64,000 nucleotides of DNA from Promethearchaeota archaeon (GTDB taxonomy: Archaea; Asgardarchaeota; Lokiarchaeia; Sigyniarchaeales; SOKP01), in the NCBI GenBank assembly GCA_019058445.1, contig JAHPZA010000006.1, positions 705,063 to 769,062 on the forward strand, in the 5' to 3' direction. The first letter of the stretch is position 1. Each line of letters starts with the position of its first letter. Below the pieces are notes generated by a model. It was not told the DNA's origin, ran no database searches, and saw only the letters and a list, made by a program, of their open reading frames with translations. The translations under genes and the position numbers were made by a program. Shown in pieces: positions 1 to 64,000 of this stretch.

Positions 1-1218
1 GGATCTCTATCTGAGTATAGTGCTAGAAGCTATGAGACATCAATTACCTTAAATAAAGAAGATGACCGTGCTTATTTCTATCATGTAAAAAAAAAAGTAA
101 ATGAAATATTTGGACCAGATGCTTTTAAGGAAAATGATGATGAGAGGAATAAGGCAGTTAGATTAAGATGCTCTAGAGCTGAAGTTCACGAAGCATTAAC
201 ACACATAGGTTTAAAACCAGGAAATAAAATTGAAAATGATCTACATATTCCTCCGGAAATTCTTAACAGTAATGATGAACAAGCTCAAATAGATTGCTTG
301 AGAGAGATGACCGATACTGATGGATCTATAGCGTTGAATAGGAAAAAGAGTAGTTTTGGAATACATTTTGGTCTTGGAGCACCTAATTTGGCAAAAGATT
401 TTCAAGCTTTATGTACGAAATTTGGAATAATGTCTGACTATTCTGAATATGAAAAATCTAATAATAAAAAAGGAGTTGGTGTTCATATACAAAATAGAGA
501 ACAGATCAAGAAATTTATTGACACTATAAAGCCACGAAATTTTTTCGAACCCTATCGTAGGAAATATTTAGGAGTGAGTATGATTCATTTGAATCTTCCA
601 GATGAGCTTAAAGATTCCATACAAAATGATATTGATCAAAGACATAAATTATCGCATCAACATTATACAAAAAAATTTACTCTAGATCTGAAAAAGACAT
701 GTGAAAAACACATTCAGAAATATAATGAGAAACAAAAGAAAGAGGGAAGGGAAGGAATTAAAGAGATATTTGGTCATCCTTTTAAGCGTAAAATTAAACG
801 ACAAATGATAGAAAAGGGGATTGAAAGTAATTTCGTTAGAAGAAAGATGAGTTTTAGAACTGATAAAAATTATCAACAAGAAATACATTCGATGGAAAAA
901 GACTTTAAATTAAAAATTATTGATTCTATCTTTGATGAATTCATGAATGAGAAGACCAAATTTTCAAAAGAGAAAGATTTTCTTGATTCAATAAAGAAAA
1001 AATATGATTCCGATCTTTGGATATATGACATGAATGAAAGGAAAAAGCTGGCCATTGAGAATTATGTATCAAAACTAATAAGAGGTGTAAAACACGTAGT
1101 TGATTTACCTCCTGAAATTTCAAATAATCTTTCTGGATACAAGATAAAGGAAAAATCTGGAGGTAGACGCAATGGAAATGATATAGTTGAAATATGGAAA
1201 CGTCGCGTCGGTAATTAA
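1..1218 (+). CDS. LAGLIDADG-type homing-endonuclease-like protein (5' end outside window) with a long Lys/Glu-rich C-terminal extension
   Basis: Frame 1 is open from nt 1, with no stop before the listed ORF at 298. The translation reads ...AQIDCLREMTDTDGSIALNRKK..., which matches the second LAGLIDADG block (h-x-G-h-x-D-T/A-DGS). Upstream sequence (GSLSEYSARSYETSITLNKEDDRAYFYHV...) is consistent with the first half-domain. I recognise no motif in the C-terminal ~200 aa. Confidence 0.45.
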   Translation, partial: GSLSEYSARSYETSITLNKEDDRAYFYHVKKKVNEIFGPDAFKENDDERNKAVRLRCSRAEVHEALTHIGLKPGNKIENDLHIPPEILNSNDEQAQIDCLREMTDTDGSIALNRKKSSFGIHFGLGAPNLAKDFQALCTKFGIMSDYSEYEKSNNKKGVGVHIQNREQIKKFIDTIKPRNFFEPYRRKYLGVSMIHLNLPDELKDSIQNDIDQRHKLSHQHYTKKFTLDLKKTCEKHIQKYNEKQKKEGREGIKEIFGHPFKRKIKRQMIEKGIESNFVRRKMSFRTDKNYQQEIHSMEKDFKLKIIDSIFDEFMNEKTKFSKEKDFLDSIKKKYDSDLWIYDMNERKKLAIENYVSKLIRGVKHVVDLPPEISNNLSGYKIKEKSGGRRNGNDIVEIWKRRVGN

Positions 1219-1374
1219 GATTAAATTGATTCTATTTCTAAATTGATACATATTTGTGATGAAAATGAACAGCTTGAACTCTACCCATCTCATAGACAAA
1301 CACCTTGCGACAAAAGCCTTTTGATTGATCTTTATAATGGAGTCAAAATATTGAAAATCTTTGGAATACAAAAC

Positions 1375-1453
1375 AAAAAAATGAGGTTTTTAATGCATAT
1401 TACGTTGAGGATCAAAAATTTCGATATTATATTATGTAATATCTTTAATTTTC
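1375..1453 (+). repeat. Copy 1 of a diverged ~80-nt direct repeat (partner at 4681..4767) containing a purine-rich box plus a mini-ORF MHITLRIKN...
   Basis: By-eye alignment: ttttaatgcatattacgttgaggatcaaaaatttcgatattatattatgtaat vs ttttaatgcatattatgttgaagatgaaaaattccggtattatgttttataat. About four fifths of positions are identical. Confidence 0.6.
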
Positions 1454-1817
1454 TACTTTTATATTTAAAATAATTATAAGAACTACTTTTAGTAAATTTA
1501 TTGTATTAGTTATTTTTCCTAAATATTCTTTAAATATTTTATTAAGAAAAGAAGCAGAACGATTAACACAAGAATTGAATTTATTTAAGAAAAATTAATT
1601 TAACAGATTTTAATTATTATTTTAATTGTTTTTTTAAAAAAAGAGAATTATAAAAAATTATTCTTATTTTTTTACCTTTCCTGAGTTTTGTAGAAATAAT
1701 CCCTCTCTCACAACCAAAAAGGCACTGGAATTATAGAAAGACCCCGTTCTTTCTCTATACTGTACGAACTGCTTTTCCAATCGACCAGAAAAGCCATTTA
1801 AAGTGAAAAGAAGGATT

Positions 1818-2846
1818 TTATACTCTTTTAGGTTTTAACCAATTATCCAAGGATTTATTTTTCTTTTGAGCGATATCCCAGAAATTTTTTACCAAGACAT
1901 CATCTAAATTTTTAAATCTAAAATTCCGATAATATTCAATCATGTCTAACCATTTAGCTTCCTTATCCTCTCTACAACAAAACAGCAATGAATAATAGAA
2001 ATTTTTATCATTGTAAATTTTTAATCTTTCAATCCTGCCGAATCCAATTTTTTTCAATTGGTTCATATAAATATCACATAAATCTTTTTTTTTTGTAAGG
2101 GGATCTATTTCTATTCCAAAAAATCTTCTAACTTTCGCAGGAGATCTTTTCAGACATCGAACAACATTATCTTGAAAAGTGATTATCATATCTCCGTATT
2201 CATGGATCTTAATAATTGATTGAATAGTGGAAAAATCAATATCCATTCCTTCATTATCTATAACCATAAGATAATTTGAGATCTTATAATTCTCCTTAAT
2301 GCGTCGTATAACGTCAATAACCCAATAATTAGAGTCGATTACTTTTTGCGTAGTATCAATTTTAAAATTAATTGGTTCAGAATTTGAATTACTTATAGCT
2401 TCAAATCTCTTTTGTAGCACTTTTCTTCTTTCCAATGACCAATCGTTCATAAAAAAACCTTTAAAACCTCTTTTTTTCCTTTTTGATATTAATGCGGCGT
2501 TTATAGAAGTACCCGGAAATAGAAATTCATCTCGTCCTTGATTTTTCGTAATTCGGTTCATCCCATAACTACTGAGAAGTCCTATATAAAAAGTTTCTAT
2601 AAATTTATACTTCCCTAAGATTGTTAAATATTCTGAAATATAACTTTTAATCACAATTTGTTTTATAGGCATCCACCACCCAGAACCATCGAGACGTGTA
2701 TAATATTGATTTTTATTAAGCCAAGGAAATTTTGGTAAATTTTTGAGATAATTAGTATCATCTACAAGAGATTGAATATTCCCTAGGTGGAAATCAAAAT
2801 CATTTTTTTTATTTTTTTTATTCTTATATGATTCACTAGCAGCCAT
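1818..2846 (-). CDS. Hypothetical protein, possibly TcmP-like (three-Cys-motif partner protein) paired with the downstream small radical-SAM enzyme
   Basis: 342-aa ORF on the same strand as the rSAM gene. The N-terminal third (PIKQIVIKSYISEYLTILGKY...FYIGLLSSYGMN) resembles, from memory, the h-K-x-x-h-h-x-x-Y-h...h-D-h-F-A-G-x-G pattern of TcmP. The acidic residue is not conserved, so the call is weak. Confidence 0.3.
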   Translation of the reverse strand: MAASESYKNKKNKKNDFDFHLGNIQSLVDDTNYLKNLPKFPWLNKNQYYTRLDGSGWWMPIKQIVIKSYISEYLTILGKYKFIETFYIGLLSSYGMNRITKNQGRDEFLFPGTSINAALISKRKKRGFKGFFMNDWSLERRKVLQKRFEAISNSNSEPINFKIDTTQKVIDSNYWVIDVIRRIKENYKISNYLMVIDNEGMDIDFSTIQSIIKIHEYGDMIITFQDNVVRCLKRSPAKVRRFFGIEIDPLTKKKDLCDIYMNQLKKIGFGRIERLKIYNDKNFYYSLLFCCREDKEAKWLDMIEYYRNFRFKNLDDVLVKNFWDIAQKKNKSLDNWLKPKRV

Positions 2847-3124
2847 ATTGATCTACACAATTTTCTTAATTAATTGATATGCAGCAGTCAATGTGTTAAT
2901 ATAAATTCTGTTATTAATCTGATGTTTATATAGATAAAATGAATCCAGAAAGGAAACAGATATTTTTGTCGGGAAGAGCTCAAATAATAGCCCAAATAAT
3001 ATTCCGACAAATATACTCTATATACTAATAAAGATATAATTTGAATTGGTTTATATAATAGTTGGGAGTGATAGTTTTTTAATAATATATTAGTGTCTAA
3101 AATTCATTAATGATTCAGAATGTA

Positions 3125-3889
3125 TTAACTTAAAAGAAAGTTAAAGATACTATCTTTAATTCTGAGAATATCCTTATTATAATTACTGGATTTTTTTACA
3201 ATTTTTATAAGATTTTCTTTAGCTACAATCATTTTAATTCTATTATAAAATTTTTTTTCATAAGGTGTCAAGTTAGCGACCCTTATATAATTCATTTTAC
3301 CAATCCAAATAGACTCCGTTACAAAAGGTCTTAATTTTTCCACTAAAATATAGGGATCTGAATCCAGAAAAGGTTCAATAGATATACTGGTCTTATACTC
3401 ATTGTCATATGCATATTTCAATGAATCTAGCCTCTCTTCAAGTGAAGGAGCTCCAGGTTCCCAAAAGTCAAGATTTTCTTTATTTATTGAGGTTATGGTA
3501 AAACGAAATTGGATCGAATCTTTGTTGTCCTTAAATCGCTCACAAATCTTCTTAACACAATATAGATTTGGTTTTGTAGTGATTAATACTTCATTTTCCG
3601 CTTTAAGTAATTTCTGCAATACAATTATGCTGTTTTCTAAGCTCTCAAGAGTAATATCATGGGATGTAGGGAACATAACTCGACCTGTTCTTTTGTTGTA
3701 ATTCTTAAAAATTGCTTTTTGATTCGGAACCATAATTTTCCAATTTTCTTTGGTTTTTCGACCAAATCGAATGGCCATTTTTTTAGCATAACAATAACGA
3801 CAATTATTACTACACCCATAATAACAATTAACGTTGCTATCTGCCCATTCTTTAGTACCTATAGTGATCTTTTGTATTTTACTTTTCAT
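3125..3889 (-). CDS. Small radical SAM enzyme, SplB/COG1533 ('DNA repair photolyase')-like
   Basis: N-terminal NCYYGCSNNCRYCYAKK contains the CxxxCxxC cluster motif in the context G-C-x-x-x-C-x-Y-C-Y-A typical of this small rSAM family. Length is 254 aa. Confidence 0.6.
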   Translation of the reverse strand: MKSKIQKITIGTKEWADSNVNCYYGCSNNCRYCYAKKMAIRFGRKTKENWKIMVPNQKAIFKNYNKRTGRVMFPTSHDITLESLENSIIVLQKLLKAENEVLITTKPNLYCVKKICERFKDNKDSIQFRFTITSINKENLDFWEPGAPSLEERLDSLKYAYDNEYKTSISIEPFLDSDPYILVEKLRPFVTESIWIGKMNYIRVANLTPYEKKFYNRIKMIVAKENLIKIVKKSSNYNKDILRIKDSIFNFLLS

Positions 3890-4449
3890 TATTTTGTACC
3901 TTTATTCAATCTATATAAAGAAAAACATTAAATAATTTTATGGACTCAACTTATTTTCTAAAAAAAAGAAATTACAAATTTAGTTAAAGTAAAGTGTTAT
4001 TGAGAAGATAAAATCATATCGTAAAAGTGAAGTATATTATCAAGAATTAAGAGGTTAGATGCAATTGATAAGATAAGGAGTAATCTTCTTGATTCCTATA
4101 ATGAGTAAGAGTTTAAGTAAGGTTTAATAACAAAAGCTTATAAAGGGTTATGGTCTTATTTTGTTTGATGGTGGAAGAATCGAACTATGGTGCTTCTTAC
4201 AAGCATTCATTCTTTTTTTTTTTTATAAAATGAGAGGTATTCTTGAAAAACTATAGAAATATTATTTTAATTTATTCATTTTTTCTATTTCATCAAATAT
4301 TTTAATGAAATTTTTTATATCTTTTAATTAAATTATATAAATTATATATATGGTTAATAAAATTCATCAAATTAATATATTCAGATGCATTATATTTAGA
4401 TAATGAAATATAACATAAATATTAAAAATACGCTATTAAAAATTATAAA

Positions 4450-4638
4450 ATGCAGGTGAAAACATTGGATGAAAAGAGACGTGAAAAATTAATGAGACGT
4501 GCTTGTGAGATAAGTCAAGAAATAAATAAACAATTTGATGCAAGTCCGAATGGTGTTATTGGAAGTTTATCTGGAAGTAATACTGCTAAATTAATTAACG
4601 AATTAGCTCGCATTAATAAAAAACTTGGTCTAAAATAA
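4450..4638 (+). CDS. Small hypothetical protein (62 aa, predicted helical, basic)
   Basis: ORF only. It is followed 45-60 nt downstream by repeat copy 2. No motif recognised. Confidence 0.3.
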   Translation: MQVKTLDEKRREKLMRRACEISQEINKQFDASPNGVIGSLSGSNTAKLINELARINKKLGLK

Positions 4639-4680
4639 GGTAAAATCTAATTACTAACATAGATAAGACTCTTTTTTTGA

Positions 4681-4767
4681 AAAATGAAAAGGAAGGAGAT
4701 TTTTAATGCATATTATGTTGAAGATGAAAAATTCCGGTATTATGTTTTATAATTAATCTCAATGAAA
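4681..4767 (+). repeat. Copy 2 of the diverged ~80-nt direct repeat (partner 1375..1453), with mini-ORF MHIMLKMKNSGIMFYN preceded by GGAAGGAG
   Basis: See copy 1. Relative to copy 1 it carries an extra aaaggaag insertion in the purine-rich leader. Confidence 0.6.
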
Positions 4768-4944
4768 AACTTGTAGTTATGTGATAAAATAATGATTAAT
4801 GTCTCGTAACTTTTTTTAACTAAACTTTTATTTTTTATAGTTTTAGGATTTAGAATTCCTAATTATTAATTTCATATTATAGTGGAGTTTTAAAACGATT
4901 TTAATATAATAAGAACATTCCTATATATAGACAAATATTTTCAA

Positions 4945-6657
4945 GTGAAATCAAAAATGTCTCGAAATTCATATAAAAGTAAAACTCCAATTCGAAAACT
5001 AGAATTTTCAATAAATAATTTTAAATCTATCACTTCTGAAGTTTTTATGAAATTGAAACCTATCACAATTTATTGTGGAGTAAATAGTTCAGGCAAAAGC
5101 TCTATACTCCAAAGCCAGTTACTCATTTCTCAATCATATTCTAGAGATAAACCCCGATACGTAATCGAAAAGAAACAAATTCCTCAAATTTTTATTTTTG
5201 AGGGTCATCATTGTCATCTTCAAGATTTTAGAAATATTGTTTTTGAGAATAATATAAATAATGAATTAATCTTTAAATGGAAGTTTAAGCGCAATGGTAG
5301 AATAATTCTTAATGAAATAAATTGTAGTTATATTAAGGATGAAGACTATTTCACTAAAGGTTATCCTCTGGTCAAAAAAATTAAAACAGAGATAATAGAA
5401 GATGATAGATCAAAATTTGTCAATTTTTCATTAAATGAAAAACAGATACCTTATTACGATGTAAGTTTTACAAATTTAGAGCTTGATGCAAAAGAATTTT
5501 CTTCAAAACGAGTAAAAATTCCAAAGTTTTTAATAAAAGATAAAAAGGCATTTAATAGTTTTGTTGAATCAATATTTGATGAAATATATATAGTTGATGC
5601 TAAAAATAAAATAACCGAAATTAAAATAAAAAAAATAAAAGTTAGTTTTCAAAGTATATTTCCACAAAGTCTGGATATATATGAATACTTAAAAGAAAAA
5701 TCTGATTTTAAAAAAAAGTTTGACGATTTATTAAATATTGATGAGAAAAGAATTGGATCTATCAGGGAATTCTCTGTTGAGGATGTCAAGAGATTTATTG
5801 CTAGAGATATTTTTGATTTTTTTAGCTATTTTATAAACCATACAATTGACGATTGTTATTATCCACTAAATAACTTTTATGAGAAAATAAAATATCTCGG
5901 GCCATTAAGGGAAGAACCAAAAAGATTTTATTCATTTACCGATCTGGGACTTTTAGATCTAGGTTTAAAAGGTGAAAATACAACTCAAGTTTTAACAATT
6001 CAAAAAGATGTACAAATAGATTTTCTGAAATTACAGAATTTAAACAATCAAATTGGGTTTTCAGACGTATCTAAAAAATCTCTACTAGATACATTGAATG
6101 AATGGTTGGAAATAATGAATTTACAACAAATACGACCAAAATTAGAGATGGAATTAATAACAAAAATACTAGTTGATTATTCTAAAAACCAACCTCCTGA
6201 TTCACCGGTATCTATTCCTGATGTAGGCTTTGGACTAAGTCAGATATTACCAGTATTAGTTAAAACATTAATGATGCAAAAAGATGAAACACTAATATTA
6301 GAACAACCAGAAATTCACCTTCATCCAAGGATGCAAGGAGATCTTGCTGATTTTTTATTATGTAATGCCTATTTAGGTAAGAAATTTATTATAGAAACTC
6401 ATAGTGAACATTTAATTAAAAGATTATGTCTTAGAATAGCCCAATTTAAAGATATTGATCTTTCAAAACTAATCAGCGTTTATTTCATTATTCCTAATCA
6501 AATTAATGGAGGATCAGATATAATTGATGTTAAGATTAATGAATTTGGAAGAATTCTAAATTGGCCTAAAGGATTTTTTGATGAAAATGAAGATGGTAAA
6601 TTACTAGAAGAAAGTTACAAAAAAAAACAATATAAAAACCATACTAATAAAGAGTAA
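4945..6657 (+). CDS. AAA_15/21-type (ABC/SMC-like) ATPase with a DUF3696-like C-terminus
   Basis: Walker A is YCGVNSSGKSSILQS. The signature/Walker B region is LILEQPEIHLHP, followed by IIETHSEHLIKRL (H-loop). The C-terminal NWPKGFF is characteristic of DUF3696. GTG at 4945 or ATG at 4957 could be the start. Confidence 0.7.
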   Translation: MKSKMSRNSYKSKTPIRKLEFSINNFKSITSEVFMKLKPITIYCGVNSSGKSSILQSQLLISQSYSRDKPRYVIEKKQIPQIFIFEGHHCHLQDFRNIVFENNINNELIFKWKFKRNGRIILNEINCSYIKDEDYFTKGYPLVKKIKTEIIEDDRSKFVNFSLNEKQIPYYDVSFTNLELDAKEFSSKRVKIPKFLIKDKKAFNSFVESIFDEIYIVDAKNKITEIKIKKIKVSFQSIFPQSLDIYEYLKEKSDFKKKFDDLLNIDEKRIGSIREFSVEDVKRFIARDIFDFFSYFINHTIDDCYYPLNNFYEKIKYLGPLREEPKRFYSFTDLGLLDLGLKGENTTQVLTIQKDVQIDFLKLQNLNNQIGFSDVSKKSLLDTLNEWLEIMNLQQIRPKLEMELITKILVDYSKNQPPDSPVSIPDVGFGLSQILPVLVKTLMMQKDETLILEQPEIHLHPRMQGDLADFLLCNAYLGKKFIIETHSEHLIKRLCLRIAQFKDIDLSKLISVYFIIPNQINGGSDIIDVKINEFGRILNWPKGFFDENEDGKLLEESYKKKQYKNHTNKE

Positions 6658-7637
6658 TGAAACCTGTAAATTATTTTTTAGATGCTGCTTTTCTTTCAAC
6701 GAATAATGTTGATGAGTATAAAAAAGAAAAATTATTGCATAAACTTGCGCAGTTTCATAACGAAATTATCAAAATTGAAGATAAATTTCTTTTTGAGGGA
6801 GCTAGGCAGAAGATAATAAACATTCCCATAAAAAATAATTTTATTTGTAAATGTCTAATGCATCCGCCTAGCTTAGATGCTCAATTAACGAATTCTTTTT
6901 ATAAAATATTTAATATTATTGAAGGAAAATATATGATCGAATGCAATATTGATTTTGAATGTGAACAAGAGCAGATTTATGAAAATAAATCAATTCCACC
7001 AGATATTGAAAAAGAGTTTAATGATTTTTTAGATGGATGTATTAAGAGTAGAAATCCTTCTTGTATATGTGAAGATTTTTCACTTAATGTCCCAGTCTTC
7101 ATAACCGAAAAAACAATTCTAAAAAATAATAAAAAATTTGTTCCCTTTAAAAATCCAAATGATTTAAAACGTAATTTTCCGATTTTAGCCTTTTATCCTT
7201 CTTTGGATGATGATGATAAAATAAAAGAAAAAAAAATAAAATTTCTTATTGAAATTCATTTGATAAAAAAGGGTATTAATATTGTAGATTTAATAGATTC
7301 TAAAGATGAAAATGAAGATATTGATGATCCCCTTAATTCCAAACTTCAAATTATGGATGAATTTTGGGAGAGTGATTTAATAGTCATAGATAATCAAAAA
7401 TACAAAGAAAAATTAATCGAAACTATATCGGAATTAGTTGCAGATCCTATATCAATGAAAAATAGAATGCATAAATTAAACCATGAATTTGTTGAAATTA
7501 ACGGAAAAAAAAAGAAATTAGATCAAGTAGATATATTTCAAGAATTTAGAATTGATGGATATGATATTTACCCAAGGTTATTATTTAGTATTATAAAGGG
7601 AAAAATATATTTTTATAAAATCATAAATCGTCATTGA
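6657..7637 (+). CDS. Unknown partner protein of the DUF3696 ATPase, translationally coupled; its C-terminal ~50 aa are weakly RelE/ParE-like
   Basis: The ATG overlaps the ATPase stop (TAATGA at 6655-6660). The protein has Cys-rich patches (CKCLMH, CICED). The C-terminus FQEFRIDGYDIYPRLLFSIIKGKIYFYKIINRH resembles the R-h-x-x-Y-R-h-h-Y...h-h-x-h-x-x-R strand pattern of RelE/ParE toxins. Confidence 0.5.
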   Translation: MKPVNYFLDAAFLSTNNVDEYKKEKLLHKLAQFHNEIIKIEDKFLFEGARQKIINIPIKNNFICKCLMHPPSLDAQLTNSFYKIFNIIEGKYMIECNIDFECEQEQIYENKSIPPDIEKEFNDFLDGCIKSRNPSCICEDFSLNVPVFITEKTILKNNKKFVPFKNPNDLKRNFPILAFYPSLDDDDKIKEKKIKFLIEIHLIKKGINIVDLIDSKDENEDIDDPLNSKLQIMDEFWESDLIVIDNQKYKEKLIETISELVADPISMKNRMHKLNHEFVEINGKKKKLDQVDIFQEFRIDGYDIYPRLLFSIIKGKIYFYKIINRH

Positions 7638-7971
7638 ATCTAAGATTTTTTAAAATTCTCTTTAATTGAGATATAATATATTTGAGATTTAGATTTTATG
7701 ATTATAAAAAGCTATATTATGCTATTTTGTAATAAAATTATGATTAATTTTTCATAAAATTTTTTTTGTAATTTTTATATTTCATAGTTTCGCGCACTCT
7801 AGACTTATTTTTTTAAATACGTAAGCTTTAAATAGGTAAATTCATATATAGTAAATAACAACTTTACTGTAAACGATTACTTTACAAAGTTCTGGTTTAC
7901 ATAAACTTATAAGAGTAAAACAAAAAAACTATGAAAATTGATATGATAAAAATAAAAGTAATGAGGGAGAT

Positions 7972-8667
7972 GTGAAAATTACCGTGATCGAAGATTATTT
8001 TGATGATTTTCTCAATGGTCGTGGTTTTAATCAGAGATCAGATCGTGTAACCATCTCGAAAAAGGACTATCAAAAACTGATTGATATCACAGAACAATAT
8101 GAATTACTTGCGGCTGAACACAAGAAAATCAAATCTCAAAATGATGCCTTACTCAAAGAACTTGATGATTTAAAAGATGATGGCCGAAAATTCAAAGAAT
8201 TAGAAGAAGAGAAAGAAAAATATTTAAACTCGTTATTAAGAGCGAGGGCGGATCTTGAAAATTACAAGAAAGTATCAGACCGAGAAAATCAAAGATACAG
8301 AGATTATGTGATGAAAGATTTGCTACTCAAGTTAGTTAATCATTATGATGACTTGAATAGAGCATTAGACCTATTAGAAGTAAGTGAAAATGTTGATTCA
8401 ATCGTGAAAGGTTTTAAAATATTAGTAAAAAATTATGAAAAATTACTTTCCGATGAGGGGGTAAAACCTATGAACTGTGAGGGGGAAATTTTCGACCCTT
8501 ACAAACATGAAGCTATGATGGTTGAGGAATCTAGTGATGATAATCTCCCTGAAAATACAATTTTGGAAGAATTAGATAAAGGGTATTATTATAAAGATAA
8601 AGTGCTGAAACCAGCACGAGTAAAAATTTCAAAAAAATCGAATTTAAAAAACGAAAATAAAAATTAG
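7972..8667 (+). CDS. grpE: Nucleotide exchange factor GrpE
   Basis: Coiled-coil N-terminus, then LRARADLENYKKVSDRE and a C-terminal beta domain GEIFDPYKHEAMM. The GTG start is preceded by GAGGGAG. It is the first gene of the chaperone row. Confidence 0.9.
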   Translation: MKITVIEDYFDDFLNGRGFNQRSDRVTISKKDYQKLIDITEQYELLAAEHKKIKSQNDALLKELDDLKDDGRKFKELEEEKEKYLNSLLRARADLENYKKVSDRENQRYRDYVMKDLLLKLVNHYDDLNRALDLLEVSENVDSIVKGFKILVKNYEKLLSDEGVKPMNCEGEIFDPYKHEAMMVEESSDDNLPENTILEELDKGYYYKDKVLKPARVKISKKSNLKNENKN

Positions 8668-8690
8668 AAATTAAATGGAAGTGAATAAAT

Positions 8691-10592
8691 ATGGGAAAAA
8701 TAATTGGAATTGATCTAGGAACATCCAACTCAGCAGCCGCTGTCCTGATTGGTGGCAAACCAACGATTATACCTAGTGCGGAAGGTCTTACTTTAGGGGG
8801 TAAAGCCTTTCCTTCGGTTGTAGCGTTTACAAAAGATGGCCAAAGATTAGTCGGTGAACCCGCAAGAAGGCAAGCGATTTCCAATCCAGATCGAACAATC
8901 ACAGCAATTAAAAGGAAAATGGGGACATCCTATAATGTTAATATTGACGGCAAAGAGTACACTCCTCAAGAGATTTCTGCGATGATTTTAAGGAAAATCA
9001 AAGAGGATGCGAGCGCGTATTTAGGCGAAGAAGTTACCGAAGCGATTATAACTGTTCCTGCATATTTTAACGATAACCAAAGACAAGCAACGAAAGATGC
9101 GGGAAAGATAGCTGGTTTGAATGTAAAACGATTAATCAACGAACCTACTGCTGCGGCAGTAGCATACGGCTTGGATAAAGATGACGTGAATTTAAGGATT
9201 GCGGTTTTGGATTTAGGCGGTGGTACTTTTGATGTAACTATCATGGAAATGGCTAATAAAGTTTTTGAAGTGATTTCGACGGCAGGAGATACGCAATTAG
9301 GCGGTACTGACATGGACAAAATTCTTGTTGAGTATATTGCTAATGAATTTAAGCAACAAGAGGGTTTTGATTTAACTAAAGATTCAATGGCGATGCAAAG
9401 AATTCGTGAGGCCGCTGAAAAGGCAAAAATAGAGTTATCAACTTCGATTACGACAGATATTAATCTACCTTATATAACTGCCACAAGCGATGGTCCAAAG
9501 CATCTCAACATGACTCTTACTCGAGCTAAATTGGAACAGTTGATTGACCCTGTATTAAAGAGATTAGATGCTCCAATTCTAAAAGCTTTAAAAGATGCTG
9601 GTATGGGTAGAGGAGATGTTGACAAAATCATACTAGTAGGTGGACCTACAAGGATGCCTATTGTCCAAAAGAAATTTGAAGATTTACTTGGCAAGGCTCC
9701 TGAGAGAAGTATTGATCCTATGGAATGTGTTGCGATGGGTGCTTCGATACAAGGTGGTGTCTTAACTGGTGAGGTGAAAGATTTACTTTTACTAGACGTC
9801 ACTCCATTGTCATTAGGCGTTGAGACTTTAGGAAATGTTTTTACTAAATTAATAGAAAGAAATACTACAATTCCAACAGAAAAGGTTGAAGTATTTTCTA
9901 CTGCAGCTGATAATCAACCAGCGGTAGAAATTCACGTACTACAAGGAGAGAGACCTAAAGCATCAGATAATATTACATTAGGGAAATTTCATTTGACCGG
10001 AATTCCCCCAGCGCCAAGAGGAGTACCTCAAATAGAAGTAAAATTCGATATTGATCAAAATGGAATACTCAATGTTTCGGCTAAAGACAAGGGAACTGGA
10101 AAAAGTCAATCAATAACCATAACTGCATCCACAAAATTATCTGAAGATGAAATTGAGCAAAAGGTTCGAGAGGCAGAAATGCACGCTGAAGAAGATAAAA
10201 GATTCAAAGAGTTGACTGAAGCGAAAAATCATGCAGAAGCATTAATCTATCAAACTGAGAAATTACTCAAAGAAAATGAAGCTGTAATAGGTGATTTAAA
10301 AGATCGAATATTACAAAAGATATCAGACTTACGGGGCGCTATGGAATCTGATGATGTACCCAGAATCAAAAAGGCTATGGAAGAACTTCAACAATCATTA
10401 CACGAAGTTTCAGCTCGAATGTATGGACAACAACAAGGACAAGGTCCAGGTGCGTATGCTGGAGCTCCACCTGGAGGAATGGGAGACACAGCACATACAT
10501 ATCAAGGAAAAACTCAAGACGAGATCGAAGAGGAACAATTCCGAAGAGCGAGTGGTCAGGACGACAACGTTGTAGACGCTGAGTATGAATAA
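8691..10592 (+). CDS. dnaK: Hsp70 chaperone DnaK
   Basis: Contains [34 protein letters not shown] and a full substrate-binding domain plus lid. Length is 633 aa. Confidence 0.97.
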
Positions 10593-10673
10593 ATTGAATT
10601 TTTTTTTTTATATTATTATTTTATTTTTTTATTTTTTTTAAAAATCATGATTATATTAAAGGGGTTGTAAAAT

Positions 10674-11687
10674 ATGGCAAAAGATTATTATAAAATTCTT
10701 GGAATAGATAAAAGTGCATCAAAGGAAGAAATCAAAAGAGCATTTCGTAAAATGGCTCGTAAATATCATCCTGATGTAAATCCAGATGAACCAAAATCAG
10801 GTGAAAAATTTAAAGAGATTAACGAGGCCTATGGAATTTTAAGTGATGATAAAAAAAGAGAAATGTATGATAAATTTGGAGTTGTAGAGGGAGATCCTTC
10901 TTCATATAAACAATGGGGAGGAGGAGTTCCAGGAGGAGGACAGGCTTATCGATCGCCGGATGGAACAACCTATTATTATTCAACTTCGGGACCACCGGGA
11001 GGATTTGATTTTAGTGAAATATTTGGCAACCATAAAAATTCTCGAGGTGGTTCTGGGGGATTTGATTTTTTTAATGATTTAGGAGATATATTTGACGTAT
11101 TTTCCAATAGAGGGGGAAGCACAAGAGCGAGATCAAGTCCATTTAGGGATAGATCCCGGGAAGGTGATGACTTGCGTTATGATATGGAAATAGAGTTTAT
11201 AGATGCTTTTTATGGAGGAGAAAGAAGGATTCAATATAGGGATCCTATATCCGGGCAGACTCAAAAGTTAAAAGTAAAAATACCTAGAGGAATCAGGGAT
11301 GATCAAAAATTAAGACTTAAAGGAAAAGGAATGCCTGGAGAAAATGGAGGCGCCCCAGGAGATTTATATATTTCAGTTCATGTGAAAAACCACCCAATAT
11401 TTGAGAGAAAAGATGATGATTTATATGTTGTTCAAGAGGTTCCTTTTACAACAGCGGCACTTGGAGGTAAAATACAAGTACCTGGTGTAGAAAAGACTCT
11501 AAACGTTACCGTGCCAAAAGGAACTCATGATTCTTCTGTTTTAAGATTAAAAAATCAAGGATTTTACAAGATTAACTCTAATAATGAACGAGGTAATCTT
11601 TTGGTTGAGATAAAAGTTAAAGTTCCAAATAAGTTGAATAAGACTCAAAAAGAATTATTAGAGAAATTAAAACAAACAGGTTTATAG
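10674..11687 (+). CDS. dnaJ: DnaJ-family co-chaperone, class II (J domain and G/F region, no zinc-finger domain)
   Basis: [34 protein letters not shown] carries the HPD motif. A Gly/Phe-rich linker and C-terminal beta domains follow. No CxxCxGxG repeats occur anywhere in the 337 aa. Confidence 0.9.
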
Positions 11688-11702
11688 GAGTGTGATTTTA
11701 AA

Positions 11703-14318
11703 ATGATGAAATTTGATAAATTCACGATTAAAGTTCAAGAAGCCTTAGTGGCCACTCAGTCATTGGCTCGAAATAATGATAATCAACAAATTGAGCCGAT
11801 TCATTTGTTAATTTCTTTTATAGAACAACCAGATGGAATTGCTACTCCACTTTTTCAGAAATTAGGTATTAATATTCAACAAATTTCAGAAGAACTAAGG
11901 AATGAATTAGATAAATTACCTAAAGTAACCGGATCAGGAGCAACAGATGTTGTTTTATCTTCGAATTCAAGTAATTTATTTGATAGCGCATGGAAAGAAG
12001 CAGAAATTTTAAGAGATCAATACCTTAGTACGGAACATTTGCTATTAGCTATGGCGGCTAATAATAAATTACCCCTCTATAATCTATTACAAAGGTATGG
12101 AATAAGTAAAGATCGAATACTACAAGCATTAAAGAGTATAAGGGGATCTCAAACTATTACTGATCAAGACCCTGAGGGAAAGTATCAAGCGATTGAAAAA
12201 TATAGTAGAAATCTTACTGACTTAGCAAGACGAGGCAAAATTGATCCTGTAATTGGAAGAGATGATGAAATAAGGAGGGTTATGCATATTCTTTCGAGAA
12301 GAACTAAAAATAATCCCGTTTTAATCGGAGAAGCGGGAGTAGGTAAAACAGCAATAGTTGAGGGGCTTGCTCAAAGAGTTGCGAATAATGATGTACCAGA
12401 TGCTTTAAAGGAAAAAGATATAGTTGCACTAGATTTAGCCGCTATGATAGCTGGAGCCAAATATAGAGGAGAATTTGAAGACCGACTAAAAGCCTTTTTA
12501 AAAGAAATAGAAAAAGGAGCAGGCAGATACATTTTATTTATTGATGAGTTGCACACGTTAGTTGGAGCTGGAGCTGCTCAAGGTGCAATTGATGCTTCAA
12601 ATATGCTAAAACCCGCATTAGCCAGAGGTGAATTGAGAGCAATTGGAGCTACCACTTTAGATGAATATCGTAAGTATATTGAAAAAGATGCGGCTTTAAC
12701 TCGTAGATTTCAAACTGTATATGTAGCTGAACCTTCTGTTGAAGATTCTATAGCTATTTTAAGAGGGTTAAAGGAGAAATATGAAATTCATCATGGAGTT
12801 CGCATTACCGATTCCGCTATTATAGCTGCGGTAACATTATCTCATAGATATATCTCAGATAGATTTTTGCCTGATAAGGCAATAGATTTGATGGACGAAG
12901 CAGCCTCTCGCTTAAGAATTGAGATCGATTCAATGCCTACCGAAATAGATGAGCTTGAGAGAAAGATTATTCAGCTGGAAATTCAAAAAGAAGCTCTTAA
13001 AAAAGAAAATGATAAATCCTGTGCTGAAAAAATGCAGAAAATTGACGAAGAATTACATAATTTACGTGAAGAAAGTGATAAAATGAAAATTCAATGGAGA
13101 AACGAAAAAGAAACCATTACGAAAATTAATGATGTTAAAAAGAAAATGGAAACAACAAAGCTGGAAGCTGAGAGGGCGGAAAAAAGAGGAGATTTAGAAA
13201 AAGCAGCAGAATTAACATACGGAGTTCTAAATGAATTGAACAAGCAATTAAAGCAATATAATGAAGAACTAGCTAACATTCAAAAAAATAAAACTATGCT
13301 AAAACAAGAAGTCGACGAAGAAGATATTGCAGGAATTATTTCTCAGTGGACAGGTATTCCTGTTTCAAGAATGTTAGAAGGTGAACGGGAAAAACTCTTA
13401 AAGATGGAAAATCGTTTGAAAAACAGAGTGATTGGACAAGATGAAGCCCTTACCAAAATATCAAATGCAATAAGGCGAGCCAGGGCAGGGATTCAAGATC
13501 CAAATAGACCAATTGGTACTTTTATTTTCTTAGGACCTACTGGTGTTGGAAAAACGGAAACTGCAAAAGCATTGGCAGAATTTCTATTTGATGATGAAAA
13601 TGCGATGGTTCGAATCGATATGTCCGAATATATGGAAAGACATAGTGTTGCACGTTTAATTGGGGCTCCACCCGGATACGTTGGATATGATGAAGGTGGC
13701 TATCTAACTGAATCAGTACGCAGAAGACCTTATGCGGTGATTTTGTTTGATGAAATTGAAAAGGCTCATCCGGAAGTATTTAATATATTTTTACAAATCA
13801 CGGGGGAAGGGCGTTTAACTGATGGTCACGGCAGGACTGTTGATTTTACAAACACTGTTATTATCATGACAAGCAATATAGGAGGTCAATTAATTTTAGA
13901 AACTAGAAATGACAATAGTAGTAAAGTTAATGAATTAATCATGAATCTTTTAAAAAAACATTTTCGACCAGAATTTTTGAACCGCATTGATGATATAATA
14001 ATCTTTGATTTCTTAAAAGAAGAACAAATTAAGCAAATAGTAGATATTCAAATTAGAGAATTGAACAAGACTTTATCAAATCATAAAATCCAATTGAAAA
14101 TTACAGAAAATGCAAAAAATTTTCTTGCTGAAAAAGGTTTCGATCCTGACTATGGGGCTCGACCTCTTAAAAGAGCGATTCAAAGTTACATTCAAAATCC
14201 TTTATCATTAAAATTATTGGAAGGCGAAATCATTGAGGATGATATAATTGAAATTGATGTTAATTCGAAAGATTCTCTCAAATTTAATAAGACAACAAAG
14301 ATAATGAACAGGAAATAA
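11703..14318 (+). CDS. clpB: AAA+ disaggregase ClpB
   Basis: Clp_N repeats, two Walker A boxes ([30 protein letters not shown]), a long coiled-coil M-domain between them, and C-terminal [10 protein letters not shown]. Confidence 0.95.
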
Positions 14319-14331
14319 TTTTAAAAGATCC

Positions 14332-14347
14332 TTTTTTATTTATTTTT
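14332..14347 (+). terminator. Oligo-T tract downstream of clpB (archaeal-type terminator candidate)
   Basis: ttttttatttattttt lies 14 nt after the clpB stop. T-tracts are common in this AT-rich DNA, so specificity is low. Confidence 0.25.
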
Positions 14348-14473
14348 AAAATTTTAATATAATAAGATTATAAACATAGATTACTAATTTTATTAAAGAT
14401 GAAGTGAAGTTTTAAGTAATAGATTTACAATCTTGTTTTATTTAATATTATCCCAGAATTAATAACTTTAATT

Positions 14474-15895
14474 CTAAATATAATCATCTATGGTTCTATT
14501 ATTATTCGCAAAATTACGATGAACATATTGTGGCATTATAGGTAAAGTAATTCCCGTCTTTTGTTCAAATTCTCTTATAATATAATTTTGAATTATATCG
14601 GGATGACTCATGTTTATATCAATTTTTTGAGGTACAATAGTAAGAATTATTCCATTTTTGTTACACAAGTCTTCTTTTTCCCTATCCCACATTTGCTGTT
14701 GGACAAATTCTTGATAAGTTTTATGAAAATAGTTAGGAAATTCATCATGTTGTATACCATTGAATTCAAAAGCTAATTTAATCCTTACTCCATTAATAAT
14801 AAGAACAGAATATCCATCTAAATGCATATTTCCCTTATAAGAAGGTAAAATTTGACTTATTTTTGTATTTGGAAATTTAGACTTGAAAATCTGTTCAAAA
14901 TACCAACGGCAAATTCTTTCATACTCATTTTGAGAGCATAAAGGACACCAATGCCATTGATTTAAACGATCTCCATTTGTTTCAAATGGATCATGATCTA
15001 ATATTCCACACCATATAATTAAGGGAATTAAACTTGGGGGTTTTTTTAGCTTCTCCCCTAATCTTAAAAATTCAATTTCACTCTTAGGATTCAATAATTT
15101 TCCTTTAATTCCTGTTTTACTTAAACCAATGTCATCTATGAGTTTCAAAATAAAACTAAATGTATATTTAATTAAACTTTCATCATAGCACTTACGACAC
15201 CATTTTTCTTGATTTAAATAATCCCAAATAGTAATAAAGCTTTCATGTTTATCATCCCCACACCACACCTCCACAGGAGCCTTACTAGGTTTAATTTTTT
15301 CTGTAATTTTTGCGAATTCTTCAAAACTAGTTTGCAAAATACCTTCTCTTCCCGATTTCTTTAAACCTAAATCTCTCACTTTTAGTTCTATTTGATTGTA
15401 TTTTATTTTTCTACTATCAATGTAACATTGTCTACACCATTTGTTTTGGTTTAATCGGTCCCAATTTGTTATAAAATACTCATGATTAGAAATCCCGCAC
15501 CAAACTTCTACATGTGCTAAACTAGGGATTATATTGACAATTGAGTCTTCAAATTCTTCACGATTGGTTATCAATATACCCGCTTTACCCGTTTTTTTCA
15601 ATCCGAGTTCTTTTACTTTTTTTTCAATTTTATAAAAATTAATGACCCTTTTATCATCATAACATTGTCTACACCATTTATTTTGCTTTAATCGGTCCCA
15701 TATTGTTATAAAATACTCATGAGTAGAAGTCCCACACCAAACTTCTACAGGTAATTTACTAAGATAATATTTTTTTGCCAATTCTGCAAATTTTTCAATA
15801 CTAGTTATTAATATGCCTTCCTTTCCCGATCTCATTTTGCCTACTTGCTTTACTTTTTGTTTAATCTTTTCATATGCTTTAGTTATTTCACTCAT
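14474..15895 (-). CDS. Four tandem zinc-ribbon (DUF4379-like, W-C...H...W-C-x-x-C) repeats fused to a C-terminal Vsr/DUF559-like PD-(D/E)xK-fold nuclease domain
   Basis: Four ~78-aa repeats: VEVWCGTSTHEYFITIWDRLKQNKWCRQC, VEVWCGISNHEYFITNWDRLNQNKWCRQC, VEVWCGDDKHESFITIWDYLNQEKWCRKC, LIIWCGILDHDPFETNGDRLNQWHWCPLC. The C-terminus ...MHLDGYSVLIINGVRIKLAFEFNGIQHDEF...DREKEDLCNKNGIILTIVP matches the h-D-G-Y...h-A-h-E-a-x-G-x-Q-H...D-x-x-K pattern of this nuclease fold. Confidence 0.5.
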   Translation of the reverse strand: MSEITKAYEKIKQKVKQVGKMRSGKEGILITSIEKFAELAKKYYLSKLPVEVWCGTSTHEYFITIWDRLKQNKWCRQCYDDKRVINFYKIEKKVKELGLKKTGKAGILITNREEFEDSIVNIIPSLAHVEVWCGISNHEYFITNWDRLNQNKWCRQCYIDSRKIKYNQIELKVRDLGLKKSGREGILQTSFEEFAKITEKIKPSKAPVEVWCGDDKHESFITIWDYLNQEKWCRKCYDESLIKYTFSFILKLIDDIGLSKTGIKGKLLNPKSEIEFLRLGEKLKKPPSLIPLIIWCGILDHDPFETNGDRLNQWHWCPLCSQNEYERICRWYFEQIFKSKFPNTKISQILPSYKGNMHLDGYSVLIINGVRIKLAFEFNGIQHDEFPNYFHKTYQEFVQQQMWDREKEDLCNKNGIILTIVPQKIDINMSHPDIIQNYIIREFEQKTGITLPIMPQYVHRNFANNNRTIDDYI

Positions 15896-16227
15896 AGTTT
15901 TGTTTTTATTTTTTTTCCCTTTAATAAAAATCTAAAAATACACTAATAAAAATCTTTGCTTAAATTGATTGAACATATATATATAATTTTTTTATTTAAA
16001 TAGAACTGGATTTTCATTGATAAAATTTTTTCTTTATTTATATCCAATGTATATTTTCTTATTAAATAAGATTATCCCTCCCAATTTTGATTTATAAATA
16101 ATTTTAAATTAAAAATTTTAAAAAAATTGAAATTTACTCCTAGAACAATTCATTAAATTCTTCTATCTAATTTCGATTTTTATCTTTTTTAATCTGACCC
16201 AACTCGAAGCGGAATTTAAGAATAGTT

Positions 16228-16689
16228 TTACGTTTTTTGTTTTTGTGTTTTATATGCGTCCGTTACTGCGCCATAAATTATGCTTATAATCACTAATATA
16301 AAACCAATCCAAATTATCGCACTTATGAGATAAATATAAGTATCAAGAGAGTTTTTTGGAATTAATGCTAATATATAAATTAAGGTTATCCCAGAAATTA
16401 AAACTAACAACCCTCCCGCAATCAATAAATTTCCAGCTATTTTGGCTTTTTTTTTATTGACATAATCAGGTTTTTTGTACTTATCTGGTCTTTTCTTAAT
16501 ATCTAAAATGCTAGCTAAGACTCCCATAGATAAGATAATAACAAAGCACGTTATCAGAATAAATAACCATCTATGTTCTTCAGTTTCAGTACTTGCCTCA
16601 AGGAAATTAATACCGCTAATGAATGCAATTATCCCTAATATTATGCCTACTATAATACTCATCCATAAATAAAATTTTTCAAAATCCAT
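16228..16689 (-). CDS. Hypothetical membrane protein (4 predicted TM helices)
   Basis: Hydrophobic segments separated by the basic loop KKRPDKYKKPDYVNKKK. No motif recognised. Confidence 0.4.
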   Translation of the reverse strand: MDFEKFYLWMSIIVGIILGIIAFISGINFLEASTETEEHRWLFILITCFVIILSMGVLASILDIKKRPDKYKKPDYVNKKKAKIAGNLLIAGGLLVLISGITLIYILALIPKNSLDTYIYLISAIIWIGFILVIISIIYGAVTDAYKTQKQKT

Positions 16690-17151
16690 TTTATCCCTCC
16701 ATGTTGTTTGCAGGATAAGAATATATTGGGATTATAAAAAATATTGCTCCTGCACATAATATAATCAATCAACTCCAAATTAGCATTATTAAGGTAGACA
16801 TTTTATACTCTCACATTGTCAAAAAAGCCGTTGAGATACGATTATATAGCTTGTAATTATATATCATACTTTATCTGTATTTATAAAATAATTTAAAATA
16901 TATTATTATTAATTTTCTAAAGTTGATTTCTCTAAATATTATATGGTTCCAAATCGCAAGGTTTAAATAGTTGAATTCACAAATGTAATTGTGATATTGT
17001 AAAAAAGGGGTTGACAAAGATAGATTTACAGATTTAAATAAAATGAGTTGATTTTTGAAAAATTAAGAGAGGTATTGAAATAAAAATATTATGGTGATGT
17101 TATTACATTATTTTTTTTTAAAAAATTTAATAAAAGTGAAAAAAAGAGGTT

Positions 17152-18048
17152 ATTATTATAAGCGCGCTTTCAGATATAAGTAAAAGTGTAAATATCTGTC
17201 CCGAGTGTGGGGGACAAATTATAGCTCTCCCTGAAAACGGAGAGATAGTATGTGGTGATTGTGGGTTAGTTGTAAGTGAAAGAATGGTAGATTATTCACA
17301 TAGTGGTAAAAGGGCCTTTACAACACAAGAAAAAAATAATAGAGAAAGAACTGGCTCGCCAGTCTCAATTTTATTGCCAACAATGGGATTAACAACCGTC
17401 ATTGATAAAAAAAGTATTATTAATCCCGATTTAAAGAGAGCTGCCAAATGGAATTCAAGAATGACGTGGCAGAACCGGAATTTATTAATCGCATCCACAG
17501 AACTAAAGAGAATTAGTAGTAATTTAGATTTACCAGATCATATAAAAAAGGAAGCTATGCGCCTTTATAGAGAAGCTTTCAAATTAAAATTATTAAGAGG
17601 AAGATCCATTAATGGAATGGTTGCTGCAAGTATATACTACGCTTGCAGAAAAAAAGGATTTCCTCGAACGCTCCAAGAAATTTTAGATGAAACATCAGAA
17701 AATGCTAAAGATGTGCGAAGGTGTTACCGAGCCTTAATTAAAGAATTAAATTTAAAAGTTCCAAATACAGATCCTTTATCCCTTATTCCAAAGTATATTT
17801 CTGCATTGGACTTAGATTTAGAGATTGAAGAATTAGTAAGAAAAATTTTAAAGGTCTATAAAGCTAATATTTCGACAAGCGGAAAAGATCCTAAAGGAAT
17901 TGTGGCAGGGACATTATATTTAGCATGTAAAATAAAGAAATTTAATATTACACAAAAAACAATCGCAGATACAGTTGGAGTGACTGAAGTAACTCTTCGT
18001 TCACGATATAAAGAACTAATTAAGAAGTTAAATATTCGTATAGAATAG
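17152..18048 (+). CDS. tfb: Transcription initiation factor B (TFB/TFIIB), with a probable non-AUG start
   Basis: Two cyclin-fold repeats (GRSINGMVAASIYYACRKKGFPRTLQEI, PKGIVAGTLYLACKIKKFNITQKTIA). The in-frame region upstream of the first ATG (17284) encodes an intact Zn-ribbon, CPECGGQIIALPENGEIVCGDCGLVV. The frame is open back to the stop at 17137-17139 and has no ATG/GTG/TTG. ATT/ATA codons at 17152-17160 follow GAGGT (17146-17150). The exact start is uncertain. Confidence 0.85.
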   Translation: MIISALSDISKSVNICPECGGQIIALPENGEIVCGDCGLVVSERMVDYSHSGKRAFTTQEKNNRERTGSPVSILLPTMGLTTVIDKKSIINPDLKRAAKWNSRMTWQNRNLLIASTELKRISSNLDLPDHIKKEAMRLYREAFKLKLLRGRSINGMVAASIYYACRKKGFPRTLQEILDETSENAKDVRRCYRALIKELNLKVPNTDPLSLIPKYISALDLDLEIEELVRKILKVYKANISTSGKDPKGIVAGTLYLACKIKKFNITQKTIADTVGVTEVTLRSRYKELIKKLNIRIE

Positions 18049-18191
18049 AGCAATTCTATGTGAAATCACGCTCACCTACACTTTTCTCATGAATAGATGC
18101 CTTTTTTGTGGCTTTTCAATTTCATTTAAATCAGAAGCAAGTAGAAGTACAAATGGAAAGATTGAGGATGTTAGCTAAAATTAAATAATTT

Positions 18192-18866
18192 TTGAATATT
18201 TTTCTTAATATGGAACGAGATATTGATTTGACACAAAAAATTAGAAAATATTGTAAAAAAATTGGGGTAGATGTAGTAGGGTTTGCTGATCCAAAGCATT
18301 TTGACCGTTTTCCTAAAACTAATCGACCAGAAAGTTATTTAAAAGATTCACAAACAGTAATTATTCTCGGTAAACATTTATATGATATAATGCTAGACGC
18401 TTATTATCAACCCCCAAAATCAAGGAAATATTTTCATTTTGCTGATTCTATATTAGAAACATTATGTTATAAGGTAAAGGACTTTCTTAACGAAAAAGGA
18501 TATTCCTCTAAAATAATTTCATACAATCCTGGATTTTATTTAAAAGATATTTCCGCTCTGGCAGGAATTGGACCAATTGGGAAAAACAATTTGCTTATAA
18601 CAGAAAGATTTGGCTCTCAAGTACGTTTAAGGGCATTAACCACTACTGCGCCTCTTGAATGCGGAATACCTATAACCAATAGCAAATATTGTGAGAATTG
18701 TAGTCTTTGCATTAAAGCTTGTCCTGCTCAAGCGTTTTCAGAGGGAAGATATAATAAGGAAAAGTGTTTAAACTATAACTTTTCAAATTTAAAAAAACTC
18801 TCAGAAAGTATTTCAATTTGGTGTAATGTGTGTATTGAGTCATGCCCAGTGGGAAAAAGGGATTAA
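18192..18866 (+). CDS. 4Fe-4S di-cluster protein, epoxyqueuosine-reductase (QueG)/reductive-dehalogenase-like
   Basis: N-terminal GVDVVGFADPKHFDRFP and C-terminal CENCSLCIKACPAQAF ... CNVCIESCPVGK. It is shorter than canonical QueG. The likely start is ATG 18210. Confidence 0.45.
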   Translation: MNIFLNMERDIDLTQKIRKYCKKIGVDVVGFADPKHFDRFPKTNRPESYLKDSQTVIILGKHLYDIMLDAYYQPPKSRKYFHFADSILETLCYKVKDFLNEKGYSSKIISYNPGFYLKDISALAGIGPIGKNNLLITERFGSQVRLRALTTTAPLECGIPITNSKYCENCSLCIKACPAQAFSEGRYNKEKCLNYNFSNLKKLSESISIWCNVCIESCPVGKRD

Positions 18867-18949
18867 ATAAAGTAAAAAAACTTATTATACAGAAGCAAGT
18901 TAATTAAACTATTAAATAAATTCTACTACTGAATTAAAAAGAAATGATT

Positions 18950-19531
18950 TTAGATTTTAGATTTTTTGTCTTTTTCTAATTTTTCCCACTCTTCATATTG
19001 TTTATCCAGCATATTTATGAAACTAGAAATTGTATCTTGATTTATTATTAAATAATCACCATCAATAATAAAATCAAAGCGATCCGCCCATTCAATTAAT
19101 TGAATATCGAATGATTTTTTATCTAAATCAAGCGCATTTCTCATCATTTCAATATTCACACGATTTGAAACCTTAACTATTTTTTTTATTTTTTCTAATT
19201 TACCTTTTTCTGAAATAATTAAGATGTCCTTTAGCTTATCAAGTTGAATTTCCTCTCGTTCTAAAACTTGTTCAGCCCGTTTTATTTCAACATCTTCTTT
19301 ATATTTGAGATGTTCAATTTCTTGGCTTAACTTATCTTTTTTAATGTATTTTTTATTTAGCTTATTATCAATAATGCAAATAGGTACTGAGAGTAAAATT
19401 ATAATTGCTAAAATGAACGCACCTAACTCCAAATAGAAATAATTCTTATAAACATTAATCAATATTGTAAATAAAATGAGCAATGATATAATCAAAATTA
19501 TCCAGAATATCGTTAGCTTAAATTTTATCAT
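18950..19531 (-). CDS. Membrane-anchored coiled-coil protein with a C-terminal winged-helix-like domain (paralog 1 of 3; DDRGK1-like architecture)
   Basis: Two N-terminal TM helices, a charged coiled coil (EIEHLKYKEDVEIKRAEQVLEREEIQLDKLK), then VSNRVNIEMMRNALDLDKKSFDIQLIEWADRFDFIIDGDYLIINQDTISSFINMLDKQYEEWEK. Confidence 0.55.
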   Translation of the reverse strand: MIKFKLTIFWIILIISLLILFTILINVYKNYFYLELGAFILAIIILLSVPICIIDNKLNKKYIKKDKLSQEIEHLKYKEDVEIKRAEQVLEREEIQLDKLKDILIISEKGKLEKIKKIVKVSNRVNIEMMRNALDLDKKSFDIQLIEWADRFDFIIDGDYLIINQDTISSFINMLDKQYEEWEKLEKDKKSKI

Positions 19532-19604
19532 TTTTCTTCAAGTATTTTTCATTCCTTTATGGTAGACAATTTAAATTTTAGAATGTGATGTAAAATATTT
19601 AATG

Positions 19605-20243
19605 TTATTGATCATTCAGGCAATGGGGACAAATTGATAGATCTTCACCAATCCATTTACCGCAATGTTTGCAATAGACTTTTTGTTTCTGTTTTACTTG
19701 TCCTCTTAAATAATTTAGAAAGCTTGAAATCACTTCCCGATTATTTATTAATAGATAATCCCCATCAATAGTAAAGTCATATTTATCAGCCCATTCGAAA
19801 ATAATTTCGTCGAATATCTTTTTATCGAGGTTTAAAGTAGTTCCCATAGTATTCAAATTTATTTTATCAGAATTAGTAATTAATTCGTAAAGTTGTTCAA
19901 TTGAACTCTCTTCAATCTTTATGATCTTTTGTTTTTCAAATTTTGATTTTATATCTTCCTTCTCTTTTTCTAATTTAACTTGCTTTTCAGCTAATTCTCT
20001 TTCTTTAATTGACTGTTTTTCAATTAATTCGTTTTTAAATTCCATTGTTTTCTTTTTTTTTGTCAATTGATGATCAATAATGCAAATTGGAATAGATGAA
20101 AACATAATTATGATGAAAATAAGGGCAGTAATATTTACAATAATTTCTCTTTCGCTTCGAAATCTAAACATTAAAATGATGTATCCAATAAAAACAACAA
20201 AAAACAAGATTACGAGAGCTTTTGTTAAAATATATTTTTTCAT
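19605..20243 (-). CDS. Membrane-anchored coiled-coil/winged-helix-like protein (paralog 2) with a C-terminal zinc ribbon
   Basis: Two TM helices and a coiled coil, then INLNTMGTTLNLDKKIFDEIIFEWADKYDFTIDGDYLLINNREVISSFLNYL, and finally CKHCGKWIGEDLSICPHC. Confidence 0.55.
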   Translation of the reverse strand: MKKYILTKALVILFFVVFIGYIILMFRFRSEREIIVNITALIFIIIMFSSIPICIIDHQLTKKKKTMEFKNELIEKQSIKERELAEKQVKLEKEKEDIKSKFEKQKIIKIEESSIEQLYELITNSDKINLNTMGTTLNLDKKIFDEIIFEWADKYDFTIDGDYLLINNREVISSFLNYLRGQVKQKQKVYCKHCGKWIGEDLSICPHCLNDQ

Positions 20244-20321
20244 AGGAATCCTCTATACTTTTTTACTATATCTTTATACTTTTTAACAATATTGATATAT
20301 CCATAAAAATTAACTATTAAA

Positions 20322-21530
20322 TTAAATTTTCTTATTTTTTTCTTTTTCTACCTTTTTCCATGTCTCAAATTGTTTATCTAACTCATTTATGAATTCATCG
20401 ATAGTATTTGCATTAACAATAATCTCATCACTTTCGATTTTGAAGCTAAACTTATCTGCCCACTCAAATAGACTCCTCTTAAAGGTATCTTCATCCATAT
20501 TTAGAACATTTCTCATCATATCAAATTTAATACGGTTAGAGACTCTTAGCATCCTATCAAATACTTCTATTGGTTCTCTTATTTTTTTCTCTAATTGAAC
20601 TTTTTGATCAGGTATCTTAACTTTCCTTTTACCTTTATACACTTTAAAATATGCAAAACCTCCTACAATACTTCCAACGGCAACAATTGAGATAATTATG
20701 ATAATAATAATTACAATTTCTTCGAGGTTCGAGTCAACAGGTTCTTCAATTTCTGATATAATGATGTTATATTCACCATAGCCTTCTTTCGCATAAACCT
20801 CAACATATATATTTCTTTCTTTTTCTAATTCAAGTTCAACTTCTTCCTTCCCAGATGTTCCAGTTGTACTGTCTTCTGTTTCTTCAATATCTTTAAAAAA
20901 CACATCGTATGAAACATATAAAACTAAATCTAATCCAATATTATCAGTTTCGACAGAAATAGAGATATTCCCTTCTGGTGCAGTAGTATAGTACCGATCA
21001 ATAAAATAATTGACTATACCTACAGATTCTTTTTCGTCATCTAACTCCAGGAATTTATATCTTATGTTGATATTATTAAAAACAATTATATCAAAAAATC
21101 CACTTCCGCTAGGACAACTCACTTCAATGAAAATTGTATAAGATTGATTTAAGTTGAATGAACATCTTTCTTCTCCACCAGTTTCATATTCATCAATAGA
21201 TTTTATAATATTAGAAAATTGGTCGTCAAAAGCAATTTCAAACTTGATATCCACTCCATAAGGCTCGATCCATATGTAATATAGTCCATTATTTAAACTA
21301 ATGTTAAAGTCTTTTGGATTTCCAACATCGATAGTTTGCATTGACAATTCTTTATTTAATGTTAAATTTTTAGATGCTGAACTCTTTAAATCTATTGATC
21401 TTTTCTGAAAAATATGAATTTTATTCGATTCTTCTATATTTGAATTCTGAGCTATTAAGATAAATCCAAAAGCATTTGATAAGATGATTAAAATAAAAAG
21501 AAATCTAAATTCAAATAACTTAGGTTTCAT
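20322..21530 (-). CDS. Type-I membrane protein: N-terminal signal/TM, ~260-aa extracytoplasmic domain, TM, cytoplasmic winged-helix-like domain (paralog 3)
   Basis: The TM helix is IVIIIIIIISIVAVGSIVGGFAYF. It is followed by KGKRKVK... and VSNRIKFDMMRNVLNMDEDTFKRSLFEWADKFSFKIESDEIIVNANTIDEFINELDKQFETWKK, clearly homologous to the C-termini of the two neighbouring genes. Confidence 0.55.
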   Translation of the reverse strand: MKPKLFEFRFLFILIILSNAFGFILIAQNSNIEESNKIHIFQKRSIDLKSSASKNLTLNKELSMQTIDVGNPKDFNISLNNGLYYIWIEPYGVDIKFEIAFDDQFSNIIKSIDEYETGGEERCSFNLNQSYTIFIEVSCPSGSGFFDIIVFNNINIRYKFLELDDEKESVGIVNYFIDRYYTTAPEGNISISVETDNIGLDLVLYVSYDVFFKDIEETEDSTTGTSGKEEVELELEKERNIYVEVYAKEGYGEYNIIISEIEEPVDSNLEEIVIIIIIIISIVAVGSIVGGFAYFKVYKGKRKVKIPDQKVQLEKKIREPIEVFDRMLRVSNRIKFDMMRNVLNMDEDTFKRSLFEWADKFSFKIESDEIIVNANTIDEFINELDKQFETWKKVEKEKNKKI

Positions 21531-21893
21531 TTTTTTGAATCTTAATTATTTGTTAATATTAATTTAAAAAAGATATATTAAAATATTATTTTAAAAATTT
21601 AAGAGTTTTAAATTTCTTATTACTAAAAATGTAATATTTATAAATTTATACTATCAAAAAAATATTTTAAAATTAATTCGAAGACATATGTTAATCTTAT
21701 TATTTTGTGAAGTGAAAGATAATCAAGGCTTATTTATAGAATATAAATATGTTTAAATATTATTATAATAACAAAATTCTAATTATATAAAGGAAATATT
21801 TTTCCATATGGAAACATTTATATATTTATAAGAAATTATATTTTGTAATTTCCTTTATTTTAAAATAATTCAAAATAATGTTAGGCAAAAAAA

Positions 21894-22418
21894 ATGGGAT
21901 TTAAAATGTTTGAAAGTTTCCAAAAAAGAACAATAGTACTTTTTATATTATGTCTAATTATACTAATCTTAAATTCAATTTTCTTGACTCTTGGAATTTT
22001 TTTCTATCATAGTATTTTTTTGGATGCTCTGATTTATATTGTTGGATTTATAATTACGATTATTGGGATTTATAACAAACATAAGTATGGTTTTATATTA
22101 GCGATTATTTTTTCAGCAATTGGATTGATAATTAGCTTATTAGTAAGCTTCATAATGTTTACTATTTTAGAATTAATCGATCTGACAATTTTTCTAATTA
22201 CTTTAATTATATCAATTATGGAAATTGTAGATTATGAAAAAAATTATCAGACTAATATAGATCAAAAAGCTACTAAAAAAATAACTCAGAAACAATATTA
22301 TTCACCACCAATATATCAACAATCTATTCAAGATGAAAAACCCAAATTTTGTCCTAATTGTGGTGAAGCTGCCGATGGGCAATATTGTCGGGTATGTGGT
22401 GAGAAAATTGACACATAA
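21894..22418 (+). CDS. Polytopic membrane protein with a Q/P/Y-rich linker and C-terminal zinc ribbon (tandem paralog A)
   Basis: Four hydrophobic helices, then YEKNYQ...YYSPPIYQQSIQDEKPKFCPNCGEAADGQYCRVCGEKI. Confidence 0.5.
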   Translation: MGFKMFESFQKRTIVLFILCLIILILNSIFLTLGIFFYHSIFLDALIYIVGFIITIIGIYNKHKYGFILAIIFSAIGLIISLLVSFIMFTILELIDLTIFLITLIISIMEIVDYEKNYQTNIDQKATKKITQKQYYSPPIYQQSIQDEKPKFCPNCGEAADGQYCRVCGEKIDT

Positions 22419-22467
22419 TTTTTATTTTAATTATAATATTCTAAATTAAAACAACTAGGGTTTAAAA

Positions 22468-22956
22468 ATGGATAAAAGTTATAAAAATAGAACAATAATA
22501 CTTCTAATATTATGTATTTTTTCAATAGTACTATTTGCAGCTCTTATTGGTATTTATATTGTATTGTATCAGACTATTAACATACTTTCTCTGATATTTA
22601 TCGTTGGATATATTGTTGCAGTAATTGGTGTTTTTACCAAACAAAAATATGGTTTTATTTCAGCTCTAATTACTTCAGCATTAGCATCATTAATATTCAT
22701 AATAGGATTATCACTTCTTGGAGTGATTATTTTTGGAAGTATTTTAGTTTTGGCAATTTTAGAATATAGAGATTATGAAAAAAATTATCAGATGGAAACA
22801 AATCAAAAACCTACTTCCATAGCAACTCAGCAACAATCTTATCCACCACCTGTATATCAACAATCCATTCAAAATGAAAAACCTAAATTTTGTCCAAATT
22901 GTGGTGAAGCTGCTGATGGTCAATATTGTCGGGCATGTGGAAAGAAATTAGAATAG
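22468..22956 (+). CDS. Polytopic membrane protein with a Q/P/Y-rich linker and C-terminal zinc ribbon (tandem paralog B)
   Basis: Same architecture. The C-terminus SYPPPVYQQSIQNEKPKFCPNCGEAADGQYCRACGKKL is nearly identical to paralog A, at DNA level too (about 22300-22403 vs 22841-22942). Confidence 0.5.
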   Translation: MDKSYKNRTIILLILCIFSIVLFAALIGIYIVLYQTINILSLIFIVGYIVAVIGVFTKQKYGFISALITSALASLIFIIGLSLLGVIIFGSILVLAILEYRDYEKNYQMETNQKPTSIATQQQSYPPPVYQQSIQNEKPKFCPNCGEAADGQYCRACGKKLE

Positions 22957-23017
22957 TCTCATAGTATTAATTATATATTATTGAATAATTTAATCTACTT
23001 TAAATTAATTCAAAATA

Positions 23018-24403
23018 ATGCCAGGTAAAAAAAAACCTACTCGAGATATACCTATAAGTTTGCAGGGAATTGAGACCATATTACAATTTTTAAACGAGAA
23101 TTATAAAGAAGAATCAAGTATCAGAAGCATTAGTGAACAAGTAGGTCTTTCTATGAGAGTCGTAAAAAATATTCTACTACAATTAGAGAGATTCAATCAA
23201 GTTGAAAGAGTAGTTGAAAAAAATAAGATTTTACCGAAGTGGAAAATAACGAAATTCGGTAGAAGAGTGATAAAACAAGCGAGAGACATGGGAAAATCTA
23301 TTAAATTTCCAAGTATAGAAGATGAGTTAATATATAACATTACAATTCCCGAGGATTTAGAAAGTATTAAAGATGCAAACAAAAAAAAACACGAATCACT
23401 TATCAACGAATTAGACATAGTGCAAGTTGAAATCAGTAGATTACTTGGCTCAGTTTTAAACTTGGATAATCCAATTTTTGAAGATTTGATGAGTTTCATG
23501 TTAAAACGGATGAAATTCCTTAAAACTAAGGTATCGAATTTATCTATAGATCCTACTGCAGTTCAAAAGATTAAAAAAGTTAGTGAAAAACAAAAAAAAA
23601 TCTCTAAACAGGAGGAGAAGTATATTTTACTAGAAATATATTTTTTAACCTCCATAATTTCAAATGAACTTAAGAGAATTTCGGATTTTAATACAAATAT
23701 CTCTTATCTCATTGAAAATGAGATGTTTTCAAAAGCATACACATTAGCCAAAGATTTACGGGAAGAAATTCGAACACTCACAAGTTTAATCAACCAGAGA
23801 GAATCGATTCGGGTAAATTCTCATATTCTTCCTGAGGATAGTTTAAAAATTCTGTCAAGGGGGAAAGTTGATTCAAAATTATTGGATAATATCATTCAAA
23901 TTCCCTTACATGATGACTTAAAGCAAGAAAATATTAAAGACATCGTCCTTAAATTCCTGGCAATGCTAAAAAAAGGAGAAAAACAGCTTAATGACCATAA
24001 CTACGAAATTTCTGAGAATATTCCACTTTTCGCATTGTATCAACTAATACTGGATGAAAAACCTCACTTAATATTTTCAATTGAAGAATTGGAGCAGATC
24101 ATAAATTCACTTGCCACTGAGGGTTATATTCCTGGAATAAGAATGATTCAAGAAGATCATGATCATTTTCTTAAAATCGTACAATTCAAAGCACATGATA
24201 TTTCAGAAGATGAGAGAAAAATTATATCCATAGCTATTAAATCTCAAAAATTCTCTTTAGCTGACATGATTGACGAAACTGGATGGACAAAAAGTAAGGT
24301 TCTTAGACTTTTGGAGAAACTTACCTCTCAAGGAATTTTAAAATACTCAAAATCATTTTTACATGGCGAAAATTGGTATATTATTTCCGAAAAGAATATA
24401 TAA
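23018..24403 (+). CDS. Multi-winged-helix protein (N-terminal wHTH, helical middle, two C-terminal WH-like modules); function unknown
   Basis: N-terminus: SIRSISEQVGLSMRVVKNILLQLERFNQVERVVEKNKILPKWKITKFG. C-terminus: IEELEQIINSLATEGYIPGIRMIQEDHDHFLKIVQF and FSLADMIDETGWTKSKVLRLLEKLTSQGILKYSKSFLHGENWYII. All three show the helix-turn-helix plus beta-wing pattern. Confidence 0.5.
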   Translation: MPGKKKPTRDIPISLQGIETILQFLNENYKEESSIRSISEQVGLSMRVVKNILLQLERFNQVERVVEKNKILPKWKITKFGRRVIKQARDMGKSIKFPSIEDELIYNITIPEDLESIKDANKKKHESLINELDIVQVEISRLLGSVLNLDNPIFEDLMSFMLKRMKFLKTKVSNLSIDPTAVQKIKKVSEKQKKISKQEEKYILLEIYFLTSIISNELKRISDFNTNISYLIENEMFSKAYTLAKDLREEIRTLTSLINQRESIRVNSHILPEDSLKILSRGKVDSKLLDNIIQIPLHDDLKQENIKDIVLKFLAMLKKGEKQLNDHNYEISENIPLFALYQLILDEKPHLIFSIEELEQIINSLATEGYIPGIRMIQEDHDHFLKIVQFKAHDISEDERKIISIAIKSQKFSLADMIDETGWTKSKVLRLLEKLTSQGILKYSKSFLHGENWYIISEKNI

Positions 24404-24463
24404 ATCAATATTAAAGCATAATTTGAAAAAAAAGTATATAAAACTGAAAATAGGGTTAATATA

Positions 24464-25309
24464 ATGTATAAAGAAATCAAAAATAAAAGATTTGAAGATC
24501 AGGATCCAAAAATTATTGCTTGGCATAGAGAAGACAGAGGAAATTTAAATACTCCTTTAATGTTTTCATTTCCTCAATCAGGAGATAATATTAAGCACAA
24601 GAAATTTTTTGCAGTTAAAGACTATGAAAAAGTGCTTTTCTATAATAAAGGAGAGCTCATAGGAGTACTTGGAGGTGGTATTTATGAGCTTGATAAGAAA
24701 GCGCGAATTAAAGGAACGGAAATTGTCTGGATTGATACATCTTTTATTGAAATACCCTGGGGTATTGCTCAATCAAACGGCATTCCCTCTAAGGATGGTT
24801 ATATTGTTGGATTGCATGGAGACTTGAAATTAAAAATAAATGATGTGAAAGTATTTTACAACGATGTAGTAGCAGGTGTTAAATCATGGACTTCCCAAGA
24901 TCTTAGAGAATGGATAAAAAGCCTGTTACACACTTCATTAAGGGATATATTTAAGAATTATAATGCGAAGAATATAATTTTAGAAGATCGTGAGCGTGTC
25001 ATTAATTTAGTAACTTCTAAAATCACAGAGGAATTTTTGAGGTATGGACTTGAACTTGACTCGTTAAATATCATTGGTATAAAAACTTCTGACAATGCGG
25101 AAAAACTTTTTAAACAGGAAAAACAAAGTAGGGAACATTCTCTTACACAACAACAGAATATCCAAAAGCATATTGACGAATTAAAAAATAAATTGAAAGA
25201 ACTGCAAGATCTTTTACTTAATGATGAAATTTCTCAAGATGATTATGAAAAAAAGAAGAAACAAATCCAAATATTTATCAAAGAAGCCCAGGAAGAATTG
25301 AAAAACTAA
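24464..25309 (+). CDS. SPFH/band-7-superfamily protein (COG4260 'virion core protein'-like) with a C-terminal coiled coil
   Basis: FAVKDYEKVLFYNKGELIGVLGGGIYELDKK...IVWIDTSFIEIPWGI...LHGDLKLKINDVKVFY matches the YdjI-type SPFH pattern. The tail is QQNIQKHIDELKNKLKELQDLLLNDEISQDDYEKKKKQ. Confidence 0.5.
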   Translation: MYKEIKNKRFEDQDPKIIAWHREDRGNLNTPLMFSFPQSGDNIKHKKFFAVKDYEKVLFYNKGELIGVLGGGIYELDKKARIKGTEIVWIDTSFIEIPWGIAQSNGIPSKDGYIVGLHGDLKLKINDVKVFYNDVVAGVKSWTSQDLREWIKSLLHTSLRDIFKNYNAKNIILEDRERVINLVTSKITEEFLRYGLELDSLNIIGIKTSDNAEKLFKQEKQSREHSLTQQQNIQKHIDELKNKLKELQDLLLNDEISQDDYEKKKKQIQIFIKEAQEELKN

Positions 25310-25311
25310 AT

Positions 25312-26394
25312 ATGATAAGTTATAAATTAATACCGCAGTTACGTGAATATTGCATCGTTCAAGGGAGGGAGGAGTGGCTATCTGAATTTACAATAGGGGA
25401 TGTTATTTTCTTAATTTCAAGCATACCCTCAAAAAAGCATTCAATAATTTCCAAAATTGAAGCTGTCGAATTTAGCCAGGATCCTAAAATATATATAGAT
25501 CAGAGGAATCTAGGGATTCTTGGAGAAGGGGATGAAGTCTTTATTTTAAAATACAATCCTGCAATAGCCTTAGAAGTCAATATAAATGTTTCAAAAGATT
25601 ATCGAATAATTACTAAAGGAGAATGGACGTCAAATATAAAACCATCATTATTGAATAAACTCATAGATTACGGACAAGAAGTGTCTTTTTTGATTCCTTG
25701 GGAAGGAGGGGCTCCAATAGTGGGCACGGGAATAATAAATTCAACTTTACCTAATCCTCCAGTTATAATTGGAGATAAAACTCAGATTTATCTAGAAAAA
25801 AGCTCTAATGAAGAACTCTCTGAAATCAAAAGGGAAAAAATGTTAACTCAAGAAGACCGGGTTGACATATTAGAAGCACAAATAAAACATAAAACGCTTA
25901 AATTAATGAGAGAAATAAAACAGAAAAACTATCCAAATAAAGGGCAAAAATATATATTTAAAGCAACCAATCCCAAGCAACTATTTAAATCCATCCTCAA
26001 TGTATTTAAAGGATTTGATTCACTCGAAGAACCTGTAGAACAAACATTTGATGAAAGGGAACAAGATTATCTTGCATCAGCAGTATTCCTTATTAGTCAT
26101 GCTACGACTGCGATTCAATTAATCGACATTCAAATTATGGCTTCCGGGCAATCAGGAACACTAATAATATGGGTTACAGGAGAAAATGAATTAATTATCT
26201 CTGAGATATTAGATAAATATGATACAATCATTTCTCAATTAAAACAAGGTCTGGAACAAAAAGTGGAAGTTGTCAGCGCTCAATGCCCAGAATGTGGAGC
26301 GAATCTTCCAATAAATAATGTGGATATAAATGGAATAGTTGAGTGTATTTATTGTAGTAGGATTTCAAAAATTCCTAAGGCATTGAGATATTAA
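25312..26394 (+). CDS. CDC48/VAT-N (UFD1-like double-psi barrel plus beta-clam)-like N-domain protein with a C-terminal zinc ribbon
   Basis: aa 1-165 contain IGDVIFL...KIYIDQRNLGILGEGDEVFILKYNPAIALEVNI and LLNKLIDYGQEVSFLIPWEGGAPIVGTGIINSTLPNPPVIIGDKTQIYLEK. These follow the VAT-N/CDC48-N consensus (GD-x-V...R-h-D...G-h-x-x-GD-x-V...; P-h-x-x-G-x-x-h...F-x-V-x-x-x-x-P...V-x-I-x-x-x-T-x-I). The C-terminus is CPECGANLP...CIYCSRISK. The ATG lies 2 nt after the SPFH stop. Confidence 0.5.
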   Translation: MISYKLIPQLREYCIVQGREEWLSEFTIGDVIFLISSIPSKKHSIISKIEAVEFSQDPKIYIDQRNLGILGEGDEVFILKYNPAIALEVNINVSKDYRIITKGEWTSNIKPSLLNKLIDYGQEVSFLIPWEGGAPIVGTGIINSTLPNPPVIIGDKTQIYLEKSSNEELSEIKREKMLTQEDRVDILEAQIKHKTLKLMREIKQKNYPNKGQKYIFKATNPKQLFKSILNVFKGFDSLEEPVEQTFDEREQDYLASAVFLISHATTAIQLIDIQIMASGQSGTLIIWVTGENELIISEILDKYDTIISQLKQGLEQKVEVVSAQCPECGANLPINNVDINGIVECIYCSRISKIPKALRY

Positions 26395-26568
26395 ATTTTA
26401 ATTACCTAATAAAATTAGATAGAAATGAATAATAGTAGAAAATTTAGAGTAAAAACGAAGATTTTAGCGATTGGTGATATTAGTAAATATAAAATTACAT
26501 TATTCCTCGAAAACATGGGTGATTAGCCGCTTAAGAAACTACTATGATAAATTAAATTTTGGGAAAAT

Positions 26569-27396
26569 ATGACTCAAAATAGATATACAAGACTTAAGGC
26601 AATTGAGGAGTTCGGTTATGATATCAATTGGGATGATCTTAAAAAATTTCATGTTGGAATAGTCGGTGTTGGAGGGCTTGGTTGTGTTTCTGCTGAAATG
26701 GTTGTTAGATGCGGTATAGGAAAATTAACTCTTTTTGACTTTGATACTGTTGAGGCAGTAAATTTGAACCGGCATATGTTTAAAGACGAACATATAGGGC
26801 AACTAAAAGTCTTGGTTGCAGCAAATATACTAAAAGAGATAAATCCCGAGGTTAAAATAAAATATTTTAACAGGGATATAATGGATCTGAATTTTGAATC
26901 TGAATTTGAAAATGAAATAAAACAGATGGACGTTATTTTAAATGGATTGGATAACATACCAGCCAGAGAATATCTTAATGCTAAATGCATCTTGTTAAAC
27001 ATTCCATATATTGATGCTGGCGCTTCAAGAAGCGGATTATCTGGATATGTTCATCCTATAATCCCATATAAAACAGCTTGTGCCAAGTGTTTAAGTAGCA
27101 TAGCAATAGATATTCCCGATGAGAGAGGTGAGCCTTGTGTAGCCTCTTTACCCTCAACTATGGCAATTTTAGCGAGTATCCAAATCCAAGAAATGTTAAA
27201 ATATCTTCTAAAATTTGGTCGATTGATAGATTATTTAATGTATAATATGATAACAGGTAAATTCTTAGAATATGTAACCAAAAGAGACGGAAACTGTCCG
27301 ATTTGTGGTCAAAAATCTGACATAAAAAACAAATTAGTAAAACCTAAAATCTCTCAAGGAGATTTAAATGATTTAATAGATAAAATTAAAGAATAA
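26569..27396 (+). CDS. UBA5-like E1 (UFM1-activating-enzyme-type ThiF/MoeB-fold adenylyltransferase)
   Basis: - Block-by-block resemblance to human UBA5, recalled from memory.
- YTRLKAIEEFGY vs YSRLMALKRMGI.
- VGIVGVGGLGCVSAEMVVRCGIGKLTLFDFDTVEAVNLNR vs [40 protein letters not shown].
- GASRSGLSGYVHPIIPYKTACAKC vs [24 protein letters not shown].
- RGEPCVASLPSTMAILASIQIQEMLKYLLKFG vs [32 protein letters not shown].
- The candidate catalytic residue is Cys190.
- The Zn site is C171/C174/C243/C246. Confidence 0.88.
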   Translation: MTQNRYTRLKAIEEFGYDINWDDLKKFHVGIVGVGGLGCVSAEMVVRCGIGKLTLFDFDTVEAVNLNRHMFKDEHIGQLKVLVAANILKEINPEVKIKYFNRDIMDLNFESEFENEIKQMDVILNGLDNIPAREYLNAKCILLNIPYIDAGASRSGLSGYVHPIIPYKTACAKCLSSIAIDIPDERGEPCVASLPSTMAILASIQIQEMLKYLLKFGRLIDYLMYNMITGKFLEYVTKRDGNCPICGQKSDIKNKLVKPKISQGDLNDLIDKIKE

Positions 27397-27399
27397 CAG

Positions 27400-28617
27400 G
27401 TGAAATCAATCAGACTATTTCGTATCCCAGAATTATTCATTAATGCCATTAAAAACCAAGCATTATCAAGTAAACAAGAGATATATGGCTGGTTATTGGG
27501 ATACCAAAGAGAAGATATCCCTAATGTGTTAGCCATTATAGAATGCACTCGATTTGAACAACAATCTGTCATAAGTGCAGTTCCAGATGTTAAAGAGTTC
27601 CATGAACTTAGTTCAGTTATGCCCCAGGGCATAGGTACTATAGGTATTTATCACTCTCATCCATTCTCTAGTGAAGTTTTTCACAGTCATACTGATGACA
27701 CAACTCTCATTAGCTTAAGTAATCAATTTCCTAACTGTGTGTCCTTAGTTACAAATGGAAAACAAATCAACTTTTATCAGATGGGAAAAAATAGCAAAAT
27801 AAAGGAGATTAAGGCAAAAATAATTACTTCTGAAATTCCAAAATTCTTATTAGTTAACTTGAATGAGCATTTTGTAATCAAGATAAATAAGAATATCTTA
27901 CAGGATATAAATAATGATAAGAACTTGAAAGTTAGAATTGTTAATGCAATGAGTAACTATTTAAAAAATATTTGGGATGAATTGAAATTATTTTTAAGGA
28001 ATTCCAGAATATTTGAAAATACTACTATAAAAAAATATTTAGTAGATCAATTAACAAAACAGCCGCTTCAACTTAAGATCCCCTCACATCCGCAAAATAA
28101 AAAACTAAATCAACTCATAATAAGCAATAATGAAAAACTAATTTCTAAAGCAGATCTTATAAATGATGATTATGTACCTTTTACCTTAGATTTGAGTTTA
28201 AAAATTCCAATTTACCAAAGCAATGAAAATAATACTTTTGGAGACTTAAGTCACATCATCAAATCTGAAATTATTAGTAATAACTTACTTCAAAAAGTAT
28301 ACCATTCAGTTATCGATTTTAAAACTCGAAAGATAATTCCTCCAAAAGAATATCATCTAAATTTTTTTGGATTTTATATAAAAATTCTTTGTTTTAACGA
28401 TCAAGAATTAAATGAATTACAATTTTCGCAGAAATATTTTGAGTTTCTTAAGAAGATCTTAGCTATGTTTTATTCTTTTGAAAAAATTGATTTGTCTAAG
28501 AAAATAAAAAGCCATATTATGGCATTCCTTCACGACGTAAAGAAAGTCTCTCAAAATTTCTTATGGCATAATGAAATAATAAATATTATCAAAAATCTTG
28601 AAAAAATAATATCTTAA
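27400..28617 (+). CDS. JAMM/MPN+ metalloprotease (Rpn11/JAB1-type isopeptidase) with a ~270-aa uncharacterised C-terminal extension
   Basis: The GTG start lies 4 nt after the E1 stop and is required to include the conserved Glu (SSKQEIYGWLLG, E27). The metal motif is GIYHSHPFSSEVFHSHTDD, i.e. H85-x-H87-x8-S96-x2-D99, one residue longer than the canonical HxHx7Sx2D. I recognise no motif in aa 135-405. Confidence 0.75.
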   Translation: MKSIRLFRIPELFINAIKNQALSSKQEIYGWLLGYQREDIPNVLAIIECTRFEQQSVISAVPDVKEFHELSSVMPQGIGTIGIYHSHPFSSEVFHSHTDDTTLISLSNQFPNCVSLVTNGKQINFYQMGKNSKIKEIKAKIITSEIPKFLLVNLNEHFVIKINKNILQDINNDKNLKVRIVNAMSNYLKNIWDELKLFLRNSRIFENTTIKKYLVDQLTKQPLQLKIPSHPQNKKLNQLIISNNEKLISKADLINDDYVPFTLDLSLKIPIYQSNENNTFGDLSHIIKSEIISNNLLQKVYHSVIDFKTRKIIPPKEYHLNFFGFYIKILCFNDQELNELQFSQKYFEFLKKILAMFYSFEKIDLSKKIKSHIMAFLHDVKKVSQNFLWHNEIINIIKNLEKIIS

Positions 28618-28711
28618 AGAAAAAAATAGAAGCATAAAATTACAAAAATTAAAATATATTAAAGTAAATTATATACAAATAAAGAGAAAAACCCGAGGGT
28701 AAGGATTTAGA

Positions 28712-29524
28712 ATGTCGCAACCAGAATTGAATACGATTTATTTCGTAAATAAATTTGGCTCTGAAAAAAAACAAATACCGTTCCCTGTTGCCCCTAATAT
28801 TAAATTGATGGATATTATTCCAGAAATTTCAAGAAAATTTGGAATTTCTTCACAAAATGTATGTGTTGCTAACATTGGAGGCCAAGTTCTCACAACCACA
28901 GATTTATTGATCCCAATTAGTGAATTAGTAAATAAATTCGGAAACACTTTCGATATCATAGATCGAGGCATTGTAGGTTCAAAATCACATGATATTAGTT
29001 GGCAGCGATCTATTCTTGACGAATTAATTCAAGAATTTCCTGAGAAATGGGAATCTGTTGGACCAAAACATCCCGCATGGAAAGATCGCGTCAAACTTGA
29101 AATCGAAAAGATCCTCAAATATATTAATTACTTAAAAATGACACAGAACAAACCATGGTTTAAATTGTTTCCCGAGAAAAATCCCCGCTATAATTATTTA
29201 ATATGGAACGGTAATTTACTTGTTCCAGAGCGCCCGGAAATTAATTTTGATATAAAGGTTCTCCTAACCTCAGAATATCCTAAAGTTTGTCCGAGATGTT
29301 TTGCAGAATCAAATATCATTGATTATTGTGGGAAAATATTTTTAAAAAATATTTGGGAACAGGACAATAAGAAATATGTAATGATTTGCCACGAGCACAT
29401 GTCAAATACACATGCTTGGAAGGAAAATCTCGGTATCGTTCATTTTTTTATAAGGCAAGTGTGGATTTGGTGGGCTGCTCAACAGAATGTAATAATTGAA
29501 GAATATGATAAAAAAAAATGTTGA
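28712..29524 (+). CDS. UFM1-like ubiquitin-fold domain (aa 1-89, 28712..28978, ending ...IIDRGIVG) fused in frame to a full-length UFC1-like E2 (aa 90-270, 28979..29524)
   Basis: - Ubl part: ...FPVAPNIKLMDIIPEISRKFGISSQNVCVANIGGQVLTTTDLLIPISELVNKFGNTFDIIDRGIVG|SK vs human UFM1 ...[61 protein letters not shown]|SC.
- E2 part, first block: GPKHPAWKDRVKLEIEKILKYINYLKMTQNKPWFKLFPEKN vs UFC1 [41 protein letters not shown].
- E2 part, second block: VMICHEHMSNTHAWKENLGIVHFFIRQVWIWWAA vs [35 protein letters not shown].
- The candidate catalytic residue is Cys226 (29387..29389).
- The human sequences are recalled from memory. Confidence 0.85.
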   Translation: MSQPELNTIYFVNKFGSEKKQIPFPVAPNIKLMDIIPEISRKFGISSQNVCVANIGGQVLTTTDLLIPISELVNKFGNTFDIIDRGIVGSKSHDISWQRSILDELIQEFPEKWESVGPKHPAWKDRVKLEIEKILKYINYLKMTQNKPWFKLFPEKNPRYNYLIWNGNLLVPERPEINFDIKVLLTSEYPKVCPRCFAESNIIDYCGKIFLKNIWEQDNKKYVMICHEHMSNTHAWKENLGIVHFFIRQVWIWWAAQQNVIIEEYDKKKC

Positions 29525-29758
29525 CACCTTCTCTATTTTACTCATTTAATTAAAATTGTAGAGATAAAAATGATTAAAGAAATTAGGCGGTTTAACAATA
29601 CCAACTAATCTATAAGGTTCTGCTTACTCTTTGATGAAGATATTAACTATTGACCAAGAAATTGAATTTTAAAATCTAATAGATCTCAAGTAGTAAAAAT
29701 TATAAAAAAAATAATAAAAATTTACTTTTATATTTTAAAATTTGGAAGTCATCCAATT

Positions 29759-30403
29759 TTATACCCACTGTAAAATCACAGCAAATACTATATGGCATGA
29801 AAAAGCGATAAGTAAACTTACTCCTGCCAAAATTTTTTTTTCATTAAGGTTGAGTTTATCGTAAAGCCATGCTAATATAAGATTCGGAATCGTCCACCAT
29901 AATAATATAATGTAAATATGGGGCCAACTCCACCACCAGTATTCCCAGACTAAAATTCCCGCCCAAACTAATAATAACTCTACTATAACTCCACTTACAC
30001 CCCAAGTAATTGGCAGGAATATCCGGTTAGGAATACCAAAAATCTTTTCATCCTTATTTTTAGGTAATCCCTTAAGGTTTAACATTCCGATTACTGCAGC
30101 TAAGAGAGCTATCTCAATATTCCATCCTACATAGATAACGTAAGCAGAGTTACCAGGAGTCGTCCAAAGTGCAGAATACTGAGTGAAGTGGAGAACGAGG
30201 GCGTTAACAATTTCTAATACAACTCCACAGATGGCAAACCAATAGATCCCCATATACACCGCGCCACTATTTCCTTTCTCAAGCTCATTGCGATAAATAT
30301 ACATAACGAATACAAGTAAGGGTATCACATACCACTGTAAATTGTCAGCAACCCTGAGATTATCCAAGGCCATTTGACTTGCTTCAGTTACCATTATAAC
30401 CAC
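29759..30403 (-). CDS. Hypothetical polytopic membrane protein (Trp-rich, ~6 TM)
   Basis: Hydrophobicity pattern only. Confidence 0.4.
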   Translation of the reverse strand: MVIMVTEASQMALDNLRVADNLQWYVIPLLVFVMYIYRNELEKGNSGAVYMGIYWFAICGVVLEIVNALVLHFTQYSALWTTPGNSAYVIYVGWNIEIALLAAVIGMLNLKGLPKNKDEKIFGIPNRIFLPITWGVSGVIVELLLVWAGILVWEYWWWSWPHIYIILLWWTIPNLILAWLYDKLNLNEKKILAGVSLLIAFSCHIVFAVILQWV

Positions 30404-30504
30404 TAAAAAATCTTAGTATATTAAATATTTATTTTTTGTTTAAATGTGTTAATAGTATTTTATTTAATTGAATTTTCAAAATTTTTATTTACAATCTTTT
30501 TTAG

Positions 30505-31512
30505 ATGTATATTATGAAATTAAGAATTGGTTTAATTGGCGCAGGGGGTTTTGGAACCCTTCATTTATCCGGTTATAAAAAGAATGAAAACTGTGAATTA
30601 ATAGCAGTAGCATCTAGAACTGAGAAACATGCAAAAGAGGCGGCTAAAAAATTTGATATCCCCAAGTATTATTGTGGTGATGATTGGACTAAGATGTTAG
30701 AAGAAAACAATTTAGATGCAGTCTCAATTTGTTCCCCTAACTATCTACATGCTCCCATGACTATCGAGGCGATAAAAAATAATGTTAATATCCTATGTGA
30801 GAAGCCGATTTGTATTTCGGAAAAAGAATTAGAAGAAATTGAAATAATGTTGAAATCAAAAGAATTAATTTACTTTAGTTCTTTTCAAAAAAGATATATT
30901 GGGCTTTTTAGTAAAATAAAGGCCATTATTGATAATAAAGCATTAGGAGAAATCAATTTGGTTAGACATTTTTTTAGCCACTATGGGCCTTATACTTCTT
31001 GGAAACCTTTGTCCGAGCAGAAATGGTTTTTTGACTCTGAATTAGCTGGAGGAGGTGTATTACTAGACCTCGGGGTTCATTGTATAGATATCCTCCGCTA
31101 TATGCTGGGTGAATTTCATGAAGTTGAGGGCTATAGTTGGAACACATCATGCAAAAAAATAAAAAATGAAGATAATGGCAATGTACTCGTTCGTTTCAAG
31201 AATAATTCACTTGGCATAATAAGTGTTTCATGGTGTAATGAACCTATGGAACACCTTGAGTTATATGGAACCAAGGGAACCTTAAAAATCAACCCACACT
31301 CCACTAATCCACTCTCATTTGCGCCAAAAAAGTTAAAAAGAAATAAATTTATCAAGAACGCATTAGAATATAAGCCAACAAGCGATATCGCTCAGCATTT
31401 ATTGATAGATCATTTTATTGACTGTATTTTAAAGGGGAAACAAGAACACCCCGATTTTAATGATGGCAAACGAGCCACCGAATTTGTCTTAAAAGCATAT
31501 TCATTAAAATAA
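30505..31512 (+). CDS. Gfo/Idh/MocA-family NAD(P)-dependent oxidoreductase
   Basis: MKLRIGLIGAGGFGTLHLSGY (Rossmann fold), the ILCEKPI motif, and a C-terminal alpha/beta oligomerisation domain. The likely start is ATG 30514. Confidence 0.75.
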   Translation: MYIMKLRIGLIGAGGFGTLHLSGYKKNENCELIAVASRTEKHAKEAAKKFDIPKYYCGDDWTKMLEENNLDAVSICSPNYLHAPMTIEAIKNNVNILCEKPICISEKELEEIEIMLKSKELIYFSSFQKRYIGLFSKIKAIIDNKALGEINLVRHFFSHYGPYTSWKPLSEQKWFFDSELAGGGVLLDLGVHCIDILRYMLGEFHEVEGYSWNTSCKKIKNEDNGNVLVRFKNNSLGIISVSWCNEPMEHLELYGTKGTLKINPHSTNPLSFAPKKLKRNKFIKNALEYKPTSDIAQHLLIDHFIDCILKGKQEHPDFNDGKRATEFVLKAYSLK

Positions 31513-31561
31513 TATGAAAAATCTTGAGTTTATTTTTTTTCATTCTTTTTTCATAATAATT

Positions 31562-32491
31562 CTAAACCATGATATCCTTAAACCTTGGAAATAAAGCAAG
31601 CGTATTTTTTTGAAAAATTTTCATAAGAACTTCCCGATCAAACCCATAATTTTGAAGACCCTCATTCATTAGTTTTACTACCTTTTCGGGTAAAAATGGG
31701 TAATCACTGCCAAATACAACTTGAGTTGGTTCTACTAAGTTCATCAGGGAACTTAATGCATATGGGGTTCCGGAAACAGCGGTGTCATAATAAAAGTGTT
31801 TTAATTGATTAATTATCTTTTTATTTCCAAAAGTAATCCTCCACGTGATAAAGGGAGCCGTTCCTCCTGCATGGGAAAAAATAAATTGGATATCTGGAAA
31901 TCGTTTCGTCGCACCTCTATGTATAAGATTAGCAATAGCTCTTGTAGTATCGAATACAAATTCTAATACCGCAGGTTTAATTATCGTAGGCAGAGTATCT
32001 AAAGGTGGCACGTTTGGATGGACGAAAACTACGACTTTCCTACGATTTAGCTCAAAAAAAAGCTCTTCATAATAATTATCTCCTATATAGATTCCCTTAA
32101 AATTTGTAAGTAAAACAACACCATCCAAGTTTAAAGTATCCAACGCATATTCTAACTCAAGGATAGATGCTTCTATGTCTGGAAGGGGCAATGTAGCAAA
32201 GGCTCCAAATCTATTTGGGTATTTGCTTACTATACTAGCAGAAATCTCATTACACTGTCGAGCAAGTTTTTTAGTAAATTTACTATCTCCAAAGTAGATT
32301 CCTGGCGCAGAAATCGAAGTAATAGATGCAGAAATTCCTCGGCGATCCATGAAAGCAAGAGTGCTTTCAATATCCCATTGAGGAAATGGTTCACCAACAG
32401 CATTTTTTATACCAACTGAAGCTAAAGCAGCAAGATATTCTTTTGGTACAATATGATGATGAACATCAATTCTATGAGATTCAATAGACAT
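31562..32491 (-). CDS. Amidohydrolase-2 family protein (ACMSD/LigW-type metal-dependent hydrolase or decarboxylase)
   Basis: N-terminal IDVHHHIVPKEYL (the HxH metal ligands), then VFVHPN, FSHAGG and GSDYPF, matching the PF04909-type pattern. Confidence 0.7.
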   Translation of the reverse strand: MSIESHRIDVHHHIVPKEYLAALASVGIKNAVGEPFPQWDIESTLAFMDRRGISASITSISAPGIYFGDSKFTKKLARQCNEISASIVSKYPNRFGAFATLPLPDIEASILELEYALDTLNLDGVVLLTNFKGIYIGDNYYEELFFELNRRKVVVFVHPNVPPLDTLPTIIKPAVLEFVFDTTRAIANLIHRGATKRFPDIQFIFSHAGGTAPFITWRITFGNKKIINQLKHFYYDTAVSGTPYALSSLMNLVEPTQVVFGSDYPFLPEKVVKLMNEGLQNYGFDREVLMKIFQKNTLALFPRFKDIMV

Positions 32492-32500
32492 TTTTCCCTT

Positions 32501-33583
32501 TTAATCCAATGTATTTATAGGATAATGTCCATACTTTTCAATTGCCCTTGGAATCGCTAATATATTAGGGATAGGTACTCCCCATGGTAAACTACAGACG
32601 GGACAACAAATATATCTTCCACCAGGAGCCAAGTTCAAAATGTTTTCTTTTACCTTTTCTTCCACATCAGAGGGAGTTCCTGTAAGTAATTCTCGACTTA
32701 CATCAATATTAGCACCAATGATAGTAACTTTAGGAAATCTCTTTTTAAAATCAATCCAAAATTCAATGTCTAAAGGATGAGACCCATTAATTGCAATAAA
32801 ATCGATTTCCTTAAAGACTTCATCAATGTACGGTGAAGTTCCACAATTATGAAGCATAAAGGGAACGTTAATTTTCTTCATCATTCTTTTAATAAATTGT
32901 CCCTCATATTTCATTGCGTCTGGAAAGCTCATCATATGTTTATTAAATGAATACCCTGCGATAAACACATTGGGAGGCATACCCACAATCTCAAGCCAAT
33001 TTTCATAGATATCCATTTGAGATTCATATATCCTTTCGCATAGTTTTAACAACAATTCTGGATCGCGGCGCATATCCTTATAAGCTTCAATACCACGCAA
33101 TTCTTGCACGACAGACCATATACTCAAACTGATTACTTGTGGAAATTGAGTTTTTTCATTAATCAGTTTTGCTGCTTCTAAGGAATTTTTCCATAGATTA
33201 TTCTTACCATGGTCAGGAATTTCCAACTTTTCAATATCTTCTTCGGTTTTACAAATTTCTCCCTGTTTAACCATTAATGTTTGATAATCAAACCATTTTA
33301 TTACATCTAATCTATTGTTGGCTTCCGCAAATGCTAGCCCTTCACTCGGACCCGCATATGCAGAGGGAACATTTATAGAATCAGCATTTAAAAATTCAAA
33401 TGTCTGAATAATGGCATTAGCATATATTTTTGGGGAACTATATAATTCTCTCACAGTTTTCCCCGTAACTCGACAAATCATTTGTTCCCCGGCGAAAGCA
33501 AGAAACGGAACTTTATCGATTCTTTTTGATCCTGATATTGTCCTAAATATTCTATTTACTGAACCAACCCAATCATGACCCAT
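32501..33583 (-). CDS. Uroporphyrinogen-decarboxylase-family protein, MtaA/MtbA-like corrinoid methyltransferase candidate
   Basis: The length (360 aa) and the N-terminal R...D-x-V-P-h...(VPFLAFAGEQ) pattern fit the URO-D fold. It is immediately adjacent to, and co-directional with, a corrinoid protein gene. Confidence 0.55.
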   Translation of the reverse strand: MGHDWVGSVNRIFRTISGSKRIDKVPFLAFAGEQMICRVTGKTVRELYSSPKIYANAIIQTFEFLNADSINVPSAYAGPSEGLAFAEANNRLDVIKWFDYQTLMVKQGEICKTEEDIEKLEIPDHGKNNLWKNSLEAAKLINEKTQFPQVISLSIWSVVQELRGIEAYKDMRRDPELLLKLCERIYESQMDIYENWLEIVGMPPNVFIAGYSFNKHMMSFPDAMKYEGQFIKRMMKKINVPFMLHNCGTSPYIDEVFKEIDFIAINGSHPLDIEFWIDFKKRFPKVTIIGANIDVSRELLTGTPSDVEEKVKENILNLAPGGRYICCPVCSLPWGVPIPNILAIPRAIEKYGHYPINTLD

Positions 33584-33601
33584 TTTATCTCAACACCTAT
33601 T

Positions 33602-34243
33602 CTAGATTTTAATTAAATTATTTATTTTTTTAACTCCTTCCCATCCATCTTTAGCAAAATCATCTGCTCCTATCATTTCACATGATTCTTTTGACAGAAT
33701 TCCTCCGCCAACTATAATTCGCGACGGAATGTTTTCATTCTTTAGTAAATTGACTGTTTCCTGCATTTTTGAGATACTCATTGTCATTAAACCACTTATT
33801 CCTATAATAACGGGATTTATCTCTTTTGCTTTTCGAAGAAATTCTTCTGGTGGAACATCCGACCCTAAATCAACAATATCATAACCTTGTCCTTGTAATA
33901 ATGAGATCACTAAACTTTTGCCTATATCATGGACATCTCCCTCTGCTGTTCCAATCAAAATTTTACCCTTAGACTGTATTTCGGATTTCTCATTTAATGA
34001 ATTCATAAGTATTTCAGTCGCAGCATTAAGGGCATCACCAGTCATTAGTAAATCTGCAAGAAAAAATTCCTCTTTTTCGTATAAATTTCCCGCTACTTCA
34101 GCACCTTTAACGATTGCTTTATTCAAAATTTCTTTGGAATTTATTCCTAATTTAATACATTCATTCATTATTTCAATTGCTTTGTGAGGATCTCCTTCCA
34201 CAATCGCGTTTTTTAACTTTTCTAACAAATCTCCTTCTTTCAT
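33602..34243 (-). CDS. Cobalamin (corrinoid)-binding protein, MtaC/MtbC-like
   Basis: An N-terminal helical cap, then AEGDVHDIGKSLV (the DxHxxG motif), SGLMT and VGGG in the B12-binding Rossmann domain. Confidence 0.8.
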   Translation of the reverse strand: MKEGDLLEKLKNAIVEGDPHKAIEIMNECIKLGINSKEILNKAIVKGAEVAGNLYEKEEFFLADLLMTGDALNAATEILMNSLNEKSEIQSKGKILIGTAEGDVHDIGKSLVISLLQGQGYDIVDLGSDVPPEEFLRKAKEINPVIIGISGLMTMSISKMQETVNLLKNENIPSRIIVGGGILSKESCEMIGADDFAKDGWEGVKKINNLIKI

Positions 34244-34253
34244 GATAATTATC

Positions 34254-34571
34254 TTAAATTTTTTTATAATTTAGTAAGAATTCGATAAATAATATTGAAA
34301 ATACAATATCAACACCTGCAAATAGGTGGGTCAGTAGACCGATTTCACCTATAATAAAGTAGATAAGGCTAATAAAGAAATACTCTATCCCGAGATTGGC
34401 AAATAAAAATAAAAATGATTGAAGCCAAATCATACTAATAGGCACTGTAATCCCGTAAGCGGGGAATGCCGATAAATTAAAAATAGATGTAAGGATAAAA
34501 CTCAAGGAAATTAAAATATTCCAAGCTGCCCCAATGATAAATAAATATTTGTAATGATTTTTCTTATCCAC
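34254..34571 (-). CDS. Small hypothetical membrane protein (3-4 TM)
   Basis: Hydrophobic ORF located 10 nt downstream of the corrinoid protein gene on the same strand. Confidence 0.35.
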   Translation of the reverse strand: MDKKNHYKYLFIIGAAWNILISLSFILTSIFNLSAFPAYGITVPISMIWLQSFLFLFANLGIEYFFISLIYFIIGEIGLLTHLFAGVDIVFSILFIEFLLNYKKI

Positions 34572-34914
34572 TTTTTTGCACTAAAAGATTTCTTTTTAGG
34601 TTATATAATATGATCTGAATGTTTTTCTTTATATAGATTACCAAAATTTTTTAAGATTATAAATAGTGCTAATAATTATTTCTCTAAATAAATGGTCCAT
34701 TCCGGTTTCAATATGTAAAATTGATCAATTGCATCTTTCATAGTTTTTCGGCATATTTCGATTTCTTTCATAGTTATTTTATTGGTGATTTTTTTCACCT
34801 TTCTCTATTGAATAGATGTTATTTATACCTATTTAATCTTTAAATTGATTAAAATCTATTATAAATGATCAATTCTTTTGTCAAAATTATTATAAATAGT
34901 AAAAACGAAATTTA

Positions 34915-36552
34915 TTGGGGAATAAAATGAGATTAGATCAAATTATTAAAATCATCGCGAAAAATAATCATGATAAAATTGCCCTTGTAGATGTGATGGC
35001 GGGCGAGAAGACTATTACTTATGGGGAGTATGAGCAAAGATGTAATAGTTTTGGTAATTATCTTATTAATGACTTTAAAATTGAGTCCAACGAGAGAATT
35101 GCACTTTTGCTCGAAAACAGTATTGAGATCTGTGTGGCTTATTATTCTATCTGCCGAACATCTGCAATTACGGTTCCACTTAATTTTTTTATGGCAAAAA
35201 AGGAGATAGAATACTGTCTAAATGATTGTAAACCAAAAATTCTGATTTATGGGAGTAGATTTAAAGATGATATAGATTATTATCGAAAAAAATGTCCTTA
35301 CATTAAAGAGTTTATTTCTGAAGAAAAATTTGAGGAACTTAGCTTAATTCCGTTTACGGAACGGAGATTGAAGCCTCCAAGAAGGCCAACCTCTGAAGAT
35401 ACAGTATTTATTGCTTATACTGGAGGGACTACAGGCTTTCCTAAAGGAGTTATGCTGACCCATCAAGGACTTGTTGACAATATGGCAAGGAGTGCGGATA
35501 CCATCTTAAAATCTCTTAAAGAGAGACCTGATTTTAAAGCAGAAAGCTTGGAAATACTCGAGCAACAAGTAATTATTCCTATTCCTATTTTTCATTTAGC
35601 AGCAATGATTGTGTTTTTGATGTCATCCGGAGCTGGATATACAATGTATTTACATAGAGGTTTTCGAGCAGAAAAAATAGCCCAAACAATTGATAAATTT
35701 AAGGCAAATCATTTGGTTTGTGTACCTACTAATATTATTTCGCTCATAGAATTTTTGGAATCTGAAGAAGCTAAAAAATATGATTTAAGCGGCCTCAAAC
35801 ATTTAACTTATGGTGCAGCACCTATATCTCCAACAGTATTAGCTAAAGCTTTAGAATTATTACCGGATACTAACTTCCGACAAGCATACGGACAAACTGA
35901 ATATTCTCCTGTTATTACTCAACTAACTTCTGAAGATCATGAATATGCAAAGAAAAATCCCGAAATTTTAAAAAGTGGTGGTCGACCTTTAGTTGGTACT
36001 GAAGTAGCTACTGCTGATGAGAATGGAACTATCCTTCCTAAAGGTGAAGTTGGACAGGTAATAGCTTCAGGAAAATCTATAATGAAAGGATATTGGAATA
36101 AAGACAATTTAACCCAAGATACTATCCGAGAAATTAATGGTAAAATATGGTTATTTACAGGTGATATGGGGTATGTAAAAGAGATTGATGGTAGAGATTA
36201 TTTATTTTTAACGGATCGGGCAAAGGATATGATTGTAAGCGGGGGAGAAAATATATATCCAAAGGAAATTGAAAATGTTATTTACCGAATTAATGGTGTT
36301 AAAATGTGTGCTGTTATAGGTATACCAGATAAGAAGTGGGGTGAAGCGGTAGTGGCATTAATTGTGCCCAAAAAAGGCGCAACCCTCAATGAAGAACAAA
36401 TCATAAATTACTGTGGAGAATATCTTGCCAGTTATAAAAAGCCTAAAAAAGTAATATTCAGAGATAACTTACCCGTTAGTGCACAAGGAAAGATTTTAAA
36501 AAGAAAACTAAGAGAAGAATTTTGGAAAGAGGAAAAACGACTTATCCACTAA
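34915..36552 (+). CDS. AMP-forming acyl-CoA synthetase/ligase family protein
   Basis: IAYTGGTTGFPKGVMLTH (AMP-binding motif), YGQTE, TGDMGY, and C-terminal GKILKRKLRE. The likely start is ATG 34927. Confidence 0.85.
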   Translation: MGNKMRLDQIIKIIAKNNHDKIALVDVMAGEKTITYGEYEQRCNSFGNYLINDFKIESNERIALLLENSIEICVAYYSICRTSAITVPLNFFMAKKEIEYCLNDCKPKILIYGSRFKDDIDYYRKKCPYIKEFISEEKFEELSLIPFTERRLKPPRRPTSEDTVFIAYTGGTTGFPKGVMLTHQGLVDNMARSADTILKSLKERPDFKAESLEILEQQVIIPIPIFHLAAMIVFLMSSGAGYTMYLHRGFRAEKIAQTIDKFKANHLVCVPTNIISLIEFLESEEAKKYDLSGLKHLTYGAAPISPTVLAKALELLPDTNFRQAYGQTEYSPVITQLTSEDHEYAKKNPEILKSGGRPLVGTEVATADENGTILPKGEVGQVIASGKSIMKGYWNKDNLTQDTIREINGKIWLFTGDMGYVKEIDGRDYLFLTDRAKDMIVSGGENIYPKEIENVIYRINGVKMCAVIGIPDKKWGEAVVALIVPKKGATLNEEQIINYCGEYLASYKKPKKVIFRDNLPVSAQGKILKRKLREEFWKEEKRLIH

Positions 36553-36682
36553 AACATTTATATTATTTTATCTTTTCAATCCCTATTATCCTATTCGGAC
36601 CATTGAGAGTATGTTTACCTGCACCGCTTTTTGCGCAATTGTATCATAAAAATCGAAAACAGAATAATTAACATCTTATATT

Positions 36683-37486
36683 ATGAGTGAGAAAAGAAAA
36701 AATGAAATCCGGAATTTACTAATATATTTTTCAATTACCTATATTATTTCATGGCTAATTTGGCTTTTTCCAATAATCTTTAATTTTTCAAATATAAACC
36801 GTTTTGTGTTTTATGCGGGTGGGGTAATTGGTCCGTGTATAGGGGCATATTTAACAACTTTAATTACTGAAAAAACGGAAGGCTTCAAAATATTATGGAA
36901 AAGAGTATGGAGTTTCAAATTTGATAAAAAGTGGTTGATACCAACACTTTTTATGATGCCCTTTATATTTTTGGTTTTAAATTTAATTGCCGGGGAAAAC
37001 TTTCTAAGTAAGGTATTAACAACAAATCCTTCAAATCTTATTCTGTGGGCAATATTGTTCTATATAGCAGCAGCATTCGAAGAAGTTGGCTGGCGAGGAT
37101 ACGCTCTTGATAGACTCCAATCAAAAACCAATGCTTTCTTTTCCAGTCTAATTCTTGGATTAGTTTGGGGCTTATGGCACTTACCGTTATTGATTTATTA
37201 TTGGCTTTTTCCCATTAGATTTATCTATTTATATCTAATTTTTGTCGTCTTTTTATCAATAATGTTTACATTTCTCTATAATAATACAAACAGAAATATC
37301 TTTATTGTTACATTTTTTCATGCAATCATAAATGTTCTATTAAGTTTCTTCACCCCCTTAAAGATAGCAGATAGAGACATCCTTTATTACTATTTAAATT
37401 CAATCATTCTCCTCATGGATATTATTTTAATAATCATATTTGGCCCTAAAAAGTTAAAACGAGAGAATGATAAAAATACGTTATGA
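36683..37486 (+). CDS. CPBP-family intramembrane glutamic endopeptidase (CAAX-protease-like)
   Basis: AAAFEEVGWRGY (the EExxxR motif), GLWHLP, and FFHAIINV (second His motif). Confidence 0.7.
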   Translation: MSEKRKNEIRNLLIYFSITYIISWLIWLFPIIFNFSNINRFVFYAGGVIGPCIGAYLTTLITEKTEGFKILWKRVWSFKFDKKWLIPTLFMMPFIFLVLNLIAGENFLSKVLTTNPSNLILWAILFYIAAAFEEVGWRGYALDRLQSKTNAFFSSLILGLVWGLWHLPLLIYYWLFPIRFIYLYLIFVVFLSIMFTFLYNNTNRNIFIVTFFHAIINVLLSFFTPLKIADRDILYYYLNSIILLMDIILIIIFGPKKLKRENDKNTL

Positions 37487-37491
37487 GATTT

Positions 37492-38616
37492 TTAATTTCT
37501 AAAATACTTAATAACCATTTTCAGACACTTATTTGAACGCGGAATATATTTAAGACCACATAAAATTGAAATATTGAATAGAATAATATGCTTCACACCA
37601 ACCTTCGCATAGTTTTCAATTTGACCAATTACCTCATCTGGAGTACCGCTTAGGTAAAAATCACGGCACATTTTTGTAGGGATCTTTTCAAGTATCTGTA
37701 GCATTGAATCTTTATCATAATGTGTAGGAATAAATTCTAAAGTTCCATCAATATTTTCTCCGAGAGGATGTGATAATCCATATGGCTTGAAATCTTCATG
37801 ATATAAGGGAATTAAGGTATTTTTTGTAATTGGATTTTTGAGCATTTTATCAACTTCATCCCTTTCCTCATCAGTTATAACTCCCATAATAAGTGCAGGA
37901 GTAATCTCATCCATATTTCTGCCTGCTTTCTGTGCGAATTTTCGAAGAATCCCTAGTTTTACTTTATAAATTTCTGGTTTTAAAAATATAGGTAACCAAC
38001 CATCACCCAATCTGCCGGTTATATCTAGCATTCTGTTTCCACGAGCGGCTATCCATATTGGGGGAAATTTTCCTTTTTTAAAAGGTTTTAATCTGAGGAG
38101 GGCATTTTTTAACTTCCAAATATTTCCATCATAGTCTATTTTTTCATCACTTTCCCATAACCTTCTAATGATTATAACAGCTTCTTCTAATGTACTCACG
38201 GGTTTCTCCCATTTAATTCCGTAAGGAATGGTATTTTCTTTTTCGCCCGCTCCTATCCCTAGTATTGACCTCCCTCTGGATAATTCATCTAAAGTTAGAA
38301 AGGTTTGTGCAAGTACCGCAGGATTCCTTCTAAAAGGTTCGGTTACTCCTGTTCCAAGGTTAATTTTTTTTGTGTTTAAGGCAGTAGCAGTCATCATAGC
38401 AAAAACATCATATATGAGATGGGGGCTGGGATAAACTGTAGCAAGATCGGTAATCTCTGGAATCCATATAGATTCCGGTACCCAATTTAAGATGTGATCG
38501 GCAAAAAATATAGAATCATATCCCTCATTTTCATAGCTTTTGACTGTGTTGATATTACTTTTAAATGGGGGTATAAAGGTTCCCTCTCTTCCTATCTTTA
38601 GATCACTAATGTCCAT
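37492..38616 (-). CDS. Luciferase-like (LLM-class), probably F420-dependent, flavin oxidoreductase
   Basis: TIM-barrel LLM pattern: YDSIFFADH, LGTGVTEPFRRNPAVLAQTFLTLDELSRGRSILGIGAGE, IWIAARGNRML. Confidence 0.6.
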   Translation of the reverse strand: MDISDLKIGREGTFIPPFKSNINTVKSYENEGYDSIFFADHILNWVPESIWIPEITDLATVYPSPHLIYDVFAMMTATALNTKKINLGTGVTEPFRRNPAVLAQTFLTLDELSRGRSILGIGAGEKENTIPYGIKWEKPVSTLEEAVIIIRRLWESDEKIDYDGNIWKLKNALLRLKPFKKGKFPPIWIAARGNRMLDITGRLGDGWLPIFLKPEIYKVKLGILRKFAQKAGRNMDEITPALIMGVITDEERDEVDKMLKNPITKNTLIPLYHEDFKPYGLSHPLGENIDGTLEFIPTHYDKDSMLQILEKIPTKMCRDFYLSGTPDEVIGQIENYAKVGVKHIILFNISILCGLKYIPRSNKCLKMVIKYFRN

Positions 38617-38647
38617 GAAATCACTTTTTATTATTCTTCAAATTGAA

Positions 38648-40012
38648 TTATAATACTTTCTCAGCTATTTCGGCTACCCGATAACCACTTTCTACAGAAC
38701 CAGGTGTCCCTATAAGGCCTGGAGTTATGCATGAATCACCCACGTTGAATAGATTGGTTATTGGCGTCTCCAATGGCATACCGTAACAAAGCCATGTACG
38801 CCCTTCAGGCCATTCATTAATAATGCCGCATGCCCTCATTTTTAAAATTCGACCGTACTTTTCGAAATCAGGATAAAATTCCTTAATATCAAGTTTAACC
38901 TGCTCCATCTCATATTTTACATCCATAGGGTGGAGAGTCGATTCGGACTTAGCTGATGTATAAAAAAGATGCTGGCCCGTGGGAACAAGTTCTGGGCAGA
39001 TATTACTAATTGGGATGACTGTTTTAATTCTTCGAGAGCCCATTATTATTTCCAATCCATCGTCTATTCCTTCCAGGCAGAGGGGCTTATCGCTTGCGAC
39101 TAAAACCAGTAAACATGGGCTTGGTCTGAGCTTAATGCGCATATTTTTAAGATACTCATCATTAAAATGTTCTTTTCCTGCTAAATCTACTGTTGTTTTG
39201 GCCCCCGTATTACTGATAACAACCTTACATTTTACTTCTAGTTGTTCTCCACCTTTTTCAACGATTACACCTGTAGCCCTTCCATCATTGATAATTATTT
39301 TCCTCACAGAGCAATTAGTCCATACAGCTCCATTTTTCCTAACTACATTAGCAAGTTCTTCTGCAATGCTGATGTTTCCATTAGGAGTTATATAAAATTT
39401 AGTCATTTCTTGGAAAAGGAAAAATTTTGAAATAGGTAGCTCCCAGGAGTGAGCCATCATCAATCCTGTACAGAGAGTATCAAAAGCATCGTGCACCTTT
39501 TCATTCTCAGTATATTGGAGAAGCCAATCTCGAACAGTTATAATTTCTTCTTGCTTTATCCCCCGCATTTTTTTATAGTAACCACGCATGATCTTACTTA
39601 ATTCGACAGGTTTCATTGGACGCTTCTTCTTTTCAGCATCTTCCCGCTCGAGTTTATCAATAATGTCAAGGGCTTTTGGTACCCCTATGTCAGGTGGGAT
39701 TTCATATCTTTTTCCATCAATTCTATAAAACACGCGTGTTATTGGTCTTAAATTGTCAATATTAATTCCCATCTCCTCAAGTAATTTTATCACCCATCCA
39801 TCTGGGATAAGAATCGCACCAGTGGGTAATTTGAAACCTTCATATTCAAAAGTAGAAAATCTGCCTCCTACACGACTTCTACTCTCCACTACAAGTATTT
39901 TAAACCCCTTACGGGAAAGAAGGCTTGCTGCTGTTAATCCACCCAAACCTGATCCAATAATCACTATATCATAATCATCATCTATCATGTCATCCCCTCT
40001 CGAAGATAACAC
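38648..40012 (-). CDS. FAD-dependent oxidoreductase (phytoene-desaturase/amine-oxidase-like fold)
   Basis: YDIVIIGSGLGGLTAASLLSRKGFKILVVESRSRVGGR (a GxGxxG dinucleotide fold with the downstream GG motif). An alternative start at Met9 (39988) would lie 1 nt after the FixX-like stop. Confidence 0.6.
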   Translation of the reverse strand: MLSSRGDDMIDDDYDIVIIGSGLGGLTAASLLSRKGFKILVVESRSRVGGRFSTFEYEGFKLPTGAILIPDGWVIKLLEEMGINIDNLRPITRVFYRIDGKRYEIPPDIGVPKALDIIDKLEREDAEKKKRPMKPVELSKIMRGYYKKMRGIKQEEIITVRDWLLQYTENEKVHDAFDTLCTGLMMAHSWELPISKFFLFQEMTKFYITPNGNISIAEELANVVRKNGAVWTNCSVRKIIINDGRATGVIVEKGGEQLEVKCKVVISNTGAKTTVDLAGKEHFNDEYLKNMRIKLRPSPCLLVLVASDKPLCLEGIDDGLEIIMGSRRIKTVIPISNICPELVPTGQHLFYTSAKSESTLHPMDVKYEMEQVKLDIKEFYPDFEKYGRILKMRACGIINEWPEGRTWLCYGMPLETPITNLFNVGDSCITPGLIGTPGSVESGYRVAEIAEKVL

Positions 40013-40253
40013 CTGTTCCCCCCGCAGGATAATTAAAATCTATAGCACCAGGTTCACACACTTGACCACAGCTTCCGCATTCTAAACATTTTTCCTTATA
40101 GTCATCTCTAATGAATGCAATATTATTCTTTATTCCCCATAAATTTACAATGCATATTCTAACACACATACCACATCCATTACATTTATTTTGATCGATT
40201 TTAATAAAATCTCCCGTCCCTGGAATATGATTAGTTAAATCATTAACGTCCAT
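39990..40253 (-). CDS. FixX-like ferredoxin-like protein
   Basis: 87 aa with CNGCGMCVRIC and CLECGSCGQVCEPGAI. It lies directly downstream of the FixC-like gene (2-nt gap). Confidence 0.6.
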   Translation of the reverse strand: MDVNDLTNHIPGTGDFIKIDQNKCNGCGMCVRICIVNLWGIKNNIAFIRDDYKEKCLECGSCGQVCEPGAIDFNYPAGGTGVIFERG

Positions 40254-40255
40254 TT

Positions 40256-41659
40256 TTATGATCTCCTCCTTCGCTTTTTCTTTTTTGGAAGCAATTCCAT
40301 CACTTTTGGAAGTGCTTTCATCAATTTCTGAGGATCCATCATGTCATCAAGATCATCCTCAAAAATTTTGGCAACAAGCGGAAAGACATATTTCAAGATA
40401 AAAGGTAAGGCTTGTGGCATATATGATTTAATATGAGCTGCAATTTGTCGAACTCGTTTTGTATGTGGCTGTGACCAATCATAAATCCCTCCTAGTGCTT
40501 CCATGAGCATTGGTACGAACCAAGTCATCGTTTCTTTAGGACTAAAGGGTAATGCCTTCCATATATTATATAATTCTTCGCCTGCTTCGAATTCTTCGCC
40601 TACACTTGTTTTTTGCCACATCTTATCAAATCTAGAGAGTTTGTTTTTGGAAGCATCTCCAGATGTAACTGCATCAGCTGCGACTTCTGCAGCTATTTTT
40701 CCCGTGACCATTGCTGGATAAATACCTTCCGCTTCGAGAGGACATGGAAATCCTCCGGCATCTCCAATTAAGATGACACCATCCGTATGTGTATTATACG
40801 GATACTGTAACCATGGAAGAAGATGAGATTGTAGCTCCCTAGGTTTAGCCTCTAATATCCTTAATAATCTTTGGTAATATTTCAGATTAATAACTCTATT
40901 TAGATAAAATAAGGGATTTTTATCCCATTTAATTAACCAATTCCCTAAACCTTGATGAAAGCCATCATTAAAAAAGACTTGATAAGATGCTGGAAATGTA
41001 GCAGACCACCACACCGCAAGCGCTTCATCCCCCATAATATCATCGATCTTTTTTGGAGGTGCGTGAAAGTCATACTGGGGAACTAATGTTATCTGGTCTT
41101 TTGACCATTTTGTTCTTAACCCACTTTGTTTTGCAACGATCGATATAGCCCCATCCGCTCCTATTACAACGGGGGCTTTATATTTTTCTCCATGCTCATC
41201 CACAACCCCACAAACTTTGCCATCTTCCTTTAGCAGACTCACTACAAGAGTGGAACTTTTCAATTCAGCACCTGCATTAGTCGCAAATTCAGCAATCCAT
41301 GGGTCAAACTCACTGCGATAACAATTCATCGTAATCCAGCTTTTCGCGGGTTCATAAGAAACAGATTCAGTGGGGCGTGACATGACATATCCCGCAACTA
41401 CACCCTCTTCATTAATAAAATAACATCGAGCTGCACTCCCTGCTCTCATAGAGGGACATTTTTCAGGAGTCAATTCTTTCATCAGATCTGGGAAATCTTT
41501 CCACATACGGGGCCCTAAGCCACACCCAGAAGAGTTTTTTTCTCCAGGTCTTCTACCTCGCTCAAAAAAGATGGTTTTCAATCCTAATTCAGCTGCAGTT
41601 TTGGCAGCCATGGAACCTCCTGGTCCACCACCAACAATAACAATATCATAGACATTCAA
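40256..41659 (-). CDS. FixC/geranylgeranyl-reductase-family FAD-dependent oxidoreductase with a poly-basic C-terminal tail
   Basis: YDIVIVGGGPGGSMAAKTAAELGLKTIFFERGRRPGEKNSSGCGL resembles the FixC pattern ERG...G-x-KN-x-x-G. It is paired with a FixX-like gene. It ends in PKKKKRRRRS. Confidence 0.55.
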   Translation of the reverse strand: MNVYDIVIVGGGPGGSMAAKTAAELGLKTIFFERGRRPGEKNSSGCGLGPRMWKDFPDLMKELTPEKCPSMRAGSAARCYFINEEGVVAGYVMSRPTESVSYEPAKSWITMNCYRSEFDPWIAEFATNAGAELKSSTLVVSLLKEDGKVCGVVDEHGEKYKAPVVIGADGAISIVAKQSGLRTKWSKDQITLVPQYDFHAPPKKIDDIMGDEALAVWWSATFPASYQVFFNDGFHQGLGNWLIKWDKNPLFYLNRVINLKYYQRLLRILEAKPRELQSHLLPWLQYPYNTHTDGVILIGDAGGFPCPLEAEGIYPAMVTGKIAAEVAADAVTSGDASKNKLSRFDKMWQKTSVGEEFEAGEELYNIWKALPFSPKETMTWFVPMLMEALGGIYDWSQPHTKRVRQIAAHIKSYMPQALPFILKYVFPLVAKIFEDDLDDMMDPQKLMKALPKVMELLPKKKKRRRRS

Positions 41660-41817
41660 TTTTTTATTCCCTCCCTATAAATAAATAACTTTGGCATTTA
41701 TTACTATTCTATACTATCACTATAGAATTATTTAAAAGTTGTTTCAGTTCATCTAAAACATACCAAAATCTTTAAAAAAATGTTTGATTTCAGTTATTAA
41801 ACTATTTTTGATCATGA

Positions 41818-42528
41818 TTGTTTAACATGAGTGTTAATATGAACTCAAAATCTAAGCGAAACATTGAAAAAGAAATAGTTGAGTGCTTAATCGATAATAA
41901 TTACGGTATGACCATCTTAGGTATTGCAAATAAGATTGGTGTTAGTCGAAATACTATATATCGTTATATAGGAATTTTAGAGGGAAAAAATGAAGTCTTT
42001 AAACGTCAAGTTGGGTCCTATAAATTGTACTATTCAAAAGAAGCAAGATTAATTTCACGAAAAATCATATTATCATTTTATAAAGGATTATTAATTGCTC
42101 TTAATGATGAAATTCAATTAAATCCTATTCGATTCAAAGTTTTAGGAAAGAAAATTGCTAGATATTTAGACATACCTTTTGAAATTGAAGATTACCAGAA
42201 ATTGGTTAACACAGATGAATCAATAAAGTTAAATGATTTAAAACTGTTTTCTTCTTTACAGCCTTACTTTTCTCTGCTGCATGATAAGATTACTTTAAAA
42301 AAAATAATAAAATCACAAGATGGTAAGAGGGTCATCGTAGATTTTGTAGATTCTGACCTTCTAGAAGAAGAGCTTCCTTATATTTATCATTTTTATATTA
42401 TCTCAGGAATTGTAGAAGCTAAATTTGCCCAATTTTTTGATATGAAAGTTAAATGTGATGTCTTAGATTATAAAACATTAAAAGAGGATAAAGAAAATTA
42501 TATTAGAATATCTTTAGAGTTACCTTAA
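41818..42528 (+). CDS. Winged-helix transcriptional regulator candidate
   Basis: The N-terminal GMTILGIANKIGVSRNTIYRYIGILEGKNEVFKRQVGSYKLYY is an HTH plus wing. It is divergent from the FixC operon and upstream of the FAD-oxidase genes. Confidence 0.45.
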   Translation: MFNMSVNMNSKSKRNIEKEIVECLIDNNYGMTILGIANKIGVSRNTIYRYIGILEGKNEVFKRQVGSYKLYYSKEARLISRKIILSFYKGLLIALNDEIQLNPIRFKVLGKKIARYLDIPFEIEDYQKLVNTDESIKLNDLKLFSSLQPYFSLLHDKITLKKIIKSQDGKRVIVDFVDSDLLEEELPYIYHFYIISGIVEAKFAQFFDMKVKCDVLDYKTLKEDKENYIRISLELP

Positions 42529-42724
42529 ATATAAATGTTACAAAAGATAGAATTCCTACCCTCTCGTGATCGCTCAATTAAATTTCACAACTTTTATTTA
42601 ATTAATGAGTATAACTTACAACTAAATAATTCTTGAAAAGTATTTAAATCAATAAAAAGATATTATAACAATCTTTAAAATAATTCAGTTAAGAAGATTT
42701 ATCATAATTAAAGTCGGAAAAATT

Positions 42725-44188
42725 ATGACTGAAGATATATTATTTCAAAAATTAGTTGAAATTTTTAGCTCAAAATATGTATCAAGAGAACGAAATATTC
42801 TAAATAACTATTCCAAAGATTTAAGCTTTTATCCTGAAAAAGCTCCAAAATATGTTGCATGGCCTACTGATACAAAAAAGATTGAAGAGGTTTTAAAATT
42901 AGCTAACGAATTAAAATTTTCTGTTATTCCTATCAGTTCAAGCTCTGGTCCACGTCATCATGGAGATACTATTCCTCATAAGGATAATACTATTGTATTA
43001 GATCTTTCTAATATGAATAAAATTCTTAATATTGACAGAAAGAACAGAGTAGTTATGATTGAACCGGGAGTTACCTTCGGGAAGTTAATACCGGAACTCC
43101 AAAATAAAGGATTAAGATTACTATTACCCCTCCATCCACGGGATTCTAAATCTGTCTTAACCAGCGCATTAGAAAGAGAACCAATTACCATCCCCCGTTA
43201 TCATTGGGACAGCTCCGATCCCTTGTTATGTACTGAAGTTTTTTTTGGAACAGGAGATCTTTTTAGAACAGGTACAGCAGCAGGTCCAGGAACAATAAAA
43301 GAGCAACAAGCAACTGGTCAAGCCCAGGTAAATCCCATGGGTCCTACTCAATTCAGTCCTTTCAGAGTTATTCAAGGCGCTCAGGGCAGTTTAGGAGTTG
43401 TAACCTGGGCTACACTTAAATTAGAGTTAATCCCAACTATTCAAAAAGTGGTTCATATCCAATCAGATACTATTCCCGAATTATTAAATCTTCAGCATGA
43501 ATTAATAAAATACCGTTTATGCAACGAATTATTAATATTAAACAACTTAAATTTAGCTTGTTTAGTTAAAAAGAATGCACAAGAGATAACCGAGCTGAAA
43601 AACAAAATAAAGAGATGGAATTTACTTTATATAATTGCTGGAAGAGGAAAGTTAGCAGAAGATAAAATATCATATTTAGAAGGAGACATTAGGGATATTA
43701 TAGGAGACCTTGGGCTTAAAGGTTTAATCAGTGAAAACATCATTAATGATAATGATATTTTACAAGTTTTAAGTCAAGCAACACCTGATCCTTGGAGGTT
43801 AAAGTTAAAGGGGGGATATCAAGATATATTTTTCCTTACGAGTTTTGAAAAAATTACAGAATTTATTTCAATTGTAGAAAAAGAAGTTCCACAAGATTTA
43901 GGAATTTACATTCAACCGATTAACCAAGGAACTTCATATCACTGTGAATTTGATCTTTATTATGATCCTTCAAATGATGCAGAAAAGACGAATATTAAGG
44001 AGAAATTCTTAAAAATTAGTACTAACTTAATGGATTCTGGTGCCTTTTTTAATAGACCCTACGGAATTTTAACAAAAGAAGTATATAAAAGACATGATGA
44101 TTCAACTCAGACGGCTTTAAAAAAAGTAAAAAAGATATTTGACCCTAACAATGTGTTAAATCCAGGGGTACTATGTTTTGATGAATAA
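42725..44188 (+). CDS. FAD-linked oxidase (FAD_binding_4 / GlcD-like) family protein
   Basis: PKYVAWPTDTKKIEEVLKLANELKFSVIPISSSSGP...IVLDLSNMNKILNIDRKNRVVMIEPGVTFGKL, and C-terminal KKIFDPNNVLNPG. Confidence 0.7.
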   Translation: MTEDILFQKLVEIFSSKYVSRERNILNNYSKDLSFYPEKAPKYVAWPTDTKKIEEVLKLANELKFSVIPISSSSGPRHHGDTIPHKDNTIVLDLSNMNKILNIDRKNRVVMIEPGVTFGKLIPELQNKGLRLLLPLHPRDSKSVLTSALEREPITIPRYHWDSSDPLLCTEVFFGTGDLFRTGTAAGPGTIKEQQATGQAQVNPMGPTQFSPFRVIQGAQGSLGVVTWATLKLELIPTIQKVVHIQSDTIPELLNLQHELIKYRLCNELLILNNLNLACLVKKNAQEITELKNKIKRWNLLYIIAGRGKLAEDKISYLEGDIRDIIGDLGLKGLISENIINDNDILQVLSQATPDPWRLKLKGGYQDIFFLTSFEKITEFISIVEKEVPQDLGIYIQPINQGTSYHCEFDLYYDPSNDAEKTNIKEKFLKISTNLMDSGAFFNRPYGILTKEVYKRHDDSTQTALKKVKKIFDPNNVLNPGVLCFDE

Positions 44189-44279
44189 ATAACCATAAAT
44201 ATTATGACTAATCTTTTTCAAATTCAAGATTAGATTGATAAAATTACCTAATTATAGGTAATACGAAGGAGGATAGGAC

Positions 44280-45587
44280 ATGATGGATGATGAGGAATAC
44301 AAGCATCTGATAAGACGTTGTATCCGCTGCTCTATATGTAAATGGATTCCACAGCTTCAAATTAAAAGTAAAAAATATGCGACTATCTGTCCCGCTATAG
44401 ATATGTATAACTTCCATCCCTATAGTGGTGGTGGTAAAATAATCCTTGCGCTTGCTTTAGAAATGGAAAAAATTAAACCTTCTGAGGAACTACGCGATAT
44501 TGTTTATAAATGCACGGAATGTGGAGGCTGTGATGTCTCATGTAAATTTTTGAATAATTTGGAGCCCTTAGAAATTATAATAAAATTAAGGGAGAAATTA
44601 GTTGATTTAGGCTATGGCCCAATGCCTAAGCAACAACAATACATTGATTCTGTTAAAAAAAACAATAATCCATATAATGAACCCCATGAAAATAGATTGA
44701 ACTGGTTGCCAGAGGATATAAATATTGATCCTAATGCTCAAGTTTTATATTTTGTAGGATGCACTTCCTCCTATAGACGGAAAGAAATGGCAATTGCCGC
44801 CTGTAGAGTATTAAATGCTGCAGGAGTTCCATTTAATATCTTAGATAATGAGGAATATTGCTGTGGAAGCCCTGTTTTTCGGACTGGTGATATTAACACC
44901 TTTAAAGATTTTATGAATAAAAACGTAGATGCAATTGAAGCTAAAAATATTAAAAAAGTAGTTTTCAGTTGTGCAGGCTGCTACGATACATTTAAAGTTC
45001 ATTATCCGCTTTATCGTAATTATAATTTTGAAGTTAAGCATAGTGTTGAATTTTTTAACGAACTAATTGAAAATGGAAAATTATTATTGACGAAAAAAGT
45101 ACCCTTAACTGTTACCTATCACGATCCTTGTCATTTAGGGAGAAATGCTGAACCCTACAAGGAATGGAAAGGTAAAGTTGTGAATTTAATGCCTTTGATA
45201 TCTATTCACGTACCTCCTAAACCTAAACGATGTGGAACTGATGGGGTATATGAATCTCCCAGAGAGCTTCTGAAAAAGATTCCCGAATTGAAATTCATTG
45301 AGATGGAACGGATTAAAGAATATTCATACTGTTGTGGAGCGGGGGCTGGTGTAAAATCAGCATTTCCCGAATTTGCTCTCCATACAGCAAAAAATAGGAT
45401 ACAGGAAGCTGAAGATACTGGAGCACAAGTTATTACGTCTTCTTGTCCCTTCTGTTCGACTAATCTTCAAGATGCAATTCATGAAAGCGATTCTCTATTA
45501 AAATATTATGACATAAACGAATTATTAATGATGGCAATAGGGATCACTGATGAGAAATTAAAAGAATTTTTGGGGGAAGTTGCTTAA
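44280..45587 (+). CDS. HdrD/GlcF-like (Fe-S)-binding subunit with two ferredoxin-type Cys motifs and two CCG domains (paralog 1, intact)
   Basis: CIRCSICKWIP...ICP and CTECGGCDVSCK. The CCG domains are FVGCTSSYR...YCCGSPV and YHDPCHLGR...YCCGAGAG...CPFC. Confidence 0.7.
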   Translation: MMDDEEYKHLIRRCIRCSICKWIPQLQIKSKKYATICPAIDMYNFHPYSGGGKIILALALEMEKIKPSEELRDIVYKCTECGGCDVSCKFLNNLEPLEIIIKLREKLVDLGYGPMPKQQQYIDSVKKNNNPYNEPHENRLNWLPEDINIDPNAQVLYFVGCTSSYRRKEMAIAACRVLNAAGVPFNILDNEEYCCGSPVFRTGDINTFKDFMNKNVDAIEAKNIKKVVFSCAGCYDTFKVHYPLYRNYNFEVKHSVEFFNELIENGKLLLTKKVPLTVTYHDPCHLGRNAEPYKEWKGKVVNLMPLISIHVPPKPKRCGTDGVYESPRELLKKIPELKFIEMERIKEYSYCCGAGAGVKSAFPEFALHTAKNRIQEAEDTGAQVITSSCPFCSTNLQDAIHESDSLLKYYDINELLMMAIGITDEKLKEFLGEVA

Positions 45588-47159
45588 ATGGTCTTAGAAA
45601 ATGAAATTTTTAAAGATTTTGAAGATATTGTAGGTAAAAATAATATTAACGATGGAAAAGTAATAACTACGGCGTATGCCTATAATTGGTGTATGGAATT
45701 TTTCAATTATATGGAAGATAAGGAACCCAGTCCTTTTTCTTCTATTCCTAAAGCAGTAATTCTTCCTGCTTCTACTGAGGAAGTAGCTGAAATTATAAAA
45801 TTATGTAATAAATATGGGATTAAATTTAAGGCCCAAAGCACAGGATTAGGACCATGGAATCAGCCTTCTACAGACAATTGTATAATTGTGGATCTACGAA
45901 GAATGAATAAACTTGTAAAAATTGATGAAAAAAATTTATATGCCGTTATCGAGCCATACGTAAGTGGAGCACAGCTACAAGTTGAGGCAATGAAGTATGG
46001 GCTTAATTGTCATATGCCCGGAGCTGGTCCTCACGTATCTCCTCTGGCAAGTGCTACATCAATGGCGGGTCCAGGTTTTACCTCTCCTTCTACTGGTCAT
46101 AGCGCAAGAAATGTCCTAGGTGTTGAGTGGGTATTACCTACCGGAGATATTATGAGATTAGGTGCGATTGGTCTTAAAAAAAAACCTGATTGGTATAATG
46201 GTGATGGTCCAGGTCCTAGTTTAAGAGGGATAATGCGGGGTTGGGTTGGAGCAAAATCAGGAATCGGAGTATTTACTAAGGTCGCGGTAAAATTATTTCC
46301 TTATCCTTGCAGTACGGATTTTACTATTACTGGAAAATCTCCCAATTACGGATTTAAAATTCCGAAATATTTAAGACTATATGTTATGGATTGTAAGACC
46401 TACGAATTTTTGGAAGAGGTTATGCTTAAGGTTGATGAGGAAGAAATCTCTTTTATGTGCAGTCATTTATCTGGATCAGGTTTAGCGGCAATATTTTCCA
46501 ATTCATTGCAAGGTTTAATAGGGAAAGCAAAACTCGCTCAGTTGAAAGTTCCGATAGTTATACTAATTACCGCTCGAACAGACCGTGAATTTGATTACAA
46601 GCAAAAAGTTATGGATAATTTGATTCAAGAGTTAAATATTAAAGACATTATCGGTAAATCATATTCTCCTGAACCAGTGTTTTATGCTGAGGCTTTACGT
46701 TCGAATTTAGGGTTACACGGATTTATTACAACCGGAAGTTTTCAATCTTCTAAAGGAGGATCTGATACTGCTGCAGTATGTCTTTTAAGTACAAAAATGA
46801 ACATCCCGTTGAAGATGGAATATATTAAATCGGGGGCAATTGGGAACGATTCAGGAAAAGGTGTTTGGATGACCTCCTATGAATCCGGCCACTACTACCA
46901 TATGGAATCACCGACTATGTTTGATCAAACAGATGACCATAGCGTTAAGGGAATGGCGGAGTACATGGAGGCCAGCAATCAATTAGATTTACTAAAACAT
47001 CTCGGTGCTCCGTTTTTTGTAGAAGGGACCCAGATGCATGAGCTATTTGGGCCACATATGTCTAATTACCATATTTGGCTAAGAAAAATTAAACAGGCAT
47101 TTGATCCCAATAATATAGCAGATAGTGGATTTTATATATCACCACACAGTAAAGAATAG
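45588..47159 (+). CDS. FAD-linked oxidase-like subunit (paralog 1), translationally coupled to the Fe-S subunit
   Basis: The stop and start are adjacent (TAAATG at 45585-45590). Contains PKAVILPASTEEVAEIIKLCNKYGIKFKAQSTGLGP...IIVDLRRMNKLVKIDEKNLYAVIEPYVSGAQL (FAD_binding_4-like) and C-terminal IKQAFDPNNIADSG. Confidence 0.65.
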   Translation: MVLENEIFKDFEDIVGKNNINDGKVITTAYAYNWCMEFFNYMEDKEPSPFSSIPKAVILPASTEEVAEIIKLCNKYGIKFKAQSTGLGPWNQPSTDNCIIVDLRRMNKLVKIDEKNLYAVIEPYVSGAQLQVEAMKYGLNCHMPGAGPHVSPLASATSMAGPGFTSPSTGHSARNVLGVEWVLPTGDIMRLGAIGLKKKPDWYNGDGPGPSLRGIMRGWVGAKSGIGVFTKVAVKLFPYPCSTDFTITGKSPNYGFKIPKYLRLYVMDCKTYEFLEEVMLKVDEEEISFMCSHLSGSGLAAIFSNSLQGLIGKAKLAQLKVPIVILITARTDREFDYKQKVMDNLIQELNIKDIIGKSYSPEPVFYAEALRSNLGLHGFITTGSFQSSKGGSDTAAVCLLSTKMNIPLKMEYIKSGAIGNDSGKGVWMTSYESGHYYHMESPTMFDQTDDHSVKGMAEYMEASNQLDLLKHLGAPFFVEGTQMHELFGPHMSNYHIWLRKIKQAFDPNNIADSGFYISPHSKE

Positions 47160-47325
47160 AGGAATGAAGTTGACTAATAAGTATATATTGTGTACGTATG
47201 CAATAATAAGCTTTTTAACATTTAAGTTATTCCCAGATAAGACTCAGATTTTTAAATTTATAAATTAATACTTATATAATCTCTATAATCAGAATTAAAT
47301 AACTTTAAAATCAAGATGTAAGTCA

Positions 47326-48664
47326 ATGATTGATGAAAAAGAATATCAGAAAATGATTAAGCGGTGTCTGCGCTGCTCGATAAATGAATAGAAATTGATT
47401 CTTTCATTCGGAATGCAAGTGGATACCGCAAGTTCAGATTAAGAGCCAAAAGTACGCGACTGCCTGCCCGGCAATGGATATGTATAATTTCCACCCGTAT
47501 AGTGGTGGGGGTAAAATAATCTTGGCTTTATTACTTGAAATGGGCAGAATCAATCCTTCAGATGAGTTGCGGGATATCGTTTATAAATGTACTGAATGCG
47601 GGGCATGTGCTATTTCCTGTAAATTTTTAAACACTTTAGAACCTTTAGAAATAATTATGAAACTACGGGAGAAATTGGTTGATGCAGGATGTGGTCCAAT
47701 GCCTAAGCAACAAGAATACATTGATTCAGTCAAAAATAAGAATAATCCTTATAATGAACCTCATGAAAAGCGATTAGATTGGTTACCAGAAGGGATTAAA
47801 CTCGATCCAAATGCGAAAGTCTTGTATTATGTTGGCTGTACCTCATCATATAGACGGGAAGAGATGGCAATCGCTTCAGTCCGCATAATGAATGAGGCCC
47901 AAGTTCCCTTTACTATTTTAGGTGATGATGAATTTTGCTGTGGTAGTCCTGTTTTAAGAACAGGTGATACCAAAACATTTCAAGAATTTCTTAATAAAAA
48001 CCTTGATATGATTGAGTCGAAAGGAATTGAAACCGTTGTATTTAGCTGTGCGGGGTGTTATGATACCTTTAAAGTCGATTATCCCCTATATCGAAAATAT
48101 AATTTCCGTGTACTTCATGTCGTTGAGTTTTTTGATGAGCTACTTGAATCTGGACAATTAAAGCTGATAAATGAAGTGCCTTTAACAGTAACATATCACG
48201 ATCCCTGTCATTTAGGGAGAAATGCTGAACCTTATGAAGAATGGGAAGGGGATGTGGTCGATTTAATGCCATTAGTTTCTATAAATATGCCGCCAAAACC
48301 CAAAAAAACAGGTGCTAAGGGTATCTATGACGCTCCAAGAGAGATTCTAAAAAAGATTCCGGGACTAAAACTTATTGAAATGGAACGAATAAGAGAATAT
48401 TCTTACTGTTGTGGTGCTGGAGCAGGGGTAAAATCAGCATTTCCCGAATTTGCACTCAATACAGCTAAAACTAGAGTACAAGAAGCAGAAGATACTGGAG
48501 CTAAGATATTGACATCAGCATGTCCATTTTGTTCTACAAATCTTCAAGACGCAATAAAAGATAGAGGCTCTAAGTTAAAATTCTATGATATAAATGAGCT
48601 ATTATTAATGGCTTTAGGTTTAGAAACGAAAAGCTTAAAAAAAAAAATGGCGGAGGTTGCCTAA
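47326..48664 (+). CDS. HdrD/GlcF-like (Fe-S)-binding subunit, paralog 2, split by a 31-nt insert; proposed exons 47326..47382 and 47414..48664
   Basis: Exon 1 encodes MIDEKEYQKMIKRCLRCSI. Exon 2 encodes CKWIPQVQIKSQKYATACPAMDMYNFHP... Joined, they give 435 aa, colinear with and equal in length to paralog 1. Without excision the frame hits TAG at 47389-47391, and the ORF track only reports 47474..48664. Confidence 0.7.
47383..47413 (+). other. Putative bulge-helix-bulge (hBHBh') intron, 31 nt, within a protein-coding gene
   Basis: - Helix h: U47374-G-C47376 pairs with G47415-C-A47417.
- Helix H: U47377-C-G-A47380 pairs with U47408-C-G-G47411 (4 bp, one G.U).
- The 3-nt bulges are 47381-47383 (UAA) and 47412-47414 (AAU).
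- Helix h': 47384-47388 pairs with 47403-47407, then 47390-47393 pairs with 47399-47402.
- The loop is AUUGA.
- Cleavage after bulge nt 2 gives the junction 47382^47414. Confidence 0.65.
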
Positions 48665-50233
48665 ATGACATTAGATAAAGAGATTTTAACCGAGTTCGTT
48701 GAAATAGTTGGAAAAGAAAATATTGACGATGGAGAAGTTATGACAAATGCTTATGCTTATAATTGGTGCATGGATTTATTCAATCACATGGAAAGTAAAC
48801 CCGCAATCCCTTTTTCACCTATTCCTAAAGCGGTTGTTTTACCTTCTTCTACAGAGGAGGTAGCACAAATTGTTAAAATATGCAATAAATATGGCATTAA
48901 ATTCAAAGCACAATCAACTGGTCTCGGACCATGGAATCAACCTTCTACAGAGAATTCGATCATTATTGATTTGCGAAGGATGAATAAAATTGTAAAAATC
49001 GATGAGAAAAATCTGTATGCCGTCGTGGAACCATATGTAAGTGGGGCGCAACTTCAAGCAGAAATTATGAAATATGGTCTTAATTGCCATATGCCAGGTG
49101 CGGGACCTCAAGTTTCCCCTTTAGCGAGTGCAACTAGCATGAATGGTCCTGGATTTACCTCTCCTTCTACAGGGCATAGCGCTCGTAATGTATTAGGGGT
49201 TGAATGGGTCTTGCCTGATGGAGAAATCATGAGGTTAGGTTCACGTGGGCTTAAAAATAACCGTAATTGGTATAATGGTGATGGCCCGGGACCTAGTCTT
49301 AGAGGTATAATGAGAGGATGGGCTGGAGCAAAATCGGGCATCGGTGTTTTCACTAGAGTTGCAGTTAAACTATTTCCATATCCTTGTAGCACTAAATTTA
49401 AGTTAAAAGGGTGTTCTCCAAATTATGATTTTGATATTCCTGATTTTATGAGAGTATATGTGATAGACTGCGGGACATTTAAGTATTGTGAAAAAGCAAT
49501 GTTGCGGGTAGAAGAAGAGGAAATTTCATTTATGTGCAGTCATTTATCTGGATTTGCCGTAATGGCAATCTTTGCAACCAGTATTGAGGATTTAATGGAT
49601 AAAATGGCTATAGGGAGTATGAAAGTTCCCTTAGTCGTTATAATAGCTGCTCGAACAACTAGGGAATTTGAATACAAACAAAAAGTTATGAGTATGATTT
49701 TAGATGAGATGCAATTAACTAACATTATTGGAAGCCTATACACACCTAATCCAATTTTTTACGCAGAAGCACTAAGATCAAACTTAGGTCTTCACGGCTT
49801 CATTGCTACCGGAGGATTTCAAAGCACTAAAGGTGTTTGTGATACTGCTGCAATATGCCTCCGAAGTGAACAAAAGAATATTCCATTGAAAAAGAAATAT
49901 ATCAAAACAGGTGCGATCGCAAACGACTTCGGTGAGGGCCATTGGATGACATCTTATGAATCAGGACATTACTTTCACGTGGAGGCTCCCACGATGTTCG
50001 ACCAAACGGAGCAAAGTAGTGTGGAAGGCATGGCGGACTATATGGAAGCCAGCAATCAGATGGATTTGCTTAAGCATCTTGGAGCACCGTTTTTCGTGGA
50101 AGGTGATAAGATGCATGAAACTTTTGGCCCTCATATGATGAATTACCATAAATGGTTGAGAAAAATTAAACAAGCGTTCGATCCTAATGATATAGCAGAT
50201 TCAGGGTTTTATATCTCAAGAAAAGAAAAATAA
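48665..50233 (+). CDS. FAD-linked oxidase-like subunit (paralog 2), translationally coupled to Fe-S paralog 2
   Basis: TAAATG junction at 48662-48667. It is colinear with 45588..47159 along the full length (522 vs 523 aa), with most residues identical by eye. Confidence 0.65.
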   Translation: MTLDKEILTEFVEIVGKENIDDGEVMTNAYAYNWCMDLFNHMESKPAIPFSPIPKAVVLPSSTEEVAQIVKICNKYGIKFKAQSTGLGPWNQPSTENSIIIDLRRMNKIVKIDEKNLYAVVEPYVSGAQLQAEIMKYGLNCHMPGAGPQVSPLASATSMNGPGFTSPSTGHSARNVLGVEWVLPDGEIMRLGSRGLKNNRNWYNGDGPGPSLRGIMRGWAGAKSGIGVFTRVAVKLFPYPCSTKFKLKGCSPNYDFDIPDFMRVYVIDCGTFKYCEKAMLRVEEEEISFMCSHLSGFAVMAIFATSIEDLMDKMAIGSMKVPLVVIIAARTTREFEYKQKVMSMILDEMQLTNIIGSLYTPNPIFYAEALRSNLGLHGFIATGGFQSTKGVCDTAAICLRSEQKNIPLKKKYIKTGAIANDFGEGHWMTSYESGHYFHVEAPTMFDQTEQSSVEGMADYMEASNQMDLLKHLGAPFFVEGDKMHETFGPHMMNYHKWLRKIKQAFDPNDIADSGFYISRKEK

Positions 50234-50364
50234 ATTTCTTCTTAAGCTCATTAATCAATCCGATAAAAGAATCCTTATATATTTACTATTTAATTTCCGA
50301 ACTAAATAAAGACAAACTAAAAAAGAAAAAAGAGATTTTTAAAGATTATTTTTTTCCGAACAGA

Positions 50365-50913
50365 TTATGATCGATATATCTGGATGTACAACATATTCGA
50401 GTTTACGGAATTAAATGATTCATCTCCTATTCTAGCAACTGTAATCTCATGGGATCCCTCAGACATTGTAGTATTTGAAAACTGCATTGATAAAGAAGAT
50501 TCATAGAAATGCGATGGATCGACATCTCCAAGTGAAAAACTCGCAAATACATTTGGAACTCTTTTTCCATCTATTATAAAAACAACGGTTACAAATGAAA
50601 CCCCAAAAATTTCTCCAACACCAGTATAAAGAAAATAAACTGCTTCGCCTAAAAATATATTAAATGTAATATTTAACTCATTTATTGGCAAATATTGATT
50701 TATTGGATTACAATAAACAGCGCTACATCTTTTAGAATCTATTCTTATTATTGTCCCATCAGCTCCATCACTTCCATCATCTCCATCATCCCCATCATCT
50801 CCTTTCACAGCCCCAGATTGTACCTGCATAAGTGAATATGTTCCAAATCCTAACCCAGACGCCCCAATAATAATTGCTAAGAAGCTTAAAACCTTTAAAC
50901 TATTTTCACCCAT
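50365..50913 (-). CDS. Membrane-anchored surface protein: shared N-terminal anchor, short collagen-like GXY acidic stalk, unique ~125-aa C-terminal domain
   Basis: MGENSLKVLSFLAIIIGASGLGFGTYSLMQVQSGAVKGDDGDDGDDGSDGADG, then a beta-rich domain with no motif I recognise. Confidence 0.5.
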   Translation of the reverse strand: MGENSLKVLSFLAIIIGASGLGFGTYSLMQVQSGAVKGDDGDDGDDGSDGADGTIIRIDSKRCSAVYCNPINQYLPINELNITFNIFLGEAVYFLYTGVGEIFGVSFVTVVFIIDGKRVPNVFASFSLGDVDPSHFYESSLSMQFSNTTMSEGSHEITVARIGDESFNSVNSNMLYIQIYRS

Positions 50914-51062
50914 TTTATCATCAACTTTTTTTAAAAATTTAGATTGAATCTCGTAATTATTCTTTGGATATTATTTCATTTAAATTTTACAAATAAGTAA
51001 GACTTACACTTTTGCAGGATTTATTAGGTAGTGGCTCTAACTAGTATAAAAAATATAAATAG
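50765..51062. repeat. Copy A of a ~300-bp duplicated module (5' coding end plus upstream region of the surface-protein genes)
   Basis: Near-identical to 52510..52808 by eye, e.g. ccatcacttccatcatctccatcatcccc...cattttatcatcaactttttttaaaaatttagatt...ggtagtggct...agtataaaaaat. Confidence 0.8.
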
Positions 51063-51100
51063 TTGCAGGGAAAGGAATAATTATTAAGATTATAATAGTA

Positions 51101-51172
51101 GACTTTAGACAAATATTTGACCCGAATGCCATAGCCGATTCGGGATTTTATATTTCACCTAAAAATGAATAA
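51101..51172 (+). pseudogene. Orphan 3'-terminal fragment of a FAD-linked oxidase gene (third, degraded copy)
   Basis: Translates to DFRQIFDPNAIADSGFYISPKNE*. Compare the ends of the two intact paralogs, KQAFDPNNIADSGFYISPHSKE* and KQAFDPNDIADSGFYISRKEK*. Confidence 0.7.
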
Positions 51173-51425
51173 AAAATTCAAATTATTGAATTTTGAGAAA
51201 TTAAAATATTATTTAAAATCACAAAAAAAATGTTATTTTTAGGGTATTGCTAGTAGTTTTTCATTCAAATATGTTTTTATTTTATAAGTAAATTACTATT
51301 GAACTAAGATTATTATTGATTCCAGCATTTAAATATTCATAATCCCATTCAAATAAAACCATTTATTCGCTTAGCATTTATGTCTTCAAGAAATAAAGAA
51401 AAAAGAAAAATTTGAATTTAGTATA

Positions 51426-52658
51426 TTAATTGAAATTATTTCCGCTTATCGAAGTATATGTACCTTTGTTTAGAATAGGAATATCATTGTCATAAGTGGT
51501 ATTTCCAACAAGAGTATTATCATCACAAGTGTAATCAGAGATAAAAAAACCGTAACCATCACCACTTCCGGTATTTCTACAGCAGAAGCATCCATTACCC
51601 GATATTGTATTATAATCACAATTTGAGTCTAGACCTATTCCAGTTATATTGAAGGAGGCGAAATCATTAATATCTGTAATGGTATTTCCCGAAACTACAC
51701 AATAACTACTTGTTAACAGATAAACTCCCCCATAATCTGCATTTGAGACTTGATTCCCTGAAATAGTATTTTGATCTCCGTTGATATATATTCCGGCGCC
51801 AGTATTTATAGTATTCAAAATATTATTACCTATAGTATTATCATCTCCTTGTACATGAATTCCTGTTTGGCAATTGCTAATTATATTATTGGAAATAGTA
51901 TTCCAAGATTCATGACAAGAGATCGCGAAATCGGGACCATAATCCACGATATTTCCGCAAATTTCATTATAAGTCCCCCACACTTCAATTCCAACATAAT
52001 TACAATCATATAGAGTATTACCATTAATATGAGCTTTAATATTACCACTCAACTGGGAAATGCCTCTATAAACACCGCTGATATAACAGTCTCTTATCCA
52101 AACGTTATTTGAATTGATAGAAATACCAATACCATTTAAAGTATCTCCAATAATTTCTACATTCTCAATATATATGGGATTATCACTCGATTCATCTATG
52201 TAGATAATTTTTGTTAATATTGAAAAAAGATCTAGAGCATCAATTTTTAAGTTTTGAATAGTGCAAGATTCCGCATCCGTGATTTCAAAAGCTGTACGAT
52301 CAAAACCACAATCTATAATGGTACTTGCTCCTTGACCTTGGATTATATAGCTCCCACCTCCATTTATATTAATTTTATTGCTTAAAGTAATATTATCTAT
52401 AATTGTGATAATTCCTGATTCCATACCAATATCATTTAACGCATTAATAATCTCTAATTCCGAAGAACAAAGATATTTTGAAAAATTAACATATCTATAA
52501 GTCGTTATACCATCACTTCCATCATCTCCATCATCCCCCTCATCTCCTTTCACAGCCCCAGATTGTACCTGCATAAGTGAATATGTACCAAATCCTAATC
52601 CAGACGCCCCAATAATAATTGCTAAGAAGCTTAAAACCTTTAAACTATTTTCACCCAT
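51426..52658 (-). CDS. Membrane-anchored surface protein with a right-handed parallel beta-helix (PbH1/NosD-like) ectodomain
   Basis: It has the same N-terminal 48 aa as 50365..50913, followed by GDEGDDGDDGSDG. Repeated ~22-aa units follow (ISGN/IGNN/ICGN...: NTISGNQV, CVVSGNTI, NTIGNNIL, NTISNNII, NEICGNIV), typical of beta-helix repeats. Confidence 0.65.
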   Translation of the reverse strand: MGENSLKVLSFLAIIIGASGLGFGTYSLMQVQSGAVKGDEGDDGDDGSDGITTYRYVNFSKYLCSSELEIINALNDIGMESGIITIIDNITLSNKININGGGSYIIQGQGASTIIDCGFDRTAFEITDAESCTIQNLKIDALDLFSILTKIIYIDESSDNPIYIENVEIIGDTLNGIGISINSNNVWIRDCYISGVYRGISQLSGNIKAHINGNTLYDCNYVGIEVWGTYNEICGNIVDYGPDFAISCHESWNTISNNIISNCQTGIHVQGDDNTIGNNILNTINTGAGIYINGDQNTISGNQVSNADYGGVYLLTSSYCVVSGNTITDINDFASFNITGIGLDSNCDYNTISGNGCFCCRNTGSGDGYGFFISDYTCDDNTLVGNTTYDNDIPILNKGTYTSISGNNFN

Positions 52659-52808
52659 TTTATCATCAACTTTTTTTAAAAATTTAGATTAAATATCGTA
52701 ATTATTCTTTGGATCTTATCTCATTTAAATTTTACAAATAAGTAAGTTACACATTTTTGTAAGATTTATAAGGTAGTGGCTATAAATAGTATAAAAAATG
52801 TAAATATT
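52510..52808. repeat. Copy B of the ~300-bp duplicated module
   Basis: See copy A. Confidence 0.8.
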
Positions 52809-52875
52809 AGTTATATCAAGTAATTATTAAATCAACTCCCAAATAAAAAATTTTTGAAAGTATTTAGAAATTATC

Positions 52876-53232
52876 TCATTCCTTAACCTTTAGCTTAATC
52901 CAATCTTCCGTTCCAATTTCTTTTCGCTTTAAAAGTTCATTTTGTCTGGAAGCTACTGATTTCATTGCTTCTTCCTGGCTTAAAGACGGATCATAAAAAC
53001 TTTTAAATAAATCACAGGGCAATTCATTACATAATCCACAATGTTCTAAGTTCTTACTATTAACACAACAATCGAACAAGGGACATATATTAACACTCAT
53101 CTTTTCTGTCCAAAATGGTTTCCCAAGAACATTTCCACAGCCAAGGCAATTATTTCCAATATATTCGCAAGCTCCACAATAAAGACCACAAGGAGGAGCT
53201 AAATTTTTATCACTCATGATTTTTTGCAACAC
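52876..53232 (-). CDS. DUF3795-like Cys-rich protein
   Basis: PPCGLYCGACEYIGNNCLGCG...CPLFDCC...HCGLCNELPCDLF matches the DUF3795 Cys pattern. Confidence 0.6.
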   Translation of the reverse strand: MLQKIMSDKNLAPPCGLYCGACEYIGNNCLGCGNVLGKPFWTEKMSVNICPLFDCCVNSKNLEHCGLCNELPCDLFKSFYDPSLSQEEAMKSVASRQNELLKRKEIGTEDWIKLKVKE

Positions 53233-53358
53233 CTTTTTTAGATTATTTTGAAATAAAAATTCATAAAAATAATAAATACTTCAATACTCTGGTAATTTAT
53301 CATTATTATTAAAAATCTTAAAATTATAATTCAAAATTAACCTCTCTAACTAGAGTGT

Positions 53359-53772
53359 ATGTTCGAAACAAAATTAGAAAAGGAAAGGATTAGAGGCTTT
53401 GCGGGATTAATTGCAAGCGGACTCCTTCCTTTAAATGAAAAAAAGAAGTTTAAGGAACAATTTGCCAATACTGATCTTAAAATCCTCCTAAATGCTGTAA
53501 ATGTGAATTTTGCCGCGCTCATTATTATAAAAAATGGAGTTTTAAGTATCGAAAGTATTCCAAACAAGCCAAAAGAGAATTTAAAAAAGAAAAAATTGGG
53601 GTGGGACGCACTATTGGCAATGGATTCTCAAACCTATTTAGCTTTAGCAATGAATAGATTGCCGATGTCTAAGTTGGGTTTAAAAGTTTTAACAGGAAAA
53701 GTAAAAGTAAGAGGCCTTAGAAAATTGCTTGTTTTAAAAAAGATGCTACTTTTATTGAGTGAAAGTGAATAA
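53359..53772 (+). CDS. SCP2 sterol-carrier-like domain protein
   Basis: The C-terminal half, LAMDSQTYLALAMNRLPMSKLGLKVLTGKVKVRGLRKLLVLKKML, resembles the SCP2 end (...G-K-h-K-h-x-G-x-x-x-x-h-x-K-h). The overlapping minus-strand ORF 53346..53567 is judged spurious. Confidence 0.4.
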   Translation: MFETKLEKERIRGFAGLIASGLLPLNEKKKFKEQFANTDLKILLNAVNVNFAALIIIKNGVLSIESIPNKPKENLKKKKLGWDALLAMDSQTYLALAMNRLPMSKLGLKVLTGKVKVRGLRKLLVLKKMLLLLSESE

Positions 53773-53835
53773 CTAGTATTATTAAAAAAATGTGAAAGAA
53801 TTTCTTCCTAATTAAAATTATAAAAATATTAAGAA

Positions 53836-54990
53836 TTATGATGTGGGAGTATCTTTCTTTATTAATCTCATCCCAAATAAAAATCGAAGTACGTTTATTT
53901 TTCTAATAATTAATATTAATCCCATAATTATCACGAATGATACCGAACAAATGATTAAGTATTTTACTGTTGTAGTGAGATCTAAACCGAGCACATAGAA
54001 ATCTACGACTATTATTACAGATTGGTGGAGAATATAAAATGGCAGGACTATATCATTTAAGAATTTTAATGATTTATGATTGAAATTTAAGAACTTTCGT
54101 CCTAAATATATGACAGTTATCACCCAACTCCATCCACATGTATTACGAAGTAATCCTGTTAGTGGTTCTAAAGAATAGACTCCTGTCCAATCTCCGATGC
54201 CAAGAATTATTAATAAAACTATTGCTATAATTGACGAGGGGATTCCATGCCTTTCTATTGCTTCTCTAAATTCATCATTAGATACAAGCAGAAAACCATA
54301 TAAAAAAATAACAATGTATGTAAAAATTTGGTATCCCCCTTGAGGAGGTAGACCTAAAGGTGTAGTAACTTCCTCTACGATAAATATAGGTATTACTAGC
54401 AAATATAAAGCACCTGGCTTCTTCAAAAAAGCCCCCCATTTTGCTAGTTTCTCTGAATTCTCTTCTTTTCTGAGATATTGAAATAGTTTTAGCAAAATTA
54501 ACGAGTAAACAAACAGAAAAAACAAATACCACATATGCCCCCCAAAGAGATTAAAGTTTCCAGTTTCTGGATTGGATGGACCCATATATACTCCATTGAA
54601 ATAATGGTATAAATAAAACTCAATAAAGGAACCTTGAAAATCACCATGGGTTACACGGGCAATGTAGACTTGTAGCGCTGCGTGTGTAAACATACCAACG
54701 ATTAAAGGAATCATAAGGCGTTTAAATCTCTCCTTAACATATTCATTTCCCTTTCTAACGCCCAAAGCATAAAAAGTTCCCATTCCAGCAATGATAAAAA
54801 AGAGGGGTATAACCCAGAAATCTATATAATAGATAAGTAAACTCAACCCTAAGTCCTTTTCCTCATTCTTGATCTCCCAATCCCCATAGTTGAAAGCTCT
54901 AGCACTATGAAAGAAAAATATAAGGATGGTTGCCATAATTCTTAGCCAATCAAGTTCATAGCTTCTTTCTTTTTTAATGGAATTTTCCAT
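53836..54990 (-). CDS. Acyltransferase-3 family membrane protein
   Basis: N-terminal YELDWLRIMATILIFFFHSARAF (the D-x-h-R...H motif) and ~10 TM helices. Confidence 0.6.
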   Translation of the reverse strand: MENSIKKERSYELDWLRIMATILIFFFHSARAFNYGDWEIKNEEKDLGLSLLIYYIDFWVIPLFFIIAGMGTFYALGVRKGNEYVKERFKRLMIPLIVGMFTHAALQVYIARVTHGDFQGSFIEFYLYHYFNGVYMGPSNPETGNFNLFGGHMWYLFFLFVYSLILLKLFQYLRKEENSEKLAKWGAFLKKPGALYLLVIPIFIVEEVTTPLGLPPQGGYQIFTYIVIFLYGFLLVSNDEFREAIERHGIPSSIIAIVLLIILGIGDWTGVYSLEPLTGLLRNTCGWSWVITVIYLGRKFLNFNHKSLKFLNDIVLPFYILHQSVIIVVDFYVLGLDLTTTVKYLIICSVSFVIIMGLILIIRKINVLRFLFGMRLIKKDTPTS

Positions 54991-55124
54991 TCAAAACACG
55001 TTAATTGAAATTTAAAATTATGGATACCTTTGATTCATATCTATTTAAAATAGATCTTTATAATCTAAATAAAACAAAGTCTATCAAATAGAAATTAAAA
55101 AAAAGTTAATATTTGAGGGTTAGA

Positions 55125-55511
55125 ATGATTCTTCAAAATATAGAAGCAATTCAAGCGGGTATATTTTATATAACTGTAGCTGCGATAATCATTTCTTTTT
55201 TCCTAAATCTTCTTATATTGCACAAGAAAGCTTGAAATTGGTTTGAATCAAAACGATGGGGTCCTCCTTTCCTTATAAGTGTGATCTGGCTGATACTCGG
55301 TTTTACAATTAACTGGTTTTTACCTACTTATGGATTTTTTATTGCTATTCTTGTTAATCTCATCGTAGGTGCTATTTTAGTCATGATTTTCTACGACAGA
55401 GGTTTTGGCAAATCATTGGCTTTTGTAATTGTAGTACAAATCATCGTGGCCATTCTTTTGATTGTTATTATAATTATCTTTGTTGTAATTCTAGTTATTG
55501 TTGTGTGGTAA
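55125..55511 (+). CDS. Small membrane protein in two in-frame pieces (55125..55235 and 55281..55511) separated by a single TGA
   Basis: MILQNIEAIQAGIFYITVAAIIISFFLNLLILHKKA-TGA-NWFESKRWGPPFLISVIWLILGF... There is no other stop between the pieces. Either these are two small ORFs or one gene is interrupted or read through. Confidence 0.3.
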
Positions 55512-55764
55512 ACAACGCATAATAATAATCGAAATATAATGATTTTTTTTTTACTCCTATTACACTTGAATTAATAATAACTTTCTTACTTTAAATGAAA
55601 GGAGTTTTCTTATCTGATTAAAGTTTTTATCGTTAAAATTAAACGATTTGTTATATTTTTATTGATAAGAATTATCTTAAATTTATGATAAAAGATTATA
55701 TAATAATAGATATGATTTTCTTTCACCATAATTAGATATTAAAGCACAATTATAAGTTCGAAAT

Positions 55765-56484
55765 ATGAAGATATTGGTATTTTTGCCCACTTATAACGAA
55801 AAAGAGAATATTGGAGCGATAATCGATAATCTAAATCGATTAAACTTTGAAAAAGAAATACTAATTGTCGACGACAATAGCAAAGACGGTACTATCGATG
55901 TAATAATGAAAAAAAAGAAAGAAACCGAAAATGTGAACCTTATAATAAGAACTGGCAAAAAAGGGCGGGGCCTTGCTGGTATTGTCGGATTTAAATACTT
56001 TATACAATCTGATTGCGATATATTAGTTGAAATGGACGCGGATTTTGCGCACCATCCGAAATATATTCCTAATTTCTTAAATTATTTTCCAGATTATGAT
56101 GTAGTCATTGGTTCTCGCTTAATTACGTCAGGAAGAGAAGAAGATCGAAAAATAACAAGAAGTTATCTTTCATTATTAGCTAATTTTTTTATTCGGTTTC
56201 TATTCGGAATTAATGTTAGAGACTGTACTAGTGGGTATAGAGTTTTTAAGAAAGAACTTCTAAAAAAACTCGATTTTGATAATTTTATTTCAGTGAATCC
56301 TGAAATAGTCGAAGAATTATTGTATGGATGCGTCCTATGTAAAGCAAAGATAAAAGAAATACCTATAATTTATTACGAGCGTATAGGGGGACAATCAAAA
56401 CTAAATTTAAAGAAGATTTTACTTGTTCTAATTGCTATTATTAAAATTAGATTAAGAGGGAGGGCAATTGTTTTAAGACAATAA
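55765..56484 (+). CDS. GT2-family glycosyltransferase, dolichyl/polyprenyl-phosphate mannose (or glucose) synthase-like
   Basis: KILVFLPTYNEKENIGAIIDNL, ILIVDDNSKDGT, EMDADFAHHP, DCTSGYRVFKK, and a single C-terminal TM helix. Confidence 0.75.
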   Translation: MKILVFLPTYNEKENIGAIIDNLNRLNFEKEILIVDDNSKDGTIDVIMKKKKETENVNLIIRTGKKGRGLAGIVGFKYFIQSDCDILVEMDADFAHHPKYIPNFLNYFPDYDVVIGSRLITSGREEDRKITRSYLSLLANFFIRFLFGINVRDCTSGYRVFKKELLKKLDFDNFISVNPEIVEELLYGCVLCKAKIKEIPIIYYERIGGQSKLNLKKILLVLIAIIKIRLRGRAIVLRQ

Positions 56485-56550
56485 TTTAACCTTTGATAAT
56501 GAGAGCAAAGTAAATTGACCCTAATTATAAAAATCAATTAATGTTCAAAA

Positions 56551-57948
56551 CTAATTGATGATTTTCCCTCTATTTGCATATTGCTTACTGAATTCTTTTC
56601 TTTTTAAAAAATCAGTCATTTTATATAACAGTAGCATACTAACTCCTAATATAATAACTAGAATGAAGTGTACTATCTTATAGCCCGGTATATTAAAATA
56701 ATAGTGTTTTTCTCCAAAGTTTACAAAATTGATTCCTAAAAGGCTAATATACCCTACGATAAAGGGCTTATTTCTTTTAATAAACTCCAGACCGGTCGCA
56801 TCTTGGACTATAAAAGGAACGAAAAGCAAAGTTATTAATGGTAGTAAGAAGATCGATAACCTATAGGCAACATAACTAATAAAATACATTGATATGCTTA
56901 GTAATCCGAATTTTTGCTCAAGACTTAAATTCCTACTTATAATTAATAAAGCAACGATTATATACAATATAATATTTAATATATTATTTACCAAAAATGC
57001 ATTTTCCCTTGATATTTCAATATCATAATCCTGATAGAAGCTTAGATAATGTTGTGAAAATCGTCTGTTAAATCTATAATTTTCCTGTCGGACAAATACG
57101 TAATAATCTCGAATTAATGAAGGGTAAAGTAAAAATAAAAAGTTTTGAGCAACAAAAAAGAAGATTATCATAGCGTATTTCTTTAGGTTTGTTTTATTAA
57201 ATAACTCGTTCTTTTGAATATCATTAAAGAGATATATGAGAAAGTAAAAAAGCAGATAGGGAAACGTTCCGATAATTAATATGAAAAGATTATACGTAAT
57301 CAAATAGAATTTTAAATTTTTTTTAAATGGTTTGATTCTATATTCAATTTCTCGCTTCATAATGTATAGTAATACAACGCTAATAAAGAATTTCGTTTGA
57401 GCGTTTCTAAATTGTTCCAAAACAATAAAACCGTTTGCCATTACGAAAAGAAATAAAAATCTAATCGTTTTCTTTCTCACCTTTAATAATATTAAAATTT
57501 TGTTAAATAGTATTATGTAAAGAAACGACAAGATAATGTTAATAACATAAAACACTCTATAGGCAAAGAATATAGAGGGCAATAAATAAAGCGGGACTCC
57601 TATAAATACAGCAAAATTAGGGAGATATTTATAGCCGTATTTTACCCCAACGGGTTGGATTTCGTTAAAGGCGTATAAATTCCACGGCTCTTCTAGAACT
57701 TTTCCCCCACAATAATACAAATTTGTAAAATCATATGGTACCCCCACTAGCCATGGTCTTACAAAAATAGCGAAATAGAGCGCCCAACAGAGAATGCAGT
57801 AAATAGGGATGATGATATAGAGATTTTCTCTTATGATATTGGAATACTTTTCAGAAAAAACATAAAAAAGGGTATATCCCACCAAAAATATAGAAACGAA
57901 CGTAAAAAATTGAATTGCCATCAATATACTAATATCCATGCGAACCAT
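56551..57948 (-). CDS. Large polytopic membrane protein, possibly a GT-C-type (DUF2029/GT87-like) glycosyltransferase
   Basis: About 13 TM helices. YKYLPNFAVFIGVPLYLL lies in the first third. It sits next to a Dol-P-sugar synthase-like gene. No firm motif. Confidence 0.3.
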   Translation of the reverse strand: MVRMDISILMAIQFFTFVSIFLVGYTLFYVFSEKYSNIIRENLYIIIPIYCILCWALYFAIFVRPWLVGVPYDFTNLYYCGGKVLEEPWNLYAFNEIQPVGVKYGYKYLPNFAVFIGVPLYLLPSIFFAYRVFYVINIILSFLYIILFNKILILLKVRKKTIRFLFLFVMANGFIVLEQFRNAQTKFFISVVLLYIMKREIEYRIKPFKKNLKFYLITYNLFILIIGTFPYLLFYFLIYLFNDIQKNELFNKTNLKKYAMIIFFFVAQNFLFLLYPSLIRDYYVFVRQENYRFNRRFSQHYLSFYQDYDIEISRENAFLVNNILNIILYIIVALLIISRNLSLEQKFGLLSISMYFISYVAYRLSIFLLPLITLLFVPFIVQDATGLEFIKRNKPFIVGYISLLGINFVNFGEKHYYFNIPGYKIVHFILVIILGVSMLLLYKMTDFLKRKEFSKQYANRGKIIN

Positions 57949-58068
57949 CCTTGATAAATGTTAATTACAAAAAATCTTTTAATTTTATTAATTTTCTCAA
58001 TTTTAGAAATCGCACAGTTGATAGTATTTTAATCCATTCTGTTTATTTCGAATTTCAACTTAAAATTC

Positions 58069-59820
58069 TCATTTTTTAGTTATGTATGCTAGAATTATAT
58101 GTAAACCAATGCCTATACCCCATCCTGCTATTGCTATAGCACTCCAAGGGAATTCAGGAGAAAAGAACACATTGAGAATCACTAAATAGATGCTCACAAC
58201 GATGTATCCAATCAAATGGAGAAAAGCAGACCAGTTTAGAAAACCCTTAATTGGCCTCTTGACAACAATATAAATGGCCCCGTGAAAAGCTATTCCGATC
58301 AACCACCCCATAGTAGGGTGTATCAGTAATAAAAGATTTTGACCTCCAATTTCTAGAGCTACCCCTATGATTACCAAGCAAATGATATAAATAAAGAAAT
58401 GGATTATGAACGACCATTTCCAGAATAAAACTTTGGTAGATCTTTTTTCCTTCTCTTTGGTTTTACTTATCCGTGTAATGTACATTATTAGAAGATGGAT
58501 CCCAAGCCCAATTCCCCATCCTAAAATCGGAAAAAGACTCCAGGGTGCTCCTGGAAGAAAGACTACATTAAGAATAACAAGATAAATGCTGGTGATAATA
58601 TAAACTGGCGTATGAAGCAAAGCAGTAATAGCAAAAAAGCCTTTTACGCGGTTCAAATATACATAATAAATCGCTGCATGAAATGCAATACCAATCAACC
58701 AACCCATTGCCGGATGGATTAATAACAATAGGTCTAATCCCTGATTTGCTATATATATCCCAATAATAACCAAAGATACAAGGTAAATTAAGAAATGGGT
58801 TACTAATGACCATCTCCAAAATATTATTCTTTTTGCTATTAAACGTACATCATCATCATGATACTGTTCAGCATATTGTATTCTGACTTTACTCTGGGCC
58901 CTTTCGAGGAAATATTCCCATTTTACAGTAAGTAATGCGTGGATAAGAATTCCCACAGCAGATAAAAGCAGTAAATATATGATTGCCTCCCATGGAAACA
59001 ATTCATAATATCTTGAGAATATTAAATACCCCATAACTATCTGTACATTGAGTAAAATGTAAAAGGTTATATGTAGGATGAACCCTTTTAATACAGCTTT
59101 AATAGCTTCTACGTGGTAAAAAAGGACATAGCCAAACGCATGCCAGGCTAAGAATATCCCCCATGATAAAAAGATTTCTGCTATTATAAGGACTGCCAAT
59201 TCACCTAACCCCGTTCCTACAAACACATAAACGTTAATAATTATAAAAGTAACTATATAATACGTTATATGAACCAATAACATCCAGAAATTCCCAATTT
59301 TAACTATTATCTCGTGCTTCAGTCTTTTCTTTGAAAATTCCTCATGAGTTAGACGTAATTTATTCCATTGAGCATTAAAAATTTTATTCCAAGTGAAATA
59401 TCCTATTGCATGATACCCATAAGCAATTCCCCACATGCCTAATGACCAAGTAAACCAAATGAAAGTCAAGTCTATGAGATTTATTAAAAATAAGTAGAGA
59501 TTTATGGATATATAGAAAAATGTGTGGTAAGTGAAGGTCATTATGTAAGGTGACTGTTCTCTAATATAAGTAAGATATTCAGATTTATCATTATACATTA
59601 TATATGTTAGAGTATGAAAACCTAATCCAAATCCCCAGCCAAATAATGGATGGAATGGCCAGAAGAATGTAAGTCCAGTAAACCTCCAACTAACCAGCCA
59701 AATTGTTATAAGTAAACCATTTACCATGATATAGGTAAATAGGTGTAAGGCATAGACAATCCTATTCGTTAAAAATCTTAAAAACCAATTTTTATGTACT
59801 TCTATCTCTTCATCATTCAT
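58069..59820 (-). CDS. Poly-2TM-domain membrane protein (at least 7 tandem PF13239-like 2TM units)
   Basis: Repeated a-x-x-H-h-x-x-Y-h...h-G-W-G/L-I-G-h-x-x-H units, e.g. FGWGFGLGFHTLTY, LGWGIGLGIHLLIMY, AGWGIGIGLHIILAY, MGWLIGIAFHAAIYY, MGWLIGIAFHGAIYI. Its start overlaps the ABC ATPase stop by 8 nt. Confidence 0.6.
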   Translation of the reverse strand: MNDEEIEVHKNWFLRFLTNRIVYALHLFTYIMVNGLLITIWLVSWRFTGLTFFWPFHPLFGWGFGLGFHTLTYIMYNDKSEYLTYIREQSPYIMTFTYHTFFYISINLYLFLINLIDLTFIWFTWSLGMWGIAYGYHAIGYFTWNKIFNAQWNKLRLTHEEFSKKRLKHEIIVKIGNFWMLLVHITYYIVTFIIINVYVFVGTGLGELAVLIIAEIFLSWGIFLAWHAFGYVLFYHVEAIKAVLKGFILHITFYILLNVQIVMGYLIFSRYYELFPWEAIIYLLLLSAVGILIHALLTVKWEYFLERAQSKVRIQYAEQYHDDDVRLIAKRIIFWRWSLVTHFLIYLVSLVIIGIYIANQGLDLLLLIHPAMGWLIGIAFHAAIYYVYLNRVKGFFAITALLHTPVYIITSIYLVILNVVFLPGAPWSLFPILGWGIGLGIHLLIMYITRISKTKEKEKRSTKVLFWKWSFIIHFFIYIICLVIIGVALEIGGQNLLLLIHPTMGWLIGIAFHGAIYIVVKRPIKGFLNWSAFLHLIGYIVVSIYLVILNVFFSPEFPWSAIAIAGWGIGIGLHIILAYITKK

Positions 59821-60526
59821 CTTTTATCCTCGAATGCTCATGATTTAAAATGTTTCCATCTTCCATTCGGATTATTCTATCAGAGCAAAATTTAAGTCTA
59901 TCATCGTGTGTCGCAATTAAGATAGTTGTTCCTCTTTCTTTTGCAATTTGCTGAAAGTATTCGCCAATTATTTTTCCATTTTCAGAATCAAGATTGCCAG
60001 TAGGCTCGTCTGCCATGATTAACTCCGGATCATTAATTAATGCCCTTGCAATTGCAACGCGCTGTCTTTCACCACCGCTCAAATTTTTAGGGAGATGATC
60101 TAATCGATGTCCCATATTTAACATGTCTAATATTTCTTTGCATTTATCTTTATAACCAGCTTTTTCAAGTTGACCAATTTTATACATGATTTCAACGTTT
60201 TGTATTACTGTTAATGATTTAACTAAATTAAATGCTTGAAAGATAAAACCTATTGATTTTCTACGTGTATCAGTCAAAATCTTTTGCCTAGTTTTTTTAT
60301 CATAGATCTTGTCAGCAAAATAAATTTTACCGGTCGTTGGACGTAGAAGAAGTCCCATAATAGATAATAAAGTGGTTTTTCCCGCTCCACTAGGTCCCAT
60401 TAATAATGCAACTTCACCTTTTCTCATCTGGAGGTTGGATTTTTTTAAAGCTTTTACTACGACCTCTCCAAGATCATAATCTTTAGAAATTTCTTCCAGC
60501 TTTATAATTATATTATTATTACCCAT
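59813..60526 (-). CDS. ABC transporter ATP-binding protein (MacB/LolD/FtsE-type)
   Basis: [15 protein letters not shown] (Walker A), [15 protein letters not shown] (signature), [12 protein letters not shown] (Walker B). Confidence 0.9.
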
Positions 60527-60556
60527 TTTTTATTCACTTTTCTCCGTATAATTATT

Positions 60557-61696
60557 TTATCCTTTAAACACTATTGCTGGATCTATTCTGTGCACTTTAC
60601 TTACGGAAAACAAGGAACAAAGGATTCCTACTCCGAGATATGCTAAATAAATAGCAATTGAAGTAAAGAAATCAAGTAATATTGGGATTCCTGCACCACC
60701 TCCTAGAGCGCCGAATATAAATGCTAATATAGTACCTATAATAAAACTTAAAGTTATTAGGATAAAGACTTGACCAAGTAACATTTTGTTTAGAAATACT
60801 TTACTAGCACCTATAGCTTTAAGTGTTCCGAATTCGGGGATTTTCTCCTGTATTGTTTGATACATTACAACCGTTATTATTATCATGGCTACAAAGAAGC
60901 CCAATCCCACCAAAATATAAATTGCTCCCCCTAAGCCTCCTTCGTTAATAATCATAGTATGTGTATTTTCCTTAAGTTCATCTTTTGTAAAAACTTCAAG
61001 TTCTTCGATTAGTTCAAGATCATACATCTCGTCTAAATCATCTTGAAAATCATCCATGTCATAATCATCTTCAAGTTCTACACCAATCATACTACTCCAA
61101 TTACCATAAAACGGGGCAATATTCTGAGCAGTCTCGATAGATGCCCAAGCATATGGATTAAACATGAACCTTGTATTTTTACAAAAACCTACAATTTCCA
61201 TTTTAGCTTCACCGAATTGTACATGATCCCCGATTTTTAGTTCAGGAAAATCATTCTTTATACTTTCATCTACAATAATCGTGTTTTCCTCTTCAAGGTC
61301 ATCTACATCCCCTTTTATGATATCCCAGGGCTTAATTTTTTCACTATTAAGTTCGTACCCAAGTAATGTCACATCCGCAACATAATCTTCAGTCTCAAAA
61401 TTCGCACCCTGAAATATTAGCCTCTCCACATCATCAACATCGCTCATAGTTTTGATTAGCTCATATGAGGAATCATTTATTGGTTCCCCTTCGAAAAAAT
61501 TATCCGCATCTTCAGTCAGTACCCACATGTTAAACTCAAATCTATCGAAGGTATCAGTAGATTGAACTAAAACCCCGTTGTACATTCCAGCACTATATTG
61601 TACTAGAAAAATACTAATGGACAAACCCAATAGTATCATTATAAATTTACCTTTCTTATGGAATAAATCCCGTATTGTTAAATTAACCATTTTCAT
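60557..61696 (-). CDS. ABC transporter permease, FtsX/MacB-type (paralog 2)
   Basis: An N-terminal TM helix, a large extracytoplasmic domain, and a C-terminal 3-TM FtsX domain (KIPEFGTLKAIGASKVFLNKML...VHRIDPAIVFKG). Confidence 0.8.
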   Translation of the reverse strand: MKMVNLTIRDLFHKKGKFIMILLGLSISIFLVQYSAGMYNGVLVQSTDTFDRFEFNMWVLTEDADNFFEGEPINDSSYELIKTMSDVDDVERLIFQGANFETEDYVADVTLLGYELNSEKIKPWDIIKGDVDDLEEENTIIVDESIKNDFPELKIGDHVQFGEAKMEIVGFCKNTRFMFNPYAWASIETAQNIAPFYGNWSSMIGVELEDDYDMDDFQDDLDEMYDLELIEELEVFTKDELKENTHTMIINEGGLGGAIYILVGLGFFVAMIIITVVMYQTIQEKIPEFGTLKAIGASKVFLNKMLLGQVFILITLSFIIGTILAFIFGALGGGAGIPILLDFFTSIAIYLAYLGVGILCSLFSVSKVHRIDPAIVFKG

Positions 61697-61697
61697 C

Positions 61698-62822
61698 TCA
61701 CCCTCTAAAAATTATTGCTGGATCTGTGTTATGAACTTTTCTTATGGAAAATAAGGAACAAAAGATTCCAAGAACTAGAGACGCCCCAAATGTCATCAAT
61801 GTTACTATAGGATTAATACCTACGGGTAAGGCTGAATAAAATGAAAGTATCGGTGCCAAAAATATCGCTAAAACTATGGATAAACCATATCCAATAGTTA
61901 CTATAAATATTGTTTGAAGAATTAACATCTTATTAATGAATGTTTTACTACCACCAAGAGCTTTCAGAGAAACTAATTCAGGGATTTTTTCGACAATTGA
62001 TTGATATAAAGTGATAGTGATAATGATCATGGCAACAAAAAATCCTAAAATCGCTACAATTCCAATACTAAATGCTAATCCGAAACCAAACAAGAGATAA
62101 TCTGAAATTTCCTGTTTCATTTCTTCGGATGAAACCACTTTTATCTCATCATCATATCTTTTTAAACGATCTTTCAACTGGTCTACTGAGTAACCATCCT
62201 CGAGTTTAATTGCTAAGTATGAACTCTTATTTTCCATATGTAGGATTCTTTGAGCAGTTTCATAATTAGTAAAAGCTCTTGGATTTCCCATCACATTATT
62301 CTCCTCGCAAAATCCCTTAACCTTTAATTTAGTTTCAAACCCACCAACTTTTAATTTTGAATTGACTTCAAGTTCGGGAAAATACTTCTTAACTATGGTA
62401 TCAATAATAATGCTGTTATTTTTCTTTATATCATCTTTATCACAATCAATGCATCCCCAAACATCAAAATATTGAGTCTTTATTTTAAAACCCAATAACC
62501 TCACCCCTGTTTCATCGTCCTTATATCGTACACCTAGCCAATCATCTATGAATTTATCGACATGTTTTACTCCTGAAATGCTTTCTATTTTATCATACAT
62601 ATCATCTTCAACACTGCCACCCATCATAATATTCGCTCGATTACTTTGGATGATATAACACTCATAATCACCTTCATCGACAACACGGGTGTTCTGGTCA
62701 ACAGATCCTGTCATCATGCCCATGCCTACGTGTACCATTAGTAAACTCACCGTAAGGCCTAGTATCACTAGAACAATTCTGAATTTGTCATGAAATAGAT
62801 CTTTTATTGTTAAATTTACCAT
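61698..62822 (-). CDS. ABC transporter permease, FtsX/MacB-type (paralog 1)
   Basis: Same architecture (KIPELVSLKALGGSKTFINKML...VHNTDPAIIFRG). Its stop lies 1 nt from the next start. Confidence 0.8.
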   Translation of the reverse strand: MVNLTIKDLFHDKFRIVLVILGLTVSLLMVHVGMGMMTGSVDQNTRVVDEGDYECYIIQSNRANIMMGGSVEDDMYDKIESISGVKHVDKFIDDWLGVRYKDDETGVRLLGFKIKTQYFDVWGCIDCDKDDIKKNNSIIIDTIVKKYFPELEVNSKLKVGGFETKLKVKGFCEENNVMGNPRAFTNYETAQRILHMENKSSYLAIKLEDGYSVDQLKDRLKRYDDEIKVVSSEEMKQEISDYLLFGFGLAFSIGIVAILGFFVAMIIITITLYQSIVEKIPELVSLKALGGSKTFINKMLILQTIFIVTIGYGLSIVLAIFLAPILSFYSALPVGINPIVTLMTFGASLVLGIFCSLFSIRKVHNTDPAIIFRG

Positions 62823-63024
62823 TTAAACCATATTTTTTTTTAATTAAATTATATGTAAAAACAACAATAGTTTATATTTAAGATTTAAAGAAGCCAGTTT
62901 TTATAAATTTTTAATTTATAAAATAGTAATTTTTCTATTTTCTTATAAAAACAGCTTTGAATATAAAATAAAAGAGAATTAATAATTACGCAAGAAAATT
63001 CTTTAGAGCCACTATTCAAATTTA

Positions 63025-63561
63025 TTAAATTTTATCTTTCCACACATTAGTAATTTTAGAATATTTTTCTAATGCTTTATTTAACTTGCGCTTTACATTA
63101 TCAGCCCTAGGGCGTATTTCTAAAATAACTTCATATCGTCTAATTGCTTCTGGATAATTTCCAAGTAATTCATAGATGACGGCTTTTTCAAAATGAGCCG
63201 ATAAATGAGTTATATTAATTTTGGTAACTTCATCGAAAGTTCTTATGGCATCTTCATAATTTTTGAGATCTTTAAGTGCTAATCCTTTATTGTAAAATGC
63301 CTTCGTTTGAGTAGCGTCGATTTTTATCGCTTGATCATACGCTTCTATTGCGCTTTCATGGTCTTCGATTTTATCTAAAAGAACACCCTTTTGGTTATAA
63401 TATTCATAATTGTCTGGATGAGCAATCAAGGCCTCATCGATATATTCTATTGCTCCTTCATAATCACCAATGCGGTAAAGCTTCAAGCCAGATTTAAATA
63501 ATTTTTTTCCTTTTTTCTTGTCCACTATTACTTCTGAGCCTGTTACATTTTTTTTAGACAC
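63025..63561 (-). CDS. TPR-repeat protein
   Basis: Four or five 34-aa repeats (GDYEGAIEYIDEALIAHPDN, EDHESAIEAYDQAIKIDAT, KNYEDAIRTFDEVTKINIT, GNYPEAIRRYEVILEIRPR). Confidence 0.8.
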   Translation of the reverse strand: MSKKNVTGSEVIVDKKKGKKLFKSGLKLYRIGDYEGAIEYIDEALIAHPDNYEYYNQKGVLLDKIEDHESAIEAYDQAIKIDATQTKAFYNKGLALKDLKNYEDAIRTFDEVTKINITHLSAHFEKAVIYELLGNYPEAIRRYEVILEIRPRADNVKRKLNKALEKYSKITNVWKDKI

Positions 63562-63641
63562 AGTTCATACCTTTAAATTTTTTATCTATTATTGTGCTAA
63601 TTAACCTATAATAATAAAATTATAGTTTACTAAATTATTAT

Positions 63642-64000
63642 TATGAAAGAAGATATTATAGTAATTGGGGCGGGAATCGGTGGTTTGAGCTGTGCTGCGT
63701 TATTGGCTCATGGGGGTCACAAAGTAAGGGTTCTTGAAAAGAATTCTTATATTGGAGGTGCATGTAGTTCATATAAAAAACAAGGGTATACGCTCGATCG
63801 ATCTGTGCATTTATTTAGCTTAGGATTAAATGGTCCATTTGGGAAAATCTTAAACAGGTTAGGTTTAAACAATTTACAATTCGTCAAAGGAGTAAATAAA
63901 AGGACGGCAATGAAATATTATCAAACAGAAGGTTATTACCCATCGGATTTTAATGTGAACTCTATGATTAATGCTATGAAACCAAGTACATCTAACGGAG
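63642..64000 (+). CDS. FAD-dependent oxidoreductase (phytoene-desaturase-like), 3' end outside window
   Basis: My own translation from ATG 63642 gives MKEDIIVIGAGIGGLSCAALLAHGGHKVRVLEKNSYIGGACSSYKKQGYTLDRSVHLFS... The frame is open to the window end. It is not in the ORF track because no stop is reached. Confidence 0.7.

Follow-up and report, generated by a model that had tools for sequence, protein, structure and literature searches.

Watanabe et al. reportedly described an intron in the cbf5 pre-mRNA of Crenarchaeota in 2002, and the bulge-helix-bulge (BHB) introns of Archaea are said to have been treated by Marck and Grosjean in 2003. The cbf5 intron is short, of the BHB type and located in the coding region; its splicing was shown experimentally (PMC2738675; Yokobori et al. 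2009), and it must be spliced out because an essential motif is otherwise disrupted. According to a review, cbf5 in Crenarchaeota was for more than 20 years the sole documented case of a coding-region BHB intron in Archaea. The BHB introns of archaeal tRNAs and rRNAs are reviewed in PMC6379350 and PMC4090602, and the mRNA of Haloferax volcanii HVO_1309 carries an experimentally shown BHB intron in its 5' UTR (PMC7714728).

Positions 47383-47413 of the window (the whole 64,000-nt stretch of DNA that was analysed), part of a Lokiarchaeial (Promethearchaeota) genome, very probably constitute an archaeal BHB intron within the coding sequence of a gene for a GlcF/HdrD-like Fe-S subunit, because the insert folds into a substrate of the tRNA-splicing enzyme and is conserved in relatives. 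It resembles the cbf5 intron in being a short BHB element within a coding region, in disrupting an essential motif, and in its patchy distribution; secondary losses are likewise inferred for the cbf5 intron, whose hosts also have a heteromeric (alpha-beta)2 EndA. The two differ in host gene (the Fe-S subunit of a GlcD/F-like oxidoreductase here, a pseudouridine synthase there) and in phylum (Lokiarchaeia of the Asgard archaea versus Desulfurococcales or Sulfolobales). The two introns are unrelated in sequence, and splicing is predicted from sequence here whereas that of cbf5 is experimental. Membership in the cbf5 intron family was accordingly considered and rejected: the host gene encodes Fer4_8 plus two CCG domains and the loci are Asgard, so that the intron is no member of that family even though it works alike. 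The HVO_1309 intron similarly offers EndA an mRNA substrate outside tRNA and rRNA, but it lies in an untranslated leader and leaves the reading frame uninterrupted. The preliminary description had considered coding-region BHB introns to be rare, and the literature agrees: cbf5 is the only earlier archaeal gene in which one was reported, and a search for an earlier BHB pre-mRNA intron in Asgard archaea found none.

The interrupted Fe-S subunit gene

The gene lies on the forward strand in a cluster (42725..50233) of the order FAD487, FeS1, FAD523, FeS2, FAD522, in which the FAD genes encode GlcD-like FAD oxidase subunits and the FeS genes GlcF/HdrD-like Fe-S subunits; FeS2 holds the intron. Compared to the usual three-gene operon, the FeS-FAD pair is tandemly duplicated. 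The first Fe-S paralog (44280..45587, forward strand, 435 aa) has no insert and served as the reference for the junction. The second was said to be broken, and indeed the ATG at 47326 opens MIDEKEYQKMIKRCLRCSI, which then runs into AAT GAA TAG, the stop being 47389-47391. Alignment with paralog 1 leaves a single gap of exactly 31 nt, AATGAATAGAAATTGATTCTTTCATTCGGAA, at 47383-47413 (a placement at 47382-47412 is equally valid because there is an A at both ends). Removal of these 31 nt joins exon 1 (47326..47382), which encodes MIDEKEYQKMIKRCLRCSI with the first two Cys of the CxxCxxCxxxCP cluster motif, to exon 2 (47414..48664), which begins CKWIPQVQIKSQKY and ends at the stop codon, all on the forward strand. 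As predicted, the product then has 435 aa, equal in length to paralog 1, and the CxxCxxC motif is restored at the CSI|CKW junction within an intact 4Fe-4S dicluster domain.

Within the insert, the exon-1 frame meets a TAG (47389-91) and the exon-2 frame a TGA (47396-98), so that the former frame closes at 47391 and the latter opens at 47399. Gene callers consequently give paralog 2 as 47474-48664 only, a protein of 396 aa lacking three of the four Cys of the first cluster (CxxCxxC). The domain content of paralog 2 is Fer4_8 plus two CCG domains; Pfam Fer4_8 matches residues 11-89 of the spliced product with 34.9 bits (cut-off 27), and the truncated ORF scores 24 bits, under the cut-off. An exact-sequence look-up of nine predicted spliced proteins gave zero hits in a 15-billion-protein collection that includes Logan assemblies of public runs; the same collection records the truncated 396-aa ORF only. 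A 339-aa alcohol dehydrogenase (P0060), of interest for a possible second intron, is recorded on a contig of 1,276,219 nt, exactly as long as the contig with the truncated ORF, and so probably comes from the same genome. The insert is not an assembly error: across 9 kb, insert included, the sequence agrees fully with a Logan assembly made independently (SRR14802574, L001). Within the 166-nt spacer upstream of exon 1 lies an AT-rich conserved block (47227..47271, forward strand, TTATTCCCAGATAAGACTCAGATTTTTAAATTTATAAATTAATAC) that is near-invariant across the six type-A loci regardless of the sequence farther upstream, and it probably represents the gene's own promoter.

Fold and predicted cut sites

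The ViennaRNA minimum free energy (MFE) structure of 47365-47426 reproduces exactly the hBHBh' fold drawn in the preliminary description. Helix h is short, with 3 bp (UGC, 47374-76, with GCA, 47415-17) and helix H of 4 bp (UCGA, 47377-80, with UCGG, 47408-11); their 5' strands (47374..47380) are exon bases belonging to the codons Cys-Ser-Ile. The two 3-nt bulges are UAA (47381..47383), with a predicted cut between 47382 and 47383, and AAU (47412-14), with a predicted cut between 47413 and 47414. The intron-internal helix h' spans 47384..47407 (47384-88 with 47403-07, and 47390-93 with 47399-402), and has a bulged U at 47389 and a 5-nt loop at 47394-98. A further exon-exon helix of 7 bp, formed by UGUCUGC (47365..47371) and GUGGAUA (47419..47425), prolongs h over a small internal loop; of nine homologues that were folded, eight show the same outer helix in their MFE structures. 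All these elements are on the forward strand.

This geometry is shared with the archaeal tRNA and rRNA introns: an identical hBHBh' whose 4-bp central helix combines bases of the 5' exon with bases of the intron, two 3-nt bulges cut past their second nucleotide, and a size within the range of tRNA introns. Relaxed variants in hosts with a broad-specificity EndA are also common to those introns and to the present family. Unlike in tRNA and rRNA, the substrate here is coding mRNA, in which codons as well as pairing constrain the exon strands of the helices, and a tRNA body that could aid recognition is lacking. The rule that cuts fall after the second bulge nucleotide, taken from the canonical tRNA 37/38 geometry (PMC4090602), leads to 47382^47414, as claimed earlier; this is the only junction that restores both the frame and the paralog sequence. 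As a control on the cut rule, ARAGORN was run for intron-containing tRNAs; neither the window nor any of 57 loci yielded a tRNA.

Taken alone, the folding energy is not exceptional (z = -1.8 for the 47365-47426 fold), and a BHB motif by itself proves nothing, because in this AT-rich window strict motifs are only about 1.4-fold as frequent as after shuffling (357 and 388 per strand versus 236-293). What is above chance is the coincidence of the motif with the junction, which recurs in relatives with different insert sequences. Among shuffled 31-mers placed in the same exon context, only 0.03% give a strict BHB with an h' of at least 5 bp and a product-preserving junction, and 0.13% do so when h' is at least 3 bp. 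A scan joining ORFs for a second split gene in the window gave no convincing candidate, although its 60-codon filter misses the known case too. A self-splicing group I or II intron was rejected as an identity for the insert, which is just 31 nt long against a ribozyme core of hundreds of nucleotides and has no Rfam match; at gathering thresholds, Rfam gave zero matches anywhere in the window.

The comparisons thus far support, at the level of sequence, a BHB intron that needs splicing for the full-length protein. In the pre-mRNA, exon bases 47374-47380 would pair with 47408-47417 and the intron would form its own hairpin, displaying two 3-nt bulges on either side of a 4-bp helix. The tRNA-splicing endonuclease EndA would cleave after the second nucleotide of each bulge, and RtcB would join 47382 to 47414; we infer the action of both enzymes on the intron in vivo. 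Asgard archaea are reported to have a broad-specificity (alpha-beta)2 EndA carrying an L1 loop (PMC5829648). The spliced mRNA would encode the full 435-aa protein with its N-terminal CxxCxxCxxxCP dicluster domain intact, whereas the unspliced mRNA would yield no more than a 21-aa peptide or, in the best case, the 396-aa protein missing half of this domain.

The insert in related genes and its possible mobility

Inspection of orthologues, which had been suggested as a check, revealed an insert at the same codon boundary (CSI|CKW) in 25 further homologous genes: nine in eight GTDB MAGs (L002 has two), 15 on metagenome contigs, and one in L058. All insert-related loci belong to Promethearchaeota or other Asgard MAGs. 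The inserts measure 29, 31 or 34 nt, with a length of 3n+1 in most copies. On their removal, 21 of 24 loci have an uninterrupted ORF of about 435 aa (the other three are contigs ending early), and a second lesion is present in none of the insert-bearing homologous genes. By our own scan, 20 of the 24 sequences have a strict hBHBh' with the frame-restoring junction; four are slightly relaxed, having a single mismatched pair in H or an h' with a 1-nt bulge.

Paired intron bases in the orthologues are either kept or covary. Across intron types, h' reads AUGAA/UUCAU, AUGAG/CUCAU, GAUAA/UUAUC, GGUGAAUA/UAUUCACC or AG-A-AUUUAGGG/CCCUAAAU-CU with pairing preserved, and each of its pairs 1-3 shows two to five canonical pair types among 11 representative sequences. 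Helix H changes from G.U to A-U among types. In types C, D and F the entire BHB is displaced by 1 nt (H = CUCG/CGAG, bulges AUA/AAA), which leads to the same Cys-Ser-Ile-Cys junction; in types C and D, h is the relaxed form of two G.U pairs only. The six distinct type-A orthologous introns differ at a single paired position (A-U to G.U in h'), their other variation being confined to the apical loop and the distal stem next to it; at synonymous sites the orthologues differ by roughly 30-50%. The codons TGC TCG ATA occur in 10 of 10 insert-bearing genes (those found without using a DNA pattern) versus one of 58 insert-free homologues, which use mixed codons there, mostly TCT. The exon bases forming H and h are frozen in insert-bearing genes only.

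Among orthologues, dN/dS is 0.056-0.11 over the spliced CDS, about 0.06-0.1 on each side of the insert, and 0.03-0.2 for the first 39 codons, whose translation in a single frame is impossible without splicing. The 20 codons from the insert to Met 47474, the first possible restart, hold 33 synonymous and 10 nonsynonymous variants among distinct sequences. Both these codons and exon 1 are under purifying selection in the joined frame.

The expectation that the intron sits in one of two paralogs is correct for the window and fails more widely: the L002 orthologue of paralog 1 carries a 29-nt version at the same site, and therefore both paralog lineages can hold the intron. Its distribution among paralogs and orthologues is patchy. 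Mini-inserts of a similar kind interrupt genes of three further families in relatives, the loci being annotated as two-fragment genes (AMP phosphorylase, AAA+ ATPase, alcohol dehydrogenase), and at five other sites there the same cut rule brings back conserved motifs. These mini-inserts adjoin pairs of free-standing homing-endonuclease-like genes, and recombination tracts end at the insert. A homing-endonuclease-like gene adjoins the intron-bearing gene in L026, L028, L078 and L089. In the two-gene unit, a partner ORF of 138-222 aa precedes a protein of 700-1000 aa. The larger proteins have an N-terminal module in common, and those with a recorded domain carry a GIY-YIG, HNH or LAGLIDADG module; for the units of L083 and L084 no nuclease domain is on record.

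A comparable arrangement is collaborative homing, as described for a cyanophage psbA intron with F-CphI (PMC6083498) and for T4 mobE with the nrdB intron (PMC2790892). The likeness concerns the relatives, in which the nuclease gene adjoins the intron-bearing gene and exchange tracts reach from the former to the intron site. Those systems involve self-splicing group I introns of phages, whereas here 29-34-nt BHB mini-introns, presumably spliced by the host, reside on archaeal chromosomes beside putative nucleases. Unlike them, the window's own intron has no adjacent nuclease gene, and tblastn of the 984-aa and 208-aa proteins of L026 against the window returned nothing. A mobile cassette for the type-A intron was considered and rejected, for all type-A loci have the same upstream context, namely the FAD523 3' end or, in L003 and L074, what is left of it, and because this context is common to all, the loci are related vertically. 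We would propose only tentatively that 29-34-nt BHB mini-introns are a recurrent mobile feature of Lokiarchaeial protein-coding genes that spreads with free-standing homing-endonuclease units, the window's intron being an orphan now inherited vertically. On such a scheme the putative nuclease would cut insert-free alleles at the future intron site, and repair would copy the two-gene unit together with the 5' part of the neighbour gene up to the cut; the mini-intron would then disrupt the target, and host EndA and RtcB would keep the gene functional.

Alternative readings and implications

A pseudogene in decay, broken by a chance insertion or duplication of 31 nt, would fit the broken ORF and the truncated product given by annotation pipelines. 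This reading is already contradicted by the comparative data, and we consider it extremely improbable: the insert is kept at one site in 25 other homologous genes despite 30-50% synonymous divergence, none of them has acquired a second lesion, dN/dS is low on both sides, and the paired intron bases are conserved or covary. Splicing might also be dispensable if the functional product were the 396-aa protein from Met 47474, with exon 1 giving a 21-aa peptide or nothing. This matches the gene callers' prediction, and the shorter protein would keep both CCG domains as well as the second Cys cluster; the reading is nevertheless very unlikely given the purifying selection in the joined frame on exon 1 and the 20 codons before Met 47474, a protein that lacks the CxxCxxC Cys and falls under the Fer4_8 cut-off, and a conserved BHB with frozen exon codons that it leaves unexplained. 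We attach next to no weight to the idea that the insert is skipped in translation, by programmed frameshifting or ribosomal bypassing, the RNA being left uncut. A stable hairpin lies within the bypassed gap of T4 gene 60, and here too a stable hairpin is found inside the gap and most copies have a length of 3n+1. No single +/-1 shift can link the exons, however, because the TAG closing the exon-1 frame precedes the TGA after which the exon-2 frame opens; moreover there are no matching take-off and landing codons, no slippery site is conserved across intron types, the in-frame 30-nt inserts of other genes contain stop codons, and selection for a precise BHB geometry would go unexplained.

The remaining alternative accepts cleavage of the BHB by EndA, chiefly as a regulatory or degradative switch on the level of full-length enzyme rather than as constitutive removal, in the manner of the IRE1-dependent HAC1/XBP1 system. 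In eukaryotic HAC1/XBP1, a coding-region intron (26 nt in XBP1) is cut by IRE1, and tRNA ligase or RtcB joins the exons. The likeness lies in the mode of working, that is, a very short coding intron, a protein endonuclease with a tRNA-type ligase, and a frame change; the difference is that HAC1/XBP1 has twin stem-loops cut by IRE1, is stress-regulated, and is not homologous at the RNA level. The intron in the window lies 57 nt into the ORF, alters the frame and introduces a stop two codons further on; the efficiency of splicing would therefore gate expression, and a negative regulatory role was proposed for the cbf5 intron (PMC2738675). Paralogs and orthologues without the insert nonetheless function without an intron, and we regard a switch as very unlikely. 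A BHB intron spliced from the coding region is thus our preferred reading.

Asgard archaea are the closest prokaryotic relatives of eukaryotes, and in this lineage the tRNA-splicing machinery probably services mRNAs. The Fe-S subunit gene is a second gene family with a coding-region BHB intron, represented by 26 sequences and by covariation, the cbf5-type kind being already known. Standard pipelines silently truncate such genes, as with the 396 aa instead of 435 aa recorded here. Pairs of genes with and without the intron, whose bodies are 92-100% identical, offer unusually clean material on the gain and loss of BHB introns, and the homing-endonuclease-like neighbours suggest a testable mechanism.

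An interrupted Fe-S subunit gene

The second of the two Fe-S subunit paralogs in the window (FeS2) cannot be read through as it stands. The frame opened by the ATG at 47326 starts MIDEKEYQKMIKRCLRCSI, reads on via AAT GAA and hits TAG at 47389-47391; the CKWIPQVQIKSQKYATACPAMDMYNF... frame is open only past TGA 47396-47398 and lacks ATG, GTG or TTG until 47474. A MAFFT alignment with the intact paralog (FeS1, 44280-45587) has one gap of 31 nt, and deletion of 47383-47413 gives a protein of 435 aa, equal in length to the paralog. The broken gene, the exact size of the insert and the restored frame, all claimed in the preliminary description, are thereby borne out, as is its bulge-helix-bulge (BHB) fold of outer (h), central (H) and intron-internal (h') helices: this hBHBh' is exactly the minimum-free-energy structure of 47365-47426 (ViennaRNA), which adds an outer exon-exon helix of 7 bp (47365-71 / 47419-25). 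An assembly artefact is ruled out because an independent Logan assembly of SRR14802574 has an identical, insert-bearing 9 kb.

The structure by itself is not convincing, since the folding z-score is -1.8 and strict hBHBh' motifs are also frequent in shuffles (357 and 388 on the two strands of the window, with its G+C of 31%, vs 236-293). The significance is in the coinciding of motif and junction. The cut rule, by which both 3-nt bulges are cut after the second nucleotide, was derived from the canonical tRNA case, where the first two bases of the anticodon belong to the central helix (nucleotides 32-35) and the intron separates nucleotides 37 and 38 (PMC4090602, PMC6379350). Applied to FeS2, these cuts keep the product, as had been predicted. 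With the real exons retained and the 31-mer shuffled, a strict BHB with product-preserving cuts arises in 0.13% of cases, and in 0.03% when h' has at least 5 bp, as observed. We regard 47383-47413 as very probably a spliced BHB intron. No tRNA genes were found across the 64-kb window (ARAGORN), and no Rfam family matched window 1-64000 at gathering thresholds. A broad-specificity (alpha-beta)2 splicing endonuclease, EndA, is reported from Asgard archaea (PMC5829648).

The FeS protein is predicted to be GlcF/HdrD/TfrB-like from its Fer4_8 dicluster and two CCG domains; its NCBIfam matches are all under their cut-offs. After splicing the Fer4_8 match is full (34.9 bits, residues 11-89); for the truncated ORF the score is 24 bits, under the cut-off of 27. 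The gene is flanked by GlcD-like FAD-binding subunit genes, in most genomes as an operon FAD487-FeS-FAD522, and in the window and a few relatives as the tandem duplication FAD487-FeS1-FAD523-FeS2-FAD522. A scan of GTDB species genomes gave 64 loci, all in Asgard MAGs and the majority in Promethearchaeota (Lokiarchaeia), the best matches having 89-90% amino-acid identity. NCBI and Logan annotate just a truncated 396-aa ORF (window 47474-48664), and split genes in related loci are called as two fragments, some without a Pfam hit. None of nine predicted spliced proteins was found in a collection of 15 billion proteins, where the truncated 396-aa ORF is present (NCBI, Logan).

Conservation of the insert and alternative readings

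Orthologues were named in the preliminary description as a place to look for the insert, and relatives do carry inserts of 29, 31 or 34 nt at this CSI|CKW boundary. When the 64 loci were inspected at the protein level, inserts were seen in L002 (both paralogs), L003, L026, L027, L028, L033 and L049 (L-numbers are related loci, from MAGs or metagenome contigs); L058 has a 34-nt version, and a DNA pattern scan added 15 further inserts from metagenome contigs. Removal gives an uninterrupted ORF of ca. 435 aa in each locus holding the whole gene, and 20 of the 24 sequences form a product-preserving strict BHB, the others having one H mismatch (L026) or a 1-nt bulge in h' (L066, L070, L075). Loss of pairing without compensation, which had been named as a sign of decay, is not what the sequence classes of the insert present: h' differs between types yet remains paired, as AUGAA/UUCAU in type A (the window), AUGAG/CUCAU in type B, GAUAA/UUAUC in type C, AG-A-AUUUAGGG/CCCUAAAU-CU in type D and GGUGAAUA/UAUUCACC in L058. 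Inside type C2 an A-U pair changes to G-C (L066 vs L070). In types C, D and F the entire motif is shifted by one nucleotide (H = CUCG/CGAG, bulges AUA/AAA) and the Cys-Ser-Ile-Cys product is unchanged. Only one change touches the paired positions of type A (A-U to G.U in h'), the other variation lying in the apical loop and adjacent distal stem. The exon codons TGC TCG ATA occur in all ten insert-bearing genes found without the DNA pattern and in one of 58 insert-free homologues, where the three codons are TGT or TGC, mostly TCT, and ATA, ATT, ATC or GTA. Taken from sequence comparison, this conservation supports a functional intron. The type B 29-nt insert of L072, L076 and L080 lies in FeS genes outside the usual operon; the gene in L076 is followed by apparent MBL-fold, SDR and acyl-CoA-synthetase-like genes instead of one for an FAD subunit.

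Were FeS2 a pseudogene, neither the conservation of the insert nor the dN/dS of the spliced coding sequence among type-A orthologues (0.056-0.11, with pS 0.28-0.53) would be expected, and on these two grounds we consider that reading excluded for practical purposes. A truncated protein starting from Met 47474 is very improbable: it leaves unexplained the BHB, the frozen exon bases and the selection on upstream codons, namely a dN/dS of 0.03-0.2 over the first 39 codons of type-A orthologues and 33 synonymous vs 10 nonsynonymous variants in the 20 codons before this Met. Frameshifting or bypassing past the insert is scarcely credible; geometry forbids the former, as there is no overlap between the two frames, and no bypass signals were found. 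As a further rival reading, splicing efficiency might possibly have a regulatory role.

Genes with and without the insert intermingle in a neighbour-joining tree. The insert-free paralog 1 of the window (44280-45587) is sister to L002a (L002 963-2249), where a 29-nt insert occupies this site and the upstream region is different, with a 218-aa membrane protein as neighbour in place of FAD487. Type-A loci are vertically related, since the 3' end of FAD523 precedes the gene in each of them. In L003 (3740-3830), and at the equivalent place in L074, only a remnant of that 3' end (...FDPNNIADSGFYISP...) is left between the FAD487 stop and FeS2, so that these single-copy operons derive from the tandem duplication, FeS1 and most of FAD523 having been deleted. 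In L049, L066, L068 and L075 the insert is found in the ancestral context, immediately after FAD487.

Mosaic alleles and a divergent two-gene unit

Three pairs of FeS alleles in relatives are mosaic (L078/L010, L026/L009, L033/L064). Across the gene bodies nucleotide identity is 92-100% in nearly all 100-nt windows (lowest 83%). Similarity stops at a recombination boundary no more than ca. 15 nt downstream of the insert site, and all sequence upstream is unrelated or ca. 40-80% identical. Insert-bearing members share a 5' cassette comprising the upstream region, exon 1 and the insert, 85-100% identical among L026, L027, L028 and L078 and 55-90% in L033. In L026, L028 and L078 it adjoins a divergently oriented two-gene unit, which lies directly upstream of the FeS gene (L026 79-3653, minus strand; L028 3-3484; L078 2455-3470). 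The larger product of the unit, a 984-aa protein, contains a GIY-YIG domain (PF01541, E = 3.8e-6, 27.5 bits vs a cut-off of 22.6) as well as several HTH motifs; its 208-aa partner is without a Pfam match and also occurs at L070 61-459, in the part of the contig examined. No counterpart of either protein occurs in the window. The 984-aa protein has homologues that share its N-terminal third; several carry HNH or LAGLIDADG modules (precomputed Pfam), and a partner ORF of 138-222 aa precedes them in all six contexts examined.

In L058 (region 3787-4400) the order is a decayed, insert-free old exon 1 that contains internal stops (3787-3856), the C-terminal remnant of a 984-aa-like nuclease gene, a new exon 1 (4279-4335), the 34-nt BHB insert and the gene body. 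As old and new exon 1 flank the nuclease-gene remnant, ca. 75 nt of the gene 5' end is duplicated, bordering the inserted DNA on both sides. This whole pattern in relatives, with the split genes described below, resembles collaborative homing, in which an intron is paired with a free-standing endonuclease (PMC2790892, PMC6083498), nuclease and target being putative here; ordinary recombination between strains or paralogs is an alternative explanation.

Other split genes beside the unit

Of five further genomic contexts examined for the unit, three have a neighbouring gene interrupted by a 29-30-nt insert; L081/L087 and L086 have no split neighbour. An AMP/thymidine-phosphorylase-like gene (L084 2880-4445; identical segment in L085), directly downstream of a two-gene-unit homologue, falls into ORFs of 182 and 296 aa through a 30-nt in-frame insert containing TAG (3404-3433) at DKHST|GGVPGNK; the motif is a relaxed HBh' (H = CAGC/GCUG) without outer helix, and removal gives a continuous Glycos_transf_3 domain. 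An AAA+ (AAA_5) ATPase gene (L083 8187-9938), separated by 160 nt from an upstream gene for a 1008-aa homologue of the 984-aa protein, is split into 105 and 452 aa by a 30-nt insert (8499-8528) at IVRGH|PQLTEEK that forms a BHB, with H = GGTC/GGCT, bulges ATA and AAC and an h' of 5 bp; its removal yields a 573-aa ORF. A scyllo-inosose-3-dehydrogenase-like Zn-dependent alcohol dehydrogenase gene (L089 7118-8400) has two inserts, of 29 nt at CGI|CGSDVH and 30 nt at VGAQ|GHSGHG; without both it encodes 392 aa that align colinearly, at 93% identity, with the insert-free database protein P0038. In all three genes cuts after the second bulge nucleotide restore a conserved motif and a continuous Pfam domain.

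Against the insert-free, unit-free allele L093, L089 is a mosaic like the FeS gene, with identity mostly 90-98% past site 1 (each 60-nt window 83-98%, site 2 excepted) and 67-83% over the 190 coding nucleotides upstream; here too the recombination boundary is within ca. 15 nt of the mini-intron. L090 (3073-4281) and L091 have the second insert only, without unit or first insert. Several database entries of 338-344 aa resemble truncated dehydrogenase calls. One protein, P0060, is a 339-aa dehydrogenase ending ...VGAQA; its contig equals in length (1,276,219 nt) the one that bears the 396-aa ORF of the window, so that the window's own genome appears to encode it. This truncation suggests that the genome probably has the second insert too, outside the window, as a second BHB mini-intron.

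Full-text literature searches found no description of BHB introns in protein genes of Asgard archaea. For coding regions, cbf5 is the only BHB intron cited both in an experimental paper from 2020 and in a 2025 reference list, and the Haloferax HVO_1309 5' UTR is the sole other mRNA case. Since these cases precede it, the feature in the window is another case of a known kind of mRNA intron; the multi-gene, endonuclease-linked pattern would, if confirmed, be new.
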